Virus record (IMG/VR): IMGVR_UViG_3300032291_002524
Span: 32,001-96,000 of that record
Source: a virus
Direction: 5' to 3' (one strand)
Length of the DNA stretch: 64,000 nt
Shown here: positions 1 through 64,000 of the stretch, piece by piece
How the letters are laid out: each line of letters starts with the position of its first letter
How positions within the stretch are numbered: position 1 is the first letter of the stretch
Translations under genes and position numbers: made by a program
The notes under the pieces: model-generated
What the model was told of the DNA's origin: nothing
Seen by the model: the letters and a program-made list of their open reading frames with translations, nothing else
The model's database searches: none

Positions 1-1100
1 ATTTTTGGAAGACCTCTCTTAGGGTAATTTCTACTACCATTTCCAAAAGTTCTTGACGCTTCTGTAGTTTCTTCTTCTTCAAAAGCCTTTCTCTTCAAAG
101 TATCACCTTCTTTAAATTCACCTTTTACGAATTTTTTAGCATCTGAAGATATTTTTCCTTTAGGTCCTTTGTGAATGTTTTCACCTTTGAATACAACCTT
201 TTTAGGTCCGTTACCTGTCAAACCTTTTGGTTTTACGGTCATTAACTCGTTCATTTCGTTTTCGCTCATTGGTTTTCTTTTACGAACTTTAAAAGGTTTT
301 TGATATTTGTCTTTATACGCATTAAAGAGATTTTTATCACTGTCACTTTCAGGTTTAAACCATCTTTGTTTATCACCATACTTCGATACTAAGTCATCAT
401 AAGAGTCAATATCTTCTTCATCATAGTCAAAATCAAAACCACCTTTATATTGTCTATCATTCTTATCGTACCAACCATGTTCATCGTCAATACTCATAAA
501 CATATCATCTTCGTCTTCCATTTCAATTTCATAGACGATTTCTTCATCACCATCTTCAAATTCAACTTCATCATATGACTCATCATCCATATCTAATTCA
601 TCATCACCATCAATTGGGAATGACATAGAATCTGTTTGTGTTAACATGTCAACGTCGGCATTATTACCATTCTTTTGAATGATAAGTCTGTCTTCGTCAC
701 CCATACCCATAACAACTTTTAGGATTTCATCATCTGATGCTTGTGTTAAATCTAACGGTGATAATTCATCTTCGTCGTCCATCATATCTTCATCTGACAT
801 TTCATCACCCATGTCTGACATAGGTAATTCCATTTCATCATCTGACATGTCGATTTCTAATGAATCTTCCTCTTCTTGTTCATCCATACTCATGTGAGTA
901 CCTTCTTCCATTTCAGGAGACATTTCATCTTCCATCATTTCATTTCCAGCCTCATCTTCCAAAGACTCTTTTACTAATTCTTCGATTTCACCCTTCATTA
1001 TAGAAGAGAGTATTCCTTTTGAGTTTTCAGTTACTACCTGTTGCAAATTTTTCATTTGTAATAAGGCATCTTCAACTAATGATTTTTTTTCTGTGCTCAT
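1..1100 (-). CDS. acidic prohead scaffold/core-like protein (partial, runs off the window start)
   Basis: ATG at 1100-1098 (MSTEKKSLVEDALLQMKNL...), very Glu/Asp/Met-rich open frame, downstream of the prohead protease as in T4 gp21-gp22 order. Confidence 0.55.
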   Translation of the reverse strand, partial: MSTEKKSLVEDALLQMKNLQQVVTENSKGILSSIMKGEIEELVKESLEDEAGNEMMEDEMSPEMEEGTHMSMDEQEEEDSLEIDMSDDEMELPMSDMGDEMSDEDMMDDEDELSPLDLTQASDDEILKVVMGMGDEDRLIIQKNGNNADVDMLTQTDSMSFPIDGDDELDMDDESYDEVEFEDGDEEIVYEIEMEDEDDMFMSIDDEHGWYDKNDRQYKGGFDFDYDEEDIDSYDDLVSKYGDKQRWFKPESDSDKNLFNAYKDKYQKPFKVRKRKPMSENEMNELMTVKPKGLTGNGPKKVVFKGENIHKGPKGKISSDAKKFVKGEFKEGDTLKRKAFEEEETTEASRTFGNGSRNYPKRGLPK

Positions 1101-1180
1101 TTTTTAGCAATAAAAATTGTTTTATTTTCATTATAAATATGTTCAATTTAGAAAAAGTTATATTTGGAAATAGATTAAAA

Positions 1181-1208
1181 TAAAAAAAACCCGATTTCTC
1201 GGGTTTTT
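1181..1208. terminator. intrinsic terminator
   Basis: AAAAAAAACCCGA-TTTC-TCGGGTTTTT hairpin with A/T tracts. Confidence 0.7.
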
Positions 1209-1233
1209 AGTTTTAAATTAATAAGTTTTTTAA

Positions 1234-1443
1234 TTAATCGAACACTTCATCGATTTTACTTTCAGATACTGATGTTATTCTCCAATCATGTTGAAATCCT
1301 TTAAATTTGTCAGTGACTTTGGCTTCAACATCGGTAACGGAATACCCTTTAACCAATTTCTGTTCTGCGATTTTTTTAATCTTACCTGAATTTTCATCAA
1401 TTAAATCGTACTGAATTTTTGCTACAAAATATTTTTGGTCCAT
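1234..1443 (-). CDS. DUF4494-like small protein
   Basis: YFVAKIQY...KKIAEQKLV...SVTDVEAKV...SVSESKIDEVF pattern resembles the Bacteroidota DUF4494 family. Confidence 0.6.
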   Translation of the reverse strand: MDQKYFVAKIQYDLIDENSGKIKKIAEQKLVKGYSVTDVEAKVTDKFKGFQHDWRITSVSESKIDEVFD

Positions 1444-1451
1444 ATTATATA

Positions 1452-2165
1452 TTATCTATTTCCCAAAAAATCGTTTAATTTTGTCATTAAGTCAAGTGAT
1501 TTCGATAATCCTCCGTAATTTTTTGGTTCGTTAACCTTTTTTTCTTCTTCTAACTTCTCATCATATAATTGTCTATCATCTTTATTTAAGTAAAGATACG
1601 CGCCAGGTGTTGATGGATTCATAACTAAGTCAAAACATATAAATTCATAGTCATCTTTAACTTCATTATATTCACCTTTCTTTTCTAATGAACCAACACC
1701 ACGAGATGATACACCCATAGTGACACCTTGTCTCATTAGATTAGCCGCTATGTCCCCCTTGGTTGAAACAATCCCTCTTTCGTGAAACCCTGGTGATGTT
1801 AATAATCTTAACTTACCCATCAATACATTATCATCCCACCATACTTCATCAATAATATGTGAAACACGGTCCAAATCAATTAATGATGATTCGGGGTGAT
1901 TTAATTCCGAAGTGGACAAACCTTTTTCAATTAAATGTTGATATTTTTCAGCTTCTCTTCTTAGGATTTTTTCAGGATAAATTCTACCGTTTCTATTTGG
2001 TATTCCATACTTTTGTAATGTTGCATAAAAAACAAATGGTTTAGAATGGTCCAATTGAGTCTTTTTCCCAAAATTTTCATTAAGTGAATTTTTCCAAGAC
2101 ACAGAACCTGCATCATATTCGATTAATATCCCTTTACCAATTTCATTAGGTCCTAATATTTTCAT
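1452..2165 (-). CDS. prohead core protease (T4 gp21-like)
   Basis: NRNGRIYP, ELNHP, GVSSRGVGS, FDLVMNPSTPGAY motifs; start reassigned to MKILGPNE downstream of a TATTTAT motif. Confidence 0.92.
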   Translation of the reverse strand: MKILGPNEIGKGILIEYDAGSVSWKNSLNENFGKKTQLDHSKPFVFYATLQKYGIPNRNGRIYPEKILRREAEKYQHLIEKGLSTSELNHPESSLIDLDRVSHIIDEVWWDDNVLMGKLRLLTSPGFHERGIVSTKGDIAANLMRQGVTMGVSSRGVGSLEKKGEYNEVKDDYEFICFDLVMNPSTPGAYLYLNKDDRQLYDEKLEEEKKVNEPKNYGGLSKSLDLMTKLNDFLGNR

Positions 2166-2193
2166 AAATTGTTTTTTATAATAAATATAAGGT

Positions 2194-2652
2194 TCAAATA
2201 AAGTTTTTGTTTTTTGTTGTATCTTTAGATAGTTGAATGTCAAAATATTTTGACTTAGATAGAATATTATTATGAATTTCATTCATAATAAGTTCAACTT
2301 CATTTTTAATTTTTTCAGATTTGAAGTCACACGGTTCTTTTAAAAATAATGTTATTTCTAAATTTAAGAAACTCGATTTTGATAATTTAATACCACTTGT
2401 TCTTAAATCCATGTCAACAATAAAATTATCTTTAAATAATTTTCTATTACAAATATTTAATATTTTATGTTTTATGGTTCTTGATATTGAACCTACTGTT
2501 AAATTCCAATTTCCTCTTTCTTCTTTTGGTACCACCCAAGTTTGAATTACGATGTAAATTGATTTTAAATCTGTTGTATCAACACTACCATAATAACATT
2601 TAGCGTCACGAAACAAATTTAAACTAATCGTCTTTCCTTTTTTCATCCTCAA
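2194..2652 (-). CDS. hypothetical phage protein
   Basis: 152 aa ORF in the head module. Confidence 0.7.
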   Translation of the reverse strand: MRMKKGKTISLNLFRDAKCYYGSVDTTDLKSIYIVIQTWVVPKEERGNWNLTVGSISRTIKHKILNICNRKLFKDNFIVDMDLRTSGIKLSKSSFLNLEITLFLKEPCDFKSEKIKNEVELIMNEIHNNILSKSKYFDIQLSKDTTKNKNFI

Positions 2653-2752
2653 ATCATAATAATTACATGTTTATTTTGGTTAAAATATACGAAAAAAAAA
2701 CTTATTAACAAAATTTATTTTAAATTGTATTTATAATTAAAACAGATTAAAC

Positions 2753-2941
2753 ATGATTTACATTGAAATAAATAAGGGTGAAAATTTAGAAAAAGCATTA
2801 AAGATTTATAAAAATAAAATTAAATCGACAAAACAAACCGAACGAATTAGAAAAAAACAAGAATTTATTAAAAAATCAGTTATTAAACGTAATATGATTA
2901 ACAAGGCAAAGTATAAACAAAAATTTATAAATAACGATTAA
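2753..2941 (+). CDS. rpsU: ribosomal protein bS21 homologue
   Basis: 62 aa basic protein with ENLEKALK..K.K....ERIRKKQEFIKKS..KR bS21 pattern. Confidence 0.85.
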   Translation: MIYIEINKGENLEKALKIYKNKIKSTKQTERIRKKQEFIKKSVIKRNMINKAKYKQKFINND

Positions 2942-2942
2942 A

Positions 2943-3239
2943 ATGATTAAAAAGAAATTATTTTTTGGATGGACAAATATTAAATGGTTTATAACTGAAA
3001 TTATTAATTTATATACAGGTAAACCTTCCTATTTTTCGAAAAAAAGGGTTGAATCAGGTATCGCATTTTTCATCGGTCAATGGGGTATGATATATTTCGT
3101 AATTGAAAACTTATCAAAAATGACAACATCTGATATGGTACTTTGGGCCGGTGTTGAATTTGCAGTTAGTGGTTATATGGTTAACCAAATACAAAAAGAA
3201 AAAAAGAATTTAAAAGAAGATATCGAAGAAGAAGTTTAA
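2943..3239 (+). CDS. small membrane protein
   Basis: two hydrophobic segments and a charged C-terminus. Confidence 0.65.
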   Translation: MIKKKLFFGWTNIKWFITEIINLYTGKPSYFSKKRVESGIAFFIGQWGMIYFVIENLSKMTTSDMVLWAGVEFAVSGYMVNQIQKEKKNLKEDIEEEV

Positions 3240-3240
3240 C

Positions 3241-3268
3241 AAAAAACCCCCATATTTGGGGGTTTTTT
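3241..3268. terminator. bidirectional intrinsic terminator
   Basis: AAAAAACCCC-A..TT-GGGGGTTTTTT between convergent genes. Confidence 0.75.
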
Positions 3269-3999
3269 TATATTGATTCTGATAATTTTTTTAATCGATA
3301 ATATGATAAAGAATCAATTGATGTGTTTTCCACTTTTACCTTAGTACTGTTAATTGTTTTCTCAATTACATCATCATCGATTTGTACCGAATCTAATTTA
3401 TTAAGAATTTCGGTTTTTAATCTTGAAATGCCTTCATTTAATTCATTTGAATCCATTCTCAAAATAGATTTTAATTCAAACAATTCCGATTCAGATAACT
3501 CACTGTATTCTTTTGCGAAAGTTTCCGACACAATATTAAGCATATCTGATATTGGAATATTGATGGTTTCCGTTAATTGACTTTCGTTTTCAACATCTTT
3601 CGAAATTAACTGTAATGTTAATTTATTTTTTGATTCAATTAGATTAATAAAATCCGACGCATTTTTAGCGTTCACCATATTATCAATATCTTGATAATCA
3701 TTAGTAACATCTTCATTTAATGTTTCAACCCAAGAATCAAATTCTTCAAATTGTCTTTTATTGTTGTTAATTTTTGTTTTAATTGTTTCCACACTATATT
3801 CCAAAAAATCTTTAGCAACATCTTCATTAAGGTTATTTGTTTTCATGATTGTTCCATAATCAATAAAAACCTCACCAACTTCCTTATTATTATCTATAAA
3901 TTCTTTAAACTCTTTAACAATTCTTTTAAAATCATCAGTTTTATAAGTTGAAACAAAAGAGTTTTCAACAATACTTTTTAATAATCCAAAATTTCTCAT
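3268..3999 (-). CDS. hypothetical head-module protein
   Basis: 243 aa helical ORF downstream of portal, with a TATTTAT motif upstream. Confidence 0.75.
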   Translation of the reverse strand: MRNFGLLKSIVENSFVSTYKTDDFKRIVKEFKEFIDNNKEVGEVFIDYGTIMKTNNLNEDVAKDFLEYSVETIKTKINNNKRQFEEFDSWVETLNEDVTNDYQDIDNMVNAKNASDFINLIESKNKLTLQLISKDVENESQLTETINIPISDMLNIVSETFAKEYSELSESELFELKSILRMDSNELNEGISRLKTEILNKLDSVQIDDDVIEKTINSTKVKVENTSIDSLSYYRLKKLSESI

Positions 4000-4012
4000 A
4001 TCAATAAATATC

Positions 4013-5854
4013 TTAACTATTTAATAGTTTATCTAACTCATTTTCAATTTCTTGAATTGACTCTCTACCCTTAGATAGTTTAATACTATCAATACCTTCT
4101 GTCATATTTTCTTCTAAAATTAAATTTAAATAATCTAATTGACTTTCAGGTGTTACTTCACTTGTTGGTGGTGAGGTAGATTCACCACCAAGTCCACCTA
4201 AATCAGATGAAGACGGTACACTTCCTAAGTCACTACCTAAACCACCTAAATCAGGTGAAGGGGAACCACCACCTAAATCATCAGTTTCGGATGGAGGTGT
4301 TGCGGCTTCGCCAGGTTTTTTACCGTATAACTTATCAAGATTATCAAATAAACCTGTATGAATAATAACTTCAGGAGTTTTTTGTAATTCGGCCCCAACA
4401 GCTCTTTCAATTCTTTGTTGTTGAATATCCAACTTAATTTCTTCATCTGAAAATCCAAGAATATGTTTTTTTGCCCATGTCGTTGAAACAGGTGCAATAC
4501 CATTTCCGGGGTCGGCAACCGCTGATTTATAAAGTTCGACTTTTTCTTTCCAAGTTTCCAATTTTAATAAATCTGCCTGAGATGATGGGTTTGTTAATCC
4601 TAATGTAAAATTGGTTAATTCGTCTTCAAAACCTAATATGAATAAGTGAATAATCGCAATTTTATTCAATTCTTGAATCATCGATTTTTGAATACGATTA
4701 ATTGTTCTGGCAAATCGAATATCTTGTAATGATAAATTTTTACCGTCACCAGCAGGTTCCTCAAAACCTAAGAACGCTTTTGGTACTCGAAGAGCTGTTA
4801 ATAATTTCTTTTGAATATATTCGATATCCGCAATCTCAGATAAATTTGTCGCCCCCGCCAATGTTTCAATTGGACTTGTTTGTGCAGCATCTCTTACAGG
4901 TACAAAGAAATCTTGGTCAACAGCCATCTGATTCATTCGTAAATCAACATTACCTGTTGATGGGTCAACAACTTGGTCTCTTTTAAATTTGTTGGCAATT
5001 CTTTGAATATATGGTTCAACATCTTTGTCATCCATATTTCCGACAAATATCTTAAAAACTCGTCTTTCGGGTGCTCTTGATGTACGATAAACCAACATGG
5101 CGTCCTCAGATAATAATAATTGTTTCCAAACTCTTCTTGCCTTTTCCAACATGGAAGTACCATAAGGTAATTTTCGGTCATCACCCAATAATCTAAAATG
5201 GGCAATTTCCCATGTGTTGAACTCCATGTCTTTAACCTTCCACACAAATTTTAAAGAAGTTGCTTCTTCTGATGTATTATGTGAAGGTTTTACTTTCATC
5301 CCCCTCTCCAATCGTTCCATTTCAATGTTAGGTAATTGTTGACATCCAACGATACCTTTTTCAGGGTCTAATTTCATATAGACAAAATTATCACCGTATT
5401 TACAAGTATTGCGTGTCCACATTGGGAGATTTGTATTGATATCTAACCTGTTATTAAATAAATCCGCCAATACCCCCTTAATACGATTTGATTCAGAATA
5501 TATTTGTAATATAAAACCATCTTCATTCGTCGTTGTTGATTCTTCGGCATAAATGTCCAACGCTGCGGAAATTTCGGGTGTATATTCCATGGATTCATAA
5601 TCATAATACGATGCCAATCGTGTTGGTTCATAATAGATTGCTTGGGAATATAAATTATTCTCAATCTTACCCCATTGTTGTCCTAAGTAATAACTTTGCT
5701 GAGCTTGGAGCTTTTCCTTTTCAAATTCTTGTTTATCTGTTGTCTTTAATAGTTCTTTTTTGTCGAACTTATATATTGGCGGTTGTTGTCCTAAAGTTGA
5801 ATCAGGTCCAAAAACTTTCGAAAGTCGTTGCCAAAGTGTAAATTGTTGTGCCAT
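4013..5854 (-). CDS. portal protein (T4 gp20-like)
   Basis: YTPEISAALDIYAEE, EDAMLVYRTSRAPERRVFKIFVGNM, DIEYIQKKLLTALRVPK, QDIRFARTINRIQ. Confidence 0.95.
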   Translation of the reverse strand: MAQQFTLWQRLSKVFGPDSTLGQQPPIYKFDKKELLKTTDKQEFEKEKLQAQQSYYLGQQWGKIENNLYSQAIYYEPTRLASYYDYESMEYTPEISAALDIYAEESTTTNEDGFILQIYSESNRIKGVLADLFNNRLDINTNLPMWTRNTCKYGDNFVYMKLDPEKGIVGCQQLPNIEMERLERGMKVKPSHNTSEEATSLKFVWKVKDMEFNTWEIAHFRLLGDDRKLPYGTSMLEKARRVWKQLLLSEDAMLVYRTSRAPERRVFKIFVGNMDDKDVEPYIQRIANKFKRDQVVDPSTGNVDLRMNQMAVDQDFFVPVRDAAQTSPIETLAGATNLSEIADIEYIQKKLLTALRVPKAFLGFEEPAGDGKNLSLQDIRFARTINRIQKSMIQELNKIAIIHLFILGFEDELTNFTLGLTNPSSQADLLKLETWKEKVELYKSAVADPGNGIAPVSTTWAKKHILGFSDEEIKLDIQQQRIERAVGAELQKTPEVIIHTGLFDNLDKLYGKKPGEAATPPSETDDLGGGSPSPDLGGLGSDLGSVPSSSDLGGLGGESTSPPTSEVTPESQLDYLNLILEENMTEGIDSIKLSKGRESIQEIENELDKLLNS

Positions 5855-5891
5855 TTTATTAATTATAATTCATTTATCATCGATTTAAAGA

Positions 5892-7664
5892 TTATCTTCT
5901 TCCGTTGAATAACCATAAATAGTTTTGATAATCCGTTTTAGTTGGATTGGTACCAAAACTAGTCCCATATGATGATGGTGACATAACCGGAAGACCAGGG
6001 TTAAATTCTAACATTTTTTGTGATGAATCATTTTTCACAACATCCCAAGAATTTAACATCGCCTTTGTTTGTTCTGTTACTTTTTCTAATTGACTATATG
6101 AATGTTGTCCAACATATAGTGCCATTGATATTGACATAATCAAATCGTCGTGATGACCTTTCATGTGGTCAGGTCTACCATTTATAAATACAAATGTGTT
6201 TAATTCACCAAGTAATCGCGATGAATAAACTTTAAAACCATGTCTTAACGATTCCTCAAATGCATTAATGATTTGTACACGTTTAGAGTTAAAGTTAATT
6301 CCCGGTATTTTTTCCATAGCCTTTGAGTTATATTCCCAAACATTAGCATAATTAACACCATCAACATATAGATTTCTATAACCCATTTCTTGTAATTTTC
6401 TGGAGGTTGAAACGCCCATACCACCTGTAATATCAATTACAATGAAAGCGTCATAATATGTTCCCCACTTATATGCAATCTCGGCAGCAACATCAGGAGG
6501 TACCTTTCCAAGATATTCGGCAACTTGTTCCCTTTCGTCAAAATCAATGATTTGAAATGATGTATAATCTTCAGAATCACCTCGTGACACATCAATACCC
6601 ATTATGTATTTATGACCAACCTGAGGTTCTTTCCAAATCCATAATTGATTTTGTACCATTTTACTCTCGGGGTTACACACAAATTCAGTTCTTATTTTTT
6701 CGATAATTCCACTATCAATAACATTATCACCTGAACCTAGAAAATTACATTCCAATTCCTGTGATATTTTTCTTTTGTCGAATTTTAATTTTTTGGCCAT
6801 TTTTTCATACCACTCTGAATGTGGTTTATAACCATCTTTCATTAATTTTTTAAAATCGTCAAAATTTCTTTGGTCTTGTGGAACATTTTCGTAAGAAATT
6901 ATTTCAACATCTGTATATTCTTCTCTATTAAGATAATAATGAACAAGGTCTTTAACTTTAATAAACTGAATATCTTTTGTATATCGTGGGTCTCGCCACC
7001 AAAACATTTCAGTTACTTTAAAATCATTCATTCCTTTAATTGATTGGTCATATATTGGATAATATATCGAATCATAACCATTTGGTGTTGAAATAACTAT
7101 AACTTTACCACCTGTTGAAAGTGACGCCATACACGCCGCCCAAAAATCGTCACCAGCGTCAATATACGCAGCCTCATCAAATATCAATATAGTGGGGGTG
7201 TATCCTCTAAGAGCGTCGTTAGATGTTGCCACGGCCTTTACCTCACAACCATTAGTTATTTTCCAATGTCGAGCGGCATTTTTTTCAGGAGCAAAATTAA
7301 CACCCATCCAATCTGGCCATTGTTCAGTAAATTGTCTGATTTTGTTTGCAAACTCAACAGAAGTATCTAATTTGTTTGCGATTATTAGAATTTTCTCAGG
7401 TTTTTCTTTTTTTGCAAATACAATTTTTTTAGATGCCCAAGCCGCGGTTACTGTGGATACTCCGGCCTGTCGGTATTTTAATGCAATATTTTCATCAAAA
7501 TTATCATAATCATCCACCAATTGAATTTGGTCGGAAAATAAGTCTAAAGGTACGAATTTTTGAACAGTATTATCATATGTTTGTAAATACGTTCTCAACG
7601 AATATGGTGTACTTTTAATACACTTAGCATATTCGATTAGTACTTGTTCTCTTGTTAATCCCAT
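5892..7664 (-). CDS. terminase large subunit (T4 gp17-like)
   Basis: KYRQAGVST Walker A variant, LIFDEAAYI Walker B, ISTPNG, GIDVSRG and HDDLIMS nuclease motifs. Confidence 0.95.
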   Translation of the reverse strand: MGLTREQVLIEYAKCIKSTPYSLRTYLQTYDNTVQKFVPLDLFSDQIQLVDDYDNFDENIALKYRQAGVSTVTAAWASKKIVFAKKEKPEKILIIANKLDTSVEFANKIRQFTEQWPDWMGVNFAPEKNAARHWKITNGCEVKAVATSNDALRGYTPTILIFDEAAYIDAGDDFWAACMASLSTGGKVIVISTPNGYDSIYYPIYDQSIKGMNDFKVTEMFWWRDPRYTKDIQFIKVKDLVHYYLNREEYTDVEIISYENVPQDQRNFDDFKKLMKDGYKPHSEWYEKMAKKLKFDKRKISQELECNFLGSGDNVIDSGIIEKIRTEFVCNPESKMVQNQLWIWKEPQVGHKYIMGIDVSRGDSEDYTSFQIIDFDEREQVAEYLGKVPPDVAAEIAYKWGTYYDAFIVIDITGGMGVSTSRKLQEMGYRNLYVDGVNYANVWEYNSKAMEKIPGINFNSKRVQIINAFEESLRHGFKVYSSRLLGELNTFVFINGRPDHMKGHHDDLIMSISMALYVGQHSYSQLEKVTEQTKAMLNSWDVVKNDSSQKMLEFNPGLPVMSPSSYGTSFGTNPTKTDYQNYLWLFNGRR

Positions 7665-7687
7665 TAAATATAAATACGCCGAAAAGA

Positions 7688-9010
7688 TTATTTCGACGTA
7701 TCTATACCTAAATCATCAAGAAAACTTAAATCAATATCATCGTCATCATCATTATCTGATGAATATGATGGATAATCATCGTCATCATCACCTTCGTAAG
7801 ATGAGTCTAAAATTTCATCTAAATCTTGTTGATTTAATCTGTTAATAATATCATCAGCAATTTTTTCCATATCACGGTATGCGGATGTATCACCACTATT
7901 AATTCTTTGAGCTAAAGATGTGAATTTATTTTTAGGTAACATTGAAAATTCTCTAAAAATAAGACTTTGTACTATTTTCATATTTTCAATAAGAACTTTC
8001 TCAGGATAAGATTCTAATAGTTTTTCCCACAAGTAAGCCCCGATAATTATGTCAAAGATTTCATTAGTTATAATGTCAGCCTTAGCCTTAACCATTTGAC
8101 CTTGTACAGGGTCTTCAGGTATTGAACCGGCCCCTAAAATATCATAATAACCTTTAATCAATTCATGGACTAATATTGGAAACATAACCGCCTTTGCCTT
8201 AACAACAAAATTACCAGTCTCATTTCCTTCTTCATCGGTTTCCATTTCAATTTCTTCTGAACCACCCATGCTTTGACCTGCTGCGGCCATTTGTTCCATC
8301 ATATCAGGTGGTAATAACCAATACAAATAATCATTCATCGCCATCAATGCCCCATATTTGTCTGTAATACCAGGCTCCATTTCTTCAAGACTATCTCTAA
8401 TCAATTCGAACATATAATGTCCTTTTTTAGCTGCTCCTTGAATAATTGCGTTCATAAATCTTCTTTTAGCGACTAAGAAATCGAAATGTTCGAACGCATC
8501 CACAAAATCTTCTAAATCTTCACCTGAATCTTCAAACGCCAATTCGATATCTTCAGACGAAAATTCATCAGGTTCTGATTGAAAGTTTTCACTTCCCGCT
8601 TGTCCCATACCTACTAATTTTGGGTCGAACTTTATAAATTCAGCGTATTTTGGGTCAACTAATTCACCTGAAACTAATTCAACTGCCAAATTTTCCAATT
8701 CTTCTTTTCTTGTTGATTCAAATGTTGAAACCTCATTAAATAATCGCATTAACATCATTTGAAGTCCCATCATATTATTAGGTACATTCATACCTAAATA
8801 TCTTTCTAACTTTTGTACAACATCTCTAAATCTTTTAGACGCAGCAATTTCCTCAAACGATTGATTGTCATTTTCACCTTTTTTTGGTATAAAAGGACTT
8901 TGTGACATCGGTGTTTCACCTCTCTCAATTTTACTTTTCAATTCAGGATTCATTCTAAAACCCTGAGGTTCGTCGATAGGCGCTTCAAATATTTTTCTAT
9001 TTTTTTTCAT
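7688..9010 (-). CDS. hypothetical protein with acidic tail
   Basis: 440 aa ORF, FPILVHELIKG motif. Confidence 0.75.
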   Translation of the reverse strand: MKKNRKIFEAPIDEPQGFRMNPELKSKIERGETPMSQSPFIPKKGENDNQSFEEIAASKRFRDVVQKLERYLGMNVPNNMMGLQMMLMRLFNEVSTFESTRKEELENLAVELVSGELVDPKYAEFIKFDPKLVGMGQAGSENFQSEPDEFSSEDIELAFEDSGEDLEDFVDAFEHFDFLVAKRRFMNAIIQGAAKKGHYMFELIRDSLEEMEPGITDKYGALMAMNDYLYWLLPPDMMEQMAAAGQSMGGSEEIEMETDEEGNETGNFVVKAKAVMFPILVHELIKGYYDILGAGSIPEDPVQGQMVKAKADIITNEIFDIIIGAYLWEKLLESYPEKVLIENMKIVQSLIFREFSMLPKNKFTSLAQRINSGDTSAYRDMEKIADDIINRLNQQDLDEILDSSYEGDDDDDYPSYSSDNDDDDDIDLSFLDDLGIDTSK

Positions 9011-9924
9011 TACTTCAATTTAAAACCTTGTGATATAAATGTATTATAACTTAACCATTCAGGAGCTTTACCTGCCTTAGGACCGGGTAATGGACCTGGC
9101 TTTGTAAACGGATTTGCTTTACCGGGTCTTGTTGTTGGTTTTGTTGTTGGTTTTGTTGTTGGTTTTGTCGGTGCTGTTTGTGTATCACCCGCCTTAGGAC
9201 CGGGTAATGGACCTGGCTTTGTAAACGGATTTGCTTTACCGGGTCTTACGCCTGGTTTTGTTGTCGTTCTTTCTTTTTCTTTCGGTTTAGCCGGTGCAGA
9301 TGCCTGTTCAATCATAAACATTAATTGTTTTTTACTAATTGACTCAGGTATATACTTTTTAACTAACTTTGTCAAGCCCTCTTCGATTTCTTTGGTATCT
9401 TTCTTTTCGGGTAACTTTTTAAAATCAGGTGTTTTATCTGAAAATTCCTTAGCCCATTTACACCATTTCTTTTTAGCCTTTGGACTTTTTGTGTTTTCAC
9501 ATTTTGACCAAAAAAATTTTTGTTGTGACTTTGATTGGAACTTTTCAGTCATTTCCATTTCACCCACCATTTTTCTATCATTATTTTCAGGTGATGTATC
9601 ATCATCCATACCATCATCAGCCGATTGGTACTCATCATGTGAACCATATTGACCGGTATAATCTTGGTCATAATCCAATCCAAAATCATCCTCATCTATA
9701 TTTTTTTCAGATAAACCTATTTTTTTCATTTTTGACTCAACATCTGTTAGTTTTTTATCCAATAAATCCAATCCCTGAATTTTTTTTTCTATGTTAGGAT
9801 TTGTCGATTGTTCAATCAATCTTGTGTATAATAAGTTAATTTGAGATTCTGATAAACCTCTTAAAGTATTATAACTAAGACCTCCCGATATTAATTTTTC
9901 AATTTTATTACCTATATTACGCAT
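9010..9924 (-). CDS. hypothetical protein with Pro/Thr/Lys repeats
   Basis: 304 aa; RPGKANPFTKPGPLPGPKAG occurs twice and TKPT tandem repeats lie between. Confidence 0.75.
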   Translation of the reverse strand: MRNIGNKIEKLISGGLSYNTLRGLSESQINLLYTRLIEQSTNPNIEKKIQGLDLLDKKLTDVESKMKKIGLSEKNIDEDDFGLDYDQDYTGQYGSHDEYQSADDGMDDDTSPENNDRKMVGEMEMTEKFQSKSQQKFFWSKCENTKSPKAKKKWCKWAKEFSDKTPDFKKLPEKKDTKEIEEGLTKLVKKYIPESISKKQLMFMIEQASAPAKPKEKERTTTKPGVRPGKANPFTKPGPLPGPKAGDTQTAPTKPTTKPTTKPTTRPGKANPFTKPGPLPGPKAGKAPEWLSYNTFISQGFKLK

Positions 9925-10321
9925 GTGTTAAATCTTTTTCCATTTTTAATATTATATCTCTTTCATATAATTTGTCGATTACTTTATCTTCCGAATCACC
10001 ATAATGAAACACCAATCGGATGTCATTCTCATTATAATGTTCATTTTCAATATCTTCCCAAGCCAATGCAATTACATTATCTACCGCATCATAAAAAGAA
10101 AAAAAATCAGAGTTTTGAATAACATTAAGTTTTATTTTATCATTTTTCAAAACTCCAACTTTCGAAATGTAATCTATATGTGGTGGTTGGGGGTTTCCTC
10201 CGGCAGGGAATGAATCCCATCCTTCGGCATCTATATTTGTTTCATTAGAAAAAATAAATTCATAAAGGTTATCACCTTTAAAATTAGGTCCTAATTCATT
10301 AACAAATACTAATCGACTCAT
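9917..10321 (-). CDS. hypothetical protein
   Basis: 134 aa ORF overlapping its neighbours (translational coupling). Confidence 0.75.
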   Translation of the reverse strand: MSRLVFVNELGPNFKGDNLYEFIFSNETNIDAEGWDSFPAGGNPQPPHIDYISKVGVLKNDKIKLNVIQNSDFFSFYDAVDNVIALAWEDIENEHYNENDIRLVFHYGDSEDKVIDKLYERDIILKMEKDLTHA

Positions 10322-11544
10322 AAAATTTCGCCTCTTGGAGATACTTTAATTTGTTTTCCTTCTGATTCAAATATTAAATTTTTCAAATTAGTTTTACCCA
10401 AAAATTTAATATTTTGATTTTCACTTAAAATAAATTCAGATGTTAATTCTTGTTCGATAGTTTCTGATAAATTTTTAATTTCATCTAAAACACCAACTTT
10501 ATTTATTTTCTTTTTAATAAAGTTATTAACTTTTTTAGTTTCAATTTGTTTTTGTTCTTCTTCAGTTATTACGAAGTACTTAGATAATACTTTATCAACT
10601 TTAGATTCATTAAACATTTCATCCATTACTCTATGTAAAGGGTTCGCAGCTTCACCGACTTCAGGTTCAACACTAATTTCATCGGAACCCATCTCATCAC
10701 CCAAATCCATTGGCGGATTAGAATCTGACGGTGTCATAGCAATATCTAAATCGTAATTTGAATCATCTTCATCACCTTCAAATTTAGACATAATATCTTC
10801 AACATCTTCATCAGTTAAACTTGATAAATCAAGTGCTGACAATATCGAATTAATGACATATTTAATATCTTCAGATGTCATTTCTTCTTTTTCACTATAA
10901 CTTCTAATTTTTTGACCTAACTTCCCGGTTATCTTTTGAATCGTTTTAAATGTAGTAACATCATCACCATTTTCATCAGACCCCGCATCAACATTAGTAT
11001 CATCCATAGACGGCTCATCAATTGATAAATCGTCCATACCCATATCGTCACCCATGTCCATATCTGAATCCATTTCAGGTTCAGAAACTTCAGGTGATGG
11101 TGTCATTTCAGGTTCAGAAACTTCAGGTGATGGTGTCATTTCAGGTTCCATCTGTGGTGCTGATTGTTTAGGAAGTCTTAAAACTTTTTTTTGTTCACCA
11201 AACATTTCAGTTCCCGATTCATTTTCATTCAATCTGTTCAGTTCACCAGCAATTAAATTTAATTTCTTTAATGCTTGTGAATATGATGAATGATATTTTC
11301 TATTTTTCATAGGTTCTGAATAATCTAACGAAGACTCATCAAGACCTTTCTTAATTATATATCCTTGTCTTTCTTTAACAATTCCATATGTATAACCATC
11401 AACTAAAACACGTGAATAGTTTAAAGTTTGATTTTCGTTTATTTCCTTATGAGGTTTTTCACCATATGTTGCAATTTCCATAATACGGGAAATTTTATCG
11501 ATTCCTTGAAGTTTTTCACTTCCTATTGGTTTTAAATCTGCCAT
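10318..11544 (-). CDS. hypothetical acidic protein
   Basis: 408 aa; 33-bp tandem duplication encoding EPEMTPSPEVS. Confidence 0.75.
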   Translation of the reverse strand: MADLKPIGSEKLQGIDKISRIMEIATYGEKPHKEINENQTLNYSRVLVDGYTYGIVKERQGYIIKKGLDESSLDYSEPMKNRKYHSSYSQALKKLNLIAGELNRLNENESGTEMFGEQKKVLRLPKQSAPQMEPEMTPSPEVSEPEMTPSPEVSEPEMDSDMDMGDDMGMDDLSIDEPSMDDTNVDAGSDENGDDVTTFKTIQKITGKLGQKIRSYSEKEEMTSEDIKYVINSILSALDLSSLTDEDVEDIMSKFEGDEDDSNYDLDIAMTPSDSNPPMDLGDEMGSDEISVEPEVGEAANPLHRVMDEMFNESKVDKVLSKYFVITEEEQKQIETKKVNNFIKKKINKVGVLDEIKNLSETIEQELTSEFILSENQNIKFLGKTNLKNLIFESEGKQIKVSPRGEIL

Positions 11545-11568
11545 TATCTATATATATATTTTTCTAGT

Positions 11569-11757
11569 TTAAGAATTTAATCCGTTAAATCCGCCAATTG
11601 CAACTGACATACATTGAAGTGAGACTTGATTATCACTGTCAGTCCACACAGGTTTAGGCGTGTTAAACGTAACCACAGAACCTGGTGTTGTCCCAGAACC
11701 TTCAACAATCCCTCTCAATACGTAGGTATAATTGGATGTACATGCCGTTGTTGCCAT
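11569..11757 (-). CDS. small hypothetical protein
   Basis: 62 aa ORF in operon context. Confidence 0.6.
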   Translation of the reverse strand: MATTACTSNYTYVLRGIVEGSGTTPGSVVTFNTPKPVWTDSDNQVSLQCMSVAIGGFNGLNS

Positions 11758-11759
11758 AA

Positions 11760-12563
11760 TTATTTTTTCTTTATAAATATATTATTTTGTTTATAAAGTT
11801 CATTTTCTTTTAATGATAATTTCTTATCTATAATGTTATTTTCCAATTTTTGCAATTTTTCCAAATATCCATTTCTTCTTAAAACTTTATATACCAAGTT
11901 TTCATAAGAATATTCACCACCATTGTTTAATCCTGACGTTCTATAATTTCTTAATTTTTCTTTATGTTTGTTAATAACATCTTTTGCAACATCGATTTCT
12001 TCATCTTCAAGATTTCTTACCAATTCATCAATGATTGACATCCAATTTTCAGTCTTTTCTTTAAGTTTTTTATTATCTATTACGACTTCTTCTTTTTTGG
12101 GTTTTTCAATCCATTCATCATTCATTACCGAATAAACGCCTGTGGAAAAATGAGGTTCAGTTGCGTTCTGAACATATAGTTCAACATCAAAACCTTTTAT
12201 TTTAATGTCATGCATTAAATTGAAATAATTTTTCTTTAACCTAAAAAGGTCTTCATAAAGGTCTTTGTTTTCATCATAATTGTCAAAATCACTAATAATG
12301 TGTAAATCAACATCTGAAAACTCTGACCAATTATAATTTGAAAGGGAACCCGTCATAATAATATCTTCAATAAAGATATCAACATTAAGAAACTCGATAA
12401 ATTCTATCGCTATTTCTATTAACCTTTCACGAATTTCGGGTTTCATTTTTTCGCTCTGAGCGTCAGAATCACCCGTAAATTTTCCATTTGGCGTATACCA
12501 AATATCTGGACATAAATTATCCTGTACTTTAAAACTTTGTGCTATTGTTTTGAAATCACTCAC
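11760..12563 (-). CDS. Pol-beta superfamily nucleotidyltransferase
   Basis: TGS...SDVDLH motif and DVELY third acidic residue; GTG start. Confidence 0.8.
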   Translation of the reverse strand: MSDFKTIAQSFKVQDNLCPDIWYTPNGKFTGDSDAQSEKMKPEIRERLIEIAIEFIEFLNVDIFIEDIIMTGSLSNYNWSEFSDVDLHIISDFDNYDENKDLYEDLFRLKKNYFNLMHDIKIKGFDVELYVQNATEPHFSTGVYSVMNDEWIEKPKKEEVVIDNKKLKEKTENWMSIIDELVRNLEDEEIDVAKDVINKHKEKLRNYRTSGLNNGGEYSYENLVYKVLRRNGYLEKLQKLENNIIDKKLSLKENELYKQNNIFIKKK

Positions 12564-12583
12564 AAATATAAATACATCAAATA

Positions 12584-12826
12584 TTATAATTTTCTAAATT
12601 CATAATTTTTACTAATCTCATTTGTAAAAAATTTACCTTGGGATTCCGATAATCTGAATTGGGCATAAACTTTATGTGGAACATTTTTATATTCATATTG
12701 TAACCCGTTGTTAAAGGTTACTGTCATGATTTGTGTTGAAACATTGTAGGTACTTTCCTTAATGTTTGATGACTTAATGATATTATAAATCATATCGCCT
12801 TTGATTTCTTCTTTAATAATACTCAT
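12584..12826 (-). CDS. KTSC domain protein
   Basis: SSNI..STY.....VTFNNG..YEYKNVP......SESQGKFF. Confidence 0.85.
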   Translation of the reverse strand: MSIIKEEIKGDMIYNIIKSSNIKESTYNVSTQIMTVTFNNGLQYEYKNVPHKVYAQFRLSESQGKFFTNEISKNYEFRKL

Positions 12827-12856
12827 GTCAATAAATATAGAATCAATTTAAAATAA

Positions 12857-12884
12857 GAAACCCCTTCTTTTGAAAGGGGTTTTT
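12857..12884. terminator. intrinsic terminator
   Basis: GAAACCCCTTC-TTTT-GAAAGGGGTTTTT. Confidence 0.7.
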
Positions 12885-12889
12885 CATTG

Positions 12890-13348
12890 TTATTCGTATT
12901 TTTTAAGTTCGTCCCTAACCTTAATGGCTTCTTCGAATTCTTGTTTTTCAATATGAGATTTTAATTTTTCTTGTAATTCATTAATTAAACCTTCATTTTC
13001 TTCAAGGTCTTTAATTGTATCACGAAGTTTAATCGCCAATAGAAAATCTTCATTCTTAACCGCAATATCCAATTCTTTCTTTAAAGATTCGATTTTTGAT
13101 GTTGGTTTGTTTTCTTTTCTTTTATCACTACCATCATATGTTTTTATATAAGTTGTGATTTTATAAAAACCATCTTTTGATGTGTATGTTTGTTTGGTCC
13201 AATCCCCATTAGAATCTGAACCATTTTCGGTTTTTGTTTCACCTTTAAAAGTTAATGGTGAATCATAACCACCAATCATTTCATTTAATTCATCCATAAG
13301 TTCTTTTAAACTTTTACTGTTTCTTCCAAATAAATCGAACATATTCAT
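12890..13348 (-). CDS. tandem UVR-domain protein (possible ClpC adaptor)
   Basis: LDIAVKNEDFLLAIKLRDTI and IEKQEFEEAIKVRDELK motifs; divergent from clpC. Confidence 0.75.
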   Translation of the reverse strand: MNMFDLFGRNSKSLKELMDELNEMIGGYDSPLTFKGETKTENGSDSNGDWTKQTYTSKDGFYKITTYIKTYDGSDKRKENKPTSKIESLKKELDIAVKNEDFLLAIKLRDTIKDLEENEGLINELQEKLKSHIEKQEFEEAIKVRDELKKYE

Positions 13349-13506
13349 AATATTATTATTTTTGTTTATATTTTTTTTTCAGGTTTACTAAAACCGTGCC
13401 AAAAGATTTTTGTATGGAAAAAATGACATAATGTCGTATTATCATTATTTTATACTGACATATTGTCATGTTGATTATCTAAAAATTAATTTTATATTTG
13501 TGGTGT

Positions 13507-15567
13507 ATGATAGATTTTGACGATAATCAAGAAGCAGGAAAGAAGAAAACTTCCAAATCAGAAAATACGGGAAGTTCAACCCCCGTTTTAGATAATTTTT
13601 CTCGTGATTTAATTAAATTGGCATCCGAAGGTAAATTAGACCCCGTTATTGGTCGAGATATTGAAATTAATAGACTTGCCCAAATTATATCAAGGAGAAA
13701 GAAAAATAACCCAATATTAATCGGTGAGCCCGGTTGTGGAAAAACAGCTGTGGTTGAAGGATTGGCCATCAAAATTTTTGAAGGTAATTGCCCTCAAAAT
13801 TTGTTAGATAAACGAATTGTTAGTTTGGATATGACATCAATCGTTGCAGGTACCAAATATCGTGGTCAATTTGAAGAACGTTTAAAAGTTATTTTAGATG
13901 AACTTCGAGATAATCATGAAACCATTGTGTTTATTGATGAAATTCACACAATTATAGGTGCGGGTAATTCTTCGGGGTCACTTGACGCATCCAACATCTT
14001 TAAACCTGCACTTGCACGTGGAGAACTCCAATGTATCGGAGCAACAACCTTGGACGAATATCGGGAACATATTGAAAAGGACGGAGCATTGGAAAGACGG
14101 TTCCAAAAGGTTTTAGTTGAACCATCTTCAATTGAAGATACAATCACAATCCTAATGAGAGCCAAGGAAAACTATGAAAAACACCATAAAGTTTTCTTCA
14201 GTGAAGAATCAATTAAAGCATGTGTTCATTTGGCCGATAGGTATATAACTGACCGAAGTTTTCCTGATAAAGCAATTGATATCATGGATGAAGTCGGAGC
14301 TCGTAGTCAAATCGCTGTTAAATTACCGGAAGTTATTGAACAGTTAAAAGAAGAAGCTGAAAAAATAAAACAGAGTAAGTTAGATGTTGTTAGAAATCAG
14401 AGATTTGAGGAAGCCGCAGAACTTCGTGACCGTGAACGAAAAGTGTTAAAACAATTACAAGAAGAAAAAGAAAAGTTTGAAAATGACCGTTTAACAAATA
14501 AAAAACTTGTCGATGAGAACATGGTGTATGAAGTGGTTGCATCAATGACAAAGATACCAATCACCAAATTGACACAGTCAGAATCAGAATCACTACTTCA
14601 ATTAGAACAAAATTTACAAAATTCAGTTATTGGTCAAGATGATGCTGTTAGTAAAATTGCAAAGGCAATCCGACGAAATCGTGTTGGGATTAAAGAACCT
14701 AACAAACCAATTGGTTCATTTATTTTTCTTGGGTCCACAGGTATTGGTAAAACCCATTTGGCTAAACAATTAGCAAAAGAAGTTTTTGGTGATTCGGACG
14801 CATTAATTCGAATGGATATGTCAGAATATCAAGAAAAATTTACAATGTCTCGTTTGATTGGTTCACCTCCGGGTTATGTTGGATTTAATGAAGGAGGTCA
14901 ATTGACTGAACAGGTTAGAAATAAACCATATTCGGTAATATTATTTGACGAAATCGAAAAGGCCCATAAAGATATCTTCACTTTATTGTTACAAACAATG
15001 GACGAAGGGTTCTTAACCGATAGTAATGGTAGAAAAATTAATTTCAAAAATACCGTTATTATTATGACATCTAACATTGGTGCTAGAAAAGTTCAAGAAT
15101 TCGGTGCTGGTGTTGGTTTTGGCACAAGTGCTAAAATGGATAAAGAACTTGAAATAAAGAAAATGGCAGTAGAGGATGAACTGAAGAAGTTTTTCCCACC
15201 TGAATTTATAAATCGTGTTGATGATATTGTATTCTTTAATTCATTAAAAGAAGATGAAGTGAATCAGATTGTTAAAATTGAATTATCAAAATTAACCAAC
15301 AGACTTTCATCTATGAACTATAAAATCGAAATAGGTGACGAAATGTTGAAACATATTTGTGAAATTGGTTTCGATGAAAAGTTTGGGGCCAGACCTATTA
15401 AAAGAGCAATTCAAAGTCAAATTGAAGACTTTATTTCCGATGAAATATTAAAAGGTAATTTAATCACTGATATTGAATATACTGTGGATTATATAGATGG
15501 TTCACCTTTATTAATAACCAAAGATTCAAAACCGAAACGAGTAAAGAAAAAGAAAGAAACTGAATAA
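13507..15567 (+). CDS. clpC: ClpC-like AAA+ chaperone lacking the N-domain
   Basis: GEPGCGKT, IVFIDEIH, UVR middle domain, GSTGIGKT, LFDEIEKAH, GVGF ClpP-docking loop, GARPIKR. Confidence 0.93.
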   Translation: MIDFDDNQEAGKKKTSKSENTGSSTPVLDNFSRDLIKLASEGKLDPVIGRDIEINRLAQIISRRKKNNPILIGEPGCGKTAVVEGLAIKIFEGNCPQNLLDKRIVSLDMTSIVAGTKYRGQFEERLKVILDELRDNHETIVFIDEIHTIIGAGNSSGSLDASNIFKPALARGELQCIGATTLDEYREHIEKDGALERRFQKVLVEPSSIEDTITILMRAKENYEKHHKVFFSEESIKACVHLADRYITDRSFPDKAIDIMDEVGARSQIAVKLPEVIEQLKEEAEKIKQSKLDVVRNQRFEEAAELRDRERKVLKQLQEEKEKFENDRLTNKKLVDENMVYEVVASMTKIPITKLTQSESESLLQLEQNLQNSVIGQDDAVSKIAKAIRRNRVGIKEPNKPIGSFIFLGSTGIGKTHLAKQLAKEVFGDSDALIRMDMSEYQEKFTMSRLIGSPPGYVGFNEGGQLTEQVRNKPYSVILFDEIEKAHKDIFTLLLQTMDEGFLTDSNGRKINFKNTVIIMTSNIGARKVQEFGAGVGFGTSAKMDKELEIKKMAVEDELKKFFPPEFINRVDDIVFFNSLKEDEVNQIVKIELSKLTNRLSSMNYKIEIGDEMLKHICEIGFDEKFGARPIKRAIQSQIEDFISDEILKGNLITDIEYTVDYIDGSPLLITKDSKPKRVKKKKETE

Positions 15568-15663
15568 AAAAAGGGGGTTGAAAAACCCCCTTTTTTTATT
15601 CTTAATATTAAACTTTTTGATAAAAATACCGCACAAAAAAAAGGGTCGTAATCGACCCTTTTT
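15566..15663. terminator. two intrinsic terminators between convergent genes
   Basis: AAAAAAGGGGGTT-GAAA-AACCCCCTTTTTTT and AAAAAAGGGTCG-TAAT-CGACCCTTTTT. Confidence 0.8.
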
Positions 15664-15665
15664 AT

Positions 15666-16487
15666 TTAACTAAATAACATCCACCGTTCCATTTTTGGTT
15701 GATGGTCGTATTTAACATTACCCAAAGATTCAATCATTTTTTTACCCATTTCAATCGAGTTAAATAAATCTTCAATTACCACATATTCATTCGGTGTGTG
15801 ATAATCATAATACCCACAAGATACATTAATACATGAAATGTTAAATTTACCTGTAATCTGAGATACATCGGTATAAGGATGTTTCATCAATTCATGTTTA
15901 GGTCCCATGTATTGTTCTAATAATGGACCAACTTTTTCGAAAAATTCAGAATCACGGTCAAATAACTTAACCCCCCAACAATATTCAGTAACCATCCAAG
16001 ATTCGGGTGCGTCGTATTGAATTGCATATCCAACATTCGAAAAGAATTCAGGGTCTGCTTTTCTTGAACCGTGACAACCTGTTTCTTCCGCTACGAAAAA
16101 TGCGACTTTTAAAACATCTAATTGTTCTAAAAGGTCTAAACCTGCGTAAACACCACATTTATCGTCACCACCAATACCAACTGGTCTTCCTGTATATTTG
16201 TGATATGCTTTAAATGAAGGTTTTTCAACACCATATACATTTGGTAACATTTCTTCTCTAACAACCATATCGGTTATTGAGTGTACAGTATCTGTGTGAG
16301 CAATAACACATGGGTACCACTCAGCAGTACCTTTGGTTACATAAATGTTTCCATTTTCTTGAACTTTGTAATCGTAATTTTTTGATTGCAAGTACTCAAC
16401 CAAGTATTGAATCATCAAATCTTCTTGATAAGTTTTTGTAGGTATGGATAATACCTCTTTCAGGTGGGCAATTTTTTCTTCTGTCAT
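15666..16487 (-). CDS. M20/M28 family metallopeptidase
   Basis: IAHTDTVH, GGDDKCG, AEETGCHGS, YHTPNE metal ligands. Confidence 0.85.
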   Translation of the reverse strand: MTEEKIAHLKEVLSIPTKTYQEDLMIQYLVEYLQSKNYDYKVQENGNIYVTKGTAEWYPCVIAHTDTVHSITDMVVREEMLPNVYGVEKPSFKAYHKYTGRPVGIGGDDKCGVYAGLDLLEQLDVLKVAFFVAEETGCHGSRKADPEFFSNVGYAIQYDAPESWMVTEYCWGVKLFDRDSEFFEKVGPLLEQYMGPKHELMKHPYTDVSQITGKFNISCINVSCGYYDYHTPNEYVVIEDLFNSIEMGKKMIESLGNVKYDHQPKMERWMLFS

Positions 16488-16520
16488 TTATCCACAAATA
16501 TACGACAAAATTACAACTTA

Positions 16521-18674
16521 TCAAAATAATTTATAGTTTCTCATTAAAGATTCCAACTGTTCCAAAGATAATGAATATCTTTTTTTAGTATAAGAACCTG
16601 ATGATGACATTTCAATAATCACATCATTGTCAGGTTCAACACTTACAACAGACATGTATGTACCTGGCATTGTTTTAACTTCTTTTTTAACATTAAATCC
16701 AAAATTCTTAATTACGTAATCAATTGTCTCTTTATATTGGTCTATATTATCAAATATACCATCTTCATCATCAACTAAAGACTCATAAAATTCTTTTAAA
16801 TAATATGTTGACTCTTTATGCCAAGATTCAATGAATTTAGTATCATCTCTATGTTCCCAATAATTTTCAGTAACATCGGTAGGACCATAATCTTCAACTT
16901 TTATTGCCAATAATTTACGTACTGAATAATTTGGGTCTTTACCATCTATTTTTTTATCTTCATAGAGTTTTAAAATATTATCGACCGTACTTACATAGTG
17001 TCTATATAGTTTCACTTTATTAACACCAAACGCAGACATTACATCACCGTATTCTGTATTAATTGCATCTTTAACACCGGATTGAAATCCTATTTCCATT
17101 GAATATGTGTATTCATCAACTAATCGACTATATAATTTTTCATTTGATGATAATAAATTTGCAACTTCTGAATAATATTTTGTTGAATCTTTATCTGATT
17201 TAGTTGAAAAAAGTTTTGGGTCCAATAATTTTACGATGTTATCCAAAATATCATTACCCTCATCACTTAAATACTCAAGAGCGTATCCTGCATCAAAATC
17301 TTGTTCAGCAGTGTAACTATCAAAAAACTCATAATCACTACCATAATGACCAATTATACTTTGTATTACCGATATCGAATGTGAGTAAATTGAATATTTA
17401 AGAATGCTTTCTAAATAATCATTACTTGATTCAAAAAATATGTGTAAATCATTACCATCAATTTCCAAATTTTCATCATACGCAAAGGCCTCATCCGCAC
17501 TAATTTTTCCCGATTTAAAATTCAATAAAGTCTTATAATCGTTTGTGTTTATATTTAAAACATTAGAAATGATATCATCCATTCCTGGCATATTTGAATA
17601 TAACGTATCAAAATTACTTCTATTGTCTTGTTGGTCCCAAACCTCAATAGACTTTATCGACCCACGTTCATTTTTATTTACAGGTATCCTTAGGGCAAAT
17701 TTTGAATATTTGTCATCTCTTCCTTTTTTATTGATAACATAATAAAATTTAGAATTAGAGGTATAATCGTCAAAATATCTCGATGAATCCTTAGACGCGA
17801 CACACCATTTGGTTTCACGACCATAGACACATGACGCATTATGTGTTAATGGTTGAACTATTAAATAATTTGAATCTTCATATATTTTTTTAGATTCTTT
17901 CTTTGCATTTTTTATTTGTTCTCTTGTTGCCGTAAATTGTTTTAAGTGGTTGTAAAATTCTCTAAGAGATTGTATATCAGGATACGAATTAATGTCTTTT
18001 GGGGCTTTGCCAATTTTATCCCAAATATTTCCATAATTTGTTAAATCACCATTTTTAATTCGATTATTCCAATCATCAATTGAATACTGGTTGGTTTTAT
18101 TTTCGATAAAATCCATATATTCCGATACTCGCCTTAATGTTGTATCCAATCCTACGGGTGCTGGCTTGTTTCTTTCATCTTTTATTCGTTTAAAAAACCA
18201 AGGAATGTATTTTTTGTTATTTGATAAATCGGCAGCCCAAAGAGCATCAAAGAAAGATTTCTTAACCAATTCATCATCCCTTTCTTCCCAATCGATAGGT
18301 AATTCCAAATATTTTTGAAAAAAGTCGGACCGTTTATCTTCTCTAATTAAACCTTCAAATAGATTACTTAAATCTTCATCAGGACCATTTAGTATTACGT
18401 CGATATAATGTGATGTTTCAGAAATATCATCATTAATATCACCAATAAACTCTGTTTTATCACCATATTCGACGTAATATTTTCCGTCATTATCAATTAT
18501 TAGTGTAAATATATCATCGCCCTCAATAACATATTGTTCAGTACCAAGTGAATATATACCATCATAAACACAAGTTATATTTTTAGGTATAAAATCAAAA
18601 TATTCAAGAATATCTAAAACTCTATCTAAATGTGAAAAATATGATTGGTCCTGTCCGTAATAAGTAATTTCCAT
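16521..18674 (-). CDS. large protein with PLT...YG..TKWC motif (paralogue family)
   Basis: QPLTHNASCVYGRETKWC...FDDY shared with 58965-60569 and 62603-63499. Confidence 0.75.
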   Translation of the reverse strand: MEITYYGQDQSYFSHLDRVLDILEYFDFIPKNITCVYDGIYSLGTEQYVIEGDDIFTLIIDNDGKYYVEYGDKTEFIGDINDDISETSHYIDVILNGPDEDLSNLFEGLIREDKRSDFFQKYLELPIDWEERDDELVKKSFFDALWAADLSNNKKYIPWFFKRIKDERNKPAPVGLDTTLRRVSEYMDFIENKTNQYSIDDWNNRIKNGDLTNYGNIWDKIGKAPKDINSYPDIQSLREFYNHLKQFTATREQIKNAKKESKKIYEDSNYLIVQPLTHNASCVYGRETKWCVASKDSSRYFDDYTSNSKFYYVINKKGRDDKYSKFALRIPVNKNERGSIKSIEVWDQQDNRSNFDTLYSNMPGMDDIISNVLNINTNDYKTLLNFKSGKISADEAFAYDENLEIDGNDLHIFFESSNDYLESILKYSIYSHSISVIQSIIGHYGSDYEFFDSYTAEQDFDAGYALEYLSDEGNDILDNIVKLLDPKLFSTKSDKDSTKYYSEVANLLSSNEKLYSRLVDEYTYSMEIGFQSGVKDAINTEYGDVMSAFGVNKVKLYRHYVSTVDNILKLYEDKKIDGKDPNYSVRKLLAIKVEDYGPTDVTENYWEHRDDTKFIESWHKESTYYLKEFYESLVDDEDGIFDNIDQYKETIDYVIKNFGFNVKKEVKTMPGTYMSVVSVEPDNDVIIEMSSSGSYTKKRYSLSLEQLESLMRNYKLF

Positions 18675-18693
18675 ATATAAATAAATACTTGTA

Positions 18694-18725
18694 TTTGGAA
18701 GTTTAATAAAGTATTTATATATTTG
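18694..18725 (+). promoter_or_regulatory. Bacteroidota sigmaA-type promoter for the tmRNA unit
   Basis: TTTG (18694) N20 TATATTTG (18718-18725). Confidence 0.75.
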
Positions 18726-18818
18726 TATAAGAAATCACGGGTGGCTCCCTTAATAGTTAAGGCTGACCTTAAGCATCTGACGTTATGTCTATACAGGGGG
18801 CGAAAGTGATTTTCATAA

Positions 18819-18830
18819 GTTCTTTGAAAA
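18819..18830 (+). promoter_or_regulatory. boxA-like antitermination element
   Basis: GTTCTTTGAAAA just before tmRNA; the same core occurs at 42053 and 53191. Confidence 0.65.
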
Positions 18831-18833
18831 TAT

Positions 18834-19216
18834 GGGGATGACACAGAATTGATTGGCGTGGTTAGTCAATTGGTGCACGTATGAGCTGAATTAACTCATT
18901 AAAAACTGATTTAAAAACACAAACGGCAACGTTTTAAATAAAATGGCTGCTTGCGGTTTAATCCGTGAAGACGCTGCTGTTGTAGCTTAATCAGCACAAC
19001 ACACTCAGGTCGGGGGACATATAACCTAGGAACAGAAGTCTTTAGAGGTGTGGTTTCTATCTTAAAAGAAACAAGTGGAGGATTAGTTCTCAGTAAACCG
19101 AACCACTATAAAATAAGGGAATTGTGAATTTCGGAACATTAGCAAATGTTGACCTAAACGTGTAGGACCTTTTGGTTAAGACGAACAAGACCGCGGGGCA
19201 GTGCCGCGCATCTCCA
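18834..19216 (+). ncRNA. ssrA: tmRNA
   Basis: acceptor GGGGAUG/CAUCUCC-A with G3.U70; T-arm CGCGG-GGCAGUG-CCGCG; tag ORF 18925-18990 GNVLNKMAACGLIREDAAVVA*. Confidence 0.9.
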
Positions 19217-19270
19217 GGCTCACAATTGAATACCTCCACGTGGTGTGAGCTGGGTAACGCTAAATTCAAT
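19217..19270 (+). ncRNA. minimal HDV-like (theta) self-cleaving ribozyme
   Basis: P1 GGCUCAC/GUGAGCU (G.U at the cleavage site), P2 AUUGAAU/AUUCAAU, P3 ACC/GGU, L3 UCCACGU, P1.1 GG, minimal P4, J4/2 GCUAA. Confidence 0.85.
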
Positions 19271-19297
19271 AATCATTACAGTTATTAATTAAAAATT

Positions 19298-19328
19298 AAA
19301 GTGGTCAAATTCGACCACTTTTTTTTTG
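19298..19328 (+). terminator. intrinsic terminator after tmRNA/ribozyme
   Basis: AAAGTGGTC-AAATTC-GACCACTTTTTTTTT. Confidence 0.8.
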
Positions 19329-19376
19329 TGCATTTAAAATCTATTTAGTATCTTTGTATTACTAAACACCACCACT

Positions 19377-20114
19377 ATGAACACAATCATTAAACACAAC
19401 ACAAGAGTAAGAAATTACAACGGGCAAAACGATTTTATCCGTAAAATGAAAGAAGTTGTATATCAGTACGGAGGATTAACAGAAAAACAAGCATTGGCAG
19501 TTGAAAAGGCACTTAGTGAGAAAACAAATGTCGATACTCGTTCCTTACCAGATAATCTAAAATCGATTGCCGATTATTCGGGGGATAATGTATTCGTGTT
19601 GGATGTTAAAAGTAAATTCCTTAAATATGGTACTTTAACAGATGCCCAAGTATCTGCGGCGAATAAACAAATTAAAAAAGAAGACGAATCAAAACAACGT
19701 ATTGATGTCAATATTGATGTGATTGGTGAAACAGTAATTGTTGGTCGAAACACGGGTGAAAAGTTGAAGAAAGATAAAGGTTTAAATTTTAACCCTGTTC
19801 TATTGGATATTACCGAAGTTATGACCTTAACTGCTAAGGCAATTAAATTTAAAGGTAAATTAACAACTAAAAACGGTAACATTTGTAAGTCTTGCGGACG
19901 AGTATTAACTGATGAATTTTCACGGTTAACGGGTTATGGTAAGACTTGTGCGAAACATTTGGGTGTTGAATATATTAAAGACGAATCTGAAGTTGAGCGT
20001 TTTAATCAGGAAGCACTTCAAAAAGTTGAAGAAATTGGTGAAATGGAATTTTGGGTTCCTCGTCGTCAAATCAAAGTATGGAATGGTGAAAGTGCAATTT
20101 TAATGAAAATGTAA
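19377..20114 (+). CDS. hypothetical protein with DUF6011-like Zn motif
   Basis: CKSCGRVLTDEFSRLTGYGKTCA. Confidence 0.7.
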   Translation: MNTIIKHNTRVRNYNGQNDFIRKMKEVVYQYGGLTEKQALAVEKALSEKTNVDTRSLPDNLKSIADYSGDNVFVLDVKSKFLKYGTLTDAQVSAANKQIKKEDESKQRIDVNIDVIGETVIVGRNTGEKLKKDKGLNFNPVLLDITEVMTLTAKAIKFKGKLTTKNGNICKSCGRVLTDEFSRLTGYGKTCAKHLGVEYIKDESEVERFNQEALQKVEEIGEMEFWVPRRQIKVWNGESAILMKM

Positions 20115-20594
20115 ATGCAGACGTTCCTACCTTATCCCGATTTTAAAGAAAGTTTCCGAGCCTTAGATAATAAAAGACTCGGAAAACAAAGAGTTGAATC
20201 ATTTCAAATTTTAAATGCGATATTAGGTCGACCAAAAAAAGACGGTAAACCATATAAAGGGTGGTTAAATCATCCGTGTTCGATTATGTGGAAAGAGCAC
20301 GTTCCGGCCCTTCAAATGTATTTTAATGAATGTATTGATGTATGGATTGAACGCGGATTTAAAAATTCGATGGAATATGAAGAATATGTTGGTGAAATAA
20401 TCTTACCTGATTGGATAGGATACGAAGCATTTCACGCATCTCACAGAGCCAATTTACTTAGGAAGGATTTAACATATTATTCACAACATAATTGGGATGA
20501 AAATCCTGATGACCCATACTTATGGCTAGACGATAACAAAACTTGGTATCAACAAATAGTTGGGTCGAAAAAAAGGGTTTATTTGATTAAATAA
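20115..20594 (+). CDS. pyrimidine-dimer DNA glycosylase / MSMEG_6728-like protein
   Basis: MQTFLPYPDF...LDNKRLGKQRVE...NHP...HASHRANLLRKD. Confidence 0.8.
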   Translation: MQTFLPYPDFKESFRALDNKRLGKQRVESFQILNAILGRPKKDGKPYKGWLNHPCSIMWKEHVPALQMYFNECIDVWIERGFKNSMEYEEYVGEIILPDWIGYEAFHASHRANLLRKDLTYYSQHNWDENPDDPYLWLDDNKTWYQQIVGSKKRVYLIK

Positions 20595-20622
20595 ACAAAA
20601 ACAATTAACATTACTCTGAATT

Positions 20623-21120
20623 ATGGAGACTGTAATAGTATTAAATTTTGATTATACACCATTAAACGTAACTTCTATACGTAGAGGTTTTGTATTAGTG
20701 GACAAAGGAAAGGCGGAGATTTTAAAAGAATATGATGACCCAATTATCACAACAGTTGGTAGGTTGGTGAAACCATTAATTATACGATTATTAAAATTTA
20801 TCAATTATCATAATAAGAAAGATTTAAAAATTTCAAGACAAAGAATCTATCAAAGGGATGGATTTCAATGTGTGTATTGCGGTACGTATAAAAATTTAAC
20901 AATTGACCATGTAATGCCTAAGTCACGTGGTGGTGCCAATTCTTGGGAAAATATGGTTACTTGTTGTTTTACTTGTAATTCAAAAAAAGGTAGTAAAACA
21001 CCTGAAGAGGCAAATATGTCAATGAGAGTTCGTCCGTATAAACCATCGGTATTCTCAGAATTGGTTGCAGGAAGGGCTGCAAATATTTGGCAAAGTCTTC
21101 AGAAAGAAATTTTTAATTAA
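20623..21120 (+). CDS. HNH endonuclease (McrA-like)
   Basis: RDGFQCVYCG...TIDHVMPKSRGG.NSWENMVTCC..CNSKKG. Confidence 0.9.
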   Translation: METVIVLNFDYTPLNVTSIRRGFVLVDKGKAEILKEYDDPIITTVGRLVKPLIIRLLKFINYHNKKDLKISRQRIYQRDGFQCVYCGTYKNLTIDHVMPKSRGGANSWENMVTCCFTCNSKKGSKTPEEANMSMRVRPYKPSVFSELVAGRAANIWQSLQKEIFN

Positions 21121-21183
21121 AAAAAAAAGGTGTCTCACGACACCTTCTTTTTAGATTTGGACCCCTCCTCCCTGTTAGACAGT

Positions 21184-21831
21184 TTATCCGATAACAGTAC
21201 TTCTAATCTGTTCGGCTTTTGAATCCATTTTATCATTAATTTTGTTCAAATCGTCTCCAATTTGTGAACTGATTTTACCTGATAAATTTGCCAAGTATCT
21301 TTCATCGTTCATTAATGACATAACAGTATTTTTAAATACTTGTCCGGTTTTACCCCCTAACTGTTGGTCGATTCCTGATGTTACTATATTATCTTGAAAT
21401 CCTTTAATGTATCCTTTCGCAATTTTATCGGCAATAAAATCATTATCAGAAAAAAGTTTTGGTACTTCTTCATTCGGAGTTGAAACAATTTCGGTTTTAA
21501 CTGATTCAGATGCCCATGGGTCGATATCCATTTTTGTTGTTACCCAATCACCCATTCTATTTTTAACTGTGTCCCAAAAATCTGAATCAAAATCACCAAA
21601 TAAAGATTGTAATATATTGAATAACGATTCGTTAATATTTTGTTTATTGAATTTCTTATTATTGAACTTAACAACTTTATATTGTATCTGTTCGAATAAT
21701 GAATCCAAATCATCACATGATTTTAAAGTTGAGAATTGGTTATTCAATATTTTTGTTTCCAAAATAAAAGAACTTTTTTTTTGGTTATTCTCTTTTAATA
21801 ATTCTTTATGAATTTTCCCTTTTAAGTCCAT
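21184..21831 (-). CDS. hypothetical late protein
   Basis: 215 aa ORF with TATTTAT motif upstream. Confidence 0.7.
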   Translation of the reverse strand: MDLKGKIHKELLKENNQKKSSFILETKILNNQFSTLKSCDDLDSLFEQIQYKVVKFNNKKFNKQNINESLFNILQSLFGDFDSDFWDTVKNRMGDWVTTKMDIDPWASESVKTEIVSTPNEEVPKLFSDNDFIADKIAKGYIKGFQDNIVTSGIDQQLGGKTGQVFKNTVMSLMNDERYLANLSGKISSQIGDDLNKINDKMDSKAEQIRSTVIG

Positions 21832-21844
21832 AATAATAAATATC

Positions 21845-24709
21845 TTAACTTGTTGAATTATTTACTGTGGGTGTTTCGGGTTTATTAAAAATATCTTTAT
21901 TAATGTTGAATGGGTTTTGTAAATTACCAATTCTATTCATGTCAGATATTTTTAATCTGAATTTATTTCTGTGTTTGGCAATACACCACTCAACCGAGTT
22001 TTTAATACTTGTCAAAGTAACATCAGTTTCAATACCCTTCATATTACCAACTGATATTGATTGTTGTATAACAGGTATTTTCTTAGAATATGTATCAATC
22101 AACATTCTACACGTATCCCAATCAGGGTTACCTGTTAAATCAACTCGTTTGGAATATATTAAAATGTCTTTAACATTTTTATTGTTCGCAAATTCTGAAG
22201 ATACTATTGGTTTTTGATTACTTGTTGGAGGTGTTTCAGATGTTGTTTTTGGTTTCGATTTTAAATTTGGGTAGAGATTAATAACTAAATCAGTATCAAT
22301 TTCACCTGTCACGGGTAATTGATTTTGTTTCTGATATTCAATAATAAAATTAGAAAACTCTTTTGTCATCACAGGACCTTGTTCGGTCTCATAACCCATT
22401 TGTGTTTTAATTTTCGAAATAGTATCTGATTTATCTGGATATTGATAGTTATCACTATTGGTTTTTAGTGATATATTACCATCGTTGGCGATAGTATTAA
22501 TGGTTATGTTAGATTTATCATTATATGACTTTGGTACCAACACATTATTAATAATCCTTAAAACAACGTATTCATCGGATTGTTCCAAAATTAAATTTAA
22601 TAGACTATTAAACCTTTCTAATTGTAAGTCTATTGATATTTTTTTCCCCGATAAATCTTTTTCATATTCTTTGGGTATTGCAATTTGATAAATATTATTT
22701 CCATATTTTTCATAAATTGTTCTAACATATGCTAATGGAACTGATATATTTAAATCTTTAGATTTTGTAAGAATTTCGGTAATTAGATTTGTATCTAATG
22801 GAATAGTAATCGGTTCTCTCGAATTTTTAGTGTAAAACTTAAATAATCTGTTTAATTTTTCAATTTCAGAACCACCAGTTATGTTGGTATCATCTTTAAC
22901 ATTAGATTTAACCGATAAATAATCATCTTTATATAGATTCCAAGCTTTTGACGTTGATGGCCCGTAATAACCATATCCCTGACCTTTATTTAATTTACCA
23001 CCCTTTAACCATGTTGGGTAATTAGTGTCTAGCCAATCTTGAAATTGTTGTACTTTACCCGGACCTGGAAAAGTTTTAACATCACCACCTGATGTTTTAA
23101 CTTTATTTAATTTTGTATTATCTTTTTTTTTTGTTTTGTTTAAAACAGGTTGTTCTTTTAATATTCTAGCCAAACCAATAACATTTTCGTTCATTTTTTG
23201 AACCCAAGGCCAAGTAAATATAATTTTACTAAACTCAGGATGGTCTTTCATTAATTCAGTAGAAACTTCAGTATATACTGTTTCTGGGTCTAATGATAAT
23301 TCTAATAAATCTTGGTTATTTGGTACTTTTTTATTTTTAATAATTTCATTAAATAAATTACTAATCTTTTCATTTTCCTTATTTGTACCTGCTTTTGACC
23401 AAATTCTATCAACATATCTTTTTAAATCATTAAGAATTTTAGTTCTTGTATTATAATCAAAAGTAATTGTTTCACCATCACGATTTATGGCTTTTAATAT
23501 CACATTTTTATCGGAATTATTGAATGGAATCCAATCAGAATTTTCATTTCTTGAATCTAATTTAATTTGCATTTGTGAGTATCCATCGACACCACCATAA
23601 GATTTTGTAACTGCCTTCATAACAGTGTTTATGGATTCTAATGTTGAAACATCACTTGTCATAACCGTTAAAAATTGAAAGTCAGGATTTATACTATTTT
23701 CACTAAAAACAATATTATCAATATTTTTAATATTTTGTTCACGTAAAAACCTTAAAAGACTTTGTCCTCCTGAAAGTTCTTGAAATTTTGATAAAAAATA
23801 AATAAAATTAATTCCGTCAAAATTTGTCGTTATATTGTTAAATAACTCCTCAACTTCACCTGTTGTTGTTTTAAACCAACTTTTTGTGTTGAAAAAATCT
23901 TGAGCGTATTTATCCATTTCCGCTTTATTTTCTTCTGTAATGCCATAAATATTTGATATTTCTTCAGGTGATAAACCTGATGTTAAAATATCTTGATTAT
24001 TTAAAAGTAGTTTAAATAACTTAGCTCCTTTTGTTTTTAACGACTCATCAATAATAGTATTTAAAGAACTTCCACCTTCATTAAGAAGTCTATATAACGG
24101 TTTTAGAAGACCCGTAGACGCTAAAATAGACAAACCCCAAAAATATTTTGATTTTAACATTGGAACAACCAATTCTTTTGAGCCTTTAATAACATCTTTT
24201 AAAATTGGTAATATACCAACTTTAAGTGTAAATCCTTGTATTTCCTTTTCAAATCTACCATATTGTTCTCCCTCTAATAATTGTTTAAAAGTACTTAAAA
24301 ATTTTCCTTTAGTTAAATCATCAGAATTTTTAAAATCACTTTTAAATGTTTCCGCTAATTCTTTAATATACTTAGGGTCAATGTCATCTAACCTACTATT
24401 TAATTCTTTAATAAAATTTTTTTGATTTGTATTAAAATTTTTAATATCAATATTATCTAATTTATTTAATTCATCTAACAATTTTGTTTTAGTATCTATT
24501 TTTTCGGTAACTTCAACGCCACTTCTATATGGTGATTCTTTCTTTATTTCAAGATTAAAACCTTTCACATCGTTATCGTCAAGAGCATTTAACTTATTAA
24601 TTAGTTTTGGCTTAATTCCGTCTGAGAATTTAAATTTAATTATTGACGCTTCATTAATTGCCATCAAATTTTTTATATGAGTTATTTCATTAATAATATT
24701 ATTTTTCAT
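21845..24709 (-). CDS. large virion-associated protein with peptidoglycan-binding-like motifs
   Basis: 954 aa; VQQFQDWL...GYYGPST and EYQKQNQLPVTGEID resemble PG-binding repeats; one hydrophobic segment. Confidence 0.6.
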   Translation of the reverse strand: MKNNIINEITHIKNLMAINEASIIKFKFSDGIKPKLINKLNALDDNDVKGFNLEIKKESPYRSGVEVTEKIDTKTKLLDELNKLDNIDIKNFNTNQKNFIKELNSRLDDIDPKYIKELAETFKSDFKNSDDLTKGKFLSTFKQLLEGEQYGRFEKEIQGFTLKVGILPILKDVIKGSKELVVPMLKSKYFWGLSILASTGLLKPLYRLLNEGGSSLNTIIDESLKTKGAKLFKLLLNNQDILTSGLSPEEISNIYGITEENKAEMDKYAQDFFNTKSWFKTTTGEVEELFNNITTNFDGINFIYFLSKFQELSGGQSLLRFLREQNIKNIDNIVFSENSINPDFQFLTVMTSDVSTLESINTVMKAVTKSYGGVDGYSQMQIKLDSRNENSDWIPFNNSDKNVILKAINRDGETITFDYNTRTKILNDLKRYVDRIWSKAGTNKENEKISNLFNEIIKNKKVPNNQDLLELSLDPETVYTEVSTELMKDHPEFSKIIFTWPWVQKMNENVIGLARILKEQPVLNKTKKKDNTKLNKVKTSGGDVKTFPGPGKVQQFQDWLDTNYPTWLKGGKLNKGQGYGYYGPSTSKAWNLYKDDYLSVKSNVKDDTNITGGSEIEKLNRLFKFYTKNSREPITIPLDTNLITEILTKSKDLNISVPLAYVRTIYEKYGNNIYQIAIPKEYEKDLSGKKISIDLQLERFNSLLNLILEQSDEYVVLRIINNVLVPKSYNDKSNITINTIANDGNISLKTNSDNYQYPDKSDTISKIKTQMGYETEQGPVMTKEFSNFIIEYQKQNQLPVTGEIDTDLVINLYPNLKSKPKTTSETPPTSNQKPIVSSEFANNKNVKDILIYSKRVDLTGNPDWDTCRMLIDTYSKKIPVIQQSISVGNMKGIETDVTLTSIKNSVEWCIAKHRNKFRLKISDMNRIGNLQNPFNINKDIFNKPETPTVNNSTS

Positions 24710-24761
24710 ATTTTATAAATATATATTTTTTTTATTTAGTGTACCTATTAAACTTTAGAAA

Positions 24762-26216
24762 TTAAACACAAACATTTTTACCATTAATTTGAATTGAGTC
24801 TGGGTCACCATAAATTAAAGACGCCGGAATATTGTTTATCATTAAAATAGTTCCTTTTTCACCTCCTAAAACATACTTAGCACTACCTTTCTTATATTGG
24901 TTTTGTAAATATTGATTACAAGGTGAATCAATTACTTGTAAAACTTCCTCCATATATGTGTTTGGATTTTCATTTGCAATTTTAATAGATTCTTCTTTCA
25001 ACTCAGATAATAATTCATTTCCTTTACTTATTATAATTTCTTTTGTTGGATTTTCTAAGTTTTTAACTTCATCATTTGAAGTATTACCTAAATTAATAAT
25101 GTTTGTTGTGTCTTTTTCAGGTACTATTTTACCAGCTAATCTAAATTGTTCAGATGACGGTGTAACACCTTTTTTCTGCCATAAATCAGGTCCTCCTGCA
25201 ATTAATCTTAATTCATCAATACCTAAACCAATTGTTGAATTTAATAATGGACTAACCGTTTGTGAGATTTTTTCTTCATTAATTTTAATTAATGCAACCA
25301 TAGCACCTGCAACAGGTAATGCATTTAAAAATAAAATACTAACATATCCGGCAATTGCGGTACCAAGTAATTGAGATAATTTTTTATTAATGTATTCTAC
25401 AACTTTTTTAATTGGTTCTGTTATTGGTTTACCAATGTTACCAAAACTTTTAATAAATTTTGTTATCCAAACTTTAATGGTTTGAATTAACCCATCAATT
25501 TGTTTTACATTTTTTCTAATCCATTGTGAAGCGTTTTTAGCCCCTTTAAATGACGCACCTATTGTACCAAATAACGCAACGGTATATGCACTTTCTTTAA
25601 CTCTATTCCATTTTTCATCACTATTCGGGTCATTAATCGCATATAAAAAATCAATTAATAATATTAAAACGTCAACACCCCAATCAATTATTTGAACTGC
25701 AAGAAATCCAAGACCTTCTGTGACTGAACCAAATGCAACACTAATTGCTGTTTGCATAACCTGCATGGATGTTGATTGCCATATACTTCTAAATTCTAAA
25801 AACCATTTATATAGTGTTGATATGTCTGATGGAATAGTTCTTAGTGGTTTTAATTTGCTGGCAATTTCTAAAGTTTGTTTATCAATACCTAAACTTCTTG
25901 GGTACCATCCTTGTGGACCTAAAACATCTGATTGTGGTATTTCAGGTTCATTAATCGGTATCGGTTTTGCAATTATACCTAAAGAAGGCTGTATTTTTTT
26001 AGGATATTGTGACGGTGTTAAATTAGGATATAATGTTGACGCTCTACGAACATTCGAAGGTATTTGTATTGGTCCACCACCTTTTAAATTACCTGAATTA
26101 TCATAATAAAAAGTATTTTGTTCTAAAATTAATATTTTATTTTCCGATAATGTTTTTGATGAATCATAATTCATCTTTAATAAAATATCTCTTAAAATTT
26201 CTTGATGATTGTTCAT
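24762..26216 (-). CDS. hypothetical protein with hydrophobic helices
   Basis: 484 aa ORF coupled to 26213-26515. Confidence 0.7.
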   Translation of the reverse strand: MNNHQEILRDILLKMNYDSSKTLSENKILILEQNTFYYDNSGNLKGGGPIQIPSNVRRASTLYPNLTPSQYPKKIQPSLGIIAKPIPINEPEIPQSDVLGPQGWYPRSLGIDKQTLEIASKLKPLRTIPSDISTLYKWFLEFRSIWQSTSMQVMQTAISVAFGSVTEGLGFLAVQIIDWGVDVLILLIDFLYAINDPNSDEKWNRVKESAYTVALFGTIGASFKGAKNASQWIRKNVKQIDGLIQTIKVWITKFIKSFGNIGKPITEPIKKVVEYINKKLSQLLGTAIAGYVSILFLNALPVAGAMVALIKINEEKISQTVSPLLNSTIGLGIDELRLIAGGPDLWQKKGVTPSSEQFRLAGKIVPEKDTTNIINLGNTSNDEVKNLENPTKEIIISKGNELLSELKEESIKIANENPNTYMEEVLQVIDSPCNQYLQNQYKKGSAKYVLGGEKGTILMINNIPASLIYGDPDSIQINGKNVCV

Positions 26217-26515
26217 AATAATGTATTTCCTTTACCTCTGACAACACCTGAATCCCATTTAGTGTTACCAATTTGGTTCCCTTTACCTCTTTTAACACCC
26301 GACTCCCATTTAGTATTACCAATTTGATTACCTTTACCTCTTTTAACACCCGAATCCCACTTTGTCACAGTTGGATAACCTTCTTTTCCCCCACCACTAG
26401 ATGGCGTTGGTGTTTCAATCTCATCTTCTGATAATTCTTCATCTTCTGATAATTCTTCATCTTCAGATAGAAATCTAATCAAATCTTTAATTTTTTTTAT
26501 TTCGTCATTTATCAT
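26213..26515 (-). CDS. small protein with 17-aa repeats
   Basis: KW(D/E)SGV(K/V)RGKGN three times and EDEELS repeats. Confidence 0.7.
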   Translation of the reverse strand: MINDEIKKIKDLIRFLSEDEELSEDEELSEDEIETPTPSSGGGKEGYPTVTKWDSGVKRGKGNQIGNTKWESGVKRGKGNQIGNTKWDSGVVRGKGNTLL

Positions 26516-26542
26516 TAAATATAAATATCGTTCAACAATTAA

Positions 26543-26836
26543 TTATTCATATTCTAATGATGGTAACTTATCAGGATAGACAACGTAGAACTCATTTAAA
26601 AAAGATATCAATTCATCTTCATCGATATAATCAAAAAAATCATTGTCATCCGATGAATCATCATCTTCAAATAAAAACTCAGTTATAGGTGTTAAAAATC
26701 CATATCCAAATTCATCAAAGTATGTATTTTCGATTTCATCGATTCTAACCATATCTTCATCGTCATTAACTAATCTAAAAACAACCTCAGTTGTTTTTTC
26801 ATTTTGATTATATGATAATAGTTCTAAAATTTCCAT
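26543..26836 (-). CDS. acidic hypothetical protein
   Basis: 97 aa ORF. Confidence 0.65.
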   Translation of the reverse strand: MEILELLSYNQNEKTTEVVFRLVNDDEDMVRIDEIENTYFDEFGYGFLTPITEFLFEDDDSSDDNDFFDYIDEDELISFLNEFYVVYPDKLPSLEYE

Positions 26837-26894
26837 TTTTAGTTTTATTATTGTGTTCTAAGTAAAATATTTAGTTTTTATCTAAAAGATAGGT

Positions 26895-27551
26895 TTAATT
26901 ATAATTAGTAAATCTTTTAAACCAATTTAACGATTCTTTAATTGATTCTTTAACGTCTTCAATTTGTTCATCGTCTTCCATTTCGGCGAACATTCCATCT
27001 GTTGCCAAAGGTCCGTCAGAATCGAATTCATAGGCCGGTTTTTCGTTAGGATACATTTCCATACCGTCGGCAGATAAATCCAAACTTAGGTCATCTTTAT
27101 CTTCTAATGAATATTTTAAATCATCATCGAATTGTTCAGGACCTTTTGAATCAAAGTCATATGCACCGAAATCAATATCACCGTAAGGTTCTTGAATACC
27201 AGCATAAACTTCTTCATCAACTTCCTGTTCAACATAATCAAATGAACCATATTTAGGTTCAGCAACCTGCCCTTCCATTTTATACCCACATTTCATACAT
27301 TCACCTTCATACATTGTGCCGCCACATTCGCATGTCATTTCTTTACTTTCGCGTAAGTTCAGATTCGAGTATGTTCTTACATTACCATTAGAAGTAACTT
27401 GAACTCCGTTTTTATCACCTGCAGGGTCATAAACACGAATTCTATTATCGGGTTTGGGTAGTTGCATGGTTTGATAACCATTATATATTGAACTGTGTTG
27501 TGATAACAACGCTTGTTTTTCTTCTTCTGATATATTTAACATGTATTTCAT
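26895..27551 (-). CDS. acidic hypothetical protein with Zn ribbon
   Basis: CECGG..YEGECMKCG. Confidence 0.7.
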   Translation of the reverse strand: MKYMLNISEEEKQALLSQHSSIYNGYQTMQLPKPDNRIRVYDPAGDKNGVQVTSNGNVRTYSNLNLRESKEMTCECGGTMYEGECMKCGYKMEGQVAEPKYGSFDYVEQEVDEEVYAGIQEPYGDIDFGAYDFDSKGPEQFDDDLKYSLEDKDDLSLDLSADGMEMYPNEKPAYEFDSDGPLATDGMFAEMEDDEQIEDVKESIKESLNWFKRFTNYN

Positions 27552-27601
27552 AACAATAAATATAGTTGATTATGATAAATGTATTTCATATCATTTTTCT
27601 T

Positions 27602-27997
27602 ATGAAAAAATATTTACTATTACTTTTTAGTTTTCTAACCACAAGTGTATTCGCACAATATTCAACATCTAAAATTAAAACCAATTTCATCAGCTCATCG
27701 AAAATGATTTGGAACTACCAAGAAGATAAATGGGATTTTAAACCAAATAATGACATTGAAAGTTTTACCACAAATTGGACATTTTCTGTGAATAGTTCAA
27801 ACCAAGGAATGGTGACTAATGGGACAATAAATTATGATATTTTAGAATATAACTATGTGGATGAAACCACGGTCTTATTAAGACTTTATAATGTTAATGT
27901 TTCAAGAGAAATGCATATGGTCGTTTTGAAAAAAGACGGTAAATTTGTAATATCCATTTTTGACTATAACCAAAGAATTGCCTACTTTTTCTTATGA
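27602..27997 (+). CDS. secreted hypothetical protein
   Basis: signal peptide MKKYLLLLFSFLTTSVFAQ. Confidence 0.7.
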   Translation: MKKYLLLLFSFLTTSVFAQYSTSKIKTNFISSSKMIWNYQEDKWDFKPNNDIESFTTNWTFSVNSSNQGMVTNGTINYDILEYNYVDETTVLLRLYNVNVSREMHMVVLKKDGKFVISIFDYNQRIAYFFL

Positions 27998-28293
27998 TTA
28001 ATAAAGAAATAGATTTAGACGATTACGCCGAAGGTGCGGTAATGCTTGATGGATTTGAAGATTGTATAATTGGAGTTGTTGAAGAATTTGGCAATGGTCG
28101 AAGATTATTATATGATAAACAAAAAATGATTAATAAACTTTGTTCAGATAATTTAATGACCAAACATGAATCCGAAGAGTTTTTCATTTATAACATATTG
28201 GGGTTACATGTTAACGAACAAAACGCGTTGTTCTTAGACCAAAAGATAACACCAGTAATTTCTGAAGGTCATATAACTTATAATGTTGAATGA
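27994..28293 (+). CDS. hypothetical phage protein
   Basis: DGFEDCIIG...YDK.KMI...EEFF.YNILG pattern. Confidence 0.7.
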   Translation: MINKEIDLDDYAEGAVMLDGFEDCIIGVVEEFGNGRRLLYDKQKMINKLCSDNLMTKHESEEFFIYNILGLHVNEQNALFLDQKITPVISEGHITYNVE

Positions 28294-28649
28294 AACGAAA
28301 TCAATTAACATATGGGACTGAAATCGGTTCACAACTTGTTAAAGTTGATTTAAATATGTTTGAACTATATAAAGAACAAAAATTAAATATAACCGACAAA
28401 CATTATCATCAAAAAATCGAAGACATAAAACAAGATATAATTGATTTATTGAATGAAAAAAAATGGAACGATATTGTGTGGATGACAATCAAATTCAAAC
28501 CACAAGAAACCGTAAAAGTTCATTTATATATTAAAGAAGATGGTGAATATTTAACATCTTTAATAGGTCCAAAAGAATGGAATAAGAATTACGAGCATAT
28601 TGGTCAATTTGTTTTATCATCAGAATCAAATACTTTTAGGAAAATTTAA
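28290..28649 (+). CDS. hypothetical protein
   Basis: 119 aa coupled ORF. Confidence 0.65.
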   Translation: MKRNQLTYGTEIGSQLVKVDLNMFELYKEQKLNITDKHYHQKIEDIKQDIIDLLNEKKWNDIVWMTIKFKPQETVKVHLYIKEDGEYLTSLIGPKEWNKNYEHIGQFVLSSESNTFRKI

Positions 28650-28671
28650 TTTTTTTGATTAACTTTGTAAT

Positions 28672-29322
28672 ATGAAATTAGTTTTAAAACCAGGACAAAA
28701 ATTATTTTTTACCAGTGATACGCATTATAATCACTCAAATATTTGTCGAGCGACCACAAATTGGGTTGGTTCTGAAAATTTGACTCGTGATTTTAAATCT
28801 TTGGAGCACATGAATTCAACTTTGGTTAATAATATTAATGAAGTTGTTGGTGAAGATGATATTTTAATCCACTTGGGAGACTGGTCTTTCGGCGGATTTG
28901 AACAAATTGAAGAATTTAGAAATAAAATCTTGTGTAAGAATATTCATTTGATTTATGGTAATCATGACCATCACATTAGAAGAAATAAAGAAAATATTCA
29001 ACGATTATTTTCTTCAACCCAAGATTATTTAAATCTTGATTTAAGAATTCCTAATGGGAAAAATACTGATAAATTAACATTAGTTTGTATGCACTACCCA
29101 ATCGCAAGTTGGGACAGCATGAACAACGGTGTTATACATTTACACGGTCACGTTCACTTACCACCAAACCTGAGAATTGCGGAAGGTAGAGCCATGGATG
29201 TCGGTGTTGATGGTAATAACCTATATCCAATTTCGATTCAAGAAATCAAATCTTTAATGAAAGGTAGACCGGTTAAAAAATTGGTTTTACCGAAAGACCA
29301 TCACGAAACAAATAATAAATAA
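28672..29322 (+). CDS. calcineurin-like metallophosphoesterase
   Basis: SDTH, HLGD, GNHD, HGHVH, DVGVD. Confidence 0.9.
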   Translation: MKLVLKPGQKLFFTSDTHYNHSNICRATTNWVGSENLTRDFKSLEHMNSTLVNNINEVVGEDDILIHLGDWSFGGFEQIEEFRNKILCKNIHLIYGNHDHHIRRNKENIQRLFSSTQDYLNLDLRIPNGKNTDKLTLVCMHYPIASWDSMNNGVIHLHGHVHLPPNLRIAEGRAMDVGVDGNNLYPISIQEIKSLMKGRPVKKLVLPKDHHETNNK

Positions 29323-29334
29323 TAAAATTAAAAC

Positions 29335-29754
29335 ATGGAAAATATCACAAACGATAAAGTAATTATACTATTGCGTGGAATTCCTGGCTCGGGCAAATCC
29401 ACTATAGCTAAAATGATTGTGGGAAATGAAAAAGAGTACCGTCACAAAGAAGCTGACATGTATTTTGTTGACGAAAATGGTGATTATAAGTTTAAACCAA
29501 GTCAAATAAGAGATGCTCATCAATGGTGTCAAGAAAGTGTTGATTTTTTAATGAGTCATTCTCATTCCCCTGTCGTGGTATCAAACACATTCACACAAGA
29601 ATGGGAAATGGAACCATATTACAAAATGGCTGAAAAGTATGGTTATAGAGTTCACTCACTAATTGTTGAAAACCGCCACGGTGGTATAAATGAACACGGT
29701 GTTCCTGAAGACAAGTTACAAGCGATGAGAGACCGATTTGAAGTAAAATTATAA
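29335..29754 (+). CDS. P-loop polynucleotide kinase-like protein (AAA_33)
   Basis: RGIPGSGKST, EADMYF, VVVSNTF, HGVP. Confidence 0.85.
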   Translation: MENITNDKVIILLRGIPGSGKSTIAKMIVGNEKEYRHKEADMYFVDENGDYKFKPSQIRDAHQWCQESVDFLMSHSHSPVVVSNTFTQEWEMEPYYKMAEKYGYRVHSLIVENRHGGINEHGVPEDKLQAMRDRFEVKL

Positions 29755-29772
29755 AAAAATTATAAAAAAATT

Positions 29773-30171
29773 ATGAAAAAAATATTATTTCTATTATTCT
29801 TGTTACCCATGTCTATATTTGGACAATATGTAATGACACCAACCCATTATGATTCGGAGCACGCGGCCAAACATATAATGAAAGGACATATTAAAATGTT
29901 TGTTTCAGACACTGTAAAGTTTGTGACTGAAAAAAAACGTGAGAGATATATTACTGATTGCGACGCAACACCAAATCAAGTAAAGACCAAATTAGATAAA
30001 GTATTTAAACAAGGTATTCTTGAACATGTTAGCAAACGAGATGGTGGATACATTTTTACCATTGCTGTTATTGACCCAAACGATAATACCAAAATTATTA
30101 ATTATTGTACCTTTCATGTTGATGAATTAAATCAAAAAATTACTGAAATTGAAATTTTACTAGGAGAATAA
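29773..30171 (+). CDS. secreted hypothetical protein
   Basis: N-terminal signal peptide. Confidence 0.65.
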   Translation: MKKILFLLFLLPMSIFGQYVMTPTHYDSEHAAKHIMKGHIKMFVSDTVKFVTEKKRERYITDCDATPNQVKTKLDKVFKQGILEHVSKRDGGYIFTIAVIDPNDNTKIINYCTFHVDELNQKITEIEILLGE

Positions 30172-30180
30172 AAACAAACT

Positions 30181-30861
30181 ATGAACAATACAGATTTTAA
30201 AAACTATTTTACCAAACACTTGGGTAAAGGCTCATTAATGTTGGATTATTACAACCAAAGAATTGAAGATTCGATGACACCTTATATTTTGGAAGAAAGA
30301 GAGATGAGAGTGACCCAGATGGATATTTTTTCACGATTAATGAGGGACCGTTTACTATGGGTGGCGGGGCCTGTTGATGATAACATGTCCACAGTTGTCC
30401 AAGCACAATTAATGTATTTAGATTCGGTTAATAATATGGACATAACGATGCACATTGATTCGCCAGGTGGCTCTGTTAAATCCGGTTTATCGATGATTGA
30501 CGTTATGGATTATATATCATGTGATATTCACACCATTAATACCGGTATGGCAGCATCCATGGGTTCCGTGTTGTTAGGCGCTGGAACCAAAGGTAAACGT
30601 TCGTCTTTAAGATTTTCACGTACCATGTTACACCAATCTTCAGGGGGTTTCCGTGGAAATATCCAAGACGCTAAGATTGATATGATTGAGTGGGAGAAAG
30701 TGAATAAGATTTTATTTGATTTGTTAGGTTCATATTGTGATAAATCGGCAGAACAAGTAATGGAAGACGCTTCTCGTGACCTGTGGTTAGATTCCAAATC
30801 TGCGTTAGAATACGGAATTATTGACGAAATTATTACATCAAAAAATAAAATGAAAAAATAA
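30181..30861 (+). CDS. clpP: ClpP protease subunit
   Basis: MDIFSRLMRDR, IDSPGGSV, GMAASMGS, MLHQ, RDLWL. Confidence 0.95.
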   Translation: MNNTDFKNYFTKHLGKGSLMLDYYNQRIEDSMTPYILEEREMRVTQMDIFSRLMRDRLLWVAGPVDDNMSTVVQAQLMYLDSVNNMDITMHIDSPGGSVKSGLSMIDVMDYISCDIHTINTGMAASMGSVLLGAGTKGKRSSLRFSRTMLHQSSGGFRGNIQDAKIDMIEWEKVNKILFDLLGSYCDKSAEQVMEDASRDLWLDSKSALEYGIIDEIITSKNKMKK

Positions 30862-30862
30862 A

Positions 30863-31714
30863 ATGAAAAAGTTATTATTAGGGTTGCTAATGATGTTGTC
30901 GATGACAGCACAAGCACAGACAAAATGCGATTGGTCAGGGTATGAAATGAGAAAAACTTATCAAAGTTATAATCATTTTGAATTTAGAACTAACTTATAT
31001 GATGATACTTGTATCACATACAACTGGTTAGTTTATGATTATCAGACAAGAAAAGTAGATACATTATATGAGATTATTACAGGAGCTGTTCAAGTACGGT
31101 TTAACGTAAAAGGAAGATATAAATTAGGAATCAGAGCATACAATCGATGTACTGATTGTGATACTACATTCCAAACAGAAATTGATATTACAGTGTATGG
31201 TGAAAAAGCTAAATTGAGTTATAAACCATCAATTAAAGACTGTAAAACATATACCTTTGAAATGGAGAATATGAAGGATTCTTGTATGTCTTATATGTAT
31301 GAAATTTGGGATGCTACTGAATATGCATCTAAAATGACAGATAAGGAATGGAAATCGCATTCAGATAGTATGTTTTATTTTGATTACGAGTTTAATGAAA
31401 ATAATATAGAATACTACTCTCAGAAATCAGAACGAGTGCTGGACTTTACATTTCCTGATTCAGGACGTTATATGATTTTAACATACTTACAAAATGCCTG
31501 TACTGAAATTGACACGTTTATTTTTACTAAAATTGTGGTATGTCCATCTGAAGTAACTACTAGTGTTAAAAATATTGTTAAAAACAATGATATTAAAATT
31601 ATCGGGTATTATGACCTAATGGGTAGACAAGTTGATTATATGAGACCTAATGAGGTATATATCGTACTATATAGTAATGGACATCGTAGAAAAGTAATGC
31701 AAGTACAGAACTAA
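30863..31714 (+). CDS. secreted PKD/Ig-like protein with T9SS-like C-terminal tail
   Basis: signal peptide; two beta-rich repeats; C-terminal IGYYDLMGRQV...YIVLYSNG..RKV. Confidence 0.6.
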   Translation: MKKLLLGLLMMLSMTAQAQTKCDWSGYEMRKTYQSYNHFEFRTNLYDDTCITYNWLVYDYQTRKVDTLYEIITGAVQVRFNVKGRYKLGIRAYNRCTDCDTTFQTEIDITVYGEKAKLSYKPSIKDCKTYTFEMENMKDSCMSYMYEIWDATEYASKMTDKEWKSHSDSMFYFDYEFNENNIEYYSQKSERVLDFTFPDSGRYMILTYLQNACTEIDTFIFTKIVVCPSEVTTSVKNIVKNNDIKIIGYYDLMGRQVDYMRPNEVYIVLYSNGHRRKVMQVQN

Positions 31715-31772
31715 ATAAATTTTTACAAACCCCAATCTTTAAAGGTTGGGGTTTTTTTCTTATATTTTAAAT

Positions 31773-32465
31773 ATGATGAAAAATTCACCAACAATAACTG
31801 TAATGTTTGCATACCTACTAACGATATTTTCTTTAGTTATGGTATCATCTTACGTTTCACCAACCAATACGACACGGTTAGATAAAATTGACACAATTAA
31901 AGTTATTGATACAATAAAACAAATCGATGTTAAAAACAAAGTATCACTTTTTATTGGTGATTCACATACAACAAATTTTAAAAATGGTTGGCAGAAGATT
32001 TTATGTGATAAAACAGGAATGGTGTGTATAAATTCGGCCATGGGTGGTAAAACAACATATTATATGTTGGACGTTGCTGTCCTTAAATTGAATAAAAATA
32101 TTGATTATTGTTTTATTTATGGTGGAGCAAATGACATGTATTCGAATTCGATATCACCTCAGGACGCTTTTGATAATATTAAATCCATATCAAGATTATG
32201 TAATTCACATGGTATTAAGTGTTATATTTTAACAGGTTTTGACGCAACAAAATGCACAAAAACATCAAATATAAATTATCCAAAAAGATATTCAAAGTTT
32301 CAGGAATTATTATTAACCGAAAAAATTAATGGTGCCAAAGTTATTGATACAAGAATTATTGAACGTAGTGATTGTTGGGATAATCTATGTCATATGAATC
32401 CAAAAGGTCATAAGAAAATTGCCGATAAAATTATTAAAGATTTAAACTTGAAAATCACACAATAA
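31773..32465 (+). CDS. SGNH/GDSL hydrolase, membrane-anchored
   Basis: FIGDSHT, GGAND, DNLCHMNPKGH. Confidence 0.85.
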   Translation: MMKNSPTITVMFAYLLTIFSLVMVSSYVSPTNTTRLDKIDTIKVIDTIKQIDVKNKVSLFIGDSHTTNFKNGWQKILCDKTGMVCINSAMGGKTTYYMLDVAVLKLNKNIDYCFIYGGANDMYSNSISPQDAFDNIKSISRLCNSHGIKCYILTGFDATKCTKTSNINYPKRYSKFQELLLTEKINGAKVIDTRIIERSDCWDNLCHMNPKGHKKIADKIIKDLNLKITQ

Positions 32466-32482
32466 TTTATTATTTTTGTAAA

Positions 32483-33502
32483 ATGGATTTAAACACCCTA
32501 AATAGATATTATGAAGATGGTTTACTTTACAAACAAGTACACCCAACACTTCCATTAACCATTTGGAACTATACAGAAAAAGTTCAATATAATGGTTTAT
32601 GGGATGAAATCACATTGTCCTGTCGTGGATTAGTAACCGATAATCTTGGTAATATTGTTGCAAGACCATTTAAAAAGTTCTTTAATCTTGAAGAGGGTAA
32701 ACACACACCGACACAAGATTTTGAAGTTTTCGAAAAAATGGACGGTTCAATGGGTATAATGTTCAAATACTCAGGTGAAACAATATTTGCAACTCGAGGG
32801 TCGTTCATTTCTGAACAATCAAAATGGATGTCCGATTTTGCAACCACCTATAATTATCAAGACATCATTGTCGATGGATTCACTTATTTATTTGAAATTA
32901 TATATGAAAACAATAGGATTGTTGTCGATTACGGTAACCAAGAAAGATTAGTATTATTAGGGATTATCAATACTGAAACAGGTGAAGAACTACCATATAA
33001 CGATATTTATTCTGATGGTTGGGATATTGTTCAAAGATATGACGGAATTAAAGATTATTCTAATTTAAAGAATCTTGTTGAAGCTAATCATGAAGGATTC
33101 GTCATTCGTTTTTCTAATGGGGACCGAATGAAAATTAAGGGTGAAGAATATATTCGTCTTCACAGAATTATGACTAATTTATCAACAACTTCAATATGGG
33201 ACGTATTGTCTAATGGTGGTAATATGGAAAATTTACTTATAAATGTTCCAGATGAGTTTTATAATAAAATTAAGGAATATGAAGATGAACTTAAGTTTAT
33301 GTTTAACTCATTGAGTAATGATTATTGGATTCATTTTAGAGACATTCAAAATTTGATGGAAAAAGTTGGTGGTGACCGTAAGAACTTTGCTCACGCAGCA
33401 AAACAATATCAGTACCCATCATTGTTGTTTGGTCTATTGGATGGTAAAGATGTTTCACCTATTATTTGGAAAATTATTAAACCTGAATTTAAAAAATTAT
33501 AA
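32483..33502 (+). CDS. RNA ligase 1 (T4 RnlA-like)
   Basis: CRGLV...ARPFKKFFN, EKMDGS, ATRGSF, FEII, EGFVI, KIKGEEY. Confidence 0.9.
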   Translation: MDLNTLNRYYEDGLLYKQVHPTLPLTIWNYTEKVQYNGLWDEITLSCRGLVTDNLGNIVARPFKKFFNLEEGKHTPTQDFEVFEKMDGSMGIMFKYSGETIFATRGSFISEQSKWMSDFATTYNYQDIIVDGFTYLFEIIYENNRIVVDYGNQERLVLLGIINTETGEELPYNDIYSDGWDIVQRYDGIKDYSNLKNLVEANHEGFVIRFSNGDRMKIKGEEYIRLHRIMTNLSTTSIWDVLSNGGNMENLLINVPDEFYNKIKEYEDELKFMFNSLSNDYWIHFRDIQNLMEKVGGDRKNFAHAAKQYQYPSLLFGLLDGKDVSPIIWKIIKPEFKKL

Positions 33503-33511
33503 ATAAAAAAA

Positions 33512-33727
33512 ATGAATAATATAGACAAAAAATATATCATTGACGGAATTACTATCAATAAAACAAAAGAGGGTTATAGAGTTTTTACAATACCGACCCA
33601 ACATTTTGATATTATTGATTTAGATGAACTAACTAATGATAGATTTGATTTTGAAATTAAACGACAGGAAAAATATGAAGAAGATGGTTCCGAATTAGTT
33701 AAATTATGGGTAAATGAAAATGAATAA
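33512..33727 (+). CDS. small hypothetical protein
   Basis: 71 aa ORF whose start MNNIDKKY resembles the thyA N-terminus. Confidence 0.6.
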   Translation: MNNIDKKYIIDGITINKTKEGYRVFTIPTQHFDIIDLDELTNDRFDFEIKRQEKYEEDGSELVKLWVNENE

Positions 33728-33800
33728 TTTAGATAAACAATACAAAGCATTACTCCAGGATATTTTAGATAACGGAGTTGAAAAAAAAGATAGAAACTGA
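33720..33800 (+). pseudogene. orphaned 5' fragment of thyA
   Basis: MNNLDKQYKALLQDILDNGVEKKDRN* aligns to the N-terminus of the intact thyA at 34688. Confidence 0.8.
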
Positions 33801-33839
33801 GTAGAAAAGTTAGATTGTAGATATTTATAATAAAAGAGT

Positions 33840-34691
33840 ATGATTATCTATAAAACAACCAACACTATAAACGGCAAAATATATGTAGGCCAGGATAAAA
33901 ACAACAACCCTAATTATTACGGTAGTGGTAAGTTATTACAAAAAGCCGTAAGGAAATACGGTAAAGAAAAATTCAAGAAAGAGGTGTTAGAGGTTTGTGA
34001 AAGCGAATCACACTTAAATAACAGAGAGGTTTTTTGGATACGTGAGCTGAACTCAACTGATAGGAGTATCGGATATAATATTAGTGATGGTAGTAAGGAA
34101 GGTGATAGAAAAATTGGACATGATATCGCCAAAGGTGGTATATACAATTACTGGGTAAAAAAGTACGGGGTTGAGGAAGCAGAACGTAGAAACCAGATTA
34201 AGATTGAAAAGATAAGAAAAAGAAATCATGATAATGGCACCAGCTTAACAAAAAAAGGTAGATACGCTATATGGTTGGAGAAGTATGGTGAAGAGGATGC
34301 TAATAGAAGATATGATGAATGGAGGATAAAGATATCTCAGTATCAACAATATAAAATAGAGAGTGGTTGGAAACATAGTGATGATGCAAAGAAAAAAATA
34401 TCTGAATCTTCTAAAGGTAGAGTATGTAGCGATGAGACTAAACAAAAACTGAGGAAGCCTAAACCAACAGGATTTTCAGATAAGATATCTAAAAGTAAAA
34501 AGGGAGTTAAGTTGGGCCCGTCTAAGAAAAGAAAACCAATACTTCAATTCGATATGGATAATATCTTCATTAAAGAATGGGAAAGTGTTAGTAGTGCAGA
34601 ATCGGAGTTAAAAATATACAACATAAACGCTGTTTGTAAAGGTAAACAACAAACAGCTGGTGGTTATAAATGGAAATATAAAACAATATGA
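33840..34691 (+). CDS. GIY-YIG (Seg-like) homing endonuclease with NUMOD motifs
   Basis: IIYKTTNTINGKIYVGQ, YYGSG, HSDDAKKKIS, TAGGYKWKY. Confidence 0.9.
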   Translation: MIIYKTTNTINGKIYVGQDKNNNPNYYGSGKLLQKAVRKYGKEKFKKEVLEVCESESHLNNREVFWIRELNSTDRSIGYNISDGSKEGDRKIGHDIAKGGIYNYWVKKYGVEEAERRNQIKIEKIRKRNHDNGTSLTKKGRYAIWLEKYGEEDANRRYDEWRIKISQYQQYKIESGWKHSDDAKKKISESSKGRVCSDETKQKLRKPKPTGFSDKISKSKKGVKLGPSKKRKPILQFDMDNIFIKEWESVSSAESELKIYNINAVCKGKQQTAGGYKWKYKTI

Positions 34692-35836
34692 AAAATGGAT
34701 TAGATGAACAATATATAGACCTTTTAAAGGATATATTAGAAAATGGGGTAAAGAAGAATACTCGTAATGGTGAGGTTTTGAGCGTATTTGGACGTACTAT
34801 TAGATATAAGTTTAAAGATGGTAAATTTCCACTTCTTACAACCAAGAAGATGGCTTGGAAAACTATGGTGACCGAGTTGTTATGGTTCTTACGTGGTAGC
34901 ACAAACATTAAATATTTAGTAGATAATAATTGTCATATTTGGGATGGTGATTGCTTCTTTCATTATCTGAAGAATGTAGATGACACTATAAAAAATAAAT
35001 TTGGAATCGGACCTATAATCTATGGCAAAGAAGAATTCATCAACAAAATCAAAACTGATGATGAGTTTGCTAATAAGTGGGGTGAACTCGGACCCGTGTA
35101 TGGTAAGCAATGGAGAAGTTGGGGTAAGGATTTCAAACAAATACCAAATGAAACTGGGAATGGTGTTTACAATATTACAACAACAGGTATAGACCAAATC
35201 GCAAACCTAATCAACGACCTTAAAACAAATCCAGACTCAAGACGATTAATGGTTAGTGCTTGGAATGTAAGTGAAATTGATTCGATGGTACTACCACCTT
35301 GTCATTATGGATTTCAAGTTTATACAAGAGAGTTGAGTGAAGGTGAGAGAGGACTATTGTTACAACCTTACGGATTAGACCCTTTAACAAAAGAAGGTAG
35401 AGATAGGTTATGGAAAGAAAATAATTTACCAACCAGAGCAATCTCTTTAATGTGGAACCAACGTTCATGCGATGTTCCACTCGGGATTCCAATGAACATT
35501 GCATCGTATGGGTTATTATTGGAAATTATTGCCAAACTAGTTAATATGGTTCCTGACGAATTGATTGGTAATTTGGGTGATTGTCATATATACCTAAATC
35601 AAATTGAAGGTACAAAAGAACAAATCGGAAGAGAACCATTTGAATTACCTAAATTAAATATCAACACCGAGTTTTGGCCTTACGAAAGTGGCGAATGCGG
35701 TGTAGGACCAATTGATAGTACTTCGGTATTAAATAGTTTTAATGATGATAATTTTTGTAAGTGTCTCTTAAATGACGATATCCAACTAAGTAATTACCAA
35801 TCTCATCCCAAGATTTATTTTCCACTATCTAATTGA
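34688..35836 (+). CDS. thyA: thymidylate synthase
   Basis: FPLLTTKK, ELLWFLRG, LGPVYGKQWR, PDSRR, LPPCH, QRSCD, DCHIY. Confidence 0.95.
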   Translation: MKNGLDEQYIDLLKDILENGVKKNTRNGEVLSVFGRTIRYKFKDGKFPLLTTKKMAWKTMVTELLWFLRGSTNIKYLVDNNCHIWDGDCFFHYLKNVDDTIKNKFGIGPIIYGKEEFINKIKTDDEFANKWGELGPVYGKQWRSWGKDFKQIPNETGNGVYNITTTGIDQIANLINDLKTNPDSRRLMVSAWNVSEIDSMVLPPCHYGFQVYTRELSEGERGLLLQPYGLDPLTKEGRDRLWKENNLPTRAISLMWNQRSCDVPLGIPMNIASYGLLLEIIAKLVNMVPDELIGNLGDCHIYLNQIEGTKEQIGREPFELPKLNINTEFWPYESGECGVGPIDSTSVLNSFNDDNFCKCLLNDDIQLSNYQSHPKIYFPLSN

Positions 35837-35839
35837 TTT

Positions 35840-36520
35840 TTAGGACTGCCAATGTTCGAATAATTCACTTACAACCATGGTTGCTAATTTTTGTAGTTTT
35901 CGATTAAATTGATTCATTTCAAAATCTTTATTATTAAAACTTCTTAAAGTAATATTAATTAATGTATTTCTAGCTTCTTCATGAGAAGATTTCATCCTTT
36001 CAATTGCGTCTTCTTGTTCGTCTGATAAGTCGAGCCATTTCGTTTGGTCCTGAATCCACTCCCAAGGTGCATATAAATATGGTGGTGATGCCCACATATT
36101 TACAATTCCTGAGTTTCTTAAATCATCTAAAAAATTTTTAATTATATCCCATTCATTAACTTCTATATTTGAATATAAAACATCCCTGTTGAAAAACTTA
36201 CTAAGGTTGTCAACTTCATTAAGTAAATCTAATCTTTTATGTTCGGATAATTCACTAAAGACTTTAACCTTCTTTTTTTCCCCGATTTTTGTTTCTGAAA
36301 GAACATTTTCATCTTCAAAATCCCACGCATCTGAATCGGGTATTAAATCTAATGTCGAACCATTATCCCAGTTTACTGAGTATTGAAATCCCATCCCAAA
36401 AGGAACTTGGACTATTTTTTTAACTGTGCCTGTGGTTCCAATTGGGACACTTATAGTATCACCGTCCATATAATAACAAACTATTCTGTCACCAGGTTTT
36501 AATTTAGGATTTAACGCCAT
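35840..36520 (-). CDS. hypothetical protein with DUF4314-like N-terminus
   Basis: GDRI...VPIGTTGTV...VNWDNGSTLDLIPDSD; start reassigned to MALNPK. Confidence 0.65.
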   Translation of the reverse strand: MALNPKLKPGDRIVCYYMDGDTISVPIGTTGTVKKIVQVPFGMGFQYSVNWDNGSTLDLIPDSDAWDFEDENVLSETKIGEKKKVKVFSELSEHKRLDLLNEVDNLSKFFNRDVLYSNIEVNEWDIIKNFLDDLRNSGIVNMWASPPYLYAPWEWIQDQTKWLDLSDEQEDAIERMKSSHEEARNTLINITLRSFNNKDFEMNQFNRKLQKLATMVVSELFEHWQS

Positions 36521-36545
36521 ATTATAATATTTATTATTAATAAAT

Positions 36546-37157
36546 ATGAAGATTATTATTAGAGAAGAACAATATAGAATTATTTTGGAAGAAAATTTTA
36601 AATCTAATATTGTTAAAAAACTTGACGAATTAAAAGATTTCACATCTAACGTGATTGATGATTTAAGAAAATCATTTAATTTCAATGTTAAATTTGGTAT
36701 AACCTACGGTGTTGGTATTGGGGTCATATTATCACATATTATCGATTATTTACAAGGTAAATACACTTCATTAACAGACAATGAAATTAAGATGTTAGCC
36801 ATGGCGGCAATAATGGTTGTTTTTTATGAAACAAAGGATGTTTTAAAATTGGAAGAAAAAATCGATTCGAATGGATTATCTAATGAATTTGCAGATGTTA
36901 CAACATTTACCGACAATTTAAAGTTAAGATATTCTAAAATACTTAAGTCATTAGGTATGAGTTTGTGGAGAGGGACCGACATCTTGGGATACGCCTTTTT
37001 ATTACCAATAATTGGTGAAATAGGGAAATTCTTAAATAGTAATAATATTAATGATATTGACTTTGAAGTGATATCTAAAAGTATTAGTATTTCAACAGGT
37101 ATAATTATTACAGGTCATATACTTAGACGAATGTTTGATAAATTTTCAAAATCATAA
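36546..37157 (+). CDS. membrane protein with MKIII.E.QY N-terminal motif
   Basis: hydrophobic helices; N-terminus shared with the LRR-like paralogues. Confidence 0.7.
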   Translation: MKIIIREEQYRIILEENFKSNIVKKLDELKDFTSNVIDDLRKSFNFNVKFGITYGVGIGVILSHIIDYLQGKYTSLTDNEIKMLAMAAIMVVFYETKDVLKLEEKIDSNGLSNEFADVTTFTDNLKLRYSKILKSLGMSLWRGTDILGYAFLLPIIGEIGKFLNSNNINDIDFEVISKSISISTGIIITGHILRRMFDKFSKS

Positions 37158-37442
37158 ATACTCAAAAACGATACAATCGTTTGCATAATACAATCTTCTA
37201 ACCTGTCTCTTATCTACCTGTTTACCCATTTCAATCATAGTATCCTTATCTGATAATTTTACACTCTTTGTTTTTGGTTTTTTGTTTTGGGTGTTATTTG
37301 TAGGTTTTGTTCTCATTGGTTTAAAATATTCATCAAGAGCAAAAATAAGTTCTTCTCTTGATTTATCAAAATTCAAACCTTCTTTTTTACAAATATTTTT
37401 CAGTTGAGTAGTTTCCAATTTATCAAGTTCAAATTTTTCCAT
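37152..37442 (-). CDS. small hypothetical protein (SAP-like N-terminus)
   Basis: TQLKNICKKEGL. Confidence 0.6.
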   Translation of the reverse strand: MEKFELDKLETTQLKNICKKEGLNFDKSREELIFALDEYFKPMRTKPTNNTQNKKPKTKSVKLSDKDTMIEMGKQVDKRQVRRLYYANDCIVFEYL

Positions 37443-38037
37443 ATCTTTCTTCGTATTTCTTCATCAATTCATTTTTTAATTTTTCAAAATCTTTTTTAGA
37501 CATATCAGATTCTGTAAAATTTCTTGAATACCATTGATTTAAAGCGGTATCTAAATCAATATTTCTGAGTTTCATGACCCTACGCAAACCTCTAAACAAT
37601 GCCGGTATTTCATGTGGTTGTAGATAATATTTATAGTTTTTTGGTTGTTTTTTGTACGGTACTGAAGGTAATTCACTATTTTTTCTAAGACCCAAGTATT
37701 GATAATGATGCTCGTATTCATGAGCAATGATATCATTTAAATCTGCTATTAAATCATATAAAAGTTCGGGGTAATAATCTTCATTGATAAATAAAACCAC
37801 CTGAATTGTTTCGGTTTCATCGTCATAATTACCATCAACAAAAAATTTATGGTCATCCTCTTTCCAATTATTATTCCAATCAAAATATACTTTAATTTCT
37901 TTGTCGTAATATTCATCACCATCTAAATCAGAGGGTAATTCCCAACTACCAACTTCACCACTTCTAACAATTTTAATAATATCTCTAACGATTTTACGGG
38001 TAGTAAAATCTATACTTTCATTTATCATACGCTCCAT
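37429..38037 (-). CDS. HExxH zincin-like protein
   Basis: IAHEYEHHYQ...YYLQPHEIPA. Confidence 0.7.
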   Translation of the reverse strand: MERMINESIDFTTRKIVRDIIKIVRSGEVGSWELPSDLDGDEYYDKEIKVYFDWNNNWKEDDHKFFVDGNYDDETETIQVVLFINEDYYPELLYDLIADLNDIIAHEYEHHYQYLGLRKNSELPSVPYKKQPKNYKYYLQPHEIPALFRGLRRVMKLRNIDLDTALNQWYSRNFTESDMSKKDFEKLKNELMKKYEERYGKI

Positions 38038-38477
38038 CTTACTTCATTTATTAATATATTACCTTCAACATTACATAGTTTTTCAAAAAAAAATAATTCA
38101 TATTCCATAACCCTAATAAAATGTGAATACCTTATCATTTCTTTGTTGAATTTACCATTTTGCAAATCACTAATCTTAAAAAACAAATCTATAAACTCAT
38201 TTGAATTTAAATTATGTTCAACAATATCAACATCAAAATAATAATGTAAAACCCAATCACCAATACTTATCATCGGTCTGATATTATTAAGACTAAATTT
38301 AATTTTCATTGTCCCAAGAACTATCGGGTCATCAAAAATTTTCGATTTTAACGGTAAATACATTGGGACTTCAAAAGTATCATCAGAAACCATTTCTAAA
38401 CAAGGTACAACGGTCTTTTTAACATTTTCAATATCTTCAAGTGCACTTTCTATATCAGGATAAATTTTTATTGACAT
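38025..38477 (-). CDS. hypothetical protein
   Basis: 150 aa ORF with TATTTAT motif upstream. Confidence 0.65.
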   Translation of the reverse strand: MSIKIYPDIESALEDIENVKKTVVPCLEMVSDDTFEVPMYLPLKSKIFDDPIVLGTMKIKFSLNNIRPMISIGDWVLHYYFDVDIVEHNLNSNEFIDLFFKISDLQNGKFNKEMIRYSHFIRVMEYELFFFEKLCNVEGNILINEVRWSV

Positions 38478-38525
38478 AATATATAAATATCTTGAATAAT
38501 CATAATAAAATATTATATTTTTTGT

Positions 38526-38939
38526 ATGGAATTAATATCAACCCACCCCGTAAAAAAATCTGATTTAGGTTTTCATGGTAATTTGTTTGGCGGGACTTGT
38601 TTATCGTGGTTAGATGCTGCGGCGGCCGGATATGCTATGCAATTGTGTGACACCCCAAGAATGGTTACAGTATTGATAGATGAATGTTATTTTGAAAAAC
38701 CGGCAAGAGAAGGAGACCTATTAAAAATCTACGCATATCCAAAGAAAATTGGTAATAGTTCGATTACTATTTATATGGAAGCTCGTGCACATAATGTATA
38801 TAATGGAGAACAGTCAATTGTTATTCGAACTAATATTAAATTTGTTAGAATCGATGATGATGGTAAATCAACGCCAATTAATCAAGTAGCCAAAGACAGA
38901 GTATCCAAATTGATTGAAAATTTTGACATTATAAATTAA
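38526..38939 (+). CDS. hotdog-fold acyl-CoA thioesterase
   Basis: DLGFHGNLFGG..LSWLD.AA...MVTV..D...FEKP. Confidence 0.85.
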   Translation: MELISTHPVKKSDLGFHGNLFGGTCLSWLDAAAAGYAMQLCDTPRMVTVLIDECYFEKPAREGDLLKIYAYPKKIGNSSITIYMEARAHNVYNGEQSIVIRTNIKFVRIDDDGKSTPINQVAKDRVSKLIENFDIIN

Positions 38940-38957
38940 ATTGTTTAACATAGGGTT

Positions 38958-39284
38958 ATGGAAACAATTAAAGAAAAAATCAAAACCCTATTAAAACAAG
39001 TATCAATTTATGTAATGATTGCCGTTAGTTTTTTAGTTGGAATATCAATTGGTTATTATTATGATGTTGTAAAAACAGGTTTGGTCAATAATAAATCAGA
39101 ATCTATTAAAAGGTCAGAAGTTAATTTAGCATTAGACGAACATAATAGATTGATGATAGTTAAAAAACAAAACGGAACCTACACTGTTTATGAAGATTCA
39201 ATCGGATATGTCATTTTTAATTTATACGCCAAAAGTATTTGGGGTCAGGCAACTCATCAAAAATCTGTAATCGATGGTAAATAA
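38958..39284 (+). CDS. single-TM membrane protein coupled to the transglycosylase
   Basis: N-terminal TM helix; overlaps the next gene. Confidence 0.65.
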   Translation: METIKEKIKTLLKQVSIYVMIAVSFLVGISIGYYYDVVKTGLVNNKSESIKRSEVNLALDEHNRLMIVKKQNGTYTVYEDSIGYVIFNLYAKSIWGQATHQKSVIDGK

Positions 39285-39816
39285 GGCGATTAAATTTACT
39301 TATCTTCTCTTCACTATTGGTATTCTATTAACCTCATTTTCCCTTCTTAATTATTTAGATTGTGATTCCAAACCGGATTTGAACGATATCGGACGTAACC
39401 CTAAATCTCCATCATGCCTTCAAATGTATTCGTCTATTGAAAAATACTCAAAAAAATATAATGTCCCTAAGTATGTTGCATACAATGTGGCATTTCTTGA
39501 AACTGGGTATCGGGGACCATTTCATTGGGGATATCATCCGTCACATATATCAAGTGCGGGGGCGGTCGGCCCAATGCAAATTATCACAAAATATTCGCAC
39601 AAATTTGCGGGAAAACATGTTTCACCAAATGAACTAATGAACAACATTGATTTAAATGTGATGGTAAGTATGAAAATGTTGAGAGTTTGGTATAATAAAT
39701 ACCAAACATGGGATTTAGCTTGTGGTGGGTATAACACCGGTAGACCAACAATCAACTCATATGCAATCTTTTGTTCATCAAATATGGATTACAAAAAAAA
39801 TTGGGTTTCATATTAA
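39274..39816 (+). CDS. lytic transglycosylase (SLT) with N-terminal anchor
   Basis: AFLETG, SSAGAVGPMQI, GGYNTG. Confidence 0.85.
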   Translation: MVNKAIKFTYLLFTIGILLTSFSLLNYLDCDSKPDLNDIGRNPKSPSCLQMYSSIEKYSKKYNVPKYVAYNVAFLETGYRGPFHWGYHPSHISSAGAVGPMQIITKYSHKFAGKHVSPNELMNNIDLNVMVSMKMLRVWYNKYQTWDLACGGYNTGRPTINSYAIFCSSNMDYKKNWVSY

Positions 39817-39843
39817 TAAAAAAATAACTATCTTTGTACTATA

Positions 39844-40536
39844 ATGAAAATAACATTTATTTCCGACACACATAATAAACATAAACAACTAAATGGTCTA
39901 TTACCAGGTGGTGACATGATTATTCACGCGGGTGATATGTCAGGTATGGGATATAAACACGAAATTCAACAATTTTTAAAGTGGTATAATAATTTAGATA
40001 ATTACACTCATAAGGTGTTTATCGCTGGTAACCATGATTGGGGATTTCAAACCGAACCCAAAATGTGTAAAGAACAATTGGATTTTTACGATAAGGTAAC
40101 ATACATCCAAGATAACACAAAATTAATCGGTAATGAACATCAAACACCTGTTAAAGTTTATGGTTCTCCATGGCAACCTGAGTTTTATGATTGGGCATTT
40201 AACTTACCAAGAATGGGTTGGGAATTAGAACAAAAGTGGAATGATATTCCATTAGATACTGATATTTTAATTACACACGGACCTGCTTGGGGTCACTTAG
40301 ACACAGTTAAAAGTTTAGGTGTTCCTTTGGGTTGTGAATTATTATCAGAAAGAATTAAAGTTGTTAAACCTAAAATTCACGTTTGTGGTCATATCCATAC
40401 GGGATATGGTTATAAATTTGATGGTGATACCCACTATTTTAATGCTGCGGTATTAGATGAGCAATATAATTTAACTCAAAAACCATTCACCGTGGAATGG
40501 AATCCTGAAACTAATGAAATCGAATTTATAGATTAA
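39844..40536 (+). CDS. metallophosphoesterase
   Basis: SDTH, HAGD, AGNHD, THGP, CGHIH. Confidence 0.9.
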   Translation: MKITFISDTHNKHKQLNGLLPGGDMIIHAGDMSGMGYKHEIQQFLKWYNNLDNYTHKVFIAGNHDWGFQTEPKMCKEQLDFYDKVTYIQDNTKLIGNEHQTPVKVYGSPWQPEFYDWAFNLPRMGWELEQKWNDIPLDTDILITHGPAWGHLDTVKSLGVPLGCELLSERIKVVKPKIHVCGHIHTGYGYKFDGDTHYFNAAVLDEQYNLTQKPFTVEWNPETNEIEFID

Positions 40537-40537
40537 T

Positions 40538-41116
40538 ATGAAAAAAGAATATAATCAATGGTATTGGAAATTATATAGATGGTTTAAGTGGGACGCAAAA
40601 CATCTCCATAGAGATGTAATTATAGGGGTTAAAAACCTTTGGAAATGGTTTCCTATTATTTGGAAAGACCGTGATTGGGATGATTTTTATATTTTTGAAG
40701 CTCTGAAACATAAGATTAAAAATACTGCCGATTATACAGAAAAAAAACAAAGGTTTGTTGGTTGGGAAAAGGAAGTACGTTATATGAGAATATCCGTAAA
40801 GTTAATAGATAAGATTCAAGATGAATTTTATTCGGCAGAATACTGTAACTATTTTGATATGGATGTTTCTTTCACCCCATCTAAAAATCACAAGGATTCA
40901 TTTGAAGTCGATACTACCATAAATAATGATAATGTTGACAAGTACATTTCAATGTACCCCCACGCTTATCGTAGGTTAATGAATGATAAGAATTTAATAA
41001 ACTTTCAAAAAAGTTCTCGTTCAGTTGCTATGGGTATGGGTATTATACGTCATCGTAAAGCGAAAAAACTTCTTTTTAAGATATTAGAAGAAAGAATAGA
41101 AAATTGGTGGGATTAA
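40538..41116 (+). CDS. hypothetical phage protein
   Basis: WFPIIWKDRDWD...WWD pattern. Confidence 0.7.
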   Translation: MKKEYNQWYWKLYRWFKWDAKHLHRDVIIGVKNLWKWFPIIWKDRDWDDFYIFEALKHKIKNTADYTEKKQRFVGWEKEVRYMRISVKLIDKIQDEFYSAEYCNYFDMDVSFTPSKNHKDSFEVDTTINNDNVDKYISMYPHAYRRLMNDKNLINFQKSSRSVAMGMGIIRHRKAKKLLFKILEERIENWWD

Positions 41117-41136
41117 ATAATTATAATAAAAAGAAA

Positions 41137-41565
41137 ATGAAAATGAAAAAATTATACTTGGACGATGTTAGAATACCTCGTCATTCATATCCGGCAATGT
41201 CAAGAAGAATTGGTTCAGATTCTGCCATATATCAAAATGATGATTGGAATATTGTTAGGACATATGATGAATTTGTAAATTGGATTAGTGAAAATGGGTT
41301 ACCTGATATTGTGTCATTCGACCACGACTTGGCGGATGAACACATTCAATATTATTTTGATAATGGTGGTAACGCAAACCCACCTGACCCCCAAAAAACA
41401 ACTTTTGAGGAAAAAACGGGGTATGATTGTGCTAAATGGTTGGTAGATTATTGTGTTAAAACGCAACAAAAATTACCTGAATATTTGGTTCATTCTGCAA
41501 ATCCTGTTGGTGGATATAATATCTTGACGTATCTAAACAACGCAAAAAAACACACGAACATCTAA
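41137..41565 (+). CDS. cyclic-phosphate-processing receiver-domain protein
   Basis: KLYLDDVRIP, VSFDHDL, TGYDCAKWL, HSANPVG motifs. Confidence 0.8.
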   Translation: MKMKKLYLDDVRIPRHSYPAMSRRIGSDSAIYQNDDWNIVRTYDEFVNWISENGLPDIVSFDHDLADEHIQYYFDNGGNANPPDPQKTTFEEKTGYDCAKWLVDYCVKTQQKLPEYLVHSANPVGGYNILTYLNNAKKHTNI

Positions 41566-41840
41566 TGGAAGTTCTTAAGGATGGTGACATATTGCAGGAA
41601 AGTGATAAGGTTAAAAAAATACATATTAACCAGCATAACATTCGTTCAAATAAAACGAAAGAAACTGACCTTCCTGTAATCACCATTAAAATAGGTAGTA
41701 AAAACTATTATTGTAATGAAATAGAAATTATGGGACCATCCAAAGTTATCTATTGCGGTAGTGGTAACCAAAAACCGTTGATGAGTTGTGGGGCCAGAGT
41801 GGTAATTGAAACAACATCAGAAATAAAAATTAAAAAATAA
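41565..41840 (+). CDS. hypothetical phage protein
   Basis: IHINQHNIRSN...PVITIK...SCGARVVIET. Confidence 0.7.
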   Translation: MEVLKDGDILQESDKVKKIHINQHNIRSNKTKETDLPVITIKIGSKNYYCNEIEIMGPSKVIYCGSGNQKPLMSCGARVVIETTSEIKIKK

Positions 41841-41871
41841 TTTGACACTTAAAGAAACTTTTGTATCTTTG
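41841..41871 (+). promoter_or_regulatory. Bacteroidota-type promoter upstream of leader 1
   Basis: TTTG (41841) ... TATCTTTG (41864-41871). Confidence 0.7.
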
Positions 41872-41902
41872 TATCATATTTAGAAAGAAAGGAAATAATA
41901 AA

Positions 41903-41998
41903 ATGACACTCGTGAAAAAACATATTGTGAAATCGTTTATTCAGTTATGTAATAACTGGTATATTCGCTTGTCAATAAGTTCGGGTGTTGTTGTATAA
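41903..41998 (+). CDS. putative attenuator leader peptide 1 (MTLVKKHIVKSFIQLCNNWYIRLSISSGVVV)
   Basis: 31-codon ORF whose 3' part AGTTCGGGT is complementary to the 5' arm of the following terminator. Confidence 0.7.
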   Translation: MTLVKKHIVKSFIQLCNNWYIRLSISSGVVV

Positions 41999-42020
41999 CA
42001 ACTTTTAGCCTTAAATAAGG

Positions 42021-42052
42021 AAACCCGAACTCACAAGGTTCGGGTTTTTTTT
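42021..42052 (+). terminator. conditional terminator of attenuator 1
   Basis: AAACCCGAAC-TCACAAG-GTTCGGGTTTTTTTT. Confidence 0.85.
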
Positions 42053-42064
42053 GTTCTTTGACAT
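42053..42064 (+). promoter_or_regulatory. boxA-like element
   Basis: GTTCTTTGACAT just before tRNA array 1. Confidence 0.65.
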
Positions 42065-42080
42065 GTTGGTAACCAAAAAT

Positions 42081-42153
42081 GGGGTAGTGGCAGATGAGGT
42101 CATTGCGACGGACTGAAAATCCGTAGGAACAGGCTCGATACCTGTCTACCCCA
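42081..42153 (+). tRNA. tRNA-Phe(GAA)
   Basis: cloverleaf; anticodon arm ACGGA-CTGAAAA-TCCGT. Confidence 0.85.
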
Positions 42154-42159
42154 CAATAT

Positions 42160-42237
42160 TGGGATATAGCTCAGTTGGTTTAGAGCATCTGTCTGATACA
42201 CAGAAGGTCATCGGTTCAAGTCCGGTTATCCCAACCA
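42160..42237 (+). tRNA. tRNA-Ile(GAT)
   Basis: TCTGT-CTGATAC-ACAGA; encoded CCA. Confidence 0.9.
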
Positions 42238-42242
42238 TATAT

Positions 42243-42318
42243 TGTCCTGTGGTGTAATTGGCAACACATCTCACTTTGACTGAGAAGAGTCCAGGTTCGA
42301 ACCCTGGCGGGATAACCA
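42243..42318 (+). tRNA. tRNA-Gln(TTG)
   Basis: TCTCA-CTTTGAC-TGAGA; CCA. Confidence 0.9.
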
Positions 42319-42341
42319 AAAAAAAGTATTATATTTGTAAT

Positions 42342-42902
42342 ATGAAAATAAACAGAAAGGACCTAAATTGGTTTCTCCAAAACATCCGTAGGGGAAATGA
42401 GGGTCAGGAACTAACGGATGAACAGTTGGTTGACAAACTGGCTTCCTATATGGAAACCAACCCATCCTGTATTGATATGGAAGGTGTTAGTAATCCTGGT
42501 AGGTTTAGTTATTCAACTGTTGGTTATGGTGTTTTTTCACTTATGGGTGAAAAATACCGAATGGGTAGAATTGAAATCTTTGATAGTGAAGATGAATCAG
42601 GATATGCGGTTAGTGAAGGTATTTACACAATGCCATTCGTTGCGGCAAGTCAATTTGAAGATTTTATCGAGTCTTTGGAAACTGACCTTCCAATTAATAT
42701 TGAAATTGGGTCTCATAAGTGGTGTGAAGATGAATGTGCAAAATCTCTTGGTTTTGAAAATGAGGAAGAGATGAGAAACCCTGAAAAAGTGAAAGAATAT
42801 CGTAGAAAGAAAAACGATGAATTTGCACAAGAAGAGGGTTATAAAGATTGGGACGATTTGTTGGCAAACAGTAAATTTGCACCATTAAAAAAAGAAATTT
42901 AA
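42342..42902 (+). CDS. hypothetical protein
   Basis: start MKINRK immediately after TATATTTG; the longer track ORF overlaps tRNA-Gln. Confidence 0.7.
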   Translation: MKINRKDLNWFLQNIRRGNEGQELTDEQLVDKLASYMETNPSCIDMEGVSNPGRFSYSTVGYGVFSLMGEKYRMGRIEIFDSEDESGYAVSEGIYTMPFVAASQFEDFIESLETDLPINIEIGSHKWCEDECAKSLGFENEEEMRNPEKVKEYRRKKNDEFAQEEGYKDWDDLLANSKFAPLKKEI

Positions 42903-42963
42903 AAAATGTTCATTATATTTGTATGTTTATTGTTACTGAACAGATGAATATAATGAACAATAT

Positions 42964-43038
42964 GACTTCGTAGCTCAATTGGTTTAGAGCACCTCACTTT
43001 TAATGAGGGGGTTTCGGGTTCGAGTCCCGACGGGGTCA
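42964..43038 (+). tRNA. tRNA-Lys(TTT)
   Basis: CCTCA-CTTTTAA-TGAGG. Confidence 0.9.
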
Positions 43039-43220
43039 CAAAACACAATGTTGGGTTCCCTAGTGGTAACGGTATGAACTTAAGTAAGTAAGCCACAAGA
43101 ATCTAGTAAGAAGCGGAAGATGGGTTCCCCGCGACTAAAGTGTATTACCACCGAGACGTGGCCGACGGGTCCGCTGACGAGCTGAGGAGGTGGTTTAGAA
43201 ATATCCCTAAATACGTACCA

Positions 43221-43293
43221 CTTTCCTTAGCTCAGTTGGTAGAGCACTTGGCTTACATCCAAGGTGTCGTTGGTTCGAATCCAGCAGGAAAGA
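43221..43293 (+). tRNA. tRNA-Val(TAC)
   Basis: CTTGG-CTTACAT-CCAAG. Confidence 0.88.
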
Positions 43294-43301
43294 CAAAAAA
43301 T

Positions 43302-43382
43302 GAGTCAGTTGAGCAATTGGTCCGCTCGCTTGTCTGTAAAACAAGTCCTTCGGGGGTGTAGGTTCGAATCCTACCTGGCTCA
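43302..43382 (+). tRNA. tRNA-Tyr(GTA)
   Basis: CTTGT-CTGTAAA-ACAAG with variable arm. Confidence 0.85.
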
Positions 43383-43443
43383 CAAACTTATATTTCTCCA
43401 AAACTAGTAAAAAAAGTGAGTTTTGGAGGATTATAAAGTAAAT

Positions 43444-43531
43444 GGTGGGGTTGCAGAGTGGTTGAATGCATCGGTCTGCAAAACCGAAAAACTGAAAACG
43501 TTTCACGTGGGTTCAAATCCCACCTCCACCT
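43444..43531 (+). tRNA. tRNA-Cys(GCA) with long variable arm
   Basis: TCGGT-CTGCAAA-ACCGA; U73. Confidence 0.8.
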
Positions 43532-43582
43532 CAAATTTATAGTTCAAATATTGATTTTTACTCTTATTGAGTATTTATTTAT

Positions 43583-44326
43583 ATGAAATGGACTGATGAT
43601 AAAATTGAAAATTTAACACGTTTCGTTGAATTGGGTTTTAAACCACAAGAAATTGCAAAAATGTTAAAAACTACTTACAAATCAATTACAAGTAAAATGT
43701 TTTTATTAGGATTAAAAGTTGTTTACACAGAAAAAAAAACATGTAAAAATTGTGATATTCAATTTGACACACATATCACCAACGGTAAAATATTTTGTTC
43801 GTCAAGTTGTTCGGCGATTTACAATAATAAAAAACGTACACTAAGTGATGAAACGAAAAGTAAAATATCCAATACATTAAAAAATAAACCAAAAAAAGAC
43901 AAACTAATAAAAAACAAAATATGTAAAGTATGTAAAGTATGTAAAGTTCGTGAAATTAATGAAAAACATAAAAGGATTTGTAATAACTGTAAATTAGATT
44001 ATTATGAGTATTACAGACCTTCGTGTGTTTTTAATTTTAACCCTTACGATTTTCCTGAAGAGTTTAACTTAAATTTAGTAAAAAATAATGGGTGGTACTC
44101 ACCATCCAACAAAAAAAATAATTTATATGGTGTGAGTAAAGACCATAAATTATCAATAATGGATGGGTACCGAAATAAAATAAACACAAACATCATATCA
44201 CATCCGGCAAATTGTGAATTAATATTATTTTCGGATAATTCAGTAAAAAAAGATAAATCATCAATAACTCTAAATGAATTACTAAAAAAAATTGAGGAGT
44301 GGAATGTAAAATATGGTAAAAGTTAA
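43583..44326 (+). CDS. freestanding HNH-like homing endonuclease
   Basis: Cys clusters, GVSKDH...SHPANC...NS.K; paralogue of 58008-58784. Confidence 0.7.
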   Translation: MKWTDDKIENLTRFVELGFKPQEIAKMLKTTYKSITSKMFLLGLKVVYTEKKTCKNCDIQFDTHITNGKIFCSSSCSAIYNNKKRTLSDETKSKISNTLKNKPKKDKLIKNKICKVCKVCKVREINEKHKRICNNCKLDYYEYYRPSCVFNFNPYDFPEEFNLNLVKNNGWYSPSNKKNNLYGVSKDHKLSIMDGYRNKINTNIISHPANCELILFSDNSVKKDKSSITLNELLKKIEEWNVKYGKS

Positions 44327-44367
44327 TTATTTTTGTTTTAATTTTCACATAAAAACACAAAATACAT

Positions 44368-44443
44368 GGTGGTTATAGTTCAGAGGAAGAACACTTGGTT
44401 GTGGTCCAAGATGTCGTGGGTTCGAGTCCCATTAATCACCCCA
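44368..44443 (+). tRNA. tRNA-His(GTG)
   Basis: G-1/C73; CTTGG-TTGTGGT-CCAAG; CCA. Confidence 0.9.
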
Positions 44444-44449
44444 AAATAC

Positions 44450-44536
44450 GGAAGATTAGCCTAATTGGTAAGGCAGCTGACTTGAAATCAGCCGTTACGT
44501 GAAAGCGTATTGTGGGTTCGAGTCCTACATCTTCCG
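44450..44536 (+). tRNA. tRNA-Ser(TGA)
   Basis: GCTGA-CTTGAAA-TCAGC, long variable arm, G73. Confidence 0.9.
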
Positions 44537-44583
44537 CAATATGAAAAAGGAAAATGACTTCTATTGACTAAACTCAATAGAAT

Positions 44584-44805
44584 ATGTCAACAAACAGAAA
44601 ACGAACTAAATTAAAATTCGCGGAATGTGGTAGAGATTATCACATACTTTCCCTAAACGAATGGTACCCTCTTTATTGGGATGAAGGGTACAACTTTTAT
44701 CCTTATTGGAGAAGAGGTTTTAAAAATCCCAACAAAACAATTCCAATCTTCAAAGTACGTGAGTACAGAACTTGGAAACACAACAGAAAAACACAGTGGA
44801 AGTAA
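44584..44805 (+). CDS. small basic hypothetical protein
   Basis: 73 aa ending RTWKHNRKTQWK. Confidence 0.6.
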   Translation: MSTNRKRTKLKFAECGRDYHILSLNEWYPLYWDEGYNFYPYWRRGFKNPNKTIPIFKVREYRTWKHNRKTQWK

Positions 44806-44816
44806 TTCCACTATTT

Positions 44817-44891
44817 GGTTCCTTAGTTTAATTGGATAAAACATCTCGATACGGACGAGAAGATGTGGGGGTTCGAGTCCCTCAGGAATCA
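44817..44891 (+). tRNA. tRNA-Arg(ACG)
   Basis: TCTCG-ATACGGA-CGAGA. Confidence 0.85.
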
Positions 44892-44897
44892 CAACAC

Positions 44898-44969
44898 ACG
44901 GATGTAGCTCAGGGGCAGAGCACTTGTCTCCAAAACAAGGTGTCGGGATATCGTAATTCTCCATCCGTG
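44898..44969 (+). tRNA. tRNA-Trp(CCA), atypical T-loop
   Basis: CTTGT-CTCCAAA-ACAAG; G73; T-loop ATCGTAA. Confidence 0.8.
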
Positions 44970-44975
44970 CTAAAT

Positions 44976-45049
44976 GCCGAGGTAGCTCAATTGGTTAGAG
45001 CGTCTGTTTCATACGCAGAAGGTCAGCGGTTCGACTCCGCTCCTCGGTA
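44976..45049 (+). tRNA. tRNA-Met(CAT), elongator type
   Basis: TCTGT-TTCATAC-GCAGA. Confidence 0.8.
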
Positions 45050-45302
45050 CAAAAAATATAATTTGATAATTCGAAATTTTATAATTAATTTTTTTATTGT
45101 TGTTTTTTAAAAGATATTGGTTGGTGGCATAGATGCGTAGATTGATAAGCGTGGAGAGACGTGACGCGAGGGTACACACTAAGGATAGGTTGACAATCTT
45201 AATTGTATTGTTGTAAATCCCGACTCTCTAATGGTGTGTGAAGCTTAGTACTTCAGTGTACGGGCAAGATTCCTGATAAAGTCAATCACTACCAACCTAA
45301 AT

Positions 45303-45383
45303 GCCGAAGTGGTGGAACGGTAGACACGAATGCCTTAGAAGCATTTGCTATATGGTGTGTGGGTTCGAATCCCACCTTCGGTA
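45303..45383 (+). tRNA. tRNA-Leu(TAG)
   Basis: AATGC-CTTAGAA-GCATT; Leu-type D-arm. Confidence 0.9.
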
Positions 45384-45394
45384 CAAATATGAAT

Positions 45395-45478
45395 TGGCAT
45401 GTCGCTCAGAGGCCGAGAGCATCAGGCTGTTAACCTGACTGGGAAACCACACCGTAGGTTCGAATCCTACCATGTCAG
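45395..45478 (+). tRNA. tRNA-Asn(GTT) with long variable arm
   Basis: TCAGG-CTGTTAA-CCTGA; G73; extra TGG-GAAA-CCA hairpin. Confidence 0.8.
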
Positions 45479-45521
45479 CAATAATTTTTCATAAGTCAAA
45501 TATTTGTTTTATATTTGTAAT

Positions 45522-45998
45522 ATGGAAAAGGGGTTTATATCAGCATCGAAAGCAATTAAAGGATATACCGAATCTATGATTGCCAAGTCTGAAAACAACG
45601 ATTGTGTTGTTAGAGCAATCGCATCGGCATCTGAAATGGATTATAATTCCGCACATCAATTCGTTAAAGAAACATTCAATAGAGAAAATGGTAGGCCAAC
45701 ATTTGGATTCGGTACTGGTATGAATTTGTTATCAAAAAATGGTAAACAAATTAACGGTAAAAACGTTCAAATTATTTCTGAAGAATATAACACCATGTCG
45801 TATTATGTGGTAGTCAAAGGTGTTAAAAAATTAAGAGCAACAACAACATCAACATTTATCAAAAAATATCCGGTTGGTACTTATGTGGTACTTGTTAGAG
45901 GTCACGCATTTACTATCAAAGATGGAATTGTTATTGGTAACCCCGATGACAGTAAAAAAATGAAAAAACATATCGTAAGGGTTTGGAAAATTGGATAA
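45522..45998 (+). CDS. hypothetical protein with DCVVRA...HAF motifs (possible Cys-His catalytic pair)
   Basis: NDCVVRAIA and RGHAFTIKDG; start immediately after TATATTTG. Confidence 0.65.
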   Translation: MEKGFISASKAIKGYTESMIAKSENNDCVVRAIASASEMDYNSAHQFVKETFNRENGRPTFGFGTGMNLLSKNGKQINGKNVQIISEEYNTMSYYVVVKGVKKLRATTTSTFIKKYPVGTYVVLVRGHAFTIKDGIVIGNPDDSKKMKKHIVRVWKIG

Positions 45999-46025
45999 TA
46001 TGTTTTAACTTTGTATAACAATAAT

Positions 46026-46103
46026 GGTGTCGGTAGCTCAGTAGGTAGAGCAACGGCTTGAAACACCGTGTGCCGAGTGGTTCGATTCCCTCCCACACCA
46101 CCA
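46026..46103 (+). tRNA. atypical tRNA, probably Phe(GAA)
   Basis: bulged acceptor stem, ACGG-CTTGAAACA-CCGT anticodon arm, CCA end. Confidence 0.55.
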
Positions 46104-46106
46104 AAT

Positions 46107-46238
46107 AATTAGATGGGCGTAATGAGGGAGGGTCCCGAGTCCCCAAGACACCACGGTCCATAACCATTTGGATGCGAGACGTTGTAAGGTAGTCTAATCC
46201 GTCCTGAACGGTATCCGGTTCGAGTCCGGCTCTGATTA
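46107..46238 (+). ncRNA. divergent tRNA-scaffold element with large insert
   Basis: AATTAGA/TCTGATT-A acceptor-like stem and CCGG-TTCGAGT-CCGG T-arm. Confidence 0.5.
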
Positions 46239-46314
46239 TGAACTAACCCAGTTTTCACAATGAAGGCCAATACCTTCGGAGTGGGGGTGACGGTCAGGAA
46301 AGACTGACAAACAT

Positions 46315-46427
46315 AGTCAGGTGGCGGAATGGTAGACGCTTAAGGTCATAAGGTATAGTACATAGCTCCGTATTAAAGAGTCAGTTGCCGAATCTATACC
46401 ATACAGGTTCGAATCCTGTCTTGACTG
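46315..46427 (+). ncRNA. tRNA-Leu-like scaffold A (63-nt insert)
   Basis: AGTCAGGTGGCGGAATGGTAGACGC...ACAGGTTCGAATCCTGTCTTGACT. Confidence 0.75.
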
Positions 46428-46563
46428 CAGACTCTCATCTATAGCTGTGTAGAGAACTGATGAGTATTGTTGGAGGACACAGACCTCACGAACATTGGTT
46501 TAGGGCAAACGTAGGACCCCTATCACAAAGAGTACCAACCCATAGGGTAAAGCTCTTTAAAAT

Positions 46564-46641
46564 AGTCAGGTGGCGGAATGGATAGACGCAACCACATAAG
46601 TGGTCAAACCGGTACTACAGGTTCGAATCCTGTCCTGACTA
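46564..46641 (+). ncRNA. tRNA-Leu-like scaffold B (27-nt insert)
   Basis: same arms; insert hairpin ACCAC-ATAA-GTGGT. Confidence 0.75.
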
Positions 46642-46784
46642 CGCTCCTTTCTGGCGTTTTTAACAATAGGACGTGGTACAGATGCACCAGATGGATGTAC
46701 CAACCCAGCATCAGGGACTTGGCAAGTTTTCGGTAGCCAATCAGATGTAACCGATGACAGCTCGGAAAGTACGAGCAATATACC

Positions 46785-46850
46785 GAAGTAGTGTATGGAG
46801 CACGTTGGGAGGCTTTTCCCAAAAGAATTGGGTCGCAACCAATCTCGGTA
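46785..46850 (+). pseudogene. degenerate tRNA-like element
   Basis: ACCGA../..TCGGTA acceptor, TTGGG/CCCAA arm with 8-nt loop, ATTGG-GTCGCAA-CCAAT T-arm. Confidence 0.45.
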
Positions 46851-46856
46851 CAAAAT

Positions 46857-46968
46857 AGTCAGGTGGCGGAATGGTAGACGCAAAGATGTTGTGAGTTGGT
46901 AGGTAATAACTACTTGGATGGTGTCCACATTAGAACTCTCTATACAGGTTCAAGTCCTGTCCTGACTA
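46857..46968 (+). ncRNA. tRNA-Leu-like scaffold C (62-nt insert)
   Basis: same conserved 5' and 3' arms. Confidence 0.75.
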
Positions 46969-46982
46969 CAAAAAATAAAGAA

Positions 46983-47405
46983 ATGAAAATAACTAAACAT
47001 AATATACGTGAAATAATTGAAAATTATCTTAAATCTAAAAAAATTAAGTATAGTATTGACGATGAGGATAACTTTGGATTGGTGTACGAAATTTACGTAG
47101 GGTCATTAGAATGTTATTTACAGGTTGAATATGATTTAGAAAAAATAGAAGATGATTATGTTGTTGCTCAATTATTTACGGAAATTGATGATTTGGGTAA
47201 TTCTCTTTACAGTGTAACATGGGAAAACGACGAACATCATGATTCCATTGAAAGCGAAATCGATACATTAATTGATGAAACTAAACAGTTAAATAGGGCC
47301 GTTATAAAAATTGGTAAAAAAATTGAAGATATTATTGAAATATGTGAGGAACATGGGTTATCTTCCGAAGATTTTATTCAAATTAACTATGATTTCAATA
47401 AGTAG
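46983..47405 (+). CDS. acidic hypothetical protein
   Basis: start MKITKH; the track ORF extension overlaps scaffold C. Confidence 0.7.
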   Translation: MKITKHNIREIIENYLKSKKIKYSIDDEDNFGLVYEIYVGSLECYLQVEYDLEKIEDDYVVAQLFTEIDDLGNSLYSVTWENDEHHDSIESEIDTLIDETKQLNRAVIKIGKKIEDIIEICEEHGLSSEDFIQINYDFNK

Positions 47406-47958
47406 ATTTATAAAAAATCTTACCACCAACGTGAACCATTTCTCTTATTTCTTCTTCTGAATATTTTTCGGACAATGGGGTCCCTACTATAAACAAATTA
47501 CCACCAACGGATTGAAGGTTTCCAAATGATTCGATATTAGTTCCTTGTAAACTCAAAAAACCACCAACGGATTGAAGGTTTCCAAGGAATTCGATATTGG
47601 ATTCACGTAAATCCAACCAGTCACCAACGGATTGAAGAGCACCGAGGGAGTTGATTTTGGTTTCATATAAATCCAAATAACCACCAACTGAGCGAAGGTT
47701 TCCAAGGGATTCGATTTCGACATATCGTAAATCCAAATAACCACCAACAGAGCGAAGGTTTCCAAGGGATTCGATTTTGGTATCCATCAAATTCAAATCA
47801 CCATCAATTGTATATGGTGGATTTCCTTCGGATTCCAGATATTCTTGCAGAAAATTCCAATCATTATTAAAATATTTGAATGATGGAATATGGTGAACTT
47901 CTGGTTTCTCTTGCTCGATTAATCTTTTATATTGTGATTCGGTGATAATTATTTTCAT
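47395..47958 (-). CDS. LRR-like repeat protein (paralogue 1)
   Basis: 22-aa IESLGNLRSVGGYLDL repeats. Confidence 0.8.
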   Translation of the reverse strand: MKIIITESQYKRLIEQEKPEVHHIPSFKYFNNDWNFLQEYLESEGNPPYTIDGDLNLMDTKIESLGNLRSVGGYLDLRYVEIESLGNLRSVGGYLDLYETKINSLGALQSVGDWLDLRESNIEFLGNLQSVGGFLSLQGTNIESFGNLQSVGGNLFIVGTPLSEKYSEEEIREMVHVGGKIFYKSTY

Positions 47959-48632
47959 TGCATATAAATATTACCACTAACATTAACCATTTCTCTTATT
48001 TCTTCTTCTGAATATTTTTCGGACAATGGAGTTTCACGCAACATCAAATCACCACCAACGGATTGGAGATTTCCTAAAGAGTTGATACTAGTTCGATTTA
48101 GATATAACCCATCACCAACGGATATTAGACTCCCGAAGGATTTGAGTTGACTGTTGAAGGATACTGTTAAATAACCACCAACGGATTTAAGATTTCCAAG
48201 GGATTCGATATTACTTCCTCGTAAATCCGCCTTACCAATAACATATTGAAGATTTCCAAGGGATTCGATATTAGTACTGCTTAAACTCAAATCACCACCA
48301 ACGGAGCGAAGATTTCCAAGGGATTTGATAATAGTCCCATATAATTCCAAATTACCACCAACGGATTGAAGATTTCCAAGGGATTCAATGTCATTTTCAA
48401 TTAATATCAAATCACCACCAACGGAGCGAAGATTTCCAAGGGATTTGATTTTGGTATCTATCAAATCCAAATTACCATCAATTGTATAAGGTGGATTTCC
48501 TTCGGATTCCAGATATTCTTGCAGAAAATTCCAATCATTGTTAAAATATTTTAATGATGGAATATGAAGAACCTCAGGTTCTTCCTGTTCTATTAATCTT
48601 CTATATTGAGATTCAGTTATTATTATTTTCAT
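47955..48632 (-). CDS. LRR-like repeat protein (paralogue 2)
   Basis: same repeats and N-terminus MKIIITESQY. Confidence 0.8.
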   Translation of the reverse strand: MKIIITESQYRRLIEQEEPEVLHIPSLKYFNNDWNFLQEYLESEGNPPYTIDGNLDLIDTKIKSLGNLRSVGGDLILIENDIESLGNLQSVGGNLELYGTIIKSLGNLRSVGGDLSLSSTNIESLGNLQYVIGKADLRGSNIESLGNLKSVGGYLTVSFNSQLKSFGSLISVGDGLYLNRTSINSLGNLQSVGGDLMLRETPLSEKYSEEEIREMVNVSGNIYMQ

Positions 48633-49114
48633 TACATATAAATATTACCACCAACCTGAACCATTTGCATTATTTCTTCTTTGGAATGTTTTTTAGATAT
48701 CTGTGTCTTACGTAAAAACAAATTACCACCAACGAATTGAAGGTTTCCAAGGGATTGGACTTCAGTTTCTTCTAAATTCATATCATGACCAACGGAGCGA
48801 AGGTTTCCGATAGATTTGATATTGGATTCAAATAAGACCAAACCACCACCAATGGATTGAAGGTTTCCAAGGGATTCGATTTCGACATATCGTAAATACA
48901 AATCACCACCAACGGTTTGGATATTTCCAAGAGATTTGATTTTGGTTCCATATAAATAGAAATCATCATCAATTGTGTATGGTGGATTTCCTTCAGATTC
49001 CAAATATTCTTGCAGAAAATTCCAATCATTATTAAAATATTTGAATGATGGAATATGGATAACATCCAAGTGCACAGTTTCTTCTTTTAATATTTTCTTA
49101 ATCAAATATTTCAT
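48632..49114 (-). CDS. LRR-like repeat protein (paralogue 3)
   Basis: same repeats; start MKYLIKK after a TATTTAT motif. Confidence 0.8.
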   Translation of the reverse strand: MKYLIKKILKEETVHLDVIHIPSFKYFNNDWNFLQEYLESEGNPPYTIDDDFYLYGTKIKSLGNIQTVGGDLYLRYVEIESLGNLQSIGGGLVLFESNIKSIGNLRSVGHDMNLEETEVQSLGNLQFVGGNLFLRKTQISKKHSKEEIMQMVQVGGNIYM

Positions 49115-49180
49115 TAAATATAAATAGTAAAGGAATGATATAATTTTGGATTTGTAATAGAAATTTGTTATCTTTGAATT

Positions 49181-49471
49181 ATGAATAAAGTGATATTCAA
49201 ATATAGTACACTTCCTAATTCCGTGTTTCAATCCAATTTTGTTATACCGATACCAAAGGGAGCGGAGATTTTAACAATTCAAGTTGACAAAAAAAATAAC
49301 CACCCAACTATTTGGGCGTTGGTTGATATTAACGAACCTCTCGAAGACCGAAAATTTGAATTGGTTGGGACAGGTCATACATTCACCATGGACGATTCCA
49401 AAAAATATATTGGGACATATCAGTACCAAAATGGTGAATTTGTTGGACATCTTTTTGAAGTAATTAGATAA
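49181..49471 (+). CDS. hypothetical phage protein
   Basis: IPKGAEILTIQ...IWALVD...GTGH...YIGT...HLFE pattern. Confidence 0.7.
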   Translation: MNKVIFKYSTLPNSVFQSNFVIPIPKGAEILTIQVDKKNNHPTIWALVDINEPLEDRKFELVGTGHTFTMDDSKKYIGTYQYQNGEFVGHLFEVIR

Positions 49472-49477
49472 ACCGTT

Positions 49478-49897
49478 ATGGAAAAAATATATATAACCAA
49501 AACCGTAAAATTTAAGGATTCAATTAATGAATTGGATTTTGTAAATAGAGAAGCGTTCGGATGGGAAGATTGGGACCGCCACGATTTTATTGAAATTAAT
49601 AAAGGGAATGTAAACAGAGATGATGAACCTATTGAGATTAATTCTATGATTGAATTGCTCCAAAAAGCAAAAGATGCTGGTTCTACTCACGTAAACATTA
49701 ATTACTATACTGACCATCATGGGTATGACATTTCTGGTGTTGAGATGAGAAAATCCACTCAAGAAGAAATTGATAATTACGAGGAATTCAAATCTTCAAT
49801 TAAAGATATTGACGCTCAAATCAAAAAACTTAATGGTGAGTTAAGTAAATTAACTACCGAGAAAATGGAACTTTTTAGAAAAAGAAATAAACAATAA
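49478..49897 (+). CDS. hypothetical protein
   Basis: 139 aa with coiled-coil C-terminus. Confidence 0.7.
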   Translation: MEKIYITKTVKFKDSINELDFVNREAFGWEDWDRHDFIEINKGNVNRDDEPIEINSMIELLQKAKDAGSTHVNINYYTDHHGYDISGVEMRKSTQEEIDNYEEFKSSIKDIDAQIKKLNGELSKLTTEKMELFRKRNKQ

Positions 49898-49904
49898 GAT
49901 TATA

Positions 49905-50147
49905 ATGAAAAAAATATTTTACTTAATTATGTTAGGTACATTGTCAGTATCTTGTACCGAAAACCAAAGAGCCAAAAATTTTGGTGGAACAGAAGAAGTT
50001 CGATTAAAGAAAAATGAAATTCTCTTGAATGTGACTTGGAAGGGAGACCAAATGTGGATTTGTACTAAAGACACCTCAACAGGAACATCCTATTTCCGTG
50101 AAAAATCTAATTGGGGAGTAATGGAGGGTACCATTATCTTAAAATAA
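49905..50147 (+). CDS. small lipoprotein
   Basis: lipobox SVSC. Confidence 0.7.
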   Translation: MKKIFYLIMLGTLSVSCTENQRAKNFGGTEEVRLKKNEILLNVTWKGDQMWICTKDTSTGTSYFREKSNWGVMEGTIILK

Positions 50148-50154
50148 GATTATT

Positions 50155-50613
50155 ATGTTAAAAATAGATTTATCAGACATTGCTGACATTACTAGGTCGA
50201 TATCCGAGTATGAAATGTTAACCAATTCATTCACTCAACGAGGAACTAAAGAAGAAAAGGAACTTTTGACAGATTTTTGGAATAAAAAGGTTGTTAAAAG
50301 GGAAACATCGACTTGGATGACCTCACATGAATATGAACAATGGAAAGAAATTAATTTTCATGTCGTCGCTCAAACTTGGGGTAACACCTCATGTGGATGG
50401 CAAGGTATTGGTGGAGCTTCAATGACAAAAGCATATACCGTTATTATTGAAAATGGTTGGGCCGGGTTGGTATGTGTCTTCTATTTCGGTAAATTGGCTT
50501 ACATGTGTGAAATGGATGACAAATACAAAGTGTATGTCGAAAAAGGGTTTAGAGGATTACCAGGTCATGGTGATTGTCATGAAAAATTAACCGTGTTATA
50601 TAAATCAAAATAA
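50155..50613 (+). CDS. hypothetical protein
   Basis: QTWGNTSCGWQGIGGASMTKAYT. Confidence 0.7.
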   Translation: MLKIDLSDIADITRSISEYEMLTNSFTQRGTKEEKELLTDFWNKKVVKRETSTWMTSHEYEQWKEINFHVVAQTWGNTSCGWQGIGGASMTKAYTVIIENGWAGLVCVFYFGKLAYMCEMDDKYKVYVEKGFRGLPGHGDCHEKLTVLYKSK

Positions 50614-50653
50614 TTTTGTAATTCCAAAAAAAAAGTATTATCTTTGTATTGTT

Positions 50654-50935
50654 ATGGCAAAACAACTAAAAATTTGGAACGGTAGGGGACATGGTCGAAA
50701 ATATAGTAGAGGTCATGTTTATGTTGCGGCATACACACAAAAACAAGCAGCAGAATTGGTAAGTAAGGCATGTTTTGGTGAAGAATATCCAGATTTAGTT
50801 TCGGTGAATGAAATTAGAACTTATTACAGTTCGGGTTCGTGGGGCAATTCGATGAATGGTATCGAACCAACAGAACCTTGTGTTTACATTCAAGAAACTA
50901 GTTTTTCAAATGAAAAACCTGTAAGAATTATATAA
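50654..50935 (+). CDS. hypothetical protein
   Basis: 93 aa after a TATCTTTG promoter. Confidence 0.7.
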   Translation: MAKQLKIWNGRGHGRKYSRGHVYVAAYTQKQAAELVSKACFGEEYPDLVSVNEIRTYYSSGSWGNSMNGIEPTEPCVYIQETSFSNEKPVRII

Positions 50936-50944
50936 AAGATAATA

Positions 50945-51028
50945 TTGTGATAATGGTGTAGGGTCGGTCTCATGAGCCGAGTTGGTAGATATACCCCCCG
51001 TGTGGTTCGAATCCACAAATCACAACCA
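50945..51028 (+). ncRNA. atypical tRNA-like RNA (CAT loop, reduced D-arm)
   Basis: TTGTGAT/ATCACAA-CCA, TCGGT-CTCATGA-GCCGA, canonical T-arm. Confidence 0.55.
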
Positions 51029-51030
51029 AA

Positions 51031-51557
51031 GACCCCACGATAACAGATAACTCGTCTGTTTGTATGTGAACCCGACTAGAAGTCTTCAGGGCTATGGGGG
51101 ATAGATACATAGAGTGAAACACATATAACCCCTCATAAACGGGGTTAAGCAAGAAGGGGGAAGGTCCTTTTACGTATGTGGGAATCTCAAATTAAAAACG
51201 AGTCCCCCATTATGGGTAAAGGGGGTTAGGGACCTTAAGTGGTCGTGACATAACCCACAAGTTGTAGAAATACTGGACAATTCTACAATACACGCTCTAT
51301 CTTCCGAGCGAGACTGTCACGTAACTATGATGGTAGGGTGGAGATGTCCTGAGGGTAGCACTGAACGCTAATATGAAAAGCCTATGACGCACATGATTAG
51401 GTAAGTACTTTTGGACGGAGTGTGAGAGTATAGGCCTACCTTGGATGGTTACTATGTTCCAACGAATCTTGGGAATATGGGTAGGAATATTATGTCGCCA
51501 ACTATAAAACTAAAAGGTCTTCCCAAAATGGCGTGGGGGTGATTCAAGACCTTTTTT
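51031..51557 (+). ncRNA. candidate large structured ncRNA (~525 nt)
   Basis: no credible ORF, GC-enriched, many hairpins, 5' CCCCACG complementary to 3' CGTGGGG. Confidence 0.55.
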
Positions 51558-51673
51558 AATACTGAAGTGGCTCAATTGGTTAAAGTGTCGTTTCATTATC
51601 GGAAGATTATCAGTTTGATTCTCTTTTCCTACACTAATTGATTTTTTATCCTATAAGACTTATAATTAAATTA

Positions 51674-52939
51674 ATGGAAACGTTATCAAATATAGGAAAC
51701 AATATTGTTGGTTCCGAGATTATCAAAATCTCACAACAAATTAAAGAGATTTCAAAGACAACCCCCGTGGCAAATCTAACCATTGGTGATTTTAACTCAA
51801 AATTATGGCCAATTCCAAGTGGTCTCAGAAATAGAATTATTGACTCATATAACGAAGATTTAACCAATTACCCCAACTCAATGGGCGAGATAAATCTTCG
51901 TGAATCAATTTCAAAACACATCAAACATCAATTTGGTCTTAATTATTCTACTGATGAGATTTTGGTAGGTGGTGGAGTTCGTCCTTTGATTTATACCGTA
52001 TATAAATCTACGGTAAATTCTGATGATGAGGTTATTTACCCAACACCATCTTGGAATAACAACCACTATTGTTTCTTACACGGAGCGTCCAAACAGGAAA
52101 TTCAGTGCTTACCTGAAAACTCATTTTTTCCTACTGTTGAAGACATTGATAGTAGGATAAATGTCAACACATCATTAATTTGTATTTGTTCACCACAAAA
52201 TCCAACAGGTCGTGTAATTAATCCTGAAGTTTTAAAAGGTATATGTGAATTAATTGTTAAGGAAAATAAATTTAGAGAAACCCGAATGAATTCAAGACCG
52301 TTATATTTGTTCTTTGACCAAATATACTCTGACTTGAGTTTTGGTGATAATTTTGTTCATCCTTTACATGTTTGTCCTGAAATTAGGGATTATTTAATTT
52401 GTGCTGATGGTATTTCCAAATCACTTAACGCCACGGGTGTAAGAGTTGGTTGGGTTTTTGGTCCAAAAGATGTTATTGGTAAGATGAGTGAGATATTATC
52501 ACACATCGGAGCATGGGCACCAAAAGCGGAACAACATGCCGTATCCCGTTTTATCGATGAGTCATATGATGAATATCAAAGTCACTTGACATACGTTAAA
52601 AATGAATACGAAACCATCTCAAATGAGATTTGTGGAAAGTTTCAAGAACTTAAAGATAGGGGATACAGTGTTGATTATCAAAAACCCGAAGGTGGGATTT
52701 ATATTTCAGTTTATTTGGGTTACGTTCACCAATTCCCATCAACTGAAGAATATATTTCATTCTTAATTAACAAATGTGGACTAGGGATTGTACCATTTGA
52801 GTATTTTGGTTCAAACCAAAAAGGGTGGTTTAGAATATCGATTGGTAATATAGCTTCATTAAATTTGAACTTTATTAAGGAAACAATTGAAAATTCTGTA
52901 TTAAAATCAAAAAGTTTTGTAAATTCTATGGTCATGTAA
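51674..52939 (+). CDS. PLP-dependent class I/II aminotransferase
   Basis: SPQNPTG, FDQIYSDL, DGISKSLNATGVRVGW, WFRISIG. Confidence 0.9.
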   Translation: METLSNIGNNIVGSEIIKISQQIKEISKTTPVANLTIGDFNSKLWPIPSGLRNRIIDSYNEDLTNYPNSMGEINLRESISKHIKHQFGLNYSTDEILVGGGVRPLIYTVYKSTVNSDDEVIYPTPSWNNNHYCFLHGASKQEIQCLPENSFFPTVEDIDSRINVNTSLICICSPQNPTGRVINPEVLKGICELIVKENKFRETRMNSRPLYLFFDQIYSDLSFGDNFVHPLHVCPEIRDYLICADGISKSLNATGVRVGWVFGPKDVIGKMSEILSHIGAWAPKAEQHAVSRFIDESYDEYQSHLTYVKNEYETISNEICGKFQELKDRGYSVDYQKPEGGIYISVYLGYVHQFPSTEEYISFLINKCGLGIVPFEYFGSNQKGWFRISIGNIASLNLNFIKETIENSVLKSKSFVNSMVM

Positions 52940-52994
52940 TTGACTTTTCGTAAAATTGACTATATTTATATCACAAACAAAATTACAACATTCA

Positions 52995-53063
52995 ATGAGA
53001 ACCATTTTCATATTCGGAACACCAGCAACAGAGGGTGATACTTCCAAAGTGGAGATGGGATAA
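52995..53063 (+). CDS. putative attenuator leader peptide 2 (MRTIFIFGTPATEGDTSKVEMG)
   Basis: 22-codon ORF whose 3' end TGGAGATGGG is complementary to the 5' arm of the next terminator. Confidence 0.7.
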   Translation: MRTIFIFGTPATEGDTSKVEMG

Positions 53064-53085
53064 TATTGTCTTTTAGACCTTAAAG

Positions 53086-53117
53086 AAACCCATCTCCAAA
53101 AAAGATGGGTTTTTTTT
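53086..53117 (+). terminator. conditional terminator of attenuator 2
   Basis: AAACCCATCT-CCAAAAA-AGATGGGTTTTTTTT. Confidence 0.85.
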
Positions 53118-53125
53118 GTTACCTA

Positions 53126-53202
53126 TTTGGCAAATCAAAAATAATGTTGTATCTTTGTATTGTTGTTGATGATAACAACATAACAAAAGAGTTCTTTGAC
53201 AT
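53126..53202 (+). promoter_or_regulatory. Bacteroidota-type promoter plus boxA
   Basis: TTTG (53126) N20 TATCTTTG (53150-53157); GTTCTTTGACAT (53191-53202). Confidence 0.65.
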
Positions 53203-53285
53203 ATTGGAAACCAAAAAAAAAATAAATTGGTTAGGATAACCAACTTTTTTAAGGGTTCGTAATATTTATCATTAAATGATATATT

Positions 53286-54191
53286 ATGTATAAATGTGGA
53301 TATTGCGAAAAAGATTTTAAGAATAAGGGAGGTTATGTAAGACATAATAAAACCTGTAAAATTGTTGATAATATTAGAGATGATGTTTACCGATTATATG
53401 TTGATGATTTGTGGAGTATAAAAGACATTGAAAAAAAATATAAGATTGGCCATAATACGGTCAATCAGATTTTAGGAGATTCAAAAAGAACACAATCTGA
53501 AGGTAATAAAACAGCTCGTAAGAAATATCCTGAAAATTTTAAACATACTGAAAAATCTAAACAAATTTTAAGGGAGAAACGATTAAAATTTATGAAAGAT
53601 AATCCCGACAAAACTGCTTGGAGATTAAAGAATATATCATACCCTGAAAAATTGTTTTATAACAAAGTTATTGAATTAGGGTGGGATAAGAAGTATTCAA
53701 TTAAACGAGAATACTCAGTATTTCCATATTTTATTGATTTTGCGTTTTTAAATGAAAAAGTTGCCGTTGAAATTGACGGTTCTCAACACCTTCTTCCTGA
53801 ACGAAAATTAAAAGACAGTGAAAAAGACGATTTATTAATTTCAAATGGATGGAATGTTATTAGGATATCTGAATATAAAATAAAAACCGAAATTGAAAAT
53901 GTCTTTGTTGAAATATTACAAGTTTTAAATAAAAATGTTAAACCTAAATTACATAGAGTTGGAATCGTATTACACCCAAAGAAAAACCAAAAGAAAAAAC
54001 GAGAAAAAAATGGATTGACAAAAGAACAACTAAATTCTATTAAATCTCAAAGAAAAATTAACAGACCTGATTATAAAACATTAATTAACGAAGTAAAAGA
54101 ATTTGGTTTTAATAAAACAGGTAAAAAATACGGGGTTAGTGATAACGCGATTAGAAAATGGGTTAAATTTTATGAAAAATATGAAAATTAA
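53286..54191 (+). CDS. DUF559/Vsr-like homing endonuclease with NUMOD3 and HTH motifs
   Basis: YFIDFAF...VAVEIDGSQH...KDDLL..NGWNVIRI; HTEKSKQIL. Confidence 0.8.
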   Translation: MYKCGYCEKDFKNKGGYVRHNKTCKIVDNIRDDVYRLYVDDLWSIKDIEKKYKIGHNTVNQILGDSKRTQSEGNKTARKKYPENFKHTEKSKQILREKRLKFMKDNPDKTAWRLKNISYPEKLFYNKVIELGWDKKYSIKREYSVFPYFIDFAFLNEKVAVEIDGSQHLLPERKLKDSEKDDLLISNGWNVIRISEYKIKTEIENVFVEILQVLNKNVKPKLHRVGIVLHPKKNQKKKREKNGLTKEQLNSIKSQRKINRPDYKTLINEVKEFGFNKTGKKYGVSDNAIRKWVKFYEKYEN

Positions 54192-54216
54192 TCTTATCTT
54201 TGTCCTATAATTTTAA

Positions 54217-54290
54217 GGTCCTGTGGAGAACGATAGCTATCTCATCACCCTTTCACGGTGGAGTATCGGGGGCGGCACCCGACAGGACTA
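54217..54290 (+). tRNA. tRNA-Glu(TTC), atypical T-loop
   Basis: TCACC-CTTTCAC-GGTGG; T-loop GGCGGCA. Confidence 0.8.
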
Positions 54291-54346
54291 CAAAAAAAAA
54301 AGATTTGGTAAATTAAAAAATTATCATTATCTTTGAATTATCAAAT

Positions 54347-54439
54347 AGTCAGGTGGCGGAATGGTAGACGCTTTTGGATTCTCTGTCCGATACCTTTGTT
54401 AAGGCAAAAAGCTTACAGGTTCGAATCCTGTCCTGACTA
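54347..54439 (+). ncRNA. tRNA-Leu-like scaffold D (43-nt insert)
   Basis: same conserved arms. Confidence 0.75.
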
Positions 54440-54513
54440 CAAAAATATTGGGTCCCGTACGGAATCGGGTGATGAGTGAAGGGTTGCCGACTCTGTTTCA
54501 CCGCTCAAAGCAT

Positions 54514-54605
54514 AGTCAGCTAGGAAGAAGGTCGGTTCGAGTCCGATGGAAGGTCATGGATGACGGGTAGCTCCCTGCAGAGAGGTTCGAATCCTCTCCT
54601 GACTA
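54514..54605 (+). ncRNA. tRNA-like scaffold E (D-arm replaced; second T-arm-like hairpin)
   Basis: AGTCAG/CTGACT-A acceptor; TCGG-TTCGAGT-CCGA and AGAGG-TTCGAAT-CCTCT. Confidence 0.6.
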
Positions 54606-54996
54606 CAAAGTGTTGTTCCCTTGATAAAGGAAATGTAAAGATTAGTGATATTACTTGAATTATGGAAAACATAATCGTACACTACAACACTGAGGGATTA
54701 TCATCCTCACTTTCTGTATCTCACGTGGAAAAACTTCTTACGGAAGCGGTAAAATGGAGATTAAGGATTCGCAATCCTCTCTGACGTAAGATGTGAAACC
54801 ACACTGATTATTAAAACTGCTTGTTAAAGTGATTTACGCTAGTTGGAAATAACTGGTATTGTCTAAACCTTAATCAGTCTCCCAAGGGTGAGCAAGTTGT
54901 AATACAATACAGAGTGAACAGTACGGCTGCGAATTGTGAGTGTTACAACTGAGTGCAGATGGAAACACCTAGTCATGTGTATAAACTAACTAACAT

Positions 54997-55177
54997 AGTC
55001 AGGTGGCGAAATGGTTAGACGCTACCAGCGAGAGGTACTCCACCCATGGTAAATAACCCTATTTAGTGATTCAAATAGGTGCTGGGTTATTGGACACACG
55101 ATTGAAACATACCATCAAATGTGTTAGACGTGACCGATGTGCGAGAGAGGTTACAGGTTCGAATCCTGTCCTGACTA
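54997..55177 (+). ncRNA. tRNA-Leu-like scaffold F (130-nt insert)
   Basis: same conserved arms. Confidence 0.75.
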
Positions 55178-55325
55178 CAAAATTCAGGATTAATTACCCT
55201 GAAATAATGGAAGGTTCGAAACTTCCGATTGATTATGGTGTAAAGGCGCACAGCGAACTGAGTAGGTCGGTGGACCGGAAGGAACGCGGGATTAAGGTTC
55301 GAATCCTTATTAATCAGCAAAATTA

Positions 55326-55400
55326 GCTTCTGTAGTTTAGCAGGTAAAATAACTGACTTGTAATCAGTAGTCCCCAGTTCAAATCTGGGTGGAAGCTCCA
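55326..55400 (+). tRNA. tRNA-Thr(TGT)
   Basis: ACTGA-CTTGTAA-TCAGT; CCA. Confidence 0.88.
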
Positions 55401-55407
55401 AACAAAT

Positions 55408-55482
55408 AGCGGGGTAGAGCAGAGGTAGCTTACAAGGCTCATAATCTTGTGGTCAGTGGTTCGAATCCACTCCCCGCCACCA
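55408..55482 (+). tRNA. tRNA-Met(CAT), initiator-like
   Basis: A1.C72 mismatch, GCGGGG/CCCCGC stem, CCA. Confidence 0.8.
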
Positions 55483-55837
55483 AATAATTCAATAGTGTAA
55501 ACAAGTAATAGGCCGGCACATGATGGTCTCTCTATATTAAGAGTAGAGTTAAACTCAGCCACAAAGAGGAACGGTAAGGCCTCCTTGAATTATTAACAAA
55601 TAACTCTATAACAGAATTAATTCTGTGAAATTGGGTAAATGAGGGTTAAATGGTTTGACAATCCTGAGACGCGTTTGGAATAAACCGTTAGAGCATTTAA
55701 CAAGTAGTTTACATTGTAGGTTCGATTCCTACTAGAGTTACCAAAAAGTTATGTGTTAATACATCTGACGGCAATTAGATATTAATATGTTAACTTCTAT
55801 CGTTCTTAATCTTTGCCGAGATAAAGGGTGGTAGTTA

Positions 55838-55910
55838 TTCCTGTAAGTGTGATGGCAAAACACCGGACACGGAGTCCGGAGTCGGAGGTTCGAGTCCCCC
55901 ACAGGAACCA
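55838..55910 (+). pseudogene. atypical tRNA-like element (loop CACGGAG, lacks U33)
   Basis: TTCCTGT/ACAGGAA-CCA; CCGGA/TCCGG arm; T-loop TTCGAGT. Confidence 0.5.
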
Positions 55911-55916
55911 AATATA

Positions 55917-56008
55917 TGCAGGTTAGAGTAGAGGACAAACTCACTGGGCTCATAACCCAGAGTCTCTGAAAGGGGACACGTCTGGTTCGAATCCAGCACC
56001 TGCTACCA
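55917..56008 (+). tRNA. tRNA-Met(CAT), initiator-like with long variable arm
   Basis: U1.U72 mismatch, CTGGG-CTCATAA-CCCAG (three G-C pairs), GTCTCT-GAA-AGGGGAC extra arm. Confidence 0.75.
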
Positions 56009-56069
56009 AAATGTCGTTCGTACTTGACTCCAATCGATTATTACACTTGTCATGTACGGGCAACTCCAC

Positions 56070-56145
56070 GCGAGTGTCGTATAGTGGCTTATTATGTTAG
56101 ACTTCCAATCTAAAGACGAGATTTCGATTATCTCCACTCGCTCCA
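56070..56145 (+). tRNA. tRNA-Gly(TCC)
   Basis: TTAGA-CTTCCAA-TCTAA; U73; CCA. Confidence 0.88.
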
Positions 56146-56420
56146 AAAGAACCTTTCCTTACATAGGACGGATTAGCACCGTTGAAAGACAATCTTTGGC
56201 TTCGTGGGAGTATCTACCCAATGAAGTATAAATGGCCCAAAGTGTGATGTGATGGACCCTGCTCTGTAGTGCACTTACACCAGGTGAACAGTAAACTATG
56301 TTCAGTCAAATCCACAACTACGGTGAGCGTAGAAGGAAAGTTTCTTTTTTAAGTGGACCTTTCAGTTGAAAGGGACCAATCCGAAGTCGTCCTACAAGAT
56401 TAGAAACGTCTTCGGCATTT

Positions 56421-56492
56421 GCGGGAGTAGCTCAGGGGTAGAGCGTCTGCTTGCCAAGCAGAAAGTCGAAGGTTCAAATCCTTTTTCCCGCT
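56421..56492 (+). tRNA. tRNA-Gly(GCC)
   Basis: TCTGC-TTGCCAA-GCAGA; U73. Confidence 0.88.
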
Positions 56493-56531
56493 CTGGGTTG
56501 GTTTTTGGACCAATTTATAATATATATAAAT

Positions 56532-57209
56532 ATGGGTAGAAAACCTTACAAATATCATTATCTGTATAAAACTACTAATATGTTAAATAACAAATATTAC
56601 ATTGGGATGCACTCTACTAATAATTTAGAAGATGGATACATAGGTAGTGGTGATAGAATTAGAAGAAGTTTGAAAAAATATGGTAAAGAAAATTTTAATT
56701 TTGAAATTATAAATTTTTTTGAAAATAGGGAATTGTTAAAACAAGCCGAAAAAGAAATAATAACTGATGAAATATTGAATGATGATTTATGTATGAACAT
56801 TTGTTATGGTGGTGGGGGTGGATATATAAGTCCTGATGGGGTTAAAAAGGGAAGAATAAAAACTGATAAAATTCTTAAGGAGAAATACGGTGAAAATTTT
56901 AGAAATGTAATTTTTAGGCAATACTACGATAATTTATCTGACGAAGAAAAAAAAGAATGGAAGAAAAAAATATCCAAATCTTTGAAAATTTATTATGAAA
57001 CACATTTGAATTCTTTTACAGGTAAAAAACATACCGAACTTACTAAAAAAAAGATAGGAGAAAAAAATTCTATTCATCAAAAAGGGGAAAAAAACTCTCA
57101 ATTTGGAACTTGTTGGATAACAAATGGTGAAATAAATTTAAAAATTAAAAAATGTGATGTATATCAATATCCTGAATGGAATAAAGGTAGAACATTAAAA
57201 AAGAAATAA
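56532..57209 (+). CDS. GIY-YIG (Seg-like) homing endonuclease
   Basis: YLYKTTNMLNNKYYIGMH...GYIGSG; NUMOD3 GKKHTELTKKKIG. Confidence 0.88.
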   Translation: MGRKPYKYHYLYKTTNMLNNKYYIGMHSTNNLEDGYIGSGDRIRRSLKKYGKENFNFEIINFFENRELLKQAEKEIITDEILNDDLCMNICYGGGGGYISPDGVKKGRIKTDKILKEKYGENFRNVIFRQYYDNLSDEEKKEWKKKISKSLKIYYETHLNSFTGKKHTELTKKKIGEKNSIHQKGEKNSQFGTCWITNGEINLKIKKCDVYQYPEWNKGRTLKKK

Positions 57210-57257
57210 GGGTCCGAGGGAGTCCCTGAAAGGAATAAATATCCTGTCCCTATCCAT

Positions 57258-57329
57258 GGTCTATTGGTGAAATAGTTATCATATCTGCCTGTCACGCAGA
57301 AGTCCTCGGAGCGTAACCGGGATAGACCG
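57258..57329 (+). tRNA. tRNA-Asp(GTC), atypical T-loop
   Basis: TCTGC-CTGTCAC-GCAGA; G73; T-loop AGCGTAA. Confidence 0.8.
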
Positions 57330-57553
57330 CAATGAGTAAGAGATACTCAGTAGTCTTTCATCCAAGACTCATTTAACAATGGATGGGGTTAAAAAACACC
57401 ACCCTAAGGTAATCGGTTCGGGATAAAACAGCATCAGGCCTGATGACTGCCGACGTATTGGGCTGACGTTTTCAAGGGGGTAAGACTCCGCAGGGTTACA
57501 AACAGGAAACCGGGAAAAATCTACTTATCCGTAATCTCAGGGTGGGGTAATAT

Positions 57554-57639
57554 AGTCAGGTGGCGGAATGGTAACGCAATGTTTCTAGACGAAGTTCAGC
57601 CGGGGGAGGCTGTTGCAGGTTCGAATCCTGTCCTGACTA
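57554..57639 (+). ncRNA. tRNA-Leu-like scaffold G (37-nt insert)
   Basis: same conserved arms. Confidence 0.72.
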
Positions 57640-57764
57640 CATTGATGGGTGGTTCTTCTCCCTGAACAGGTGGCTTGGTAATCAAGGAACTGAATGTTTT
57701 TAGAACATTTGCAGAAATACTGGTAGAACAGTGAAGATGACGGCTCGGAAAGTACGAGCAAAAT

Positions 57765-57927
57765 AGTCAGGTGGTGGAATTGGTATACACTACCGTTAAG
57801 GGCTTAGAGATATGATAAGATGTGGAAACGCACCCCTTCCTTGAACGGTTGTCCGATGAATGAATCGGGCTGTGTGATGTAAAGCGCACGGATGCAATCA
57901 ATACAGGTTCGAGTCCTGTCCTGACTA
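57765..57927 (+). ncRNA. tRNA-Leu-like scaffold H (112-nt insert)
   Basis: same arms with compensatory D-stem change GTG/CAC. Confidence 0.75.
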
Positions 57928-58007
57928 CATAAGAATAATTACTTAAATAAAAACGATAATGTTTAGATTCGGCTCGTTTTTTCTCCATTCTAAAGATATT
58001 TATAGAT

Positions 58008-58784
58008 ATGAAAAAATGTAAAAACATTGAATGTGAAAATAGTGTTTTGAAACATAGAGTATATTGTTCATTAACTTGTCGTAATATCTATGTTAATAGA
58101 TATATGAGGGATTATTCTAAAGCAGGTCAAACTATTAGTAATAAATCAATTGATTTATATATGAAGAATATAAAACATTGTCAAAACCCTAAATGTGGTA
58201 AAGAAATACCATATGAAAAAAGGAGAAATAATTATTGTGACAGTAGTTGTAGTACTTCACACATTAATATTAAAAGGCCACATACATGGGGTGATAAGAT
58301 AAAAAAGGGGGTGATTAATTATCACATAAAAAATGGTCATATTAAAACTAAAATATGTGGTTTTTGTGGTAATGAATTTTCAAATAGAAATAAATATTGT
58401 TCAATAGATTGTTATAAACACAAACGAAGAGAACATATTAATGAATATGAAAAATATAAATTAGACTGTAAATTCAAATTTAACGTGTATGACTATCCGC
58501 AAGAATTTGATTTGTCTTTAATTGATAAGTATGGTTGGTACAAAGCAATAAATAATGGCAATAATTTACGAGGTATTAGTAGGGACCATATGTTATCAAT
58601 CAATGAAGGGTACATGTTAGGTATTGACCCATATTTAATTTCTCATCCTGCAAATTGTAAATTAATGATTCATACTGACAATATTAGTAAGAATAAAAAA
58701 TCGTCAATAACAAAAGAAGAGTTAATTAAAAAAATAGATAGTTGGAACATTAAATATCCATTAATAAATGGGGTTGTCGTATAA
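58008..58784 (+). CDS. freestanding HNH-like homing endonuclease
   Basis: Cys-rich repeats, GISRDH...SHPANC; paralogue of 43583-44326. Confidence 0.7.
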   Translation: MKKCKNIECENSVLKHRVYCSLTCRNIYVNRYMRDYSKAGQTISNKSIDLYMKNIKHCQNPKCGKEIPYEKRRNNYCDSSCSTSHINIKRPHTWGDKIKKGVINYHIKNGHIKTKICGFCGNEFSNRNKYCSIDCYKHKRREHINEYEKYKLDCKFKFNVYDYPQEFDLSLIDKYGWYKAINNGNNLRGISRDHMLSINEGYMLGIDPYLISHPANCKLMIHTDNISKNKKSSITKEELIKKIDSWNIKYPLINGVVV

Positions 58785-58841
58785 AAGATATTACAATGGT
58801 TTTGCAAACCATAAAACACGGAGCGTTACCGTGCGACTCCA
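58770..58841 (+). tRNA. tRNA-Ala(TGC), atypical T-loop
   Basis: G3.U70, A73, ATGGT-TTTGCAA-ACCAT; T-loop AGCGTTA. Confidence 0.8.
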
Positions 58842-58855
58842 CAAAAAAAACATTT

Positions 58856-58933
58856 CGGGATGTTGGGGAGTCAGGTCACCCCGCTTCGTTTGGGACGAAG
58901 AAAATTTCGCAGGTTCGAATCCTGCCATCCCGA
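58856..58933 (+). tRNA. tRNA-Pro(TGG)
   Basis: C1-G72, CTTCG-TTTGGGA-CGAAG. Confidence 0.88.
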
Positions 58934-58964
58934 CAAATTAAAGTTTCCAATATATTTATATCAT

Positions 58965-60569
58965 ATGATACTAACTGAAGGTCGTAAGGAAGACGTTTAC
59001 AACAAATATAAAGATAAAATCGATACTGAAAGAAAATTAAGGTCATTGGTTGAACCAAAATCATTCTATGATATTTTGTTGGAAGAACCTTTTATGGAAC
59101 AAACCAACTACAAATATTTAGAACCTTTAGTAGCTCAACATTTTATTTGGAATGAAGTTTATCCAAGACAAGGTAATGAACTTGAAGAATTGGAACCAAA
59201 TAAGGCGTCCACAACAAGGGATGCTCTTATTAGTGATAGGACTTTTGTGGCTAATATTATCCCAAAATTAGAATTTTTTGAAAGAAACAAAGACAAATAT
59301 CCTAAAAAAGATTTTAAACAATATGTTGGTTGGGATTTTGAAAATGAATTCATAAATTTTACCGATAAATTAATGTCAGAAATCTCCAAAAGGAAGGAAA
59401 AAGAAATCGCCAAAAAGGATTCAATCAAACTTTACGAGGACAATGACATATTGGTTGTAAAACCTTTAACACATCAATCGTCTTGTTATTATGGTTCAGG
59501 TACCAAGTGGTGCACAACCATGGCAGGAACACCCAGTTATTTCGATAACTATACGAGTAAAGGTAATTTATATTACATTATCCTTAAAAAAATGACCCGT
59601 GATAATAAGTTTTCAAAAATTGCTTTATATCTTAAACCGGGAACTAATTTTGATAATGGTGATTATTACAATACCAAAGATGATTTATTAACAAAAAATG
59701 AAATTGAGTTATTTAAAAATTTTGTAATTCAAAGGGCTATTGATTCGATTAATGAGGACAATGATAAATCAAATAAGGGAAAATGGTTTTCACAAATTGA
59801 ACGTGGGTTTAAAGATACCAAATGGACCGATAGTATCACTTATAAAATTGAAATTGGAAAAGGGTTTTCAATTGAAGTTAAAATATCTGAATTATACGAT
59901 TATTCAGATTTAGGTGATATTGATGAAATTGATGAAGGTAATCATATTACATATTCTATGAATTTAAACCTAATATCCGACCAAGATTCAAGTTTAAATG
60001 ATTATATATTTGTTGATGGTATTATATTCGATTTAAATAACACAGACTATGCCGTTCAGTACCAAACGGAATCTCAGAACGGTAATTATAGTTTTATTGA
60101 TGGGTGGACCGATATAAAAAAATTTGAAAAGACTGGAAGTGATAATTTACAAAAAATAATTGAGAAAGTTATTAATATTTTTTCAATTAAAATATCTAAA
60201 TCTAATAATGTTCAAAATAAATATGAAGATTGGTTAGAAACCCAAAATGTTAAACCAAAATCTGAAACAGGATATGTTTCCCAAGGAGGAGGTAAATTAA
60301 CCAAAGAAATGATTAACTATTTAGACGCACTTGGTGACGGTGAAAAAGGGAATAGATTGGACTTCTTCCAAAAAACAGGTGTTATTACCACAACACCCGA
60401 GGGTAACTTTAATAAATATGGAAATAAAGTATCTCTTCAAGGTTATTATGGGGCATGGTTTTCAGGTTTAAATAAGGCAGGGATTATAACAACAAAACCA
60501 GGTGTTAAAGGATTTACAAAAGGTCCAAATTTTGAAAAGTTTAAAGAAAAAATTTTATCAAAAAAATAA
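58965..60569 (+). CDS. PLT...YG..TKWC-motif family protein
   Basis: KPLTHQSSCYYGSGTKWCTT; start MILTEG after TATTTAT. Confidence 0.75.
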   Translation: MILTEGRKEDVYNKYKDKIDTERKLRSLVEPKSFYDILLEEPFMEQTNYKYLEPLVAQHFIWNEVYPRQGNELEELEPNKASTTRDALISDRTFVANIIPKLEFFERNKDKYPKKDFKQYVGWDFENEFINFTDKLMSEISKRKEKEIAKKDSIKLYEDNDILVVKPLTHQSSCYYGSGTKWCTTMAGTPSYFDNYTSKGNLYYIILKKMTRDNKFSKIALYLKPGTNFDNGDYYNTKDDLLTKNEIELFKNFVIQRAIDSINEDNDKSNKGKWFSQIERGFKDTKWTDSITYKIEIGKGFSIEVKISELYDYSDLGDIDEIDEGNHITYSMNLNLISDQDSSLNDYIFVDGIIFDLNNTDYAVQYQTESQNGNYSFIDGWTDIKKFEKTGSDNLQKIIEKVINIFSIKISKSNNVQNKYEDWLETQNVKPKSETGYVSQGGGKLTKEMINYLDALGDGEKGNRLDFFQKTGVITTTPEGNFNKYGNKVSLQGYYGAWFSGLNKAGIITTKPGVKGFTKGPNFEKFKEKILSKK

Positions 60570-60646
60570 CTTAAAAATTATTGCTGGTATTGTCAATAAA
60601 TAAACTTTTTGATATATTTATTGTTGAAAAAAAAATCACAATTCTT

Positions 60647-60823
60647 ATGGACCCAAACATCACAAACATCGAAAATGTAGAGGAAATGTCTGCTCAAAAC
60701 CAAATTGGGCATTTCATTGATAATTTCTGTAATGACATACAGGACAATTATCATATATTTGAAAATATATGTTGTGAGGATGACTACGACAATATTCAGG
60801 GGGATTTAGTTCTTTTTATATAA
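60647..60823 (+). CDS. small acidic hypothetical protein
   Basis: 58 aa from ATG 60647. Confidence 0.45.
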   Translation: MDPNITNIENVEEMSAQNQIGHFIDNFCNDIQDNYHIFENICCEDDYDNIQGDLVLFI

Positions 60824-60867
60824 TAAATTTGTTTTTTCATTTTTTTTGAATTAACTTTGTTTTGTTT

Positions 60868-61272
60868 ATGACTTACAAACATCAATTCAAGAGATTTTTA
60901 CAGAAGATAGCGGTAGACCTAACTAGAAAGTTTAATCCTTCTATTATACAAGGTACCCAACACGGTCGTGAGTGTTTATCAATATGTCAAAAATTAATCA
61001 CCAATCCCGAAACTGATTTATATGTATCACCATTATCAGCTAAGAAATATATTAAAAACGACGAACATAAGATATTTATAATTCTTCAAGGAAAAACGGT
61101 TCAAATTATAAACCATGTTTATAGTTATTTAATTTTGACGGATGATAGAACATGGGAAAAAATAATGGAATTCTTCAATGAAGAACAAGAACGTAGATGT
61201 TTGAAATTAGAATCGGAAATAAACGTAAACATTAAACAATCATTAAAAAACATAAGTAATAATCTTAAATAA
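60868..61272 (+). CDS. hypothetical phage protein
   Basis: ORF after TAACTTTG; IINHVYSY motif. Confidence 0.7.
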   Translation: MTYKHQFKRFLQKIAVDLTRKFNPSIIQGTQHGRECLSICQKLITNPETDLYVSPLSAKKYIKNDEHKIFIILQGKTVQIINHVYSYLILTDDRTWEKIMEFFNEEQERRCLKLESEINVNIKQSLKNISNNLK

Positions 61273-61273
61273 A

Positions 61274-61561
61274 ATGGGAACAAATTCATTTAAATCGACA
61301 TACCGTTTTGGTGGTACAATATTTGTAATTTCGGTATTAACAATGTCAATAATTTTTGGAACATTGTTTAGGTCTTGTGGTGTTTCTGATAATGTTGTTA
61401 ATGTAAATTTACCTGAAAGTGTCGACGGAAAAAGTGATACCGTTTTTATCGAAAAAGAAGTTGAAAGGGTAATTAGAGATACTGTCAGAATACCTTACAC
61501 ATCAAAAATAAAACAATCGAATGATAATGGTTCATTTTTAAAAAAAGACACCATAAAATAA
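61274..61561 (+). CDS. single-TM membrane protein
   Basis: N-terminal TM helix, DTV repeats. Confidence 0.65.
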   Translation: MGTNSFKSTYRFGGTIFVISVLTMSIIFGTLFRSCGVSDNVVNVNLPESVDGKSDTVFIEKEVERVIRDTVRIPYTSKIKQSNDNGSFLKKDTIK

Positions 61562-61567
61562 AGTTCA

Positions 61568-61641
61568 GGACCCTTAGCTCAGTTGGTCAGAGCAACTGAC
61601 TCATAATCAGTAGGTCGATGGTTCAAGCCCATCAGGGTCCA
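61568..61641 (+). tRNA. tRNA(CAT), probably Ile2 (lysidine)
   Basis: GGACCCT acceptor; ACTGA-CTCATAA-TCAGT. Confidence 0.75.
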
Positions 61642-61647
61642 CTAAAT

Positions 61648-61721
61648 GCTCACGTAGCTCAGTTGGTAAGAGCAGATGTCTTATACACATCAGGTCACAG
61701 GTTCAATTCCTGTCGTGAGTA
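61648..61721 (+). tRNA. tRNA-Ile(TAT)
   Basis: GATGT-CTTATAC-ACATC. Confidence 0.85.
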
Positions 61722-61736
61722 CTAAATATTATTGTT

Positions 61737-61913
61737 ATGTATTGTATTGTGAAATTAGTTAAAACTATTGATGGTAAAGAATTACCGGTTATTATGTTAG
61801 ATTCATCAGATGAGGTTTGGGAATTTGAAAATATGAGTGACGCTTCTGAAATATCTGAGATATTAACAAAAAATTCAGATTCTGGGTATACATATACCGC
61901 AAAAAAGATTTAA
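61737..61913 (+). CDS. small hypothetical protein (58 aa, below the track cutoff)
   Basis: MYCIVKLVK...SDEVWEFE...NSDSGYTYTAKKI; TATT-rich motif upstream. Confidence 0.6.
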   Translation: MYCIVKLVKTIDGKELPVIMLDSSDEVWEFENMSDASEISEILTKNSDSGYTYTAKKI

Positions 61914-61931
61914 ATTTGTAATTATATACAT

Positions 61932-62003
61932 GGCCCTGTAGGTAAATGGATATACCAACTCTCTTCTAAAGAGTAATTCGTGGTTCGATTCCACGTAGGG
62001 CTA
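61932..62003 (+). tRNA. tRNA-Arg(TCT)
   Basis: ACTCT-CTTCTAA-AGAGT. Confidence 0.88.
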
Positions 62004-62011
62004 CAAAATAC

Positions 62012-62099
62012 GGAAGGTTGTCAGAGCGGTAATGAAGCGGTTTGCTAAACCGTACATCTATAAGTAGATGCGATGGTTCGAATCCATCACCTTCCGCCA
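62012..62099 (+). tRNA. tRNA-Ser(GCT)
   Basis: GCGGT-TTGCTAA-ACCGT, long variable arm, G73, CCA. Confidence 0.9.
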
Positions 62100-62120
62100 A
62101 ACTTAACAGTATTTATTAAT

Positions 62121-62531
62121 ATGTTAAGTTTATTGTTAATCATATTTGCCGGAATATTCAATTCCATTATGGATAAGGTGAATTTTAATTTTTCAAAAAG
62201 TATTTTTAAAAATAAAAACCCTAAATTTTGGAATATTAAGGATTCTTGGAAAAATCAATGGAAATGGCCATTAAAACCTTATAATGGTTGGTATTATTTT
62301 GGGTTATATACGCCAAAATATATCGAAAATTTCCCATATTCGAGTACATTTTTAGTGTTCATTACCGATGCATGGCATTTATCAAAGGCATTAATGTTAT
62401 TTTGTATTTCATTATCAATAGTATTATACACACCAATTATAAACCCAATAATTGACATATTTTTAATGTTTTGTGGATTTACAGTGACTTTCACATATTT
62501 TTACGAATACATATTAAATTCTAAAGATTAA
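62121..62531 (+). CDS. membrane protein
   Basis: SSTFLVFITDAWHL motif, hydrophobic; start after TATTTAT. Confidence 0.7.
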   Translation: MLSLLLIIFAGIFNSIMDKVNFNFSKSIFKNKNPKFWNIKDSWKNQWKWPLKPYNGWYYFGLYTPKYIENFPYSSTFLVFITDAWHLSKALMLFCISLSIVLYTPIINPIIDIFLMFCGFTVTFTYFYEYILNSKD

Positions 62532-62602
62532 TTCTATTAAAAACACTTTTAAAGACAGGTTCTATTGAATCTGTCTTTTTTATTTATTATTCTTTAAACA
62601 TT

Positions 62603-63499
62603 ATGGCAAGACTAAAAGAAATTAAAGAAAAATATTCAAACTGGGACATTTCAATTATCGATATTTTATCCGAATTAGACACCACAGGAACTAATAAATA
62701 TACGGAATTATTTCTTAAATCGATTCAAAATGAACATAATTATTTATATAAAAACGAGGTTAATATTGATTCTGATTGGTATTTGAATAAATTAAATGAA
62801 TGGTTCGATTTGGAACTAAATTCTGAAAATAATATTAATGATGGTGAATTACAATTTATTAAATTTAAATTATTGAATACCTTCATTAATGAAGCTAATT
62901 TTTTGAAAATTAAAAAATTTATAGATTACTCTGAAAGAAAACTAATTAAAACAGACGTTAATCAAATAAAAACGATTGAAGATATTGATAGATTAATATG
63001 TATATCTGATTTTAAGAATATTGATAAAGAATTATCAAAAGATGTATTAATCGAGTTTAAAGATGAAAATTGGTTATTAATTAGACCGTTAACATACGAG
63101 TCGTCACTTAAGTATGGCGCGTCGACGAAATGGTGTACAGCATCAAAAGATACGTATGACCATTTTTTTAGATATACAGAATCCGGTATTTTAATCTACT
63201 GTATTGATTTAAAAAGAGGTGATAAGTTTGGTTTCCATAGAGATATACCTCAAAGTGATAATCGCCATAACAATGAGATTTCATTTTGGAACACTGCCGA
63301 TTATAGGGTTGATTCTATGCAGTGTAACTTTTCACCTGATGTTATTAATCATTTAATGAATATCGAACTTAAATCAAATAAAGAAATGTCAAATGGAAAA
63401 TGGGAAGAAAGTTTAATTAACCTTGAAAAGGGATTGGGTATTCATCGTAAAAGACGAATAGAGGCTAATGAAACAATGCCCTTATTAGTAGAGGGATAA
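62603..63499 (+). CDS. PLT...YG..TKWC-motif family protein
   Basis: RPLTYESSLKYGASTKWCTAS. Confidence 0.75.
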   Translation: MARLKEIKEKYSNWDISIIDILSELDTTGTNKYTELFLKSIQNEHNYLYKNEVNIDSDWYLNKLNEWFDLELNSENNINDGELQFIKFKLLNTFINEANFLKIKKFIDYSERKLIKTDVNQIKTIEDIDRLICISDFKNIDKELSKDVLIEFKDENWLLIRPLTYESSLKYGASTKWCTASKDTYDHFFRYTESGILIYCIDLKRGDKFGFHRDIPQSDNRHNNEISFWNTADYRVDSMQCNFSPDVINHLMNIELKSNKEMSNGKWEESLINLEKGLGIHRKRRIEANETMPLLVEG

Positions 63500-63549
63500 T
63501 ATAACGTCAACTTAAATGTTACAATAATGATTTATCATATATTTATAAT

Positions 63550-64000
63550 ATGATAAAAATCATGGATTGGACACAAATCATCATAACAATTTTAACATCG
63601 ATTAGTTCAGTTATTGTTGCATTAATAACTGCTGGGTATTTTAAACGTAAACAAGAAAAGACGAAGGAAATAGCTTCTAAGAAACAATTAATGAAACAAA
63701 TTCAACATGATGAAATTATTCATTATGCGTTAAGAGAATTAAGAAGAAAGTACAACGCAGACCGAGTTTATATTTGGCAGTTCCACAACGGTGGAAATTT
63801 TTATACAACATCACCAATGCAAAGAACTTCAATCACATATGAAAGATGTTCAGAAGGTTTAGAAAGAAAGGCTGAAAAATATCAGGGTGTTTTAATCAGT
63901 AATTTTACTAATTATATAAAAAGCACAATGGATGGTAACATGTACTACTACGATGTTGATTCTATTCCCGATTTTGCATTAAGAGCGTTAATATTAAGTC
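63550..64000 (+). CDS. TM + GAF-like protein, possibly T4 holin-like (partial)
   Basis: N-terminal TM helix then ADRVYIWQFHNGG; runs off the window end. Confidence 0.55.
   Translation, partial: MIKIMDWTQIIITILTSISSVIVALITAGYFKRKQEKTKEIASKKQLMKQIQHDEIIHYALRELRRKYNADRVYIWQFHNGGNFYTTSPMQRTSITYERCSEGLERKAEKYQGVLISNFTNYIKSTMDGNMYYYDVDSIPDFALRALILS

Follow-up and report, generated by a model that had tools for sequence, protein, structure and literature searches.

The locus analyzed here raises the question of how a phage tmRNA that is not followed by an encoded CCA acquires its 3' end when a small HDV-like ribozyme begins at the very next base. The window, by which we mean the whole stretch of 64,000 nucleotides that was analyzed, comprises bases 32001-96000 of a 106,315-bp IMG/VR virus record with a G+C content of 30%. 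CheckV rated the completeness of the record at 34%, indicating that the phage genome is probably about 300 kb in size; the fragment carries about 30 tRNA genes. A blastn search of deposited phage genomes returned no match. Positions 19106-19450 gave an uninterrupted match, with 0 differences, to one contig of a DNA sequencing run, and this run may be the source sample.

The tmRNA gene and its flanking signals

We recovered the tmRNA by a local search with the Rfam model RF00023 (18834-19217, 47.2 bits against a cut-off of 47, E = 1.9e-17); it went unreported in the cut-off search of the whole window and in the search of its own genome. ARAGORN called no tmRNA on the window or on the local stretch, which is probably a false negative due to the unusual T-loop, a departure from the usual UUCGA-type loop. 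Seven of the nine clade tmRNAs have the odd T-loop, and the usual loop is present in L139 and L135. The first-pass annotation had ended the tmRNA at discriminator A19216 without CCA, and this reading stands: the tmRNA model ends there and GGC follows directly, so that CCA is not encoded. The Rfam alignment sets the resume codon at the tag start at 18925, and the tag of the phage exceeds the usual bacterial tags in length and has a different end.

Five distinct relatives, found via the downstream gene, hold a tmRNA at 81-88% identity to that of the window. The G3.U pair was invariant in the six-sequence alignment, compensatory changes were present at acceptor pairs 5 and 6 and at four of the five T-stem pairs, and 26 of the 95 predicted tmRNA pairs covaried. 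The tag frame and its 21-codon length were kept in all six sequences, with changes that were mostly synonymous or conservative. Judged on these sequence patterns, the RNA at 18834-19216 is a real tmRNA. A search for SmpB (PF01668) found no match in the 106-kb record (34% complete), and SmpB is expected to be supplied by the host. Upstream of the tmRNA, at a distance of 3 kb, the phage encodes a two-domain Clp ATPase (AAA_2, ClpB_D2-small; 13498-15567), and 11 kb downstream of it a ClpP protease (30181-30861); with the tmRNA, these proteins may give the phage a tagging and degradation set of its own.

The tmRNA lies between a promoter-like site and an intrinsic terminator (Table 1). We take the TTTG and TAnnTTTG boxes at 18694-18725 to be a Bacteroidota-type promoter, and on the strength of these boxes the host would presumably belong to the Bacteroidota. 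Relatives without a ribozyme retain the terminator, with its start 3-10 nt past the tmRNA end. The conserved leader is near-identical in L134 (about 2410-2495), is absent from L139 and has no match in Rfam. A copy in the distant relative L179 (443-527, 97.7% identity over 87 nt) precedes tRNA genes rather than a tmRNA, and a lake metatranscriptome contig holds the leader at high depth in a different context. The leader is a separate element and no part of the ribozyme finding.

Table 1. Features of the tmRNA-ribozyme locus and candidate end-healing genes, in window coordinates
Feature	Position	Strand	Remarks
Promoter-like site	TTTG 18694-18697; TAnnTTTG box 18718-18725	+	Box conserved in L134
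Conserved leader element	18731-18814	+	84 nt, 5' of tmRNA
Phage tmRNA	18834-19216	+	383 nt; RF00023
Acceptor stem	18834-18840 / 19209-19215	+	G3.U; discriminator A19216
Tag reading frame	18925-18990	+	Resume codon GGC, 21 codons, then stop
T-arm	19193-19197 / 19205-19209	+	T-loop 19198-19204 unusual
Predicted scissile bond	19216/19217	+	3' of discriminator A19216, 5' of G19217 (P1 start)
Theta-type minimal HDV-like ribozyme (type A)	19217-19270	+	54 nt; published layout matched segment by segment
P1	19217-19223 / 19245-19251	+	7 bp, sequence read directly
J1/2	A19224	+	Sequence read directly
P2	19225-19231 / 19264-19270	+	7 bp
P3	19232-19234 / 19242-19244	+	3 bp, inside P1
L3	19235-19241	+	7 nt
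P1.1	C19236, C19237 with G19253, G19252	+	Two pairs, L3 to bases after P1
L4	19254-19259	+	6-nt linker; loop, no real P4 helix
J4/2	19260-19263	+	Starts with C19260
Candidate catalytic cytosine	C19260	+	First base of J4/2, equivalent of HDV C75
AT-rich spacer	19271-19297	+	Between ribozyme and terminator
Intrinsic terminator	19298-19330	+	9-bp stem, 6-nt loop, T run
Metallophosphoesterase	28672-29322		Pfam, weak match
P-loop kinase (AAA_33)	29335-29754		Pfam
Rnl1-type RNA ligase	32483-33502		Pfam
Metallophosphoesterase	39844-40536		Pfam
Cyclic-phosphate-processing receiver (cREC_REC) domain protein	41137-41565		Pfam

Fold of the ribozyme and its published relatives

The sequence that follows the discriminator reads as a nested double pseudoknot, in which P1 and P2 cross and P3 lies within P1. 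All helices and the pseudoknot listed by the first-pass annotation were present when the sequence was read directly, and the alignments of two Rfam models start at 19217. The core is complete: P1 has the G19217.U19251 wobble at its base, the P1.1 pairs are present, L3 has its U and G, and C19260 is in place. The earlier proposal that C19260 is the candidate catalytic base gained support, since a C occupies the first J4/2 position in all 12 tmRNA-linked ribozymes (segments parsed directly). The C19260 column was also nearly invariant in a MAFFT alignment of 30 ribozymes; P1 is misplaced in that alignment, and pair counts were taken instead from direct segment parsing. The ‘minimal P4’ of the earlier description has been abandoned because the published layout makes 19254-19259 a 6-nt linker.

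When the local stretch was searched against Rfam with E-values reported, drz-agam-1 (RF01787) scored 31.8 bits (E = 2.7e-4) and HDV-F-prausnitzii (RF02682) 27.5 bits (E = 6.7e-3), both short of their cut-offs of 37 and 44 bits; a P4 helix is part of both models. Rfam release 15 returned no match to a theta model. At gathering cut-offs, the whole-window Rfam search listed neither the tmRNA nor the ribozyme, and the local E-value search recovered both. A strict structural descriptor returned 19217-19270 as the sole credible match in the 64-kb window, and Rfam gave no other HDV-like match in the rest of the 106-kb record. We also ran a relaxed descriptor on the 106-kb record, but it yielded noise only and was dropped. 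Folding of the motif in its context retained both the P1-P3 hairpin and the terminator. In a context fold that omitted the 5' strand of the tmRNA, the last three tmRNA bases were predicted to be able to pair just 3' of P1; according to this model, such pairing could slow folding of the ribozyme while the acceptor stem is open.

Theta ribozymes are minimal HDV-like ribozymes that adjoin tRNA genes of Caudoviricetes phages (Kienbeck et al. 2024, PMC10879173). The four that were tested all self-cleaved in vitro, and removal of tRNA 3' trailers was proposed from this cleavage and from position, without in-vivo evidence (PMC10879173); the first-pass annotation, which had called trailer trimming established, overstated the case. 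The first base of J4/2 was defined as the catalytic residue, a cytosine, and the supplementary lists print every ribozyme split into descriptor segments (PMC10879173). The layout of the entries is P1 (6-7), J1/2 (1-3), P2 (7), P3 (3), U, CC, four L3 bases, P3', P1', GG, L4 (about 6-8), J4/2 from C, and P2'. The window ribozyme parses as 7/1/7/3/1/2/4/3/7/2/6/4/7, with the same segments and fixed bases as the listed theta entries. Entry 3051 of Supplementary Data File 2 (PMC10879173), a non-tRNA-associated ribozyme with three occurrences, is a one-base variant of it that has G-C in place of the G.U wobble at the last base of the P1 3' strand.

The published screen for tRNA association used tRNAscan-SE only, and the tRNA-associated subclass was limited to ribozymes with a cut site no more than 5 nt from the 3' end of a tRNA called by that program (PMC10879173). 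Because the upstream gene is a tmRNA and no tRNA ends there, the window ribozyme is ‘non-tRNA-associated’ by this rule. Neither the text nor the supplements searched mention tmRNA (PMC10879173). A natural tmRNA-ribozyme fusion did not come up in our search of the literature on tmRNA in connection with theta, HDV-like or self-cleaving ribozymes; papers that pair tmRNA with HDV are apparently concerned with methods, structure prediction or unrelated matters, and none of them suggests a natural fusion. The ribozyme thus belongs to a known class and its sequence is not new, and its substrate, tmRNA, is unreported in the literature searched. The earlier remark that the tmRNA context had not been described holds in the literature searched; the ribozyme itself is listed bar one base.

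The published theta ribozymes and that of the window have in common the layout, the conserved bases and a cut that abuts the discriminator of a CCA-less, tRNA-like acceptor stem; the former release a tRNA, whereas the latter would release a tmRNA. More than 80% of theta ribozymes were reported from gut phages (PMC10879173). In contrast, relatives of the window tmRNA are apparently aquatic and were found in lake, estuary and aquatic RNA libraries, as contigs that hold conserved tmRNA parts only. The HDV-F-prausnitzii and drz-agam-1 families have the nested double-pseudoknot core in common with the window ribozyme but possess a real P4 helix, which it lacks. In the laboratory, in-vitro transcripts are given exact ends by appending an HDV ribozyme; such fusions follow the same design, need no upstream sequence and cut at the first base of the ribozyme; these are engineered, whereas the tmRNA-ribozyme of the window is a natural gene arrangement.

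Recurrence and proposed exchange of ribozyme-linked tmRNA ends

We scanned IMG/VR for the conserved theta core, allowing two L3 variants, and kept matches with a 6-7-bp P1. The matches listed comprised 197 ribozymes with 116 distinct sequences; 49 of the distinct sequences abut a tRNA, eight a tmRNA and 57 neither, and two had too little upstream sequence. The tmRNA-linked share is roughly estimated at 7% (8/116 distinct sequences among the matches listed). At least eight further distinct tmRNA-ribozyme junctions were present in unrelated phage contigs. RF00023 scores above the cut-off were obtained at L010 (82.4 bits), L117 (72.4), L269 (70.3), L110 (65.6), L063 (64.7), L053 (64.3), L233 (63.4), L014 (56.3) and L282 (54.3), and CCA is not encoded at any of these junctions; for nine of the junctions other than that of the window the tmRNA scores ranged from 51.9 to 82.4 bits. 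The cut site lies immediately after a discriminator A in all 12 tmRNA-ribozyme junctions, which backs the earlier prediction that the ribozyme makes the tmRNA 3' end. The sequences of P1 and P2 vary among the 12 junctions and yet always pair.

The ribozyme of L014 is identical to entry 1761 (PMC10879173), the eighth entry of the non-tRNA-associated list with 504 occurrences, so the published orphan class is at least partly tmRNA-linked. Only one of six abundant published orphan ribozymes, entry 1754, was among the collected loci, and no tmRNA adjoins it.

We considered an RNA of about 325 nt in L041 as a tmRNA, but it was called by neither Rfam nor ARAGORN and was not counted. In this contig (oriented minus strand, cut site after 3167), a tRNA-like acceptor stem and T-arm, with an odd T-loop of a type similar to that of the window clade, are followed directly 3' by a theta ribozyme; the RNA may be a divergent tmRNA or another tRNA-like RNA. 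Three unrelated viral contigs have a GOLLD RNA (>320 bits) at a distance of 1-3 kb from the tmRNA that ends in a ribozyme (L063:269-682, L233:11355-11762 and L282:8537-8946). In many contigs of one large metagenome, theta-core matches occur in same-strand pairs with a spacing of about 2.66-2.72 kb (L222, L224, L227, L241, L250, L259, L267, L278, L283 and L286), which suggests a repeated unit that contains the ribozyme.

Closer to the window, the ribozyme is absent from all five relatives found via the flanking gene (L139, L135, L134, L133 and L136). In the alignment, these sequences have a clean gap of about 76 nt after the discriminator and before the terminator that they share with the window, equivalent to window positions 19217 to about 19292. 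CCA is encoded in L139 and L135; L134, L133 and L136 have CTT or CTA instead. The exact ribozyme A had no match in viral or metagenome contigs, and the pattern of the clade tmRNA end had no match in viral contigs. A search of metagenome contigs for the clade tmRNA end followed by GG gave 28 matches, of which 25 arose by chance and three, L346, L331 and L349, are members of the clade. The motif search 3' of the tmRNA in relatives that had been put forward by the first-pass annotation thus returned ribozymes in these three and none in the other five.

The L346 ribozyme is type A and differs from that of the window by a C-G to U.G change in P1, one extra A in J1/2 and one L4 base, all of them structure-neutral; it scored 27.7 bits with drz-agam-1 (Rfam). 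At the same bond, L331 and L349 have a theta-type ribozyme of another kind (type B), which differs from type A in P1 and P3 and has a longer P4. Two P2 pairs are changed on both sides between L331 and L349 (compensatory), and HDV-F-prausnitzii was matched at the cut site with 32.9 and 41.2 bits, respectively (Rfam). In four further viral contigs, a ribozyme with the type B core is located 3' of a tRNA-Asn.

The clade therefore has four forms of tmRNA 3' end, namely encoded CCA, no CCA, ribozyme A (window, L346) and ribozyme B (L331, L349). In the tmRNA tree, L133 (no ribozyme), L349 (B) and L346 (A) form a tight, well-supported cluster with branches of about 0.01, and the window falls in another subclade, among CCA-encoding and CCA-less members. 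The window and L346 have the ribozyme in common but not the downstream DNA; the window and L133 have the downstream DNA in common but not the ribozyme. Since three near-identical tmRNAs, which are about 1% apart, have three different ends, the ribozyme behaves as a swappable cassette, and the simplest reading of these sequences would be an exchangeable cassette at the discriminator boundary. The flanking-gene tree suggested a single gain on the window branch, which is compatible with the cassette reading but too simple given the metagenome relatives and the tmRNA tree. We propose only tentatively that the cassette moves among tRNA-like genes and that the mode of making the tmRNA end turns over fast, possibly driven by conflict.

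Maturation of the tmRNA end and competing explanations

HDV-type ribozymes cut between position -1 and G1, immediately 5' of P1, and leave a 2',3'-cyclic phosphate (PMC6277466), so the start of P1 at 19217 predicts a cut between A19216 and G19217. A single transcript would run from a promoter near 18694-18725 through the leader, tmRNA and ribozyme to the terminator at 19298-19330. Once transcribed, 19217-19270 would fold into the nested double pseudoknot and cut at its own 5' edge, freeing a tmRNA that ends at A19216, while the ribozyme and the terminator hairpin would be discarded. By the chemistry of the ribozyme class, the released end would be a 2',3'-cyclic phosphate, which a phosphoesterase would have to open and remove; this could be one of the phage enzymes encoded in the window or an enzyme of the host. 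A host CCA-adding enzyme would then add CCA and make the tmRNA chargeable with alanine, and the 5' end would presumably be made by RNase P. We place the probability that a co-transcriptional ribozyme cut after A19216 makes the tmRNA 3' end at roughly 80%; from this reading we infer cleavage in vivo, healing, CCA addition and replacement of the host RNase route used by the relatives.

The 3' ends of bacterial tmRNA and of CCA-less tRNAs are made by protein RNases, followed by CCA addition. L134, L133 and L136 presumably use this protein route, which reaches the same end product by a cut after the discriminator and then CCA. The protein route leaves a 3'-OH, whereas the cut in the window would be made by RNA in cis and leave a cyclic phosphate, so that an extra healing step would be needed. 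In the ribozyme-less relatives, CCA or a short trailer precedes the same terminator, indicating that the ribozyme sits where 3' processing must occur; the existence of these five relatives also means that the ribozyme is not indispensable.

Most tRNAs of the phage lack an encoded CCA, so CCA-adding activity is needed anyway. No CCA-adding enzyme (PolyA_pol) was found in the 106-kb record (34% complete), and since the record covers only about a third of the genome, the missing PolyA_pol and SmpB permit no conclusion. The window encodes several candidate healing and repair proteins (Table 1), any of which might act on the tmRNA. The cREC_REC gene ends about 500 nt before a tRNA array that starts at 42081. 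No theta ribozyme follows any of the approximately 30 tRNA genes of this array (42081-62099); about eight of them encode CCA, and in most others the tRNA is followed by C and a run of A. The tRNA call at 46564-46642 carries no anticodon assignment, and an Rfam tRNA match at 46315-46427 spans 113 nt.

Ribozyme cleavage at the discriminator has to be weighed against other explanations of the locus. That the motif is a chance look-alike, or a dead relic that does not cleave, is extremely improbable: the MFE fold of the 54 nt alone was no better than that of shuffles (z = -0.37) and the Rfam ribozyme scores are under their cut-offs, but the energy model is blind to pseudoknots, which makes the z-score uninformative. 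The core residues are intact, the homologous copy in L346 differs by structure-neutral changes only, and chance is excluded by the match of 19 fixed bases and 14 base pairs on one particular phosphodiester bond. We regard as improbable that the upstream RNA is no longer a tmRNA but a decoy or other tRNA-like RNA, with the ribozyme releasing an RNA of a different role. The invariant G3.U, the covarying acceptor and T stems, the kept length of the tag frame with mostly synonymous changes and the canonical T-loop of two clade members all argue for a tmRNA, against a non-canonical T-loop with rejection by ARAGORN, an Rfam score just at the cut-off and no smpB seen in the 106-kb record (34% complete).

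If the tmRNA matured equally well via host RNase Z and exonucleases, the ribozyme could be a dispensable hitch-hiker, a self-excising and exchangeable cassette that adds no fitness. The five related sequences without a ribozyme, the near-identical tmRNA trio with none, type A and type B, and the sharing of the cassette but not of the downstream DNA by the window and L346 would all agree with this explanation, but a neutral insert would have no need to start at the discriminator. Exact placement in 12 independent junctions, together with helices that show compensatory changes, speaks in favour of selection for a precise cut at this bond, and we consider a hitch-hiker unlikely. The cleavage product itself suggests a licensing gate, in which the cyclic-phosphate end that HDV-type cleavage leaves (PMC6277466) would block charging until phage healing enzymes are made and would so time trans-translation during infection. 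The metallophosphoesterases of the window and the cREC_REC protein near the tRNA array would suit such a gate, but it is pure inference, and the healing genes could equally well serve to repair tRNAs that host anticodon nucleases have cleaved. Host HD-domain CCA-adding enzymes, moreover, can open cyclic-phosphate ends, which counts against a gate; we rate the gate as very improbable.

On the main reading, in which a theta-type ribozyme makes the tmRNA 3' end, some of the numerous ‘orphan’ theta ribozymes have a definite function, namely the ending of tmRNAs. Ribozyme-made 3' ends would then occur not just on tRNAs but also on the ribosome-rescue RNA and, apparently, not just in gut phages but also in large aquatic phages. 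If the tentative proposal of a moving cassette is true, self-cleaving ribozymes would spread among tRNA-like genes through recombination at the discriminator boundary, and the making of tmRNA ends would turn over fast, for example as an escape from dependence on host RNases. The clade is a natural experiment in which one tmRNA occurs with, without and with two different ribozymes; since the same tmRNA exists in these forms, it can be tested directly what the ribozyme contributes and what becomes of the cyclic-phosphate end.

Follow-up and report, generated by a model that had tools for sequence, protein, structure and literature searches.

In the trp, his, leu, thr, pheA, ilvGMEDA and pheST attenuators of E. 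coli and Salmonella, a short leader ORF with regulatory codons is combined with an intrinsic terminator; an antiterminator overlaps the 3' end of the ORF, an anti-antiterminator lies upstream, and the position of the ribosome selects which helix is formed. The phage locus described here is built from the same parts. However, while the attenuators of amino acid operons regulate biosynthetic enzymes or a synthetase, the phage leader is placed to regulate tRNA genes, and while they use tandem codons for one to three amino acids, the phage leader carries approximately one codon per tRNA, up to 14 of them. Also unlike those attenuators, its codon set co-evolves with the content of the array and a boxA-like site follows its terminator. 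A T-box likewise couples the status of a tRNA to read-through of an intrinsic terminator through an alternative antiterminator. In that case, a single uncharged tRNA is bound directly, by means of the specifier codon and the T-box sequence, and no translation is needed. The phage leader, in contrast, has a conserved ORF and many codons, and no T-box model matches it.

Phage tRNA genes are usually regarded as constitutively expressed cargo whose role is to tune codon usage or to make good the destruction of tRNAs in infection, and to our knowledge their regulation is essentially undescribed. A full-text literature search returned no account of an attenuator preceding phage tRNA genes, consistent with an earlier reading of this DNA made from the letters alone (the sequence-only reading), which knew of no described attenuator over phage tRNA arrays. 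For a cellular array, the trn operon of Anabaena sp. PCC 7120, it has been found that a long set of tRNA genes is induced under translational stress (PMC8421152). As we propose for the phage array, these accessory tRNAs are silent by default and come on when translation is impaired (PMC8421152), but the Anabaena array belongs to a plasmid of a cell and the array behind leader 1 to a phage. Control of trn has been attributed to a promoter-bound repressor, TrcR (PMC10272220), and the words attenuator, leader and terminator are absent from PMC8421152. We show here the anatomy of the phage element, its conservation, the covariation of its helices and the co-variation of its codons with the array, and we propose that the known mechanism of ribosome-mediated attenuation is applied to tRNA genes, an arrangement for which we found no publication.

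A leader ORF and alternative helices ahead of a phage tRNA array

The window analysed is a stretch of 64,000 nucleotides (positions 32,001 to 96,000) of the IMG/VR virus record IMGVR_UViG_3300032291_002524. The record spans 106 kb at a CheckV completeness estimate of 34%, and must therefore come from a large phage. Its features around two tRNA arrays are collected in Table 1. There are 19 copies of the two-part motif TTTG-N18-21-TAnnTTTG in the window, for an expectation of 4.0, and the promoter of leader 1 is, judged by its sequence, of the Bacteroidota sigma-A type, with transcription expected to start near 41876-41880. Its -7 box also precedes the leader in relatives. The leader is structured (folding z-score -3.65), and its stop codon starts 10 nt past region 2, the antiterminator strand. 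The small hairpin around the stop codon keeps its pairing in relatives through two compensatory changes (GTGTTA/TAACAC). Region 1 sits at the very start of the ORF, a position from which re-pairing behind a late-stalled ribosome may not be possible. The sequence-only reading had named a promoter, a 31-codon ORF, an antiterminator, a terminator and a boxA-like box, and all were found at the same positions; the pairing that it had claimed between codons 26-28 and the 5' arm of the terminator proved to be exact over its 9 bp.

Table 1. Features of the two putative attenuators and of their surroundings, in window coordinates.
Feature	Position	Strand	Details
Bacteroidota-type promoter of leader 1	41841-41871	+	-33 TTTG at 41841-41844, 19 nt, -7 TATCTTTG at 41864-41871
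Leader-1 ORF	41903-41998	+	ATG 41903, TAA 41996-41998, 31 codons, MTLVKKHIVKSFIQLCNNWYIRLSISSGVVV
Leader-1 sensor codons	within 41903-41998	+	about codons 2-22
Region 1, predicted 5' strand of anti-antiterminator	41902-41912	+	pairs with 41982-41992 in minimum-free-energy folds
Region 2, predicted antiterminator strand	41978-41986	+	AGTTCGGGT, codons 26-28; exact complement (9 bp) of ACCCGAACT at 42023-42031
Small hairpin around the stop codon	41987-42002	+	GTTGTT-GTAT-AACAAC, from folds
Intrinsic terminator (regions 3 and 4)	42021-42052	+	11-bp stem (arms 42021-42031 and 42037-42047), 5-nt loop, eight T's (42045-52), folding energy -18 kcal/mol
boxA-like box and following sequence	42053-42079	+	GTTCTTTGACAT at 42053-42064, then TTGGTAACCAAAAA
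Array 1, first tRNAs	42081-42318	+	tRNA-Phe(GAA), starting at 42081, tRNA-Ile(GAT), tRNA-Gln(TTG)
Array 1, remaining tRNAs	42964-46103	+	Lys, Val, Tyr, Cys, His, Ser(TGA), Arg(ACG), Trp(CCA), Met, Leu(TAG), Asn, second Phe; Trp(CCA), at 44898-44969, by the Rfam tRNA model alone (47 bits), without ARAGORN
ORFs inserted in array 1	42342-42902, 43583-44326, 44584-44805, 45504-45998
Bare -7 boxes inside the array 1 span	42914, 44328
Full promoter motif inside the array 1 span	45982-46013
Second attenuator	52995-53117	+	same design, unrelated stem; 22-codon ORF MRTIFIFGTPATEGDTSKVEMG
Second attenuator, region 2	53051-53059	+	GGAGATGGG
Second attenuator, terminator stem	53086-53112	+	AAACCCATCT..AGATGGGTTT and T-run
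Consensus promoter past second terminator	53126-53157	+
Hairpin before second boxA-like box	53165-53182		similar to the hairpin at 41987-42002
Second boxA-like box	53191-53202
tRNA-Ala(TGC) of array 2	58770-58841		Rfam-only call

Except for Trp, the tRNAs of array 1 were called by ARAGORN. With this set, codons 3-23 of leader 1 specify exactly the 13 non-Met amino acids of the array and the peptide contains no Ala, Asp, Glu or Pro, both as the sequence-only reading had observed. Among 15,089 windows of 21 residues drawn from the phage's own ORFs of at least 120 aa, none covered all 13 amino acids and only two were confined to them. The match is not complete at the level of codons: TTA, TTG and ACA have no strictly matching tRNA in array 1, the two Leu codons not being read by tRNA-Leu(TAG) under strict wobble, and the tRNA-Met of the array has no internal Met codon in the leader. 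In correction of the sequence-only reading, four ORFs interrupt array 1. Apart from an upstream cREC_REC protein and, in array 2, an ORF resembling a DUF559 endonuclease, a Pfam search of the ORFs inside the arrays returned nothing tied to tRNA biology. No promoter motif was found between the terminator (ending at 42052) and tRNA-Phe, and the tRNAs for Phe, Ile and Gln that head the array have no other visible promoter. Farther on, a full promoter motif and two bare -7 boxes lie inside the span of the array, and the inserted ORFs and these possible internal promoters may uncouple the distal tRNAs from the leader. In two relatives (L001 and L002), the array is compact and lacks the inserted ORFs.

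Past the terminator lies a box that resembles bacterial boxA sequences. It occurs only twice in the 106-kb record, once past each attenuator, and a boxA-like box is kept between terminator and first tRNA in relatives. That it is a NusB/NusE site is inferred from resemblance only, without a link to a host rrn leader. The host being unidentified, four Bacteroidota genomes were searched for the boxA motif; matches were few, did not exceed those of a control pattern in three of the four genomes, and in none of the four lay near rRNA or tRNA genes. As in rrn operons and phage lambda, the box heads a long, untranslated and highly structured transcription unit and stands next to small hairpins. In contrast to the boxA of those systems, it sits downstream of a regulated terminator, and thus cannot act on that terminator.

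The second attenuator of the window stands before array 2, and the same element precedes tRNA-Glu in two relatives (L006 and L020). Its codons again correspond to the tRNAs behind it: ACA to Thr(TGT), GAT to Asp(GTC), CCA to Pro(TGG), GGA and GGT to Gly(TCC) and Gly(GCC), and GCA to Ala(TGC), with AGA and ATA corresponding to Arg(TCT) and Ile(TAT), two tRNAs that lie farther away. A consensus promoter follows the second terminator, as one also does between terminator and array in family C of the relatives, so attenuation cannot be the sole route of expression in these cases.

Relatives of the leader in viral contigs

Relatives were retrieved from IMG/VR with exact and degenerate DNA patterns. 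A structural pattern (GTTCGG, 25-55 nt, CCGAAC, 4-10 nt, GTTYGGGKTTTT) matched 75 viral contigs, in all of which (75/75) a tRNA on the same strand starts 26-160 nt past the terminator. An ATG ORF of 22-39 codons is present in all but one, the exception being cut at the end of the locus, and its stop codon lies 0-14 nt past GTTCGG, the core of region 2. In contrast, the same pattern had 33 matches in 596 Gb of bacterial genomes, of which a single one (1/33) was followed by a tRNA; some of the 33 carry short Cys-rich frames that resemble ordinary amino acid attenuators.

The ORF behaves as a coding sequence in these relatives. In family A, to which leader 1 belongs, the seven distinct sequences all keep the ORF in frame at 31 codons, with 9, 8 and 18 variable sites at the first, second and third codon positions. 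Residues shift their place while the set is retained (His at codon 7 or 11, Phe at codon 12 or 15), and this window is alone in the family in having a tRNA-Ser in its array, and alone in having Ser among its sensor codons (TCG, codon 11). Over all families, the leader frame is open in 42 of the 42 unique leader regions, as against 3 and 0 for the other two frames, and variable sites number 28, 24 and 49 by codon position, third positions being about twice as variable as first or second.

When this region of the window and three further leader families were compared by BLAST with 50,697 phage records, no cultured phage with a leader emerged; the only matches were to tRNAs and to an uncultured phage of 735 kb. 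In this published genome (LR756501.1), an unannotated leader, SKHSKHFSSSSKWF, precedes tRNAs for Trp, His, His, Phe, Lys and Ser. By these comparisons, the putative attenuator is widespread in large phages with Bacteroidota-type promoters.

Covariation and folding of the RNA helices

A terminator scan that ignored stem sequence was used to look for upstream copies of the 3' arm. Such copies, of at least 7 nt, are present for 47 of the 66 unique terminators with a tRNA within 200 nt, but for only 10 of 148 other terminators, and those ten are mostly T-runs together with the second attenuator of this window. The copies represent at least seven unrelated stems (CCCGAAC, CCCATCTC, CCTCGGGA, CCCTGAACAC, CCCACCC, CCCAATCAGA and GAATTCCT; one of them is that of the second attenuator of this window), across which region 2 covaries with the 5' arm of the terminator, as the 2:3 helix predicts. 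Within the GTTCGG set, the position flanking the fixed 6-mer, which the search pattern leaves free, is paired in 33 of the 40 unique sequences, where 20.8 would be expected, as A-T, T-A or G-C. In one leader (L016), GTTCGGG is read in another frame and a compensatory C faces the G of the 5' arm; the constraint there is therefore on the RNA and not on the peptide. The duplex between the first seven codons and region 2 (1:2) is also stronger than expected, with a mean of -8.6 kcal/mol over 21 families versus -4.2 for shuffles (p = 3e-5) and -5.4 for cross-family pairings (p = 8.5e-4). All three predicted helices of a classical attenuator (1:2, 2:3 and 3:4) are supported, through covariation over at least seven unrelated stems.

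The sequence-only reading had proposed folding the leader with the ribosome footprint masked. In a snapshot of the leader-1 transcript that ends before region 4, this gave the expected switch: the 2:3 helix forms with a probability of about 0.9-1.0 while the ribosome occupies any of codons 1-22, and is blocked once codon 24 has been reached. With full equilibrium folding, the terminator of leader 1 prevails wherever the ribosome stands, and thus the switch must be kinetic, as in classical attenuators, whereas leader 2 switches even at equilibrium. With region 4 absent, the 2:3 helix of leader 1 still beats the 1:2 helix at equilibrium.

Leader codons and the tRNAs of the downstream array

More than 12 classes of leader peptide, unrelated in appearance, can be distinguished, and each holds the amino acids of its own downstream array (examples in Table 2). 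Taken over 21 family representatives, the sensor codons cover 0.99-1.00 of the array amino acids, compared with 0.76 for shuffled pairings of leaders and arrays (0/20,000), and with just 0.38-0.64 for the upstream arrays of the same loci. Precision of the core codons is 0.87 versus 0.65 for shuffled pairings (0/5,000). This correspondence reaches the level of isoacceptors. For six-fold amino acids of which the array serves only one box, the leader codons fall in that box 34 times versus 16, a share of 0.68 as against 0.48 in shuffled pairings (17/5,000). Arrays with Arg(ACG) have CGY codons in the leader and those with Arg(TCT) have AGA, while a leader whose array has both Arg tRNAs (L056) contains both types; Ser(TGA) together with Ser(GCT) goes with TCN together with AGY, Ile(TAT) with ATA and Lys(CTT) with AAG. 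The order of codons correlates only weakly with that of the tRNAs (mean rho 0.14, p = 0.04) and is not relied on here.

Table 2. Leader peptides (in part) and the tRNAs that follow them in relatives.
Leader	Peptide	Downstream tRNAs	Array amino acids in leader	Retrieval
L081	MKRINKHNIQVVKSQFSNCWYPRM	Q M V F H Y S R P I K C W N	14/14
L067	..GFNGCDWQQE..	G W C Q E D
L053	MKNINNISTSTRPLNNGNGYGVQPL	L R P N L Y M V T G Q S
L019	MVHISSFKQQEICSWYRYVE	V E F H S I K C W Y Q R M I S
L030	MKNLNTLTATLAPTNGGDRD	P N G G D T A L R L	8/8	without GTTCGG pattern
L048			13/13	without GTTCGG pattern
L059b			10/10	without GTTCGG pattern

L019 illustrates how closely a leader follows its own array: Glu is gained and Leu is absent, consistent with the tRNAs downstream, and the residues for its upstream array (P N G G D T A L R L) are mostly missing from the peptide. 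The regulatory codons are, as far as sequence can tell, cognate to the tRNAs that the array supplies. The sequence-only reading had suggested looking in related phages for conserved ORF composition and for compensatory antiterminator changes. Both are borne out, since the ORF is in frame in all relatives and its composition follows the downstream tRNAs across families, and since region 2 and the 5' arm change together across the unrelated stems.

Discussion

We consider it quite probable that a ribosome-mediated leader-peptide transcription attenuator in the style of trp and his controls this phage tRNA operon. In this model, host RNA polymerase would start at the Bacteroidota-type promoter and transcribe the leader ORF. 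If all sensor codons are decoded promptly, the ribosome would arrive at the last codons or the stop codon and mask region 2, upon which regions 3 and 4 would form the terminator and transcription would end at about 42052, before tRNA-Phe. A stall at any sensor codon, where the aminoacyl-tRNA is scarce, would instead leave region 2 free to take the emerging 5' arm; no terminator would then form, and polymerase would read through past the boxA-like site into the tRNAs. In an untranslated leader, region 1 could sequester region 2, which would make termination the default. Given about one leader codon per array tRNA, the leader would work as an OR gate over the decoding capacity of the array, and a loop of negative feedback would result, in which a scarce tRNA leads to more transcription of the array and decoding is restored. 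As most sensor codons of leader 1 are present only once or twice, its response should be shallower than that of the tandem codons in hisL and trpL.

The claim of the sequence-only reading that this is a multi-amino-acid attenuator is strongly supported by the comparative data. Translation of the ORF and stall-dependent read-through remain inferences, and the same is true of the kinetic coupling and of the physiological trigger; evidence from transcripts, Term-seq or ribosome profiling is lacking. We know of no work that establishes the coupling of transcription and translation in Bacteroidota. That the trigger is cleavage of host tRNAs by anticodon nucleases is speculation, to which the adjoining cREC_REC gene lends some plausibility.

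Other explanations account for parts of these observations. The ORF could encode a functional micropeptide with its own promoter and terminator, the tRNAs being expressed by constitutive leakage or from other promoters. In fact, the peptide is conserved within families, a C-x-x-W-Y-x-R motif is common to several classes, and a consensus promoter lies past the terminator in family C and at leader 2. We nevertheless find a micropeptide highly unlikely, given that unrelated peptide classes each mirror their own tRNA set down to the isoacceptor boxes, that GTTCGG is kept in a different frame in L016, that changes in the stem are matched in the upstream copy of the terminator arm, and that leader 1 has no promoter motif between 42052 and tRNA-Phe. 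The strong structure of the leader, together with the retention of AACAUA at +15 to +21 and of GTTCGG whatever the frame, might rather point to an element acting as RNA only, such as a processing signal, a small RNA or a T-box-like tRNA-binding riboswitch, in which the open frame is incidental. Very little credence can be given to this, however, when every one of the 42 unique leaders has an open ATG frame of 22 codons or more, against 3 and 0 for the other frames, third codon positions vary about twice as much as the others, the stop codon always falls 0-14 nt past the region-2 core, and a search of 41880-42060 against Rfam at E up to 1 gave no match to any family, the T-box included. Moreover, a match of codons to anticodons is inexplicable without decoding.

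If the frame is translated, the ribosome might still be arrested by the nascent peptide, as in TnaC or SecM, in response to a small molecule or factor and not to tRNA supply. In families A, B and D, a Trp stands 12 residues before the C-terminus, the spacing of E. coli TnaC, and an I-C-x-x-W-Y/F stretch recurs in several classes. However, the spacing is not general (14 residues in family C), many leader classes have no Trp and share no common motif, and a stall at the stop codon would mask region 2 and so favour termination; we therefore rejected a TnaC-like arrest. Arrest peptides of this kind would in addition leave unexplained why the composition tracks the array, and they are hardly credible here. 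What remains is the possibility that the mechanics are those of an attenuator, but that the signal is amino acid starvation or general translation stress, with the codon match a by-product of phage codon usage. A stalled ribosome is indeed blind to whether a tRNA is missing or uncharged, as is established for the trp and his attenuators, and AT-rich codon usage is reflected in arrays and leaders alike. Yet the two arrays of one phage have complementary leaders, a partition that genome-wide codon usage cannot explain, and where a single tRNA has been gained or lost, the leader shows it too, as seen for Ser in this window, for Glu, Leu and Asn in family C and for Pro in L081. A by-product of codon usage thus seems to us quite unlikely, and a leader that senses the decoding capacity of its own array remains the preferred reading.

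It is conceivable, although we regard it as doubtful, that this holds for a large Bacteroidota-type phage lineage which includes the 735-kb genome. Each array would be self-tuned by a one-codon-per-tRNA 'barcode' leader that co-evolves with the gain and loss of tRNAs, gauges the speed of decoding one codon at a time and opens when any tRNA becomes limiting, be it through phage- or defence-driven loss of host tRNAs (e.g. by anticodon nucleases), and adjacent RNA-repair genes would form a second counter-defence arm.

Our findings suggest that the phage senses translation itself and makes tRNAs on demand. They would carry leader-peptide attenuation over from the supply of amino acids to that of tRNAs, and would raise the number of regulatory amino acids from between one and three to up to 14. 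The sequence of a leader would predict the tRNA content of its transcription unit, and the element would represent a natural multi-input sensor of decoding speed that can be tested and reused. Thus, why phages carry tRNAs, and when these are needed, becomes directly testable with reporter constructs.

Genes and RNA elements around the two leaders

The features located around the proposed ribosome-mediated attenuator (the leader, a short ORF with a switchable terminator ahead of tRNA array 1) and a second attenuator of the same design ahead of array 2 are collected in the table. Two ORFs 5' of the leader lies a gene for a protein with a cREC_REC (cyclic-phosphate processing receiver) domain, a domain associated with RNA-repair systems. 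In the array 2 region, the DUF559/REase-like ORF is probably a mobile endonuclease; in two relatives (L006 and L020), tRNA-Glu(TTC) directly follows the boxA-like box on its 3' side. The freshwater-1 match, which scores slightly below the gathering score of 72 bits, sits within array 2 and has one of that array's two tRNA-Gly genes on each side.

Features near the leaders and tRNA arrays (window positions)
Feature	Position	Strand	Remarks
cREC_REC domain protein gene	41104-41565	+	domain match E = 1.9e-22
AACAUA-like motif	41918-41924		
tRNA-Trp(CCA)	44898-44969		Rfam 47 bits; missed by ARAGORN
tRNA-like element	46315-46427		
tRNA-like element	46564-46642		
tRNA-like element	46857-46968		
DUF559/REase-like ORF	53286-54191	+	between second boxA-like leader and array 2 start
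tRNA-like element	54347-54440		
Rfam freshwater-1 RNA motif (RF02979)	56248-56310	+	70.1 bits
tRNA-like element	57554-57640		
tRNA-Ala(TGC)	58770-58841		Rfam 42 bits; missed by ARAGORN

Both tRNAs that were recovered only with Rfam have unusual T-arms, and a comparably odd T-arm occurs in L026, a locus from the comparative searches. Among the tRNA-like elements, those starting at 54347 and 57554, the only two whose ends were read, share near-identical termini (5' AGTCAGGTGGCGGAATGGTA, 3' CAGGTTCGAATCCTGTCCTGACTAC) around unrelated middles. ARAGORN assigned two of the tRNA-like elements as Glu(CTC) and Ser(AGA), assignments that we regard as doubtful.

The same design in other genomes

In LR756501.1, a published, unannotated 735-kb 'uncultured phage' genome, a leader (MLQTSKHSKHFSSSSKWFTTFGV...) and terminator at ~207.3-207.6 kb precede tRNAs for Trp, His, His, Phe, Lys and Ser. 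The terminator/antiterminator pattern is also present in bacteria, as at L098, L109 and L114 (Anaerolineae MAGs, from genome_contigs), where it is preceded by short ORFs with many Cys and Met codons (e.g. ATGATGTGTTGTTGTATG) and no tRNA lies 3' of it; these elements look like ordinary Cys/Met amino-acid attenuators.

A conserved motif near the start of the leader ORF

In most leader classes the ORF carries an AACAUA-like motif at a constant distance from the start codon (nt +15 to +21 relative to the ATG). Given that the motif is read in differing frames, as K-H-I in some and as N-I in others, the constraint acts on the RNA. The motif may form the inner portion of the 1:2 helix, in which the start of the leader ORF pairs with the antiterminator strand, or may serve as a pause signal.

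Follow-up and report, generated by a model that had tools for sequence, protein, structure and literature searches.

The question raised by this locus is what a 22-codon open reading frame, followed at once by an intrinsic terminator, does between an aminotransferase gene and an array of phage tRNA genes. The window, by which we mean the whole stretch of 64,000 nucleotides that was analysed, is part of a 106-kb virus contig from IMG/VR with an estimated completeness of 34% (CheckV). It contains about 30 tRNA genes in two arrays (ARAGORN, Rfam). A BLAST search returned no close relative among deposited phages, the matches being restricted to tRNAs and one homing endonuclease. We read the source as a large, uncultured phage of Bacteroidota, whereby the host phylum is inferred from the identity of a boxA element described below. 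Our answer, to which we assign a probability of about 0.78 in the absence of expression data, is that the element represents a trp/his/ilv-type transcription attenuator, mediated by the ribosome through a leader peptide, ahead of a phage tRNA array. The observations that carry this interpretation are the geometry of the sequence, its conservation and covariation, the correspondence between leader codons and downstream tRNAs, and the identity of the boxA motif.

The upstream neighbor of the leader is a class I/II aminotransferase gene. On the downstream side, the terminator is followed by a promoter-like box (53150-53157), a small hairpin (53162-53179), boxA (53191-53207), an endonuclease gene and finally array 2. 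From the leader to array 2, all of these elements, like the sister module before array 1, are read on the plus strand. Leader ORF 2 (52995-53063) begins with an ATG at 52995, comprises 22 codons and ends with a TAA stop codon at 53061-53063; its product is MRTIFIFGTPATEGDTSKVEMG, and the untranslated leader ahead of it is A-rich. The proposed sensing codons 8-16 (53016-53042; GGA ACA CCA GCA ACA GAG GGT GAT ACT) specify Gly, Thr, Pro, Ala, Glu and Asp only, a restriction already pointed out in the original prediction and evident from reading the codons. A run of nine residues drawn from this set is absent from the 12,624 residues of the window's long ORFs. No Shine-Dalgarno sequence is found at leader ORF 2. 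Its absence is usual in Bacteroidota, but provides no positive evidence of translation.

The 3' end of the ORF takes part in two competing structures. Region 2 (53050-53059; TGGAGATGGG), the 5' strand of the antiterminator, lies inside codons 19-22 and is over 10 bp the exact reverse complement of region 3 (53089-53098; CCCATCTCCA). The latter is common to both structures and makes up most of the 5' arm of the intrinsic terminator (53086-53117), which consists of the stem AAACCCATCT / AGATGGGTTT and a subsequent T run (fold z-score of -4.3). The ORF, the 10-bp pairing with the terminator arm and the terminator itself are thus present on the sequence as originally described. When the leader is shuffled, 4 of 20,000 sequences show a Watson-Crick run of at least 10. 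The fold energy of the antiterminator segment is -19.1 kcal/mol, compared to -14.9 kcal/mol for the terminator. A further segment, region 1 (53002-53011), is paired with region 2 when the entire leader is folded and may give rise to a 1:2 hairpin. The hairpin appears in the minimum free energy structure of 52995-53120 as well as in a fold of the ORF alone (-20.3 kcal/mol), but is not favoured over the 2:3 pairing when the partial transcript is folded.

The influence of a translating ribosome was represented by a mask that covers the A-site codon together with 15 nt on its 5' side and 11 nt on its 3' side, and the transcript was folded as far as region 3. For an A-site at any of codons 2-15, region 2 is free and the full 10-bp antiterminator is formed; with the A-site anywhere from codon 17 to the stop codon, the 2:3 pairing is reduced to zero. 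We note that all folds are equilibrium folds and ignore co-transcriptional kinetics. The locus fulfils the following sequence criteria of an attenuator of this kind: an ORF with a start codon lies between the inferred promoter and the regulated genes, a terminator lies between the ORF and these genes, an antiterminator that excludes the terminator has its 5' strand near the end of the ORF, stalling would free this strand and arrival at the stop codon would bury it under the ribosome (mask folds), and the regulatory codons match the products of the downstream genes, which are here tRNAs and not biosynthetic enzymes. Among the models of Rfam, only tRNA passes its gathering threshold. The best of the leader models is Thr_leader, which matches over its full length yet scores 26.5 bits against a gathering threshold of 55, followed by Phe_leader (18-20 bits against 55). 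Rfam holds no family for a tRNA-array attenuator.

A sister module (41903-42069) precedes array 1. It consists of a leader ORF (41903-41998) encoding MTLVKKHIVKSFIQLCNNWYIRLSISSGVVV, an antiterminator that pairs AGTTCGGGT with ACCCGAACT, a terminator (42017-42051) and a boxA (42053-42069). Both attenuators are provided with the linker CTTTTAG(A)CCTTAAA..GAAACCC (41999-42022 and 53064-53088), from which the original prediction had concluded that the two elements are homologous. The linker is indeed common to both, but homology does not follow from it: the linker is private to the two attenuators of this genome, relatives carry other linkers with an identity of only 59%, and a scan of IMG/VR for the linker motif of the window yields zero matches. 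Not being conserved, the linker is useless as a family marker, and its occurrence in both attenuators suggests an exchange between copies instead of being evidence of deep homology. Just 5' of array 1, the window also encodes a T4 Rnl1-type RNA ligase (32483-33502), a metallophosphoesterase (39844-40536) and a cREC_REC (cyclic-phosphate-processing) protein (41104-41565), a trio beside the tRNA arrays that looks like a tRNA-repair kit.

Array 2 (54217-62099) consists of tRNA genes interspersed with ORFs and tRNA-like paralogs. ARAGORN and Rfam report Thr-TGT (55326), three Met-type genes with anticodon CAT (55408, 55917 and 61568), Gly-TCC (56070), Gly-GCC (56421), Asp-GTC (57258), Pro-TGG (58856), Ile-TAT (61648), Arg-TCT (61932) and Ser-GCT (62012). 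Rfam alone recognizes Ala-TGC (58770-58841), whose anticodon was read from a fold, and, in array 1, Trp-CCA (44898-44969). For Glu-TTC (54217-54289) there is merely a candidate, a cloverleaf from our own folding that both programs miss. Hence, seven of the array-2 tRNAs listed in the original prediction are called by ARAGORN and Rfam and Ala-TGC is backed by Rfam together with its fold, while Glu-TTC does not go beyond a folded candidate. Counting Ala-TGC and candidate Glu-TTC, each of the six amino acids of codons 8-16 has a tRNA in array 2. The AGA and ATA codons of leader 2 correspond, as predicted, to Arg-TCT and Ile-TAT of the same array, which come from the ARAGORN and Rfam calls. The further claim that the two leaders together cover all 20 amino acids, divided as the arrays are, does not hold exactly, since the sensing segment of leader 2 also holds an ATT and two TTC codons that are served by array 1 instead.

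An ARAGORN call of Glu(ctc) at 54347 was not counted as Glu, as it is one of the class-II-like paralogs starting with AGTCAGG. These tRNA-like paralogs (46315-46430, 46564-46645, 54347-54442 and 57554-57640) have a common start, AGTCAGGTGGCGGAATGG, corresponding to the beginning of the acceptor and D-arm, and a common end, CAGGTTCGAATCCTGTCCTGACT, corresponding to the end of the T-arm and acceptor, with unrelated middle parts; ARAGORN labels them Glu(ctc), Ser(aga) or '???'. Non-canonical cloverleaves that are missed by both programs are found not only for Glu-TTC of the window but also for Ala-TGC in two related loci (L004, 8120-8190; L029, 8528-8598). There the Ala tRNA, located between Asp and Pro, had seemed to be missing as a result of failed detection. 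Because such cloverleaves escape the standard tools, phage tRNA counts are underestimated here, and apparent cases of a codon without a tRNA are in part detection failures.

To place leader 2 among its relatives, 44 related loci were gathered via the aminotransferase gene. A homologue of leader 2 is located directly behind this gene in L004 (= L005, L033, L042), L006, L029 and L013, and the same four loci also have boxA and a promoter-like box between terminator and boxA. Comparing the window with L004, L006 and L029, the nucleotide identity amounts to 90-96% for the leader ORF, as opposed to 76-79% for the aminotransferase gene and 59% for the linker. Conservation of the leader ORF above the neighboring gene and the linker points to a constraint on the codons themselves. 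The stem of L013 differs in sequence (GGGTGGG x CCCACCC and CCCACC x GGTGGG), and both pairings are kept. The wider family, comprising leaders of the types MKNLHII... and MKT.HIIL..., has the same type of terminator. In an alignment of 17 family members, 81.6% of the cells of the antiterminator are paired and three pairs are changed on both sides; the covariation score is 0.140 compared to 0.085 for shuffled alignments (none of 500 reaches 0.140), and slid controls pair at no more than 62%. For the terminator, 96.5% of the cells of the 17 members are paired.

Within the clade, differences between leaders coincide with differences between arrays. AGA at codon 2 of leader 2 occurs in the window alone, and so does Arg-TCT in array 2. 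In L013, Pro is missing both from the codons of the leader and from the tRNAs of the 2.6 kb that follow Ala. If the stem of leader 1 is disregarded, TCG codons are restricted to the window and L029, the two genomes whose array 1 includes Ser-TGA. We regard these three concordances as anecdotes; a formal 2x2 table of gains and losses within the family results in p = 0.55, with only 11 informative cells, and is too small. Among the homologues of leader 1, His and Gln trade positions while one of each is kept.

Several other RNA genes were encountered in the related loci. L006 (2685-2756) and L293 harbor, beside their arrays, tRNAs with anticodon CTA that ARAGORN labels 'Pyl' (amber-reading) and that may be suppressor tRNAs. 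An Rfam 'freshwater-1' RNA (73.8 bits, gathering threshold 72) is located inside array 2 of L006 (8874-8936), between two Gly tRNAs. L004 encodes a tmRNA on the minus strand (12685-13070), 3' of array 2.

The promoter-like region of leader 2 (52940-52969) consists of TTGAC, a spacer of about 17 nt and TATATTTA, the latter forming a -7-like box (52962-52969); promoter function is inferred. The same arrangement is found 5' of the homologous leaders in all four relatives. Boxes of the form TAnnTTT(G/A) also stand before the leaders of many other families, and for this reason we reject the label 'late-type' that the TATATTTA box had been given. A second promoter-like site, P2 (53126-53157), with TTTG at 53126-53129 and TATCTTTG at 53150-53157, is located between terminator and boxA. 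A box of the P2 type occupies the equivalent place in the four relatives, and a 14-mer of P2 recurs unchanged in the promoter-like box of leader 1 (41860-41873). The original prediction had itself cautioned that promoters lie downstream of the terminator. Such TAnnTTTG boxes are present at about 53150, 54195 and 54328, and the one between terminator and boxA is conserved. A hairpin, GTTGTT-GATGAT-AACAAC (53162-53179), lies between P2 and boxA and is boxB-like with respect to its position only; a similar hairpin is found in L004 and L006.

The boxA (53191-53207) has the sequence GTTCTTTGACATATTGG. Exact copies of this 17-mer are found in over 120 genomes, almost all of them from Bacteroidota. 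In six of six loci checked it is located in the 16S-23S spacer, after the genes for tRNA-Ile and tRNA-Ala and 44-198 nt before the 23S gene. In the phage, boxA precedes both tRNA arrays, the copy at 42053-42069 having one variable base. Because the exact 17-mer occupies the position of the spacer boxA in rrn operons, we read it as a putative loan from the rRNA operons of Bacteroidota and place the host in this phylum. That the element functions as boxA, binds NusB/S10 and renders elongation resistant to termination is inferred by analogy with the rrn operons of E. coli and the nut sites of phage lambda.

Between boxA and the first tRNA, the window contains a gene for a DUF559-type homing endonuclease (53286-54191; Pfam PF04480), for which the match in a Leptolyngbya phage is annotated as a homing endonuclease. 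The gene is absent from this place in L004, L006, L029 and L013, where tRNA-Glu follows about 20-30 nt after boxA. With P2 and the endonuclease gene before the first tRNA, attenuator 2 can gate only transcription that is initiated upstream, and given the location of P2 between terminator and boxA, it can only add to a basal transcription of array 2. Taking into account the endonuclease gene and the two further promoter-like boxes as well, control of array 2 by the attenuator may be minor in this particular phage.

The same arrangement admits an unlikely alternative, namely that the terminator mainly ends transcription of the aminotransferase gene and acts as an insulator, that array 2 is actually transcribed from P2, and that the attenuator is an inherited relic which contributes little, its ancestral form still working in relatives with boxA directly after the T run. 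Such a relic is compatible with the P2-like TAnnTTTG box and the hairpin between terminator and boxA (the box being shared by the window and the four relatives), with the distance of 0-1 nt between terminator and boxA in other sub-families, and with the endonuclease gene and additional boxes before the first tRNA. It is at odds with the leader ORF being the best conserved part of the region, and with the AGA codon of the window's leader that fits a private Arg-TCT gene: a relic is expected to decay and not to follow the array. The high conservation of the leader argues that the attenuator still matters despite P2.

Whether leaders follow their arrays in general can be asked across the phage contigs of IMG/VR. 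The search pattern was the combination of a T run and boxA, as boxA alone is too unspecific. At least 97 distinct modules of terminator and boxA were found. Of the 97 modules listed, 87 contain a short ORF that starts with ATG, spans 15-50 codons and stops 12-60 nt ahead of the terminator arm; these ORFs belong to 32 families. The codon/tRNA comparison was based on 27 family representatives drawn from the modules listed, each with at least four downstream tRNAs. For these representatives, the proportion of leader residues for which the own array provides a tRNA is 0.657, compared to 0.488 +/- 0.019 for permuted arrays (z = 8.7). At the level of codons the match is 0.559 versus 0.388 (z = 8.9), and the fraction of array amino acids that are present in the leader is 0.951 versus 0.747 (z = 7.6). 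In all three measures, the observed value lies above every one of the 20,000 permutations. The expectation that leader composition tracks array content, on which the original prediction had staked its case, is therefore met in the 27 families, and the three differences within the clade agree with it.

The correspondence extends to synonymous codons and to the position within the leader. Codons readable by array anticodons are used in 385 of 468 cases, compared to 344.5 expected from the long ORFs of the same loci (z = 5.7), whereas exact Watson-Crick complements of the array anticodons are not enriched among the leader codons (z = -0.5). Matching residues account for 69% of the sensing segment, as defined by the ribosome footprint, versus 54% of the tail (p = 1.7e-4). 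In the 32 leader families, the 3' end of a leader can pair with the terminator arm belonging to it in an unbroken Watson-Crick stretch whose maximum length averages 6.6; permuted arms give 4.4 +/- 0.2 (0 of 20,000 reach 6.6) and the 5' part of the ORF gives 3.3. As an example, the leader MKTIFNISPSILRPSIRRS, with ATA, TCA, TTA and AGA codons, precedes an array of Ser-TGA, Arg-TCT, Pro, Ile-TAT, Met and Leu-TAA. Another leader, ending in NLYNIDLYLDMDDGFVLLR, has CTC, TTA, CTA, TTG and CGA codons and is followed by Tyr, Leu-AAG, Leu-CAA, Met, Leu-TAG, Asp, Leu-TAA and Arg-TCG. In the leader of locus L181, four Leu isoacceptors are represented by one codon each. We note that many arrays of the survey are cut by contig ends, that tRNA detection misses non-canonical genes, and that the leader families are not strictly independent phylogenetically. 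Leaders of otherwise different families (L158, L218, L231, L088, L192 and others) start with MKNL or MKT (AAA AAT TTA...), which may mean either shared ancestry or a requirement of initiation in Bacteroidota.

The preference for readable synonymous codons bears on a second alternative, that of a general sensor of amino-acid starvation, equivalent to a classic multivalent attenuator, whose match to the array is a side effect of how the tRNAs are grouped. In the trp, his and ilv attenuators, the ribosome stalls in the same way upon a shortage of the amino acid or of the tRNA, and a stalled ribosome in the phage leader would be just as blind to the difference. Sensing of amino acids does not, however, require that codons readable by the array be preferred over their synonyms, as with ATA and Ile-TAT, AGA and Arg-TCT or the four Leu codons of L181, and the controlled genes supply tRNAs instead of amino acids; we consider this explanation improbable. 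That the ORF is not translated at all, the element being an RNA-only switch bound by a protein or RNA with a coincidental or compositional codon match, is very hard to sustain: direct evidence of translation is lacking and the best Rfam match, Thr_leader, is sub-threshold, but an ATG ORF of 15-50 codons is kept throughout most of the modules listed, the permutation tests on amino acids and codons reach z-scores of about 9 with a match that depends on the footprint position, and leader 1 swaps its His and Gln positions yet keeps both.

The interpretation as a leader-peptide attenuator is supported by a trp-type geometry that is present and covaries, whereas regulation itself is inferred: there are no transcript, end-mapping or ribosome data, and translation of the leader, stalling of the ribosome, read-through and boxA function are deduced. 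According to the proposed mechanism, the TATATTTA-type box near 52962 would give rise to a transcript from which the leader of 22 codons would be translated. A fast ribosome that arrives at the stop codon would cover region 2, such that the terminator (53086-53117) forms and transcription ends. A ribosome stalled within codons 2-15, among which GGA ACA CCA GCA ACA GAG GGT GAT as well as AGA and ATA are served by array-2 tRNAs, would leave region 2 free to pair with region 3 (53089-53098) while the terminator still lacks its 3' arm, allowing RNA polymerase to read through. The polymerase would then cross the rrn-type boxA (53191-53207) and probably become resistant to termination over the endonuclease gene and the structured array. 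Slow reading of the leader codons thus probably leads to more transcription of array-2 tRNAs, and the net effect would be a negative feedback on the supply of charged tRNA for exactly those species that the array encodes.

A more far-reaching and tentative possibility is that the leaders serve the phage as surveillance of the decoding capacity of its host, with each array switched on only if the corresponding tRNAs of the host are absent, cleaved or uncharged. Conceivable triggers are anticodon nucleases of the host or a loss of host tRNAs induced by the phage itself. The switch would act as a counter-defence together with the nearby RNA-repair genes for the Rnl1-type ligase, the metallophosphoesterase and the cyclic-phosphate-processing protein, and one short ORF would read out many tRNA species together.

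If the attenuator operates as proposed, it represents a new regulatory logic in which the decoding speed at given codons determines the transcription of exactly those tRNAs that read them, and it offers a testable reason for the tRNA arrays of large phages and for their grouping. Leaders that sample 6 to 19 amino acids in 20-35 codons are also possible reporters of tRNA availability for Bacteroidota. With boxA function inferred, the pairing of attenuator and boxA would mean that the phage borrows the rRNA antitermination of its host for operons of structured RNA. A full-text literature search for leader-peptide attenuation or demand-sensing transcriptional control of tRNA genes, in phages or elsewhere, retrieved no description. 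In bacteria and phages, tRNA genes are usually regarded as controlled at the level of promoters (growth-rate or stringent control).

Among known systems, large sets of phage tRNAs are familiar from T4, T5 and the mycobacteriophages, where the arrays are viewed as supplies for codon usage or against host defence. The window resembles them in the size of its tRNA set and also has the Rnl1-type ligase and cyclic-phosphate-processing genes nearby. With regard to the boxA, the closest counterpart is rrn antitermination, in which boxA is bound by NusB/S10 in the leader and in the 16S-23S spacer; the nut sites of lambda are comparable. The phage motif GTTCTTTGACATATTGG is identical to the spacer element before the 23S gene of Bacteroidota and likewise precedes long, structured RNA genes. 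In contrast to rrn operons and nut sites, it serves tRNA arrays and is coupled to an upstream attenuator, with Nus binding being inferred by analogy.

With regard to the attenuator, the element shares with the enterobacterial systems (ilvGMEDA for Ile, Leu and Val; thrL for Thr and Ile; trpL, hisL, leuL and pheL) a short ORF rich in the sensed codons whose 3' end overlaps the antiterminator, the competition of the latter with an intrinsic terminator, and, as proposed, the decision by ribosome position. It differs from these attenuators in that tRNA genes are controlled, that boxA follows the terminator, that it belongs to a phage of Bacteroidota, and that there is no sequence homology. Furthermore, enterobacterial leaders repeat codons for one to three amino acids, whereas the phage leaders sample 6-19 amino acids, mostly once or twice each. 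A component of decoding is tied to charged tRNA through the choice between terminator and antiterminator in pheST of E. coli, with its leader pheM, and in the T-boxes of Firmicutes. The T-boxes bind uncharged tRNA directly and without translation, whereas the phage element is proposed to depend on translation. The pheM leader controls a synthetase and senses a single amino acid, whereas the product of the phage element is tRNA itself and many species would be sensed at the same time.
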